A stretch of DNA of 24,000 nucleotides from Candidatus Saccharimonadales bacterium (GCA_049292975.1 JBATRZ010000058.1:3425-27424); one strand, 5' to 3'; shown: positions 1 through 24,000, numbered from the stretch's first letter. Notes: generated from the letters alone by a model not told the origin. Translations and numbers: made by a program.

Positions 1-203
1 CCCAACTGTGTTATTTAAGTATACAAGCCGATTGGAATACATTCCATCCCTGTTGTTGATAACACGTGGACAAGTATGCTTATAAATAATTAAAAAAATG
101 AGACCGGAATTTACCCTCGCCTCATTCTTACCTGTTTATTTAAAAAAAGATCCGCCGGACAAATCTCTGCTTTGCCAGGCGCCCCCTAAAAAACCTATAC
201 GGA

Positions 204-233
204 GGGTCCCCGCTCAGGTTTTAGCCAGGGCTG
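204..233 (+). repeat. REP-like element related to the 7509-7596 repeat. It shares the 10-mers GGGTCCCCGC and GCCAGGGCTG in the same order.
   Basis: GGGTCCCCGC at 204-213 equals the reverse complement of 7547-7556 and 7583-7592. GCCAGGGCTG at 224-233 equals the reverse complement of 7509-7518. The local hairpin is GTCCCC...GGGGAC. Confidence 0.5.
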
Positions 234-256
234 GGGACGCTAATGGTTTTCCTTAA

Positions 257-763
257 CTAGAGTGCCGCTTCAAGGGCGGCCCACTCGGCGTTGCCGTCTT
301 CGGGGATATTCACACTCACCTGGTCGCCAGGCTTGGCTTTGAAGTACGTTACAGATGCTAAGAGCACGCGGTAATCCTTGCCCTCAAAAGATACAATATA
401 ATGGCCGTCCTTTTGGATTAGGGTGCCGACGACCTGCTTGCGTGGGATAGGGCCAATTTGCTTGTATAAAAAGGCGCCGTCTTCAGCGATGGTAAGTTTA
501 AGAATATCGCCTTGGACCAGCTTTGATTTACTGGCGTAATTGGCGGGTACAGGATACGTTTTGGCGTCGGATCCAACCATGTTCTGGCCGTCAAAAACGC
601 CCTCGACTATCTTGCCGACCTGCTCATCGGCGGTGTGCGAAGCAACTACAGCATCATCACCTACCAAACTGGTAAGCAGCTCTTTAGCAGCGGCCAGATT
701 AGTCTCGGCCTCTCCGATGAGTGCCTTCAACCGTTTTACCTGCTTCTCTGGTAAATCTGCCAT
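257..763 (-). CDS. hypothetical protein with a coiled-coil-like N-terminus and a beta-rich C-terminal half
   Basis: 168-aa ORF with a purine-rich GAGGAAATAAAGAG stretch upstream of the ATG. The overlapping + strand ORF 540..827 looks like a shadow. I recognise no family. Confidence 0.6.
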   Translation of the reverse strand: MADLPEKQVKRLKALIGEAETNLAAAKELLTSLVGDDAVVASHTADEQVGKIVEGVFDGQNMVGSDAKTYPVPANYASKSKLVQGDILKLTIAEDGAFLYKQIGPIPRKQVVGTLIQKDGHYIVSFEGKDYRVLLASVTYFKAKPGDQVSVNIPEDGNAEWAALEAAL

Positions 764-1030
764 GTTTGCTCTTTATTTCCTCTACTCTTCTGTTTTCAAA
801 CTCTCACTTAGCCCCACCGTATCATAGACGTCCTCTGCAGTCAAAGGTAAGCTTGATTTTCTGTGGATAAATGTAGAGTATACAGTTAGGCAATTTAATA
901 CATAATCTTAAGTAATAAGCAATCCATAATAGGCCGAGTTCCAATAAAAAAACGGCTTTATTGAGTAACTGATTGCTGCATCGCGGCAATAATTGTCTAA
1001 AATGTGACAAAATGCTAGTTTTGCGGCGGC

Positions 1031-1068
1031 TTAAAAAACTAAAACCGCTCCCTTGGGAGCGGTTTTAG
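1031..1068 (-). terminator. intrinsic terminator after rplL
   Basis: On the minus strand, AAAACCGCTCCC-aagg-GGGAGCGGTTTT is followed by AGTTTTTT. Confidence 0.85.
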
Positions 1069-1101
1069 GCTACCAGATCATTTTGACCTGCCGAATCTAG
1101 C

Positions 1102-1485
1102 TTATGCCAGTTCGACGCTGGCGCCGGCTTCTTCAAGAGTTTTCTTAAAGCCTTCAGCATCTTCTTTCTTGGCTTTCTCAACGACAGTCTTAGGTGCACC
1201 ATCAACGATAGCCTTGGCTTCGCCAAGACCCAATCCGGTGATGTCCTTAACGGCCTTGATAACGGCAACTTTCTGGGCACCGGCGTCTTTTAGGACAACA
1301 TCGTACTCAGACTTGCCTTCGTCGGCGGCAGCGGCTTCACCGCTGGCAGCTGGACCGGCCACGGCTACAGCAGCAGCTGCGGGCTCGATGCCGTACTCGT
1401 CCTTAAGGATGGTCTTAAGTTCGTTTACTTCTAGAACAGTGAGTTTAGTTAGTTCTTCAGCTAATTTTTTTACGTCGTTAGCCAT
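1102..1485 (-). CDS. rplL: 50S ribosomal protein L7/L12
   Basis: 127 aa. It has an Ala/Pro hinge ([19 protein letters not shown]) and the C-terminal domain [31 protein letters not shown] lies upstream of the ATG. Confidence 0.97.
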
Positions 1486-1500
1486 AATATATCTCCTCGA

Positions 1501-1598
1501 ATTATTTCACATTTTACTGTTTATATTTCACAATGATTTATCATTTTACATTTGCCACTGGCCGGAATGTGAAATAATAAATGTGAAATTAATGTAAA
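1501..1598 (+). repeat. AT-rich TTCACA/TGTGAA inverted-repeat element, copy 1, in the rplJ-rplL spacer
   Basis: The arms ATTATTTCACA (1501-1511) and TGTGAAATAAT (1568-1578) flank a GC-rich core GCCACTGGCCGG. The 12-mer ATATTTCACAAT (1523-1534) is identical to 20873-20884. TTCACATTTTAC (1506-1517) is identical to 20445-20456. Confidence 0.7.
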
Positions 1599-1633
1599 CT
1601 AGTGAGTTGTTAAATGTTAAATCGGCAGCTTCT

Positions 1634-2158
1634 TTAGGCTGCGGCCTTGGCCTCGACGCCGTCCAGCAGTGCATGCAGGTTGCCAGACAAGGCGCTTGTC
1701 ACATCGTGTACTGGTGACAGCAAGGTTACGACCACATTAGCGATAAGTTCGTTCTTGCTTGGCAGGGTTGCCAGAGCTTTTACGTCACTGGCTGCCATAA
1801 AGTTGCCGTCTGCTGTGATAGCGCCTACGAACTGGACGCTTGGGTTGGTTTTAGAAAAGGTGTTAAGCACCTGAGCCGGGGCGGCTTCGTCATCAGCGTT
1901 AAATGCATATAACAACTGTCCGGTCAGCGCAGAGGTATCCGTATCCTTAAGGGTGTCACTGTTTTCCAAAGCCTTGATAACCAAACGGTTCTTGACAACG
2001 CTTACTTTGGTGCCATTGCCTTTCGCTTCCTTACGCAAAGCCTGGATAGCCTTAACGGTCGTGCCTTGGTACTGCGCTACTACGGTCAGTTTGGAGCTGG
2101 CCAACAGTTCAGCTACCTCGGATACAACCTCATTCTTTTTTGATTTGCTTAAAGCCAT
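1634..2158 (-). CDS. rplJ: 50S ribosomal protein L10
   Basis: 174 aa lying directly upstream of rplL, with an L10-like sequence (LTVVAQYQGTTVKAIQALRKEAK...). The SD AGAGGAAAC lies upstream of the ATG. Confidence 0.95.
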   Translation of the reverse strand: MALSKSKKNEVVSEVAELLASSKLTVVAQYQGTTVKAIQALRKEAKGNGTKVSVVKNRLVIKALENSDTLKDTDTSALTGQLLYAFNADDEAAPAQVLNTFSKTNPSVQFVGAITADGNFMAASDVKALATLPSKNELIANVVVTLLSPVHDVTSALSGNLHALLDGVEAKAAA

Positions 2159-2357
2159 AAGTTTCCTCTAGCTTTAGTGGGGCGCTTTTCATGATTGCCC
2201 ATTTTCGGCTTGCCTGCTGCGGTACGCAGTCACCGTATTGGAATACGGCTCCCTACGTTCCTCGCAGTCGCACCGAAACTGGTCTAATCCTGAAAACCGG
2301 TTCCCAATTTGTGAATTGCCTTGTCCATCGACCATAGGACTTGGCTGATTACAGACA
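2159..2357 (-). promoter_or_regulatory. structured rplJ 5' leader, a candidate L10(L12)4 autoregulatory leader
   Basis: About 200 nt with nested helices on the minus strand: TTTCGG...CCGAAA, CTGCG...CGCAG and CCGTATT-cca-AATACGG. The position matches the widely distributed L10 leader. Confidence 0.45.
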
Positions 2358-2392
2358 TTTAAAACGTCTTTGTATGACTACAAAGACGTTTA
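2358..2392 (-). terminator. 13-bp perfect hairpin, acting as a terminator or attenuator
   Basis: AAACGTCTTTGTA-gtca-TACAAAGACGTTT is followed by T then AAATG on the minus strand, giving a 4-U run. Confidence 0.6.
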
Positions 2393-2478
2393 ATGAATAA
2401 CAAATTGATTGTTGTTCACCTCGGCGGCATTCTTAAATCGCTGTACGCGATCGCCGCTGTCTTTGGTAATCAAGACAA

Positions 2479-2507
2479 ATTATACCGCAACAGAGGTGGT
2501 GCGTCAA
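2479..2507 (-). promoter_or_regulatory. near-consensus sigma-70 promoter, TTGACG-17-TATAAT
   Basis: On the minus strand the -35 TTGACG is at 2502-2507 and the -10 TATAAT is at 2479-2484, with a 17-nt spacer. It starts 9 nt after the stop of ORF 2516..2791. Confidence 0.7.
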
Positions 2508-2515
2508 TCCCTCTA

Positions 2516-2791
2516 TTATTCCTCGCCGCGGACAATATTCGGGTGCAGCAATTCCAGCTTGGCGAATTCCTGTGCGAAACGGTTACGGCGGACAATTGCT
2601 CCATGACTACTATGCCGCATAACACGATATTGATCGAAAGCCCTAACGGATATAGCGTGCCATAAAACCTTTACAGGCTCTATAACTACCTCTTCTACTA
2701 AGTGCTCGCCCGCTGGATTCGTTTGCTGTTCTTCCCTAAAGTCTTTTTCAAACTCTTGCATGTCAGGCGCATGTTGTTCTGCCAGGCTCAT
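2516..2791 (-). CDS. hypothetical protein, 91 aa
   Basis: AGAGGAAAACATT lies before the ATG. The ORF is bounded by a terminator upstream and a promoter downstream. The competing + ORFs 2393..2665 and 2409..2606 lack an SD. Confidence 0.5.
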   Translation of the reverse strand: MSLAEQHAPDMQEFEKDFREEQQTNPAGEHLVEEVVIEPVKVLWHAISVRAFDQYRVMRHSSHGAIVRRNRFAQEFAKLELLHPNIVRGEE

Positions 2792-2822
2792 AATGTTTTC
2801 CTCTAAAATTGTTGTTGTTATA

Positions 2823-2857
2823 TAAAAAAACGGCCTTCTAGGTGAAGCCGTTCGGAT
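2823..2857 (-). terminator. intrinsic terminator
   Basis: The minus-strand RNA AACGGCUUC-accua-GAAGGCCGUU (9 bp with one bulge) is followed by UUUUUUU. Confidence 0.8.
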
Positions 2858-2968
2858 GGGGGATTTCTGGTCTTACTGCTGTTACTGTCTGGCTTCACCG
2901 CGCGCAACAAGACCTCCCGCCTTAATCACGAGGTTTGTTGATGTCGCTACGTTAGTAAAGTGAACCAT
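2858..2968 (-). other. short transcription unit, either an sRNA or a leaderless 28-aa ORF (2882..2968, MVHFTNVATSTNLVIKAGGLVARGEARQ)
   Basis: The promoter at 2976-3004 ends 7 nt before the ATG at 2968. The unit contains an internal GGTCTT...AAGACC stem and ends at the terminator 2823-2857. Confidence 0.35.
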
Positions 2969-2975
2969 TACCTTA

Positions 2976-3004
2976 ATCCTACATGCTAATTTGCCTGCTG
3001 TCAA
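2976..3004 (-). promoter_or_regulatory. promoter TTGACA-17-TAGGAT
   Basis: The -35 is at 2999-3004 and the -10 at 2976-2981 on the minus strand. It sits back to back with the + promoter; the two TTGACA boxes form TGTCAAaataatgTTGACA. Confidence 0.55.
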
Positions 3005-3011
3005 AATAATG

Positions 3012-3041
3012 TTGACAAACAGCACGGAGTCATCGTATGGT
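3012..3041 (+). promoter_or_regulatory. promoter TTGACA-18-TATGGT
   Basis: The -35 is at 3012-3017 and the -10 at 3036-3041. Confidence 0.55.
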
Positions 3042-3047
3042 GTATGC

Positions 3048-3205
3048 GTTATGAGTTTTTCAGCACATTACTGCCAATCAATGACAACCAAGCGCATGCT
3101 CGGTCTCATTTATATTGCGCTATAACTGCTGGAACGCCATCGTAGAGGCCAAATAACCAACCTAGAGCTACCAAACCGATTCCAGCAGAGGGAATCGGTT
3201 TTTTA
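3048..3205 (+). other. short transcription unit, either an sRNA or a leader with a 24-aa ORF (3051..3125, MSFSAHYCQSMTTKRMLGLIYIAL), ending in a terminator
   Basis: The -10 ends 9 nt before the ATG at 3051. The terminator is at 3173-3205, and an alternative pairing 3126-3134/3180-3188 competes with it. Confidence 0.35.
3173..3205 (+). terminator. intrinsic terminator
   Basis: AAACCGATTCC-agcagag-GGAATCGGTTT is followed by TTT. Confidence 0.8.
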
Positions 3206-3420
3206 ACATACAAATCCATGCATATCTCCGCTACTGCTAACAGACCGTAGACATGAATGGATACGATTGGGATACCGGTAGGCGTACTTTTTTAGCCAAA
3301 GTATGACTATTGGTAGCTCACGTTACCAAAACCCTCTCCTTCCGGGCGCTCCCGCCATGGAAGGACGCACCAGCCACTGCCAAGGTGGCAACAACCAAAG
3401 ACAAGTTGGAGGCAACTAAC

Positions 3421-3642
3421 ATGCCCAAGTCAGACACTGTTCAGGCCGATATCATTACGCTGCTTCGCAAGCAGCATGGTGAAGTCACTGCTACGGACAT
3501 ACTGGACTTCAGGAGCAAGCTCGGCAACAAGCACGCCACACCCAAAACCGTGCTCGATGCACTTCGTACGCTTAAGAAGCGGAACGTCGTGGCGATCAAG
3601 CGCTACCAAGGTGGCACCCGTGTCACCCTGCGCGCTGCCTGA
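3421..3642 (+). CDS. small winged-helix-like DNA-binding protein, 73 aa
   Basis: GGAGG lies 8 nt before the ATG at 3421. The track start at 3310 is TTG with no SD. The sequence ADIITLLRKQHGEVTATDILDF...TVLDALRTLKKRNVVAIKR looks like a wHTH fold. Confidence 0.6.
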   Translation: MPKSDTVQADIITLLRKQHGEVTATDILDFRSKLGNKHATPKTVLDALRTLKKRNVVAIKRYQGGTRVTLRAA

Positions 3643-3845
3643 GGCACAAGACGGCGGTGGTTGCCTGCGGCACGATTGCGTCCTACCCGGACACGAACGT
3701 GCCAAAGGCATACCCCGCGCTCCCGTCAAATAGATTGATCCAGCGGATCGAACCCCCAACCCCACTCTTGCACCTCCAACTTGTCTCTTAACACTAAAAG
3801 AACCATGAATATATTACAAAGAGCACCAGACATATATCATAACGT

Positions 3846-3897
3846 CATCACAATGGTGATGCATTCAATGCATGAAGGCAGGCATTTATGAATGCAT
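3846..3897. promoter_or_regulatory. cluster of operator-like palindromes upstream of 3943..4368
   Basis: CATCACaatgGTGATG lies at 3846-3861. The perfect 15-bp palindrome ATGCATTCAATGCAT lies at 3859-3873. GCATTtatgAATGC(AT) lies at 3882-3897. Confidence 0.5.
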
Positions 3898-3942
3898 AAG
3901 TTAAATCTACCTAACTACATAAATTAAGCAGAGAACAGCGAT

Positions 3943-4368
3943 ATGACATTACTAGAACCAAGACCAAATTCAGAAGTTATGCCTGACGATACCAACCCGG
4001 CCGTCCTTGCACCTTTGCACCCGTTAGAATCACTGGCTCTCTCTATGCGCCTGCACGGCAGCGCGCGCGGCCGCTTTGCCGCCGGCCAGTTCATCGCGCT
4101 TTTATGGAATGCAAGATACCAAGATGAGGCAGTCTGCCGCGTATACTCCCTCAGGGACGACAGTCACGAAGAAGAACACGCCGGCTTCATGGAAGTGCTG
4201 GAGGTTACGGCGCCAGATTTCGAGGGTATCTTGGTAGGAGCGGAACGGCTCGAGAGCCTTGGCCTTTTTGCGGGGCGTGAACTTGTCCGCCAGCTCATTG
4301 TTGAAGAACACGGCCGGGTGGTTTGCTACGCGGCGATGCCCAGCGCTAGCTTAACTGCTGAAGTTTAA
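3943..4368 (+). CDS. hypothetical protein, 141 aa
   Basis: The ORF is GC-richer than its surroundings and has a weak SD. Its 3' end overlaps the convergent tmk-thyX gene by 23 nt. I recognise no family. Confidence 0.5.
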   Translation: MTLLEPRPNSEVMPDDTNPAVLAPLHPLESLALSMRLHGSARGRFAAGQFIALLWNARYQDEAVCRVYSLRDDSHEEEHAGFMEVLEVTAPDFEGILVGAERLESLGLFAGRELVRQLIVEEHGRVVCYAAMPSASLTAEV

Positions 4369-6679
4369 ACTGGGCATATTTTTCAGCAGCCAGACGGGTA
4401 AGTTCTTCGTCCTCGCCTTTGTTTACGAATTTCATGGCGTTGCCTAGCATTGGATGGACTTCACACAGTTTGTCGTGCATTTCTTTGACAAGCTTGCGAT
4501 AACCAGGGTGGCCCTGCGGACCGGTGCGCAGCTCATGTAAATGAAATGCTTCACGGGCGTTGTAGGTGATCTTCCAGCGCATGCGGTGGCCTAGCAGCGT
4601 GGCGTACTGCGCCTCAAGTTGGTAACCCCCAGCCTGCATCTGGCTGTAAAGTCCGGCCGCTTTGTCAAAACAGGCTTCAAAATCATCGGCTAGACCGGCT
4701 TTTTCTACCAGCTCGGGTATGTCAAAGCCGTAACGGGGAGTCAGCTGCTGCCACTCCAGGCTGTCTACCATACGGTGGCGCTGCAGGTCACGGAAGATGC
4801 CGTAATCACAAACCAGGTCATAGCTGTAATGCGCTATCTCCAGCGCGCGGCCCGGGCGGTGGCGGCGGTTAAGGCGCTCGCCCATATACGTATTGAAGGC
4901 ATCGCACTTATCATCGTATGACCAACTGCGTACTTCTTTTTTCAAATCAGCCAGGCTCATGGTGCTGTGTTCGTACAACATGTGCGTCGTCAGGTCGAGC
5001 TCGTTGCGCGGCCAGTAATCTACTAGCTGCACATCATCATCCAAACTGCCCAGGTTGCCCGGCAGATGTTGCCCGGCAAAATCTTTGAGCGCCTTATATG
5101 TATTGGCGCGGTAAGCAATGGCAGCACCGCCGCGGTCGGGCTTGTCGGCGCGTTCCAAAAAAGCTGGCAGAGTTTTGCGGCATTCGGCCAGCATAGCCTC
5201 ACCCGTAGCCTTGGCTTCGGGTAATTCATCGGATAACAGGTGCATAATCAGGTTTTCCAGGGCCTGGCCGGAGGCATAGATACCAACGGTTGATTTGGCA
5301 GCAACCGGCAGCACAGCACGCACGGCATCACAAGCTTGGGCGCGGGTAGCGCTGTTAAACGCCGCATCGCGCTCTTCTTTTGGTACCGAGCTATGCTCGC
5401 GCACGTAATCGGTAGCCTTCCGGACCATACCAGAATAAAGACCAAAAATTTCGTCCATGGCGGTGCGGTAGCCCGTCTTCAGCTTCTTGGGCAAATAATC
5501 CGGTACAAAATAGCGGTACTGGCCGTTTTTATCCTTCTGGTCAAAATAAATATAACGGGTTGATTGCTCCAGATAGCTGGCCAGCCGGCCCCACTCTAGC
5601 TTCTTAGTCAGCAGATTGCTGGCGTTCTCTACCACGATATGCTGGCCCACAAGCTGTTGCACAGAGTCATCGCCGTAAGCAGTGATAACGCGCTGGAGCA
5701 GTTTTTCGTCTTTGCCTGCATCGCTGCCGGTAAACTCATCTAATAAAGTCACGCGCATGTCATCGCCGCGGCGGCTCAGACGCGCCATAGCGGCGGCTAT
5801 AGTCGTGGCGGTCAATTTATCGGTAAAGGCATAAACATCGCCGTCCGTTGCAGTAACGGCTTCCTTTAAAAAAGCGTTGCCATCTTCGGTAATCTCATAC
5901 TGGCCGTTTTTATTTTTTACCACATAGGTTTTGTCCTCGGTAATTGATTTTGGCGATTCAATCTCTTTCTTTTTTTCATCCAGAACTTCTTGGATGGGTG
6001 TTGCCGGGCTTGAAGCACTGGCGCTGATAGGGGGTGATGATTCCAGGGCGGTTTGATCCATCAGCTTGCCGTTCAGGATCTGCCAGATAGCATCATTCAC
6101 TTTGTCCGGCGCATTGTTGGCAAAGATTACCGGGTAACCGCGCTGCTTGGCTTCCCATAGGTAGCCTGCCCGCACGCGGTCCAGGAAAGCCTCGTCCAGA
6201 TTGTCGAACCGTTCACCCGCGCCGCGTTTTTCGGCGCGCTGGCGCAGTACTTGCGCGGGCGCATCAAGCACTATGGTCATATCCGGCTGCATACCGGCTA
6301 CGGCAAACTCGATGATGGTGTTGATGGTATCGTAATCCGGCACGTCGCCCCGGCCGTAGTATTGGATGGCCAAGGTGCTCAGGTAATTGCGGTCACATAA
6401 GCAGATAACGCCGTTGTCCCGGGCAGCTCGGATAACCTGCAGGGACTGGCTGCGGGCGGCATTGTACAGCAGCGCTTCGGTGCGGGTGTTCATGGGATAG
6501 CGCGGATCCTGCGTTAGCATGCGTAAGGTGCGGGCTGTTAAGTCGGACTGGCTGTCTGGCTCACGGAACAGGCGTACCGGGTAGCCCAGGGCGCGCAGGC
6601 GCCCGGCTAGCAGTTCGAGCTGCGTGGTCTTGCCGGTACCCTGTGCACCTTCGAGTACTATATAGCGGCCCCTACTCAT
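4346..6679 (-). CDS. fusion protein of thymidylate kinase (N-terminal) and a duplicated ThyX-like flavin-dependent thymidylate synthase (C-terminal)
   Basis: The N-terminus carries the Tmk P-loop IVLEGAQGTGKTT, CDRNYLSTLAIQYYGRG and the LID RAEKRGAGERFDN. A Ser/Pro/Lys-rich linker follows. Two ThyX-signature-like segments come next: WGRLASYLEQSTRY and FRDLQRHRMVDSLEWQQLTPRY. A ThyX-like C-terminus NAREAFHLHELR closes the protein. Confidence 0.8.
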   Translation of the reverse strand: MSRGRYIVLEGAQGTGKTTQLELLAGRLRALGYPVRLFREPDSQSDLTARTLRMLTQDPRYPMNTRTEALLYNAARSQSLQVIRAARDNGVICLCDRNYLSTLAIQYYGRGDVPDYDTINTIIEFAVAGMQPDMTIVLDAPAQVLRQRAEKRGAGERFDNLDEAFLDRVRAGYLWEAKQRGYPVIFANNAPDKVNDAIWQILNGKLMDQTALESSPPISASASSPATPIQEVLDEKKKEIESPKSITEDKTYVVKNKNGQYEITEDGNAFLKEAVTATDGDVYAFTDKLTATTIAAAMARLSRRGDDMRVTLLDEFTGSDAGKDEKLLQRVITAYGDDSVQQLVGQHIVVENASNLLTKKLEWGRLASYLEQSTRYIYFDQKDKNGQYRYFVPDYLPKKLKTGYRTAMDEIFGLYSGMVRKATDYVREHSSVPKEERDAAFNSATRAQACDAVRAVLPVAAKSTVGIYASGQALENLIMHLLSDELPEAKATGEAMLAECRKTLPAFLERADKPDRGGAAIAYRANTYKALKDFAGQHLPGNLGSLDDDVQLVDYWPRNELDLTTHMLYEHSTMSLADLKKEVRSWSYDDKCDAFNTYMGERLNRRHRPGRALEIAHYSYDLVCDYGIFRDLQRHRMVDSLEWQQLTPRYGFDIPELVEKAGLADDFEACFDKAAGLYSQMQAGGYQLEAQYATLLGHRMRWKITYNAREAFHLHELRTGPQGHPGYRKLVKEMHDKLCEVHPMLGNAMKFVNKGEDEELTRLAAEKYAQFKLQQLS

Positions 6680-7385
6680 AACTCAGCCCGTCTATCTTGA
6701 CAGGTAGCTCGCGTGTGTCGCCGTAGGCGCGGGGCAGCATTTGTGACGGATCCCAAGTTGTAATAATGGGCTTTAGCTCAGTACCCATCTGGTATTTACC
6801 GCTAAAGCCGCTGTCGCGTCCGGCGCCGTAATTACCCTCTACCTGGCCGGATTCATGGAAGACAATTTGGGCGATACGCTCACCTACCGGCAACAAAATA
6901 GTTTCGCGCTGGTTAAGATTAAAAATCTCGAGCGTCAGGCGGTTGATGTAGCCCGGGTCTATCCAGCCAGCGTCAAAACACACGGCGACGCCGTTGCGGC
7001 CCCAGGACGAGCGGCTCTTTACCTCACATGCACCCGGCGGCATGATGCCAAAAAATTCATGGGTATGGGCCAGAATGCGCTCACCCGGCTTAAGGGCAAT
7101 GACAGGATGATCTTTAGGTATGTTCTTTTGTAATTTGATGCCGTTCAGGTCGCACCATTGCCGGTGCGGCATGGCCTTGTAGGGACCGTCAAAGTAACGC
7201 TCTACGTCTTCGCGGTCGAACGGATTGTAGATATTGCGTTCGTTAGTTCGCTCAACGCGGTAAAAATGATACCCGAGCGTCACGTCTAAAGACGCATGAC
7301 TGACGTGTTTCGGATTAAACGGCGTGCAGACGATATGGCCGTCATCAATGGCTGCGCGTATTTGCGTGTTGCTGAATACCCCCAA
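6672..7385 (-). CDS. dcd: dCTP deaminase family protein, possibly a bifunctional dCTP deaminase/dUTPase
   Basis: 237 aa with Dcd-like blocks (SLDVTLG, SRSSWGRNGV, IDPGY, LEIFN, IAQIVF, KYQ). It has a TTG start with AGGAGAGGGG upstream. Its stop overlaps the tmk-thyX start by 8 nt. Confidence 0.85.
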   Translation of the reverse strand: MGVFSNTQIRAAIDDGHIVCTPFNPKHVSHASLDVTLGYHFYRVERTNERNIYNPFDREDVERYFDGPYKAMPHRQWCDLNGIKLQKNIPKDHPVIALKPGERILAHTHEFFGIMPPGACEVKSRSSWGRNGVAVCFDAGWIDPGYINRLTLEIFNLNQRETILLPVGERIAQIVFHESGQVEGNYGAGRDSGFSGKYQMGTELKPIITTWDPSQMLPRAYGDTRELPVKIDGLSYE

Positions 7386-7460
7386 AGTTCGCTACCCCTC
7401 TCCTGGTCTACATTCTAGTGTACAGACCATAGACTAGCGCGACAAGCATAATCATGTTGT

Positions 7461-7506
7461 AAAAAAACTCCCTGGCTGTAACCAGTTTGCAAGTAGCTTA
7501 GGGGAG
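7461..7506 (-). terminator. possible terminator closing the rplA unit
   Basis: On the minus strand CTCCC...GGGAG, with an inner CTGG-ttacag-CCAG, is followed by TTTTTTT. Confidence 0.4.
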
Positions 7507-7525
7507 AACAGCCCTGGCGTCAGGC

Positions 7526-7596
7526 TTACCCCACAGAACAGGTTGTGCGGGGACCCCGTCTTTACCCCACAGAACAGGTTCTGCGGGGACCCCGTT
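7526..7596 (-). repeat. tandem 36-bp repeat in two copies, each forming a hairpin
   Basis: Copies at 7526-7560 and 7562-7596 differ at 2 positions. On the minus strand CCCCGCAGAAC-ct-GTTCTGTGGGG folds with a G-U pair. Each copy also contains the palindrome CGGGGACCCCG. Confidence 0.85.
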
Positions 7597-7652
7597 TGCC
7601 AGCGTCCGGACAACGCTCCAGAGCGGAACATTCCATCTCAAATGCGATAGCG

Positions 7653-8561
7653 TTAAAGCTCGGTGATAGCGACTTTGATGCCCGGACCCATAGTGGTCGA
7701 AATTGTGATGTTGCGCACGTAGTTACCCTTGATAGAGCTTGGCTTGGCAGCCTTAACGCTGGCTAGTACCGTCTGCGCGTTTTCAAGCAACTTGCTGCTG
7801 CCAAACGATACTTTGCCTATACCCAGGTGGACGATTCCGGTCGAGTCTACGCGGTATTCGACGCGGCCGGCCTTTGCTTGAGCCACTGCCTTGTCTACAT
7901 CGGTAGTGACGGTGCCGCTTTTAGGATTCGGCATCAAGCCCTTGGGCCCTAAAATACGGGCATACTTGCCAAGCTTGGGCATAAACTCCGGTGTGGCGAT
8001 AAGGATATCGAAATCAATTGTGCCCTTATCCAGGCCGGCTAGCAGAGCATCGTCGGCTACGGCGACACGTACGGTTTTGCCGGTGCCGTTTGGCAGGACA
8101 AAGTTATCGCGCAAATTCTGATCGGCCTGGCGCGGATCGACATTAAGGTTGATATGCACCTCGACAGTCGCGTCAAACCTGGTAGGACTGGTTTTAGTTG
8201 CCAGATCGACAGCATCGGCCAGGCTGTATGCTTTGTCCTTTTCAACAAGTTTGGCGGCTTCACGCATTTTTTTACCGGCGCGTTCCAGACGGGAACGGGC
8301 CGGGAGCTTAGCCGGTTTCTTGTCCCCGGATGCCTCGGTTTCAGCCTTGGATGCTTTGCGGGCCTCACGGGCTTGTAGCTCCTCCGCTTCTTTAACTGCC
8401 TTGGCGCTGCGTTTACCAGCCTTGGCAAGCTTGGTTTCAGCTACTTCTTGGGCGGTTGCTTGGCTATCTGCCTGAACCGTAAGGAGATTGCTTTCTTCAG
8501 TAATCCCACTATTAACTTCCTCTTCTGCTGCTTTTACAGCCTTCTTTTTGGCTTCTGCCAT
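7653..8561 (-). CDS. rplA: 50S ribosomal protein L1 with a charged Lys/Ala/Glu-rich N-terminal extension of about 75 aa
   Basis: The L1 core is present ([23 protein letters not shown]...LPNGTGK...[12 protein letters not shown]...[15 protein letters not shown]). The start is taken at ATG 8561 (AAAGGATAAATCT upstream) rather than TTG 8609. Confidence 0.93.
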
Positions 8562-8575
8562 AGATTTATCCTTTC

Positions 8576-8607
8576 GTGGTGCATACGGCTTAGCGGCAGC
8601 CTCCCAC
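8576..8607 (-). promoter_or_regulatory. candidate L1-binding leader that mimics the 23S rRNA L1 stalk
   Basis: The minus-strand RNA is GUGGGAGGCU-gccgcua-AGCC-guaugca-CCAC. As I recall it, GUGGGAGGCU matches the E. coli 23S L1-stalk sequence GGUGGGAGGCUUUGAAG...AGCCGACCUUGAAAUACCACC. Confidence 0.5.
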
Positions 8608-8625
8608 AATTAGTTTGATTTGTCT

Positions 8626-8655
8626 ATTCTACCAGATATGGGCTAAGATTGCTAA
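8626..8655 (-). promoter_or_regulatory. promoter TTAGCA-18-(TGg)TAGAAT for rplA
   Basis: The -35 is at 8650-8655 and the extended -10 TGGTAGAAT at 8626-8634 on the minus strand. It overlaps the stop of the upstream ORF. Confidence 0.6.
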
Positions 8656-8984
8656 CGTCCGTCACTTGCATTGCCGGTATTAAACTGGCCTTCAACGAAA
8701 TCTAAAAAGGCTTGCTCGTGGGGTGCCAAGGTTTCATAGCCTTCCAACTTCCACTTGTGGCCGATGATGTCATCGTATCCCGTAACTAGGCCGGCGGCGT
8801 TGCGTTCGATAGCCCAGCCGCATGCCGGGCCGCCAAGTCTATTCAGGAATTGTCTGGCAGCGGTATCGCCCTCCTGGGCCATGCCAAGCAGCAACGTCAG
8901 CGTACCGCCTTCGATAACACCCTGCGGCGCGTACTCGCCAGCGGTTGCGTGCGGTGCGCGCATTTGTCCGTCATGCATGGTCAT
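8652..8984 (-). CDS. hypothetical protein, about 108-110 aa, inserted between rplK and rplA
   Basis: The ORF is GC-richer than its flanks, and GGGAG precedes the second ATG at 8978. I recognise no family. Confidence 0.55.
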   Translation of the reverse strand: MTMHDGQMRAPHATAGEYAPQGVIEGGTLTLLLGMAQEGDTAARQFLNRLGGPACGWAIERNAAGLVTGYDDIIGHKWKLEGYETLAPHEQAFLDFVEGQFNTGNASDGR

Positions 8985-9083
8985 TACTCCCAGTATAGCC
9001 CAGGTTGGCTTCTAGAATCCACCTTTTAAACACGCGGAGGCTAGAGCTGAATGTTTCGATGCAATCTGGGATGAAATGCAAGC

Positions 9084-9120
9084 AAAAAATCCGAGCTGTA
9101 TCTGAATACCGCTCGGATTT
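9084..9120 (-). terminator. intrinsic terminator after rplK
   Basis: The minus-strand AAATCCGAGC-(14 nt)-GCTCGGATTT is followed by TTTGC. Confidence 0.8.
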
Positions 9121-9156
9121 ATTTGTCGCAGGCTGGCGCCCGGAATGCGCGTAAGA

Positions 9157-9591
9157 TTAAGCCTCTAGCTCGACGCCCATGCTGCGGGCGGTCCCTGCCA
9201 CCATCTTCTTGACGGCTTCTAAAGAATCGGCGTTCATATCTACCATCTTAGCCTCGGCGATTTCGGTTAGCATAGCTTGGGTTAGCTTTTTACTAACCTT
9301 TTCCTTATTCGGAACGCCAGAACCCTTATCTATCTTCAGGGCTGTCCGGATAAGATCGTCCGTAGGGGTACCGACGGCGCGCCACTCCATGGTGCGGTCA
9401 TCAAAAATCGTAATGTGAACGGTAAGCATCTGACCCATCTTGTCCTTGGTGGCATCGTTAAAGGGCTGGATAAAATCCATCATGTTTACGCCATATTGGC
9501 CTAAGGTGCTGCCAACAGGCGGTGCTGCCGAGGCCTGGCCGCCTTTGATTTTCATCTTCAGGTTTGCTTTTACTTGTCTGGCTTGTGCCAT
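9157..9591 (-). CDS. rplK: 50S ribosomal protein L11
   Basis: The sequence KMKIKGGQASAAPPVGSTLGQYGVNMMDFIQPFN is L11-like. The start is taken at ATG 9591 (GGAGATAAAATC upstream) rather than 9621. Confidence 0.95.
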   Translation of the reverse strand: MAQARQVKANLKMKIKGGQASAAPPVGSTLGQYGVNMMDFIQPFNDATKDKMGQMLTVHITIFDDRTMEWRAVGTPTDDLIRTALKIDKGSGVPNKEKVSKKLTQAMLTEIAEAKMVDMNADSLEAVKKMVAGTARSMGVELEA

Positions 9592-9655
9592 GATTTTATC
9601 TCCATAAGGTTCTGTGTACAAAGTGAAGCCCGTAAACAGAGTGCGTAACTAATAA

Positions 9656-9684
9656 ATTCTAGCATAGTACCCCTGTAATGTCTA
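9656..9684 (-). promoter_or_regulatory. promoter TAGACA-17-TAGAAT for rplK
   Basis: The -35 is at 9679-9684 and the -10 at 9656-9661 on the minus strand, immediately after the sigma gene stop. Confidence 0.55.
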
Positions 9685-9686
9685 CA

Positions 9687-10814
9687 TTAAAGCTCTTCAG
9701 CATATCCGTCGAACTTAGCGGATTTGGCGACGGCTCGCTTGCTGGTGAGTATGATGCGCCTGATTTTGCTCTCCGGCTCGCAAATATGGGCGGCTATCTC
9801 TTTGTCGGTCATTGGCCGGTCATAGCCAATTCCAAATTTCATTCGCAGTACTTCTGCATGGCGGCGGTTACCCACCGCCGCCTCTAGGTTTACCATTTTT
9901 ATGGCTTCCAAAGCTTGATCTTCGGTATCTTGACCAGGGTCAGCGATGGTGTCGCCAAGCATCACATCGCTTGTACCGTCACGGTTTATAGGCATGTCCA
10001 AGGAGGACGGCGTGGCAATGCGAAACAGTTCCTCGTGGTAGTCGCTCAGCGGCACGTCATCAGTCTCTAACCCGCGCAGTGCAGCGCGCAAGGATGATGC
10101 CGCTTTTACAGGCACCCGTATTAGCGATGCTTTGTTATTAATGGCATTGCCTATAGCTTGCTGGATCCAACGTGTTGCGTATGTAGAAAACTTGAACCCA
10201 TAACGCCATTCGAACTTTCCGACCGCATGCTCTAAGCCCAAATTACCCTCCTGGACATAGTCCATTAGGTCCATACCGTGTTTGCGCGGGTAGCGCGAGG
10301 CTATATTTACTACCAACCGGAGGTTGGCGCGTATAAAATGATCGCGGGCTGCTTTGCCTGCTTCCACTTGCTTGCATAAATAGGCAGGTACTGCGTGCCC
10401 GGGCTCTTCACGCCTGCGCATCGAAATATCAAGGGCAGCTTCTTTGCCACGTTCAATTGTTTGCGCCAGCATTACTTCTTCCTCGGCGGTTAGCAAAGGC
10501 ACGTCGCCCATATGGCTTAAGTATTTGCCGACCGTATCCAGTTTGCCGCGGTCCCATTTAGGCTCGGATACTTGCGTGCCGGCTGCCATGCGGGCTTGGC
10601 GGCGCTCGGCTGCGCGGGCACGCACATCCGCGCGGCTGTCAATCAGTTCGGCTCGGCGTAACTCTGGTGTGAACTCCTGATCAAACTCCGCCATATCTAT
10701 ATCTGCCTGAGCGCAAGCAATGGCAAGTTCGGCGGCTGCTTGCTGGCCTGGCATTGGTATAGCCTCTGCAAACTCCAAAATTTCGGGTCTGGCTTCTGGC
10801 ACGCAGCTCCCCAT
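9687..10814 (-). CDS. RNA polymerase sigma-70 family factor with regions 1.2, 2, 3 and 4
   Basis: Region 1.2 is YLSHMGDVPLLTAEEEVMLAQTIERG. Region 2 is IRANLRLVVNIASRY...DLMDYVQEGNLGLEHAVGKFEWRYGFKFSTYATRWIQQAI. Region 3 is IRVPV. Region 4 is AEVLRMKFGIGYDRPMTDKEIA. The start is uncertain (10814 or ATG 10754). Confidence 0.9.
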   Translation of the reverse strand: MGSCVPEARPEILEFAEAIPMPGQQAAAELAIACAQADIDMAEFDQEFTPELRRAELIDSRADVRARAAERRQARMAAGTQVSEPKWDRGKLDTVGKYLSHMGDVPLLTAEEEVMLAQTIERGKEAALDISMRRREEPGHAVPAYLCKQVEAGKAARDHFIRANLRLVVNIASRYPRKHGMDLMDYVQEGNLGLEHAVGKFEWRYGFKFSTYATRWIQQAIGNAINNKASLIRVPVKAASSLRAALRGLETDDVPLSDYHEELFRIATPSSLDMPINRDGTSDVMLGDTIADPGQDTEDQALEAIKMVNLEAAVGNRRHAEVLRMKFGIGYDRPMTDKEIAAHICEPESKIRRIILTSKRAVAKSAKFDGYAEEL

Positions 10815-10876
10815 CTGTTACATTGCTTGTTTTCTATAAATTAACAGACAATACAATTAAAGTAAAAAGCTATTGG

Positions 10877-11419
10877 CTAAACTTTTTTAACCTGCAGGCT
10901 GTCAAGCTCAACCGGTGTCTCGCGGCCGAACATATTAACCAGAACCTTGAGCTTGCCCTTTTGGACATCAATCTCGCTAATGGCGCCGTCAAAGCCCTTG
11001 AACGGACCATCGGTGATATTAACCACGTCGCCAATGTTGTAATCAATCTTATGTTTGGGCTCGTCGCGGCCCATACGCTTCATGATCTTCTCGATCTCAT
11101 CGCTGCCGACAGGTGTGGGTTCGGTACCGGTGCCAACGAAACCGGTCACGCTAGGCGTGTTGCGCACGATGTACCAGGCATCTTCTGATAATTTCATCTG
11201 CACAAGTACGTAACCCTGGAAAATACGCTTCTCTACGACTTTGCGCTTGCCGTTCTTGATTTCGATCATCTTCTCTTTTGGCACCAAAACCTGGTAGATC
11301 TTGTCTTTCATGTCCAGTGAATCCGCACGCTGGCGGATAGATTCAGCTACCTTTTCCTCGTAGCCGCTGTAGGTGTGGATGGCGTACCACTGCTTGGTTG
11401 TATCGTAACGTTTGCTCAT
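10877..11419 (-). CDS. nusG: transcription termination/antitermination factor NusG
   Basis: It has the NGN domain (WYAIHTYSGYEEKV...) and the KOW motif (IGDVVNITDGPFKGFDGAISEID). AAAGGAGC lies upstream. Confidence 0.96.
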   Translation of the reverse strand: MSKRYDTTKQWYAIHTYSGYEEKVAESIRQRADSLDMKDKIYQVLVPKEKMIEIKNGKRKVVEKRIFQGYVLVQMKLSEDAWYIVRNTPSVTGFVGTGTEPTPVGSDEIEKIMKRMGRDEPKHKIDYNIGDVVNITDGPFKGFDGAISEIDVQKGKLKVLVNMFGRETPVELDSLQVKKV

Positions 11420-11445
11420 TATAAGCTCCTTTCGGTCGCAGAAGT

Positions 11446-11521
11446 TAGATTATAGATTTTAGATTCTAGAATAACTGTATTAGAGCTTATTCTATAATCT
11501 TTAATCTGATTTCTGGAATCT
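11446..11521. repeat. mirrored heptad arrays forming a long imperfect inverted repeat between secE and nusG
   Basis: TAGATTA TAGATTT TAGATTC TAGAATA lies at 11446-11473. After a 12-nt centre, TTATTCTA TAATCTT TAATCTG ATTTCTG GAATCTG lies at 11487-11521. The period is 7 bp in both arms. Confidence 0.75.
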
Positions 11522-11527
11522 GTCATT

Positions 11528-11935
11528 TTAGGCTCTAAACACTATTCTGCGTATTATTTTATCAAGTACAAAGTCGGTACCGGCGGCAGCCAGGCCGAAG
11601 ACAACGGCAAATACGATGACCGCGAAGGTCAGCTTGATGGTGTCCCGCCGTGACGGCCAGGTAACCAGCCGGACTTCTTTCCAGGCATTGCGGAAATAGC
11701 GCGGCCAGAAGATACGGCCCAAAAATCTGCCCACGGCGCGTACAGGACGGGTGCGAAATGGCGCGGTAATGAAGCGTAATGGCCGGGCCAGCGGTTTCGC
11801 TACTCTGCCTGCGGCACGGCGTACGCGCCGCTTTGGTTGCTTGTTAGCCTTAGCCAGCGTCTTCGCGGACTGCTTGGCAGTTTTCTCACGGACGGTCTCG
11901 GCTTTTCGTACCCTTGGCTTCTTGTCTGCCACCAC
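11528..11935 (-). CDS. secE: preprotein translocase subunit SecE with a basic N-terminal extension of about 75 aa
   Basis: The C-terminus FRNAWKEVRLVTWPSRRDTIKLTFAVIVFAVVFGLAAAGTDFVLDKII is typical SecE. It lies upstream of nusG and has a GTG start with GGGGA upstream. Confidence 0.85.
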   Translation of the reverse strand: MVADKKPRVRKAETVREKTAKQSAKTLAKANKQPKRRVRRAAGRVAKPLARPLRFITAPFRTRPVRAVGRFLGRIFWPRYFRNAWKEVRLVTWPSRRDTIKLTFAVIVFAVVFGLAAAGTDFVLDKIIRRIVFRA

Positions 11936-11949
11936 GGTTTTCCCCTTCT

Positions 11950-11978
11950 ATTAAAATAGCTTACTACTAGAGTAAGCT
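11950..11978 (-). terminator. possible terminator after 12003..12410
   Basis: AGCTTACT-5 nt-AGTAAGCT is followed on the minus strand by ATTTTAAT. Confidence 0.4.
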
Positions 11979-12002
11979 GTTCGAAGTCAATATACACCCC
12001 CG

Positions 12003-12410
12003 TTAGCGAGATGTCAATAACTGCCTGGCTGCCCGCTTTTTACTTATGACCGCTCTTACAATGCCATATAAAATGCATAACCCGCTTAAGACGCCCGCAA
12101 TTACCAAGTAGTTCAAGAGATAGTGGCTCACGATAAAACTATTTTCGTCAGCGTAGGGACTCTCCTTAACAAACGGGGCAATGCTGTACAAGTCTTCGTA
12201 AGCAGGGTCTTTTGCGAATGGCTTACCGGTTTCTGTTTGCGGATAATATCCTGGAACGCCGCAAACATTTAGGCCAGCATTTCTGGAATTTGCATCGGGG
12301 TGACTAGGGCCGCAATCCGTGTATACATCGTGAGTCCATGTGATACTGCTCATGGCAATAGATAGAGGTATAGATACGAGCAGGATTATAAGGATAATCA
12401 GTTTTTTCAC
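12003..12410 (-). CDS. secreted, membrane-anchored hypothetical protein with a signal peptide and a C-terminal TM helix
   Basis: The N-terminus is MKKLIILIILLVSIPLSIA and the C-terminus is LLNYLVIAGVLSGLCILYGIV followed by a basic tail. It has a GTG start, and the GC content looks lower than its neighbours. Confidence 0.65.
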   Translation of the reverse strand: MKKLIILIILLVSIPLSIAMSSITWTHDVYTDCGPSHPDANSRNAGLNVCGVPGYYPQTETGKPFAKDPAYEDLYSIAPFVKESPYADENSFIVSHYLLNYLVIAGVLSGLCILYGIVRAVISKKRAARQLLTSR

Positions 12411-12418
12411 TCGTTGCT

Positions 12419-12447
12419 ATGGTATAGGGCTGCAAAAGACTAGTCAA
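12419..12447 (-). promoter_or_regulatory. promoter TTGACT-17-TACCAT, 8 nt from the GTG start
   Basis: The -35 is at 12442-12447 and the -10 at 12419-12424 on the minus strand. There is no SD between the -10 and the start codon. Confidence 0.5.
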
Positions 12448-12593
12448 TTGTATTCAAGGTGAAAGATGACAAGCCCGCGACTTCTAAATAAGCAGACGGA
12501 CTCCATACGTAATTAATAGCACACACTGTCAGATAAGTCGTACCCGTAGTACCTACCCCTGTAATTAGGCTTTGCGCAGTCATATTTAATGCT

Positions 12594-14111
12594 ATGATAA
12601 TGCATATGTTTACTACACCGCTTGGGATAGCCGTATCTATTGGCTTAGTGGGGGTTGTTTTAGAGCTGCTGATGGCGGCTGTGCGTATCATCTGGCTGCG
12701 CCAGGCGCTTGCGTTCGGTGTCATACTGGTAACTGCCTTTGCCGCAGCTTTAGTACTCAGTCTCTTTTATAACGTCTTTGGCGCTCTGGTGTTTTTTATC
12801 GCAGCTTACCGCGTGTTAAATGCCTGCCGGGTCGTCTATGGGCGTTCAGACCCCCGCCGCAACCTTGCTGTGACGCGCCGCACGAGCCTGATGTTGCTTG
12901 CTTACCAGATGTTAAGCATCCTATTGCTGGTAGTTGATGCGGCGGCCGATGTAAGCAGTAATGCATGGTTAGTGCTTGCTTTGACAGCTTCGCTTATTGC
13001 AGCTGTCGCTACAAACTACTCTTTGCACCGTACGCTGGGACGCAGCCAGCCGCGTACGGACACGACACGTCCAAGCATTGATGATTTGCCTACGATCAGC
13101 GTATGTATACCCGCCCGCAATGAGACAGATGACCTGGTGGCCTGCCTGGAATCCGTGCTGGCCAGTGATTATCCAAAACTAGAAGTGCTGGTACTCGATG
13201 ATTGCTCACATGCTAAAACTTCAGAGATTATCCGCGGCTTTGCTAACAAGGGTGTGCGGTTCATTGGCGGCGAACCGCCGCGGGAAGGCTGGCTGGCCAA
13301 AAACCAGGCATACCAGGCCCTAGCTGAGGCTGCCAGCAGCGATTACCTGCTGTTCTGCGGAGTAGATGTGCGCTTTAGTATAGGCAGTATTAGGGCCATG
13401 CTGACCGATATGCGTCTGCGTGACAAGCACATGGTTTCAGTCATGCCGGCTGGCCGCCAGTACCCGGGCCTGGGCCAACTTATCCAGCCCATGCGTTACT
13501 GGTGGGAGCTGGGCTTGCCGCGCCGCTTGTTTAACCGTCCGCCGGCGCTGAGTACGGCATGGCTTATAGAAAAACGCAGGCTGGCAGCTTTAGGCGGTTT
13601 CAAAGCAGTGAGCAATATGGTGGTGCCAGAGAGCTATTTTGCACGTGAGCTGGTAAGGGAGGATGGTTACAGTTTTTTACGTTCCGCCGGCGAGCTGCAG
13701 CTGCAATCTGTTAAAGGCTTCCCCGAACAGTGGGCTACGGCGTTACGCACGCGCTACCCGCAGGCCCGCAAACGTCCAGAGTCCGTGTTAGTAATAGCGC
13801 TTGGTGAAGTGTTCGCCTTGCTGCTGCCTTTCGCGGTGCTGGTATGGGGCATAGTATCGCCCCTGGGAGCAGCTTGGCTATTGGCAGCGGTGAGCTGCCT
13901 ATTGCTTGCCGCGGCCTATTACCGTATCATCACCGCCTGGCAGACCAGACACAGGCTTATTGCCGCATGCGGCTTGCCCGCAGCCTTGCTGCTTGAGTTG
14001 TTTATACTGCATTATTCGATGTGGAAATATGAGTTTTCGCAAGTCGGCTGGAAACAGCGCAATATCTGCATACCGGTCATGCAGGCCATAAAACACCTGC
14101 CTAAGCTGTAG
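12594..14111 (+). CDS. integral-membrane family 2 glycosyltransferase
   Basis: The GT2 core is present (ISVCIPARNETDDLVACLESVLASDYPKLEVLVLDDCS...YLLFCGVDVRF), flanked by multiple hydrophobic helices at both ends. Confidence 0.85.
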   Translation: MIMHMFTTPLGIAVSIGLVGVVLELLMAAVRIIWLRQALAFGVILVTAFAAALVLSLFYNVFGALVFFIAAYRVLNACRVVYGRSDPRRNLAVTRRTSLMLLAYQMLSILLLVVDAAADVSSNAWLVLALTASLIAAVATNYSLHRTLGRSQPRTDTTRPSIDDLPTISVCIPARNETDDLVACLESVLASDYPKLEVLVLDDCSHAKTSEIIRGFANKGVRFIGGEPPREGWLAKNQAYQALAEAASSDYLLFCGVDVRFSIGSIRAMLTDMRLRDKHMVSVMPAGRQYPGLGQLIQPMRYWWELGLPRRLFNRPPALSTAWLIEKRRLAALGGFKAVSNMVVPESYFARELVREDGYSFLRSAGELQLQSVKGFPEQWATALRTRYPQARKRPESVLVIALGEVFALLLPFAVLVWGIVSPLGAAWLLAAVSCLLLAAAYYRIITAWQTRHRLIAACGLPAALLLELFILHYSMWKYEFSQVGWKQRNICIPVMQAIKHLPKL

Positions 14112-14116
14112 TCTGC

Positions 14117-15247
14117 TTAGGCGGTGACGGGTTTGGATGGTTCGCGGGATGGTATAAAGATAGTGAACGCCGAACCGACATCCAGCGTGCTGCTCAGTGA
14201 TATCTCGGCACCGATAAGTTTTGCTAGTTTACGCGTGACATATAGGCCCAGGCCTGTGCCCGAACTTTTGCGCGTGCGGTAATCCTCGCTCCTAAAGAAC
14301 TTATTGAACACCTGGTCCTGGTCGTTCTTGCTCATGCCTATGCCCGTATCGGTGACGGTAAAGTTTACGCCGCCCGGCCCGGGCGCAGCGGCGATGGTAA
14401 CGGTGCCCTTCTCGGTGTATTTGATGGCGTTGGTAATGAAGTTCTGTAATATTTCACGCACGTACAGCGAGCTGGAGTACAGCAGCTCAAGCTTGGGGTC
14501 TATCTCGGTAATAAGCTGAAGATTTTTCTTTTCTGCGCTCGGCTTGTAATTTTCACCCAAGGTCGCAATAAGCTGGGCAACGTTGATGGAGACAAAGTTA
14601 ATATCCAGCGTGCCGTTCTCGGCTCGGGACAAGGTAGACAGGTCGTTTATCAGGCTGGCCAAAAACAGGATCTGATCCCGGGCCTGACTAACCGTGTTCT
14701 TGATGGTAATCATTCCGGCCTCTTTCTCAATGGCCAGCAGCGCGTTGCTAACATTGCCTTCGGCGATTGTAACGGGCGTGCGCAGTTCGTGGCTGACCAC
14801 ACTAACGAATTCGTCGCGCTCTTCCTCAAGCGATTTTTCATGCGTGATGTCGCGTACTAGCAGTACAAAACCGCCTTTGTCCTCTGAACCAAAACTGGGT
14901 TTAACCGGAGCGATGCTAAGGTAGACATTGATAAGCGAGCCGTCACCGTAGCGCAGCCGGTAATCGCGTGAAATTGTCTGGGTAGTGCTGGTGGTAACCA
15001 GGCGGGTGCCGTCTATGGGCTGTTCATGCGCGTCTAGCAGCTTAAGTATGTTGCCGATATATTCATCCTCGATACCGGTGTTGCTGTCGAGCACATTGAG
15101 GGCGGCGCCGTTGTAAAGCATGACACGGCCAAAGCGGTCGGTAGCGATGACACCGTCTGCCATGCTGTTGATAAGGGCGCGCAGCTGCCCGTGTTCCAGA
15201 TTAATAATCTCCTGCTCGGTCAGGTTGGCGGTATTGGGTTCTGGCAT
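14117..15247 (-). CDS. cytoplasmic PAS-domain sensor histidine kinase
   Basis: It has the H-box SHELRTP, the N-box ILQNFITNAIKYT, G1 DTGIGM and G2 GTGLGL. I see no TM segment and no adjacent response regulator. Confidence 0.9.
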   Translation of the reverse strand: MPEPNTANLTEQEIINLEHGQLRALINSMADGVIATDRFGRVMLYNGAALNVLDSNTGIEDEYIGNILKLLDAHEQPIDGTRLVTTSTTQTISRDYRLRYGDGSLINVYLSIAPVKPSFGSEDKGGFVLLVRDITHEKSLEEERDEFVSVVSHELRTPVTIAEGNVSNALLAIEKEAGMITIKNTVSQARDQILFLASLINDLSTLSRAENGTLDINFVSINVAQLIATLGENYKPSAEKKNLQLITEIDPKLELLYSSSLYVREILQNFITNAIKYTEKGTVTIAAAPGPGGVNFTVTDTGIGMSKNDQDQVFNKFFRSEDYRTRKSSGTGLGLYVTRKLAKLIGAEISLSSTLDVGSAFTIFIPSREPSKPVTA

Positions 15248-15278
15248 ACTGGTTAGAGTATAGCAAGTAACGCTAATG

Positions 15279-15995
15279 CTAACCAGCGGCGAGCGGCGCT
15301 ATAGCTGTCTGATGGGTCTTTAGCTCGCGGCGTACGCGCTTGGCGCCGGGCAGCACACCTTCGAAGCGACGCCAAAACGCTTCCGAATGATCCAGCTGCT
15401 CGGTATGTACCAGTTCGTGCAGCAGGACATAATCTATCAGATGCCACGGCAGCTGCATTAGGAAAATGTTAAGCGTTATATGCTTGGTGCTTGAGCAACT
15501 ACCCCAGCGGGAGCTTAGCCGCTTGGTAGAAACCGACTTGTATCTGAAGCCGTTATTTTGGGCCAGAACTTGCAGGCGGGCCGGCAGCAGGCGGTCGGAC
15601 TGTTTTTTGAGCGCTTTCAGCGCGCCGCGCTGGGCGGCTTTTTGGACATCATCACTAGAGAGCAGACTGGCAGGGGGGTGCAGCACGGTTATCTTAAGCT
15701 GGGTCGTACGGACAGTGGCCTTGGCAAGTGATCCGTCAGCTACAAAAGTAAGGCGATGGGCTTTGCCGATACGGTCCCCCTCTTTTAGCAGCGGGTTGCC
15801 TACGGGGCGGTGGCTGGTTATCCAATTATGGCGCGCTTTGGCAAACTCGATACCGGCCTGGTACGGCAGCCAATGCGGCAAACTGACGCGCACAGTACCG
15901 TCGCGGCCAAAGCTAAGGCGTATATTGGTGTTGCCGCGCCGTTTGGCCAGCGTAATATCACCGATGCCAGGAATAAAGGCAGTCTTGTTGGCCAT
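15279..15995 (-). CDS. YgjP/DUF45-like (M48-type) zinc metallohydrolase
   Basis: The HExxH context is LLHELVHTEQLDHSEAFWRRF. The SD AAGGAG lies 7 nt upstream. Confidence 0.8.
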   Translation of the reverse strand: MANKTAFIPGIGDITLAKRRGNTNIRLSFGRDGTVRVSLPHWLPYQAGIEFAKARHNWITSHRPVGNPLLKEGDRIGKAHRLTFVADGSLAKATVRTTQLKITVLHPPASLLSSDDVQKAAQRGALKALKKQSDRLLPARLQVLAQNNGFRYKSVSTKRLSSRWGSCSSTKHITLNIFLMQLPWHLIDYVLLHELVHTEQLDHSEAFWRRFEGVLPGAKRVRRELKTHQTAIAPLAAG

Positions 15996-16006
15996 AGCTT
16001 GGCTCC

Positions 16007-16672
16007 TTAACGTAAGACAATGTTGCGGCGGTGATTACGCTCGTTTTTGCTGTTTTGTGCCTGCGGGACCAGATTAACCAGCTCTGGCCTGACCATCTTG
16101 CTGGCCGCGGCAGATGCCTTGACTACTTGCATGTCGGCAAGTTTCTTAAGCGTCGAGCTAAGCTGTCCGGCAAAGGAATGTTTGCCGCTTACAACCACAA
16201 AATCTTCAGTGGGTTCCGGATGCTGCATATAGCTGACCAGTTGCTTAAAGGCCTCGACATCGTAGCCAACAGCATAGCGGTCATCGTGCTTGCGGCGGTC
16301 GCGCTTGTGATTGCGCACAAAGGCGGTATCGGCATCTACCTGGAACCAGACAACCAAGCTAGCGGCCTTATGCTTGCGGGCCAAATCACGCAGTGCGCGG
16401 CGCTGGCTGACGCGCAGAGCATTCATGTCATAAATTACGCTAATACCAGCGCTCAAAAATTCGCCGGTCATGTACTCCATGATACGGTTAAGTGCAAAGT
16501 TTTCCTGCTTGGTGTATTTGGGCGTTTCAAACAGTTGCGCGCGGATGCGGTCCTGCTCCAGATGGGCTGCCTCAAAAGCCTCATTGAACTGGCGTGCAAA
16601 ATACGTCTTGCCTGCCCCCGGGAAGCCATATAAAAGAATAAGAACAGGCTGGGTTGAACTAATCTTCACCAT
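16007..16672 (-). CDS. P-loop kinase / AAA_33-like ATP-binding protein
   Basis: The Walker A motif is LLYGFPGAGKTY. The start is taken at ATG 16672, because the track start 16801 would run into tRNA-Trp. Confidence 0.75.
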   Translation of the reverse strand: MVKISSTQPVLILLYGFPGAGKTYFARQFNEAFEAAHLEQDRIRAQLFETPKYTKQENFALNRIMEYMTGEFLSAGISVIYDMNALRVSQRRALRDLARKHKAASLVVWFQVDADTAFVRNHKRDRRKHDDRYAVGYDVEAFKQLVSYMQHPEPTEDFVVVSGKHSFAGQLSSTLKKLADMQVVKASAAASKMVRPELVNLVPQAQNSKNERNHRRNIVLR

Positions 16673-16729
16673 ATATAGATATAGTTTATAACACCGAATC
16701 TGAAATAAGAAGTGCTGCCATGTAAATAA

Positions 16730-16758
16730 GTGACAAAATAACAGATGTAAGCTATGAT
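16730..16758 (+). promoter_or_regulatory. promoter GTGACA-17-TATGAT for tRNA-Trp
   Basis: The -35 is at 16730-16735 and the -10 at 16753-16758. Confidence 0.5.
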
Positions 16759-16786
16759 AGTGCTTGATTTTACCAAAGCAACATAC

Positions 16787-16862
16787 AGGGGTGTAGCTCA
16801 ATTGGTAGAGTAGCGGTCTCCAAAACCGTTGGTTGCAGGTTCAAGTCCTGTCACCCCTGCCA
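16787..16862 (+). tRNA. trnW: tRNA-Trp with anticodon CCA and an encoded CCA end
   Basis: A hand-folded cloverleaf works. The acceptor stem is AGGGGTG/CACCCCT, the D arm is GCTC..GAGT, the anticodon stem is GCGGT/ACCGT with loop CTCCAAA, and the T arm is GCAGG-TTCAAGT-CCTGT. Confidence 0.95.
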
Positions 16863-16900
16863 AATTCAAAAGCCAGGTTCATGCCTGGCTTTTGAATTTG
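16861..16900 (+). other. 17-bp perfect hairpin directly after the tRNA
   Basis: CAAATTCAAAAGCCAGG-ttcatg-CCTGGCTTTTGAATTTG. It may act as a terminator or a processing structure. Confidence 0.7.
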
Positions 16901-17013
16901 TTCGCGTGACGGGCTCGAACCCTTGGGTCGAGAACTGCCGGTGGCAGTTTGAGTTTTCTTTGCTTGGCCAGCCGAGATGCTTCAGCTCTCGAGGCTGCAA
17001 AATATAGATTGTT

Positions 17014-17031
17014 GTCCTGTCACCCCTGCCA
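17014..17031 (+). repeat. exact 18-nt duplicate of the tRNA-Trp 3' end (identical to 16845-16862)
   Basis: GTCCTGTCACCCCTGCCA occurs at both positions, separated by 151 bp. Confidence 0.9.
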
Positions 17032-17039
17032 TTGTAGAT

Positions 17040-17064
17040 GACTCAGCGCAAGCTGGGTCTTTTA
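17040..17064 (+). terminator. small terminator after the duplicated tRNA end
   Basis: GACTCAGC-gcaa-GCTGGGTC is followed by TTTTA. Confidence 0.55.
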
Positions 17065-17254
17065 CATTGGCAACAAAACCCTGACACAAGCCGCCAGCTG
17101 TGAACATGATGACGCAGCTGTAATAGGCGTCTATCTAACCCAGTTGTTATACGATATTCAAATATTATTCCGCCCGCAAGCATGATATTAATCGCGCCCA
17201 ATAATTAATACAACTAGCCTTGAATGCTTTTGTATCCGCATTTTTAAATAAGGC

Positions 17255-17290
17255 AGAATAAAAACCCTAGCGCCTAATTTGGCACTAGGG
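17255..17290 (-). terminator. intrinsic terminator after the LysM-Rpf gene
   Basis: The minus-strand CCCTAGTGCC-aaatta-GGCGCTAGGG is followed by TTTTTATT. Confidence 0.75.
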
Positions 17291-17304
17291 ATCAATATTA
17301 ACAA

Positions 17305-18042
17305 CTAGCGTAAGCCAAGTTTCTTGGTGCAAGCGGGCCACTGGCCCCAACCCGAACGCTGTTGCAAGATCTGGCCGCGCAGAATCTGTTCCTCGCGTGA
17401 GTTCTGGTGCGGCAGGCCCTGGCCGCCAACGGCCCGCCAGGTGCTGGCGGTAAACTGCAGTCCGCCGTAGTAGCCATTACCGGTGTTAATAGCCCAGTTA
17501 CCGCCTGATTCGCATCTGGCCAAGGCGTCCCAGATACTGCCGTCAGTTACAGCCGGAGCGCTGGTTACGACGCGCCGCGCTGTTGTACGCGCTGCGGCCG
17601 GCTTTACGGCTGGTTTAGTTACGGCTGCAGGCATGGCACGGGCGGCCAGCACTTCGTCTGCAAGCGGAATACGCAGTTGCTGGCCAGAATGAATAATATC
17701 CGGGTTCTGTATACCGTCATTGGCGTCATAAAGGCGCTGTACGGTTATGCCATGAGCTTTGGCTATGGCCGAGAGCGAATCGCCCCTAGCGACCGTTACA
17801 ATGACAGGCGCCGGCAAAGCAGCCTCTGCCTGTACGGTTTGTTCCGCGGGCAATTCTTCAATCCCCGGCTGATTATGCAAAGAGTCTGCTGCTTGCTGCT
17901 GTGCAGAAACACCGCTGCGATCTATGCCTAAATCGTTATTAATTGTTATAACATTGAGCTGGCCGCCAACTGCTGTTTGGCCGCCGCCGAGCGATATGAT
18001 TGATGCTGATAATATAGTGATTGGTAACGCAGTAATGCGCAT
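17305..18042 (-). CDS. secreted LysM-domain protein with a C-terminal Rpf (resuscitation-promoting-factor-type transglycosylase) domain
   Basis: The Rpf domain is IWDALARCESGGNWAINTGNGYYGGLQFTASTWRAVGG and the LysM domain is VARGDSLSAIAKAHGITVQRLYDAN...GQQLRIP. A signal-like N-terminus follows from ATG 18042; the track start is 18117. Confidence 0.85.
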   Translation of the reverse strand: MRITALPITILSASIISLGGGQTAVGGQLNVITINNDLGIDRSGVSAQQQAADSLHNQPGIEELPAEQTVQAEAALPAPVIVTVARGDSLSAIAKAHGITVQRLYDANDGIQNPDIIHSGQQLRIPLADEVLAARAMPAAVTKPAVKPAAARTTARRVVTSAPAVTDGSIWDALARCESGGNWAINTGNGYYGGLQFTASTWRAVGGQGLPHQNSREEQILRGQILQQRSGWGQWPACTKKLGLR

Positions 18043-18508
18043 AATTTCTAAAACAACTCCCTCTACCCTTGTCACTGCCTGCCCTCTGGCGCGCTTAATA
18101 AACGCGCACTGCGGCACGGCTGAAACACCCTCTTATACTATTGTTTCGCCTTAAATGGCGGGAATTTCAGGGTAATGTGGCTGTTGCCGGCACGCTACAT
18201 GTAGCGTATGGCGCTAGCCCTAGTGCACTATTCCACCTCACATGGAAAATGACACAGAGTCCAGCCTATACGTTTACGAAATATATGTCAATAAATACCA
18301 AAAGCATTTTGTAATATGTCTCTGTTAAAACGCTTTTGTAAAATTTACAAAGATACCATCATTTATTGTTATCGTGTTTAAAAACGAAACTGCTATGCAA
18401 AGCTACGTCTGCTAGTGAAAAAGCGTTAATAGATACCATCTGAAGCTTGGAATCACCAGCTTGCTGTTATGTTTTAGCTGCCGTCCGGTGATGGTATAAA
18501 ACGGGTTA

Positions 18509-19015
18509 TTACCACTTTTTGGACTTGAATCTGAACGATTTGAAAATAAGCCCGTCCAATAGCAAGTGGCTAAAGTAGCCAACAACCGCCGCGCCGTAGA
18601 ACAACAGCGCAAACGTCAAGTTGTTGTGGTTGTGGACATACGGGATAAGCACGATGGGCAGCGGTATCAGCAGCATAGCCAGGCGCGAATGTGTCCAGCC
18701 GCGGTGCTTGCCGACTATCGGTGTCATGGCCAGCAGGCCTAAGTATGCCGCGGCCTCTAGCCGGCCGATCCAGATCAGGATAATATCTACGATAAAAGCC
18801 AGCCCGAAGAAAATATCCTGCCCCTTGGAATTCGTATCAACATCCGGCCACAGACCGAAAAGAATGGCCACCACGAATACGCCAACAAGAGTCTGCCAGT
18901 CACTGAGCATGCCCGTAGCCGAAGCAAGCAGCATGCCGGGCATAAGCAGGATGATAAGTACGAATACCGCGCATAGCACGACCGCACCTGCCGTATGGCC
19001 CTTATAGCCCGCCAC
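18509..19015 (-). CDS. YdjM/DUF457-like membrane-bound metal-dependent hydrolase
   Basis: It is a multi-TM protein with the HRGWTHS and FSHLLLDG motifs. It lies 1 nt after the upstream gene. Confidence 0.75.
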   Translation of the reverse strand: MAGYKGHTAGAVVLCAVFVLIILLMPGMLLASATGMLSDWQTLVGVFVVAILFGLWPDVDTNSKGQDIFFGLAFIVDIILIWIGRLEAAAYLGLLAMTPIVGKHRGWTHSRLAMLLIPLPIVLIPYVHNHNNLTFALLFYGAAVVGYFSHLLLDGLIFKSFRFKSKKW

Positions 19016-19016
19016 T

Positions 19017-19679
19017 TTATGCGTACCCCGTGAATTGGTCGGTCTTTATCTGCTGTTTTGCTGCGCCGTGCTTGATAAGTGCGGTATAAATGTCATCGAC
19101 CATACCCTTTGGCCCGCTGATGTAAATAAGATTTTGCAGCCAGTGCGCAGCCATGGATGACCGGTTATCAAGCGCCAGCCCTTTGCCCGGCAGATAGTGT
19201 ACATGTAGTGACGGATCGGCACTATGCCAGGCATTAAGTTCTGCCTGGAATAGCGGCGGTACATCACTAGTAACATAGACCAGGGTTGCATTAAGCCGTT
19301 TCTGCTCTTTTATAGCTTGTGCCAGCATAGCGCGGAACGGTGTGATACCGATACCGCCGGCGATAAACAGCCGCGGTCCGTCCTCATCTCCCCAGACAAA
19401 GTCACCCTCGATGTTATGCCCCTGCACCTCATCACCGGGTTTGAGATTTGCTAGGCTTTGTTTGAAGCTGCTATCCGATAACCGGGTAGTTATTTGCAGG
19501 CGCCCTTCGCTGGGTGCTGAGGCGATGGTAAAGCGCCGCTCGCCGGTGCCGTAGGTCTTGCGCGGCAGTTCCAGGCGGATTGATTGGCCGGCCAGCCAGC
19601 TGACGCTTGCAACGGGCTCAAAGCAGAACGACCATGTACCGTTGCCCTCGTCTTTTTTATCTGTAAACCTCAGTTTCAT
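19017..19679 (-). CDS. FNR-like FAD/NAD(P)-binding oxidoreductase
   Basis: RRFTIAS is the RxY(T/S)-type FAD motif, and GGIGITPFRAM is the NAD(P) motif. TATAAT at 19688-19693 lies 8 nt before the ATG, with no SD. Confidence 0.8.
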   Translation of the reverse strand: MKLRFTDKKDEGNGTWSFCFEPVASVSWLAGQSIRLELPRKTYGTGERRFTIASAPSEGRLQITTRLSDSSFKQSLANLKPGDEVQGHNIEGDFVWGDEDGPRLFIAGGIGITPFRAMLAQAIKEQKRLNATLVYVTSDVPPLFQAELNAWHSADPSLHVHYLPGKGLALDNRSSMAAHWLQNLIYISGPKGMVDDIYTALIKHGAAKQQIKTDQFTGYA

Positions 19680-19708
19680 ACCATAATATTATAATGTAAA
19701 AACAAGTA

Positions 19709-19739
19709 TTGACGTAAGCAGTTTAGGCGGGTGTATACT
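19709..19739 (+). promoter_or_regulatory. candidate promoter TTGACG-19-TATACT for the polymerase operon
   Basis: The -35 is at 19709-19714 and the -10 at 19734-19739. The spacer is long, so this is tentative. Confidence 0.35.
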
Positions 19740-20086
19740 AGAACCAGTCACGTGCGGGCTTGGTTGGTCACCCCATCATTCCTCCGCCCGGGCTATTACG
19801 CAAACTATAGCCGCCCGAGTAAATCATAGCGATTTAACAGAGGTGCCTATTTAGCGGACATGAAGCAAAGCACTTTTCGGTTATAAATAACTCTTTCTGG
19901 CCGAAAAATCCGCGCCGCTTGTCGATGTAACATAGGCTACATCTTCGCACGGCACGAAGTTTTCATCTCAGAAATAGCTAATTTCTAACTCGAAAAAGCT
20001 TTACGTCATATCCGCAATCAAATCGTCAGAGCAGCGTGTACGTTAAGCTGCCACCCTACTAAATCTTTTAAGTGGAGTGATTTGAT

Positions 20087-20407
20087 ATGCGTAATAGCCT
20101 CTCTTTTAACCAAAACAAAAATGCCGTCGATGTCCTGTTTTCGTTCAGCGGCCGTGACCAGTATGCCCGGCCGGTCCGCCTGACCTGGGATGGTGAAGAT
20201 TATACCTTAGGCGGCGTGCAGTTTTGGTATGCCGAGCATAAGGGCGACATCCTGGTGCACCACTACCGTGTCAGCGACGAACATGGCGAGTACACTTTTG
20301 AGCTCAGTCTTGAGACCGAGAATCTTACCTGGAACCTGGACAGGGCTACTAAGTCCGGCTCGACTGCCGCACTGGCCGGCCGGAAGTTTGCGGGGGCAAC
20401 GTTATGA
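20087..20407 (+). CDS. small protein P1 of unrecognised family, paralogue of P2
   Basis: 106 aa with GGAG 9 nt upstream of the ATG. In a hand alignment with P2, 22 of 58 positions are identical. Confidence 0.75.
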   Translation: MRNSLSFNQNKNAVDVLFSFSGRDQYARPVRLTWDGEDYTLGGVQFWYAEHKGDILVHHYRVSDEHGEYTFELSLETENLTWNLDRATKSGSTAALAGRKFAGATL

Positions 20408-20421
20408 AAAATTTAACACTA

Positions 20422-20526
20422 GGCAATTCACAGTTCACAATAAATTCACATTTTACATGTAGCATTGCCGCTGCAGCCCCTTGTGAATTGGTAATTGATA
20501 ATTTAATTAAAATTGTAAATTGTAAG
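20422..20526 (+). repeat. AT-rich TTCACA/TGTGAA element, copy A
   Basis: CAATTCACA (20424-20432) and TGTGAATTG (20483-20491) flank a GC-rich core GCCGCTGCAGCCCC. It is collinear with copy B and copy 1. Confidence 0.75.
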
Positions 20527-20555
20527 TTGAAAATTGCTCCTGAAAGGAGCCAGCT

Positions 20556-20843
20556 ATGAGGCCGTCACTTAATGAACCGGTGAGCGTGGTCTGGTACTAC
20601 AACGCCCGGACCCGGCACATGCAGCCCTACATGCTGACCTGGAACAACCAGGATTACCGCCTGGGCAAGATAGACTTCTGGCATAAGACCTGGGCCGGCA
20701 AGCACCAAGTCCATCACTTTTCCATCGCCGGCAAAGACGGTAACGCGTATTTTAAGCTTGCTCTCAACACGGATACGCTTAACTGGACGCTAGAGGAGTA
20801 CATGAGCAGTCATGACGCCTCAATAACATACGGAAGGAGTTAA
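20556..20843 (+). CDS. small protein P2 of unrecognised family, paralogue of P1
   Basis: 95 aa with GGAG 6 nt upstream of the ATG. Confidence 0.75.
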   Translation: MRPSLNEPVSVVWYYNARTRHMQPYMLTWNNQDYRLGKIDFWHKTWAGKHQVHHFSIAGKDGNAYFKLALNTDTLNWTLEEYMSSHDASITYGRS

Positions 20844-20851
20844 TATATGAC

Positions 20852-20978
20852 AAATTTCACATGTACCAATTCATATTTCACAATAATTTCACGGTTTTCA
20901 TTTGTCAAACGCTTCCGGCCTCATTGTGAATTGATAAATGATAATTTAATGAAAAATGAAAACTGTAAAATGATAAAT
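20852..20978 (+). repeat. AT-rich TTCACA/TGTGAA element, copy B
   Basis: About 70% identical by eye to copy A over about 130 nt. The anchors ATTTCACAT and ATATTTCACAAT are 19 nt apart, exactly as in copy 1. Confidence 0.75.
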
Positions 20979-20998
20979 TCCTCTGAAAGGGGGCTGCT

Positions 20999-21169
20999 AT
21001 GAAAGACCGCAAGAAACGTAAGCAGCGCGAAGAAGTACGCAAGATCCTGCATACGATGCGGCTGGAGCTGGCCGCCCAGCGCCTGGCGCAAGAGAAAAGC
21101 CCGCGCCAAGACTCTACGCTGTATCTGCAGGATCTCATGAAACAGTCTGCCCAATCCCTGGCAGGTTGA
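20999..21169 (+). CDS. 56-aa basic, helical small protein P3 (MKDRKKRKQREEVRKILHTMRLELAAQRLAQEKSPRQDSTLYLQDLMKQSAQSLAG)
   Basis: It is not in the ORF track because it is under 60 aa. AGGGGG lies 5-6 nt before the ATG. Its TGA stop at 21167-21169 is 1 nt before the polymerase ATG. Confidence 0.55.
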   Translation: MKDRKKRKQREEVRKILHTMRLELAAQRLAQEKSPRQDSTLYLQDLMKQSAQSLAG

Positions 21170-21170
21170 T

Positions 21171-22733
21171 ATGGGGCTACGTGATTTACCCATAAATAAA
21201 GCCGAGGCAAGAGTTATGCACATTGATCTTAACTCGTGCTTTGCCATTATCGAGCAGCAGGCTAACCGCCTGCTGCGTGGCCGGCCGGTGGGTGTAGCCG
21301 CCTATGATACGCCGCGGGGCTTTGTGCTGGCTGCCAGCTACGAGGCCAAACGCATGGGAATAAAGCTCGGCGTCAATGTGCAAGAGGCCCGGGCTATGTG
21401 CCCGGGCATTGTCATCACCACCCCTGATCCTGCCAAGTACCGCGAGGCTCATGCGCGTTTCAAGGAGCTTATGTTGGAGTACACATCCGACGTCGCACCC
21501 AAGAGCATAGACGAGTTCGTGCTGGATCTGACGGGGTCGCCTATTCTACGTTCAGGCAAAAGCATGGAAGACATCGGCCTGGAAATCAAAGACGCCGTGC
21601 GCGAACGCTTAGGCGAGTGGGTAACGGTGAATACCGGTATCGGCCCCAACCGTTTCCTGGCCAAGTATGCCGCCGGATTTGATAAGCCCGATGGCATGAC
21701 ACGGATAGATTGGCGCAACCTGGAAAACTACTTCAGGTGCCGCACGCCTCAGACTTGTGCTAGTTTTGGTGCGCCAGCGAGGACTGCAAAGGAGACGTAT
21801 CCAAATACGGTAACTGCAGACCGGAGCGGACAAGCCAAGAATAGCCAAGAGGCCGGCAGAGTTTTAGGCAAACCCAAAAAGCCGGCTGGCCGGTGTGGGG
21901 TGTGCGGCGGAATGGATTTAACCGATCTGCCGGGAATAAATACCCGTTACAAGCGCCGTCTGCAGGCCTACGGCATCATGACGCCCCTGGACTTCCTGCG
22001 GGCAGACAGGCGGATTTTAGAAAAAGTCGTCTTTAAGTCCATCGTGGGCTACTACTGGTATCTGCGTTTGCGCGGATATGAGATTGATAAGTTTGAGACC
22101 AGGCGCAGTACCATCGGTCATCAATACGCCCTGCCTCATAAGACGTTTAACCGCGATGAACTGGCCAGGCTGCTTATGAAGCTGTGCGAAAAAGTCGGGC
22201 GCAGGCTGCGCAAAGCCGGCCTGACCGCCGGCGGTATCCACCTGTACCTGAGCTTCGTCAGCTATCAGGAGATGTCAGGCCCAAGAAACTCCGGATTTAT
22301 AGAGGCGCGGCCAGAGCCCTCGCACCAGGACGGCCAGTCTGCCGGCTTTGCCAGCGGGCAGGCTGGCCCGGTACAGAAACTCTGGTGGCATCAGGGCGAA
22401 AAACTAGGATACCGCCTATACAGTACCGAGAGTGTCTACCGTGCGGCTAGGAGCCTGCTTGGGCGGGCGGACATCCCATATAAGGTGCGCGGCATGAGTA
22501 TCACCACCTTCGACCTGGCCCCGGCAGATCCCGAGCAACTCAACCTATTCGACACTGTACAAGGTTCAACCTTGTACAGTCAGCGGAGTTTTAGGGCTGA
22601 GCGCCATATCTCGGATGCAGTGGACGAGATTAATAACAGATACGGCGAATTCGTCATCACCCCGGCCACCATGATGGATATGAACGGCGAAATCCTCGAC
22701 CGCATCGCTTTCGGCAATATGAGGGATGTATAA
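21171..22733 (+). CDS. Y-family (UmuC-like) translesion DNA polymerase carrying two insertions
   Basis: The motifs HIDLNSCFAIIE, SIDEFVLDLTG, GIGPNRFLAKYA and LPGINTRYKRRL are present, along with the clamp-type motif QLNLF and the C-terminal AVDEINNRYG. An alternative start is ATG 21216, which has GAGG 8 nt upstream. Confidence 0.9.
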   Translation: MGLRDLPINKAEARVMHIDLNSCFAIIEQQANRLLRGRPVGVAAYDTPRGFVLAASYEAKRMGIKLGVNVQEARAMCPGIVITTPDPAKYREAHARFKELMLEYTSDVAPKSIDEFVLDLTGSPILRSGKSMEDIGLEIKDAVRERLGEWVTVNTGIGPNRFLAKYAAGFDKPDGMTRIDWRNLENYFRCRTPQTCASFGAPARTAKETYPNTVTADRSGQAKNSQEAGRVLGKPKKPAGRCGVCGGMDLTDLPGINTRYKRRLQAYGIMTPLDFLRADRRILEKVVFKSIVGYYWYLRLRGYEIDKFETRRSTIGHQYALPHKTFNRDELARLLMKLCEKVGRRLRKAGLTAGGIHLYLSFVSYQEMSGPRNSGFIEARPEPSHQDGQSAGFASGQAGPVQKLWWHQGEKLGYRLYSTESVYRAARSLLGRADIPYKVRGMSITTFDLAPADPEQLNLFDTVQGSTLYSQRSFRAERHISDAVDEINNRYGEFVITPATMMDMNGEILDRIAFGNMRDV

Positions 22734-22822
22734 GTAAAATCCGTTGTGGTTCCCGATAATAAACCTAGCCTGGTATGAAAAGCGGGCGTAGAATAATGAA
22801 CAGTCTAAGTATTGGAGGGAGT

Positions 22823-24000
22823 ATGCTGCAGACCGCCCATGCGCTTATCAAGGGGGTTGGACGCGATCTTGGTTTGAACAACGAGCAAATAGAATCATTT
22901 TTGGCCACCGACCATGACCATGCCTTTGAAGTAAAGCTCAAAAACGGTAAAAAGTTCAGCGCCTACCGGGTGCAGCACAATAATCGCCTAGGACCTTACA
23001 AAGGCGGTATCCGCTATCATCCGGATGTAGACCTGGCTGAAGTCAAGGCGTTAGCTACCCTTATGAGCATCAAAACCGCAGCTGTTGGTCTGCCGCTGGG
23101 TGGCGGCAAGGGCGGCATATCTGTTGATCCGCGCACTCTGGACAACGGAGAGCTGGAGGAGTTATCACGCGAATACGTACGCCGGCTAGCTCCTCATATC
23201 GGACCGGACACGGATGTGCCGGCACCAGATGTTAGCACCACTGCTGAGATTATCGACTGGATGGTGGATGAATACGAAAAGCTGACTAGCGATAGCTCCA
23301 GGGCTTGCTTTACCGGCAAATCCCTAGCTAACGGCGGTTCTGAAGGGCGCGAAGCCGCTACTGGCCGCGGCGGTGTGATTGTACTTGACCGATTGCTTGA
23401 GCTACAGGAGCTATCAGGCCGGCCATTGACCTATGCGGTGCAGGGTTTTGGCAATGTCGGCTCGTTTTTTGGCATTGTCGCCGAAGCGGAACACCCCGGC
23501 TGGAAACTAATTGCTGCCACCGATTCAAGCGGTGGCATTATGGATCATGGCGGCCTAAGCGCTATTGAACTAGACCGTTTTAAGCGCCTGGGTAACAAGC
23601 TGGCTGACTTCCCGGCCCCTAAATTCATAAGCAACGAAGACTTAATCAACCTCAAGGTTGACGTGCTGGTGCTGGCGGCTTTGGGTGACGCCGTCACCAG
23701 CAAAAATGCCGATAAAGTCAAAGCCAAATACATCCTGGAGTTAGCCAATGGTCCGGTTAATGACCATGCCTACCGCTACTTGACCAAGCGGGGTGTCTTG
23801 GTGGTGCCGGATGTGTTGGCAAATGCTGGAGGCGTGATTGTGAGCTACCTGGAATGGTTGCAAAACCGGGCGCTCGAATCATGGCCAGAGGCCAGGGTCA
23901 ACCAAGAACTGGCGCGGTATTTGACTTCGGCAACCGATAATATTTTTAAGCAGTCAAGAAACCACGATGGTTCGCTCAAAGAAGCTGCCTGCGCGGTAGC
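22823..24000 (+). CDS. gdhA: Glu/Leu/Phe/Val-family (glutamate) dehydrogenase, 3' end outside the window
   Basis: I translated it by hand: YRVQHNNRLGPYKGGIRYHPDVDLAEVKALATLMSIKTAAVGLPLGGGKGGI...VQGFGNVGS...ANGP. It has no stop before 24000. GGAGGGAG lies upstream, and in-frame alternative ATGs are at 22775 and 22796. Confidence 0.9.
   Translation, partial: MLQTAHALIKGVGRDLGLNNEQIESFLATDHDHAFEVKLKNGKKFSAYRVQHNNRLGPYKGGIRYHPDVDLAEVKALATLMSIKTAAVGLPLGGGKGGISVDPRTLDNGELEELSREYVRRLAPHIGPDTDVPAPDVSTTAEIIDWMVDEYEKLTSDSSRACFTGKSLANGGSEGREAATGRGGVIVLDRLLELQELSGRPLTYAVQGFGNVGSFFGIVAEAEHPGWKLIAATDSSGGIMDHGGLSAIELDRFKRLGNKLADFPAPKFISNEDLINLKVDVLVLAALGDAVTSKNADKVKAKYILELANGPVNDHAYRYLTKRGVLVVPDVLANAGGVIVSYLEWLQNRALESWPEARVNQELARYLTSATDNIFKQSRNHDGSLKEAACAV

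Follow-up and report, generated by a model that had tools for sequence, protein, structure and literature searches.

Operon spacers of a Candidatus Saccharimonadales genome as probable gene-less relatives of IVS-type PF05635 cassettes

Two kinds of element close to the one described here are already known, namely IVSs with an S23p ORF and repeats of the MITE and REP type. The Correia elements (NEMIS) of Neisseria are inverted-repeat elements of 100-155 bp that occur in many copies next to or between genes, are co-transcribed and are cleaved by RNase III. Their TIRs are defined, and they have a TA duplication and an IHF site; an associated gene-carrying form and tandem-word arms are not known for them. 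To our knowledge, the spread of 23S rRNA IVSs and the role of the S23p/PF05635 ORF have never been explained; the question of its function dates from the 1990s. RNase III cuts IVS stems (PMC4990558), CPR rRNA genes carry short IVS-like insertions and 23S_rRNA_IVP ORFs (PMC11270868), and PF05635 is reported to resemble the DGR accessory protein Avd (PMC10053308). A literature search for such elements outside rRNA genes found no paper.

In the genome of a Candidatus Saccharimonadales bacterium, we analysed two long spacers that separate three cistrons of one operon. The spacers are probably gene-less copies of a palindromic insertion element of 110-155 nt, a 'word hairpin', and non-autonomous-looking relatives of an IVS-type PF05635 cassette. 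What appears to be new, as far as we found no paper on it, is the occurrence of IVS-type cassette arms as ~20 gene-less inserts at mRNA junctions, with genome-specific words that track the PF05635 copy.

Two operon spacers and a third copy in the window

The window, which is the whole stretch of 24,000 nucleotides that was analysed (C58:3425-27424), comes from a 93%-complete MAG of 0.86 Mb on 62 contigs with 52% GC. The relatives of this source genome are uncultured Candidatus Saccharibacteria MAGs. An earlier note on this DNA had named the host of the spacers a polymerase operon; this holds for one gene only, the Y-family polymerase (IMS) at 21171-22733, which is followed by a glutamate dehydrogenase gene. 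The P1 and P2 pair is kept in 16 of 18 family genomes searched and belongs to no Pfam family. The features, in window coordinates, are:

20087-20407, plus strand: P1, 106 aa, without Pfam match; its stop TGA lies within an ATGA that abuts element copy 1
20408-20555 (148 nt), plus strand: element copy 1, filling the P1/P2 gap; 96.4 bits with the family model
~20411-20457, plus strand: left arm of copy 1, TTCACA/TTTACA words
20458-20480, plus strand: GC core of copy 1, TGTAGCATTGCCGCTGCAGCCCC
20481-20536, plus strand: right arm of copy 1 (TTGTGAATTG...AATTG words)
20537-20549, plus strand: element-borne SD mini-hairpin of copy 1, CTCCTGAAAGGAG
20556-20843, plus strand: P2, 95 aa, a paralogue of P1 (31% identity)
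20844-20998 (155 nt), plus strand: element copy 2, filling the P2/P3 gap; 96.1 bits with the family model; palindrome degraded
20852-20907, plus strand: left arm of copy 2
20908-20923, plus strand: GC core of copy 2
20924-20979, plus strand: right arm of copy 2
20980-20993, plus strand: SD mini-hairpin of copy 2, CCTCTGAAAGGGGG
20999-21169, plus strand: P3, 56 aa, basic
21171-22733, plus strand: Y-family DNA polymerase (IMS, IMS_C), last gene of the operon
1486-1633, minus strand: element copy 3, the whole rplJ/rplL spacer; 75.4 bits and E 2e-21 with the family model, blastn E 2.5e-9
1566-1622, minus strand: left arm of copy 3 in sense orientation
1554-1565, minus strand: core of copy 3, CCGGCCAGTGGC
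1500-1553, minus strand: right arm of copy 3
1486-1499, minus strand: SD of copy 3
2309-2318, plus strand: lone TTGTGAATTG 10-mer in the rplJ 5' UTR, outside any element copy

The two spacers of the operon have a GC content of ~31-33% and are homologous, as the earlier note had proposed by eye. In a blastn search against the whole genome they were 74-76% identical over 135-156 nt, with E values of 1e-17 to 1e-19, and at an offset of 443 nt copies 1 and 2 share ungapped blocks of 77% identity over 56 nt and 80% over 79 nt. The architecture described in that note was also recovered, in sharper form, as several TTCACA units, a GC core, TGTGAA-type units and an AT-rich tail. The 10-mer TTGTGAATTG is found exactly at 20481, 20924 and 2309. 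With 0.05 occurrences expected per window, three matches arose in none of 100 shuffles. The occurrence at 2309-2318, which had been counted with the others, is present but isolated, with the Rfam L10 leader (2350-2484, minus strand) on one side and the rplJ start on the other. It has no nhmmer or CM match and no other element features, and is not an element copy. The full third copy claimed at 1501-1598 is real and comprises the entire rplJ/rplL spacer, 1486-1633. The spacers were unmatched by Rfam at the gathering score, where the matches in the window were a tRNA and the L10 leader only.

The folding of the copies as RNA is uneven. Copy 1 folds in the sense orientation with -36.8 kcal/mol (z -3.6) and copy 3 with z -2.6, and for copy 2 neither strand does better than its shuffles (z -0.47 and -0.35). 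Of 17 copies, 14 fold better as the antisense than as the mRNA strand; C is retained in the left arm, and the right arm is G-depleted, with 50% A. Selection for an A-rich unstructured leader before the downstream start, or for avoidance of perfect dsRNA in the mRNA, is a possible reason for this strand asymmetry. RNAalifold on a MAFFT alignment of 14 copies found no consensus pairs on either strand, because the tandem words shift register between copies and pairs are not kept in columns.

Other repeats and genes in the window were recorded. At 7526-7595 a GC-rich palindromic unit of 34 nt, TTACCCCACAGAACAGGTTGTGCGGGGACCCCGT, is present as two tandem copies with 97% identity, and the akin CCCCATGAAACAGGTTTCATGGGGAC units on many contigs form a second, unrelated hairpin repeat family. 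RplA (7653-8609, minus strand, 318 aa) has a K/A/E-rich N-terminal extension of ~100 aa; an in-frame element was considered there and rejected, as only the extension and no palindrome was present. A YdjM-like membrane protein gene (18509-19015, minus strand) lies near the P1-P2-P3-Y-family polymerase operon (19680-22733).

Genome-wide copies and the orthologous sites in relatives

Three copies were used to seed an nhmmer search of the contigs of the genome, and a sequence-only Infernal model of 14 copies served as the family model. This genome-wide scan, which the earlier note had proposed, gave ~20 loci on 12 contigs with nhmmer and 43 family-model matches when both strands are counted; all compared genomes are MAGs, so that copy counts are lower bounds. 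Nearly every copy exactly spans the stop-to-start gap of co-directional genes, and 17 of 18 copies point the same way with respect to the genes. Pfam was used to name the flanking genes, and RpoB and RpoC motifs to name rpoB/rpoC. The occupied junctions are:

Confirmed by Pfam or motif: rplJ/rplL, rpoB/rpoC, rpsC/rplP, rplX/rplE, groES/groEL, rpsB/tsf
Further confirmed junctions: rpsF/ssb, atpH/atpA, ybaB/recR, upstream of gatB, pgk/tpiA
Genes named by sequence reading only: pilB/pilT/pilC junctions

The element is 92-155 nt long and holds no ORF. In gene orientation it is built of four to seven tandem 7-nt words (TTTCACA, TTTACA, TTAACA) followed by a short GC core, and of a right arm of complementary words (TGTGAAA, TGTAAAA, TGAAAAT) followed by an SD, often in a mini-hairpin TTGCTCCTGAAAGGAGC. 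The left arm is approximately the reverse complement of the right arm. The GC core is more conserved than the arms, and the hairpin core CAGCGCAGCTTNGCTGCTGCC is conserved in six copies, one of which has TTAGCAA-type arms. This core was also observed to be near-identical across genera and across different arm words (C58:54055-54075; G009:C31:3532-3654; G012:C1:78438-78557). The copies align over their full length in conserved word order, with a mean column identity of 56% (MAFFT, 14 copies), which indicates that they are homologous and not just alike in composition. As a negative control, the AT-richer sister genome (40% GC) gave one weak match and 11 of 20 family genomes gave none. No counts were taken from a generic seed-pair scan for word hairpins, in which other palindromic repeat families of the genome dominated.

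To compare occupied and empty sites, we used the whole genome of the sister, G001, a member of the same genus that groups with the source genome in a five-protein tree (support 0.83) and has one weak family match. Fifteen orthologous junctions were mapped in G001 via the flanking proteins, and the element was absent from all of them. Twelve of these junctions do not exceed 34 nt and typically take the form of TAATG or ATGA overlaps with the SD inside the upstream gene, and the rplJ/rplL spacer is 26 nt. At P1/P2, G001 has an ATGA stop/start overlap in the sequence GCGACAGCATGAGGCCG, and the source genome has ACGTTATGA, 148 nt and ATGAGGCCG, with ATGA on both sides. Both P1/P2 and P2/P3 are ATGA overlaps in most relatives, P2/P3 being so in G007 and G008. 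Since the orthologous sites are empty in the sister, the copies are best read as insertions. This comparison shows insertion at tight stop/start junctions after the split from G001, with an ATGA overlap interrupted at P1/P2.

At the occupied junctions the element stands between the retained upstream stop, with ATGA on the left, and the downstream start. The same comparison shows an element-borne SD and a new or duplicated ATG that keep the downstream gene translatable, the SD replacing one that was once embedded in the upstream gene. Copies 1 and 2 are flanked by (T)ATGA where the empty site has a single ATGA, and other copies have no clear duplication; the flanking ATGA may be a target-site duplication or could also stem from selection for a stop plus a start.

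Relatives carry inserts of their own at these sites. Several genomes have other hairpin inserts directly after the P1/P2 or P2/P3 ATGA. The P1/P2 insert of G005 is a recognisable homologue with the core TAGCGCGGCTTCGCCGCTGCC and the tail AATTGCTCCTGAAGGGGGG, and since the G005 clade has a different P2 start (ATGCGTGAR), the junction was struck independently. A different palindromic insert of ~100 nt, ATCCCGTTATAACCC...GGGTTATAACGGGAT, was seen between two ATGA at P2/P3 in G001, G005 and G014 (loci L099, L102 and L103). Sites occupied elsewhere and empty in the source genome are dcd/thyX-tmk in G004 and a C2 junction in G005. In the window, the corresponding gene (4346-6679, minus strand) encodes a 777-aa thymidylate kinase-ThyX fusion and overlaps the upstream dCTP deaminase gene; it is at that junction that G004 has its element copy. 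The junction C58:45785-45902 holds a CAAGTAA-word hairpin in the source genome versus a TTAGCAA-word copy in G009. Among 30 relatives, the rplJ/rplL spacer is either shorter than ~45 nt or is a hairpin of this build made up of different words (TTTACCA, TTGATA, TGTCAC or ACAGCTTACAG). Together, the site comparison argues strongly for insertion and turnover. The patchy distribution could also reflect repeated loss.

The earlier note had named a MITE- or REP-like mobile repeat among its readings, and this is the one borne out by ~20 dispersed copies, empty sites in the sister genome and a patchy distribution among relatives. Like a MITE, the element is short and non-coding, with terminal inverted repeats, dispersed copies and presence/absence differences between genomes.

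PF05635 cassettes and the 23S rRNA gene

The source genome has nine PF05635 genes above the Pfam cut-off, and each of the nine stands between inverted arrays of 7-nt words, the word differing from cassette to cassette. The gene at C62:25096-25458 is bracketed by the words of the present family (TTTCACA, TGTGAAA), with AATTTACATTTCACATTTCACAATTCACAATAATTTCACA upstream and AATGTGAAATGTGAAATGTGAATTGATAAATGA downstream. This gene-carrying partner with the same ends (C62:25055-25503) encodes PF05635 and no known transposase, and stands directly upstream of holA. The same PF05635 subfamily with AT-rich word arms precedes the holA orthologue in G005, G009 and G014, and in G012 it stands at another site; its location upstream of holA is shared by four genera. 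With their arms also found around the PF05635 gene that precedes holA, the spacers appear to be non-autonomous-looking relatives of an IVS-type cassette. Other cassettes of the source genome also have gene-less counterparts. Among solved structures, the closest relative of the PF05635 protein is 2RLD, an uncharacterised protein whose entry contains five chains. The PF05635 ORFs of C62:25096-25458 and of the cassettes in G005, G009 and G012 (L136-L143) were seen to start right after the last left-arm word, without an SD.

Family-model matches, counted on both strands, and PF05635 genes were tabulated for 20 family genomes:

G000 (source genome): 43 model matches, 9 PF05635 genes
G005: 33 model matches, 4 PF05635 genes
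G012: 28 model matches, 5 PF05635 genes
G009: 27 model matches, 6 PF05635 genes
G004: 22 model matches, 3 PF05635 genes
G014: 18 model matches, 4 PF05635 genes
G010: 8 model matches, 2 PF05635 genes
G008: 4 model matches, 0 PF05635 genes
G001: 1 model match, 0 PF05635 genes
11 other genomes: 0 model matches, 0-2 PF05635 genes

The element and PF05635 counts covary across the 20 genomes, which is suggestive, related genomes not being independent samples. The arm words differ between genomes: TTTCACA in the source genome, TTTTCAA in G004, G005 and G012, and TTAGCAA and TGTCAC in G014. Comparison of cassette arm words with gene-less arm words by 6-mer cosine gave 0.71 within the source genome versus 0.31 or less for other genomes, and the own genome was the best word match for five of eight cassettes.

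The 23S rRNA gene on contig C37 also contains, at helix 45, the classical location of IVSs, a gene-less word hairpin of ~100 nt, (AAGTTGA)x4...ACTTT. The same 23S rRNA gene (C37:210-342 and C37:408-2131) has a further insertion of ~980 nt between model positions 1302 and 2043. The source genome has rnc (RNase III). No reverse transcriptase (PF00078) was found in the 93%-complete MAG, which leaves a DGR-like or retro-mobility route unsupported in this MAG. No transposase is associated with the element, and PF05635 has no known mobility function.

A link to RAYT genes was considered and rejected, as the four Y1_Tnp genes are flanked by unrelated GC-rich perfect palindromes. These Y1_Tnp/RAYT-like genes are at C53:900-1649, C30:11916-12578, C15:1003-1620 and C22:39588-40277, and the palindromes are GTGAGAGGACAGTCCTCTCAC, AAAGGGTCCGACCCTTT and CTAGAGGCCTGGCCTCTAG. 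Genes and palindromes together are a REP-RAYT-type system separate from the word hairpins.

Interpretation and comparison with known systems

The element would be co-transcribed with the operon. A well-preserved palindrome is predicted to form a long imperfect hairpin and might be an RNase III substrate as in the 23S rRNA IVS; a cut by RNase III would then uncouple the cistrons. Such processing in mRNA is proposed by analogy only, since the mRNA-sense hairpin is weak, as judged from copy 2, the antisense bias and the lack of a consensus structure. The host most likely tolerates the element as a passenger and does not need it as a signal.

The opposite reading is that the host has selected an intercistronic RNA element, in which RNase III cleavage or 3'-end protection sets the stabilities or the translation of the cistrons, comparable to the REP/BIME stabilisers and the E. 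coli rplL-rpoB processing site. The copies indeed lie in highly expressed operons, 17 of 18 in one orientation, and carry their own SD; some fold well (z -3.6 for copy 1 and -2.6 for the rplJ/rplL copy), and rnc is present in the genome. We nevertheless consider this unlikely. In the sister and most relatives the gaps in these operons measure 0-30 nt, the occupied sites vary by genome, and one site can hold different word families. In addition, the fold of copy 2 is lost and sense folds are worse than antisense folds. The turnover of sites and the decay of copy 2 thus argue against a general requirement for a processing element, and host-selected processing is possible for individual copies. 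An operator cluster for a shared regulator, which the earlier note had also offered, is a still poorer candidate. It would take the TTTCACA/TGTGAAA words as an array bound by one DNA-binding regulator that co-regulates the operons, and it draws on the dyad arrangement of tandem fixed-sequence words and on their being genome-specific, as is expected if they are read by a protein. However, the sites are intercistronic rather than at promoters, the housekeeping operons that host them have unrelated functions (ribosomal proteins, rpoBC, groESL, ATP synthase), and the array is absent from the orthologous junctions of the sister, whose versions of these operons have gaps of 0-30 nt. Moreover, 40-60 nt separate the TTCACA and TGTGAA halves, which stand in the opposite order to a CRP-type TGTGA-N6-TCACA dyad, and the same architecture is found inside the 23S rRNA gene. 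Taken together, this makes a shared operator very improbable.

Two further readings fare worse. Internal sigma-70 promoters that give each cistron its own transcript, the remaining option of the earlier note, are hardly credible. The spacers are AT-rich with TTNACA-like and TAAAAT-like hexamers, and a consensus scan found six promoter-like sites versus 2.5 +/- 1.5 in shuffles, but four of these are antisense to the genes. The remaining two, in gene orientation, are weak 9-of-12 matches with CACAAT as the -10; they fall within the left arm, over 100 nt away from the start codon. Promoters elsewhere in the genome are by eye TTGACA with the extended -10 TGTTAYAAT. The TGTGA-17 nt-TAAT spacing that the note had found conserved is a by-product of homology, the second hexamer (TAATTA, TAATGA) having no T at position 6. 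A local tandem duplication of a gene plus its spacer (P1 with spacer, P2 with spacer), the outcome that the earlier note had set against its own reading, is excluded. In its favour are the paralogy of P1 and P2 and the 443-nt offset of the repeat, but the two genes are only 31% identical against 75% for the spacers, ~18 further spacer copies lie on 12 contigs, and at least eight relatives have the P1/P2 pair with an ATGA overlap and no spacer.

Gene-less copies of a palindromic insertion element related to the PF05635 cassette therefore remain our preferred reading of the spacers. A tentative extension, which we regard as doubtful, is that the PF05635/Avd-like protein of the resident cassette recognises the heptamer words (four to seven per arm) and so drives the cassette and its gene-less copies to spread or to become homogenised. 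The spacers would then be the non-autonomous members, S23p/PF05635 would be the specificity factor, and IVS-type elements would be a protein-dependent mobile class. Word recognition by the PF05635 protein, if true, would explain why words differ from genome to genome yet match between cassette and gene-less copies within a genome. One build that occurs with and without the gene, in rRNA and at ~20 mRNA junctions, also offers a concrete, testable system for the origin of IVSs. A genome of 0.86 Mb tolerates inserts of 100-150 nt that break translational coupling in rpoBC, groESL and ribosomal-protein operons. In annotation, long AT-rich operon spacers of Saccharibacteria should not be taken as promoters or operators.

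The element shares features with several described systems. Rickettsia palindromic elements (RPEs) are likewise palindromic repeats that spread in a reduced genome and are tolerated in essential loci; they are typically translated in frame within genes, whereas the copies described here are intercistronic and untranslated. Correia/NEMIS elements are alike in size, inverted repeats and location, and unrelated in sequence. With REP/BIME and REPIN-RAYT systems the element has in common dispersed extragenic palindromes, often between co-transcribed genes, and a repeat sequence that covaries with a resident gene flanked by the same repeats. However, REPs are GC-rich hairpins of 20-40 nt tied to a Y1 transposase, and the gene associated with the present element is PF05635. 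MITEs are also short and non-coding with inverted-repeat ends, presence/absence differences and a longer gene-carrying relative with the same ends; the gene-carrying relative of the present element encodes no recognisable transposase, and a target-site duplication is at most a candidate, at copies 1 and 2.

The 23S rRNA IVSs of Coxiella burnetii (helix-45), Leptospira and CPR bacteria differ from copies 1-3 in their location, the copies lying in mRNA operon junctions and not in helix 25 or 45. They have a unique 28-bp stem in contrast to arms that are tandem arrays of 7-nt words, and, unlike them, the element copies carry an SD; excision by RNase III is predicted for the element by analogy. 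Common to both are a long stem formed by terminal inverted repeats, a loop that holds a PF05635 ORF where the gene is present, and an AT-rich composition relative to the genome with a sporadic distribution (PMC4990558; PMC11270868). The two also meet in the source genome itself, where a gene-less member stands at helix-45 of the 23S gene on C37.
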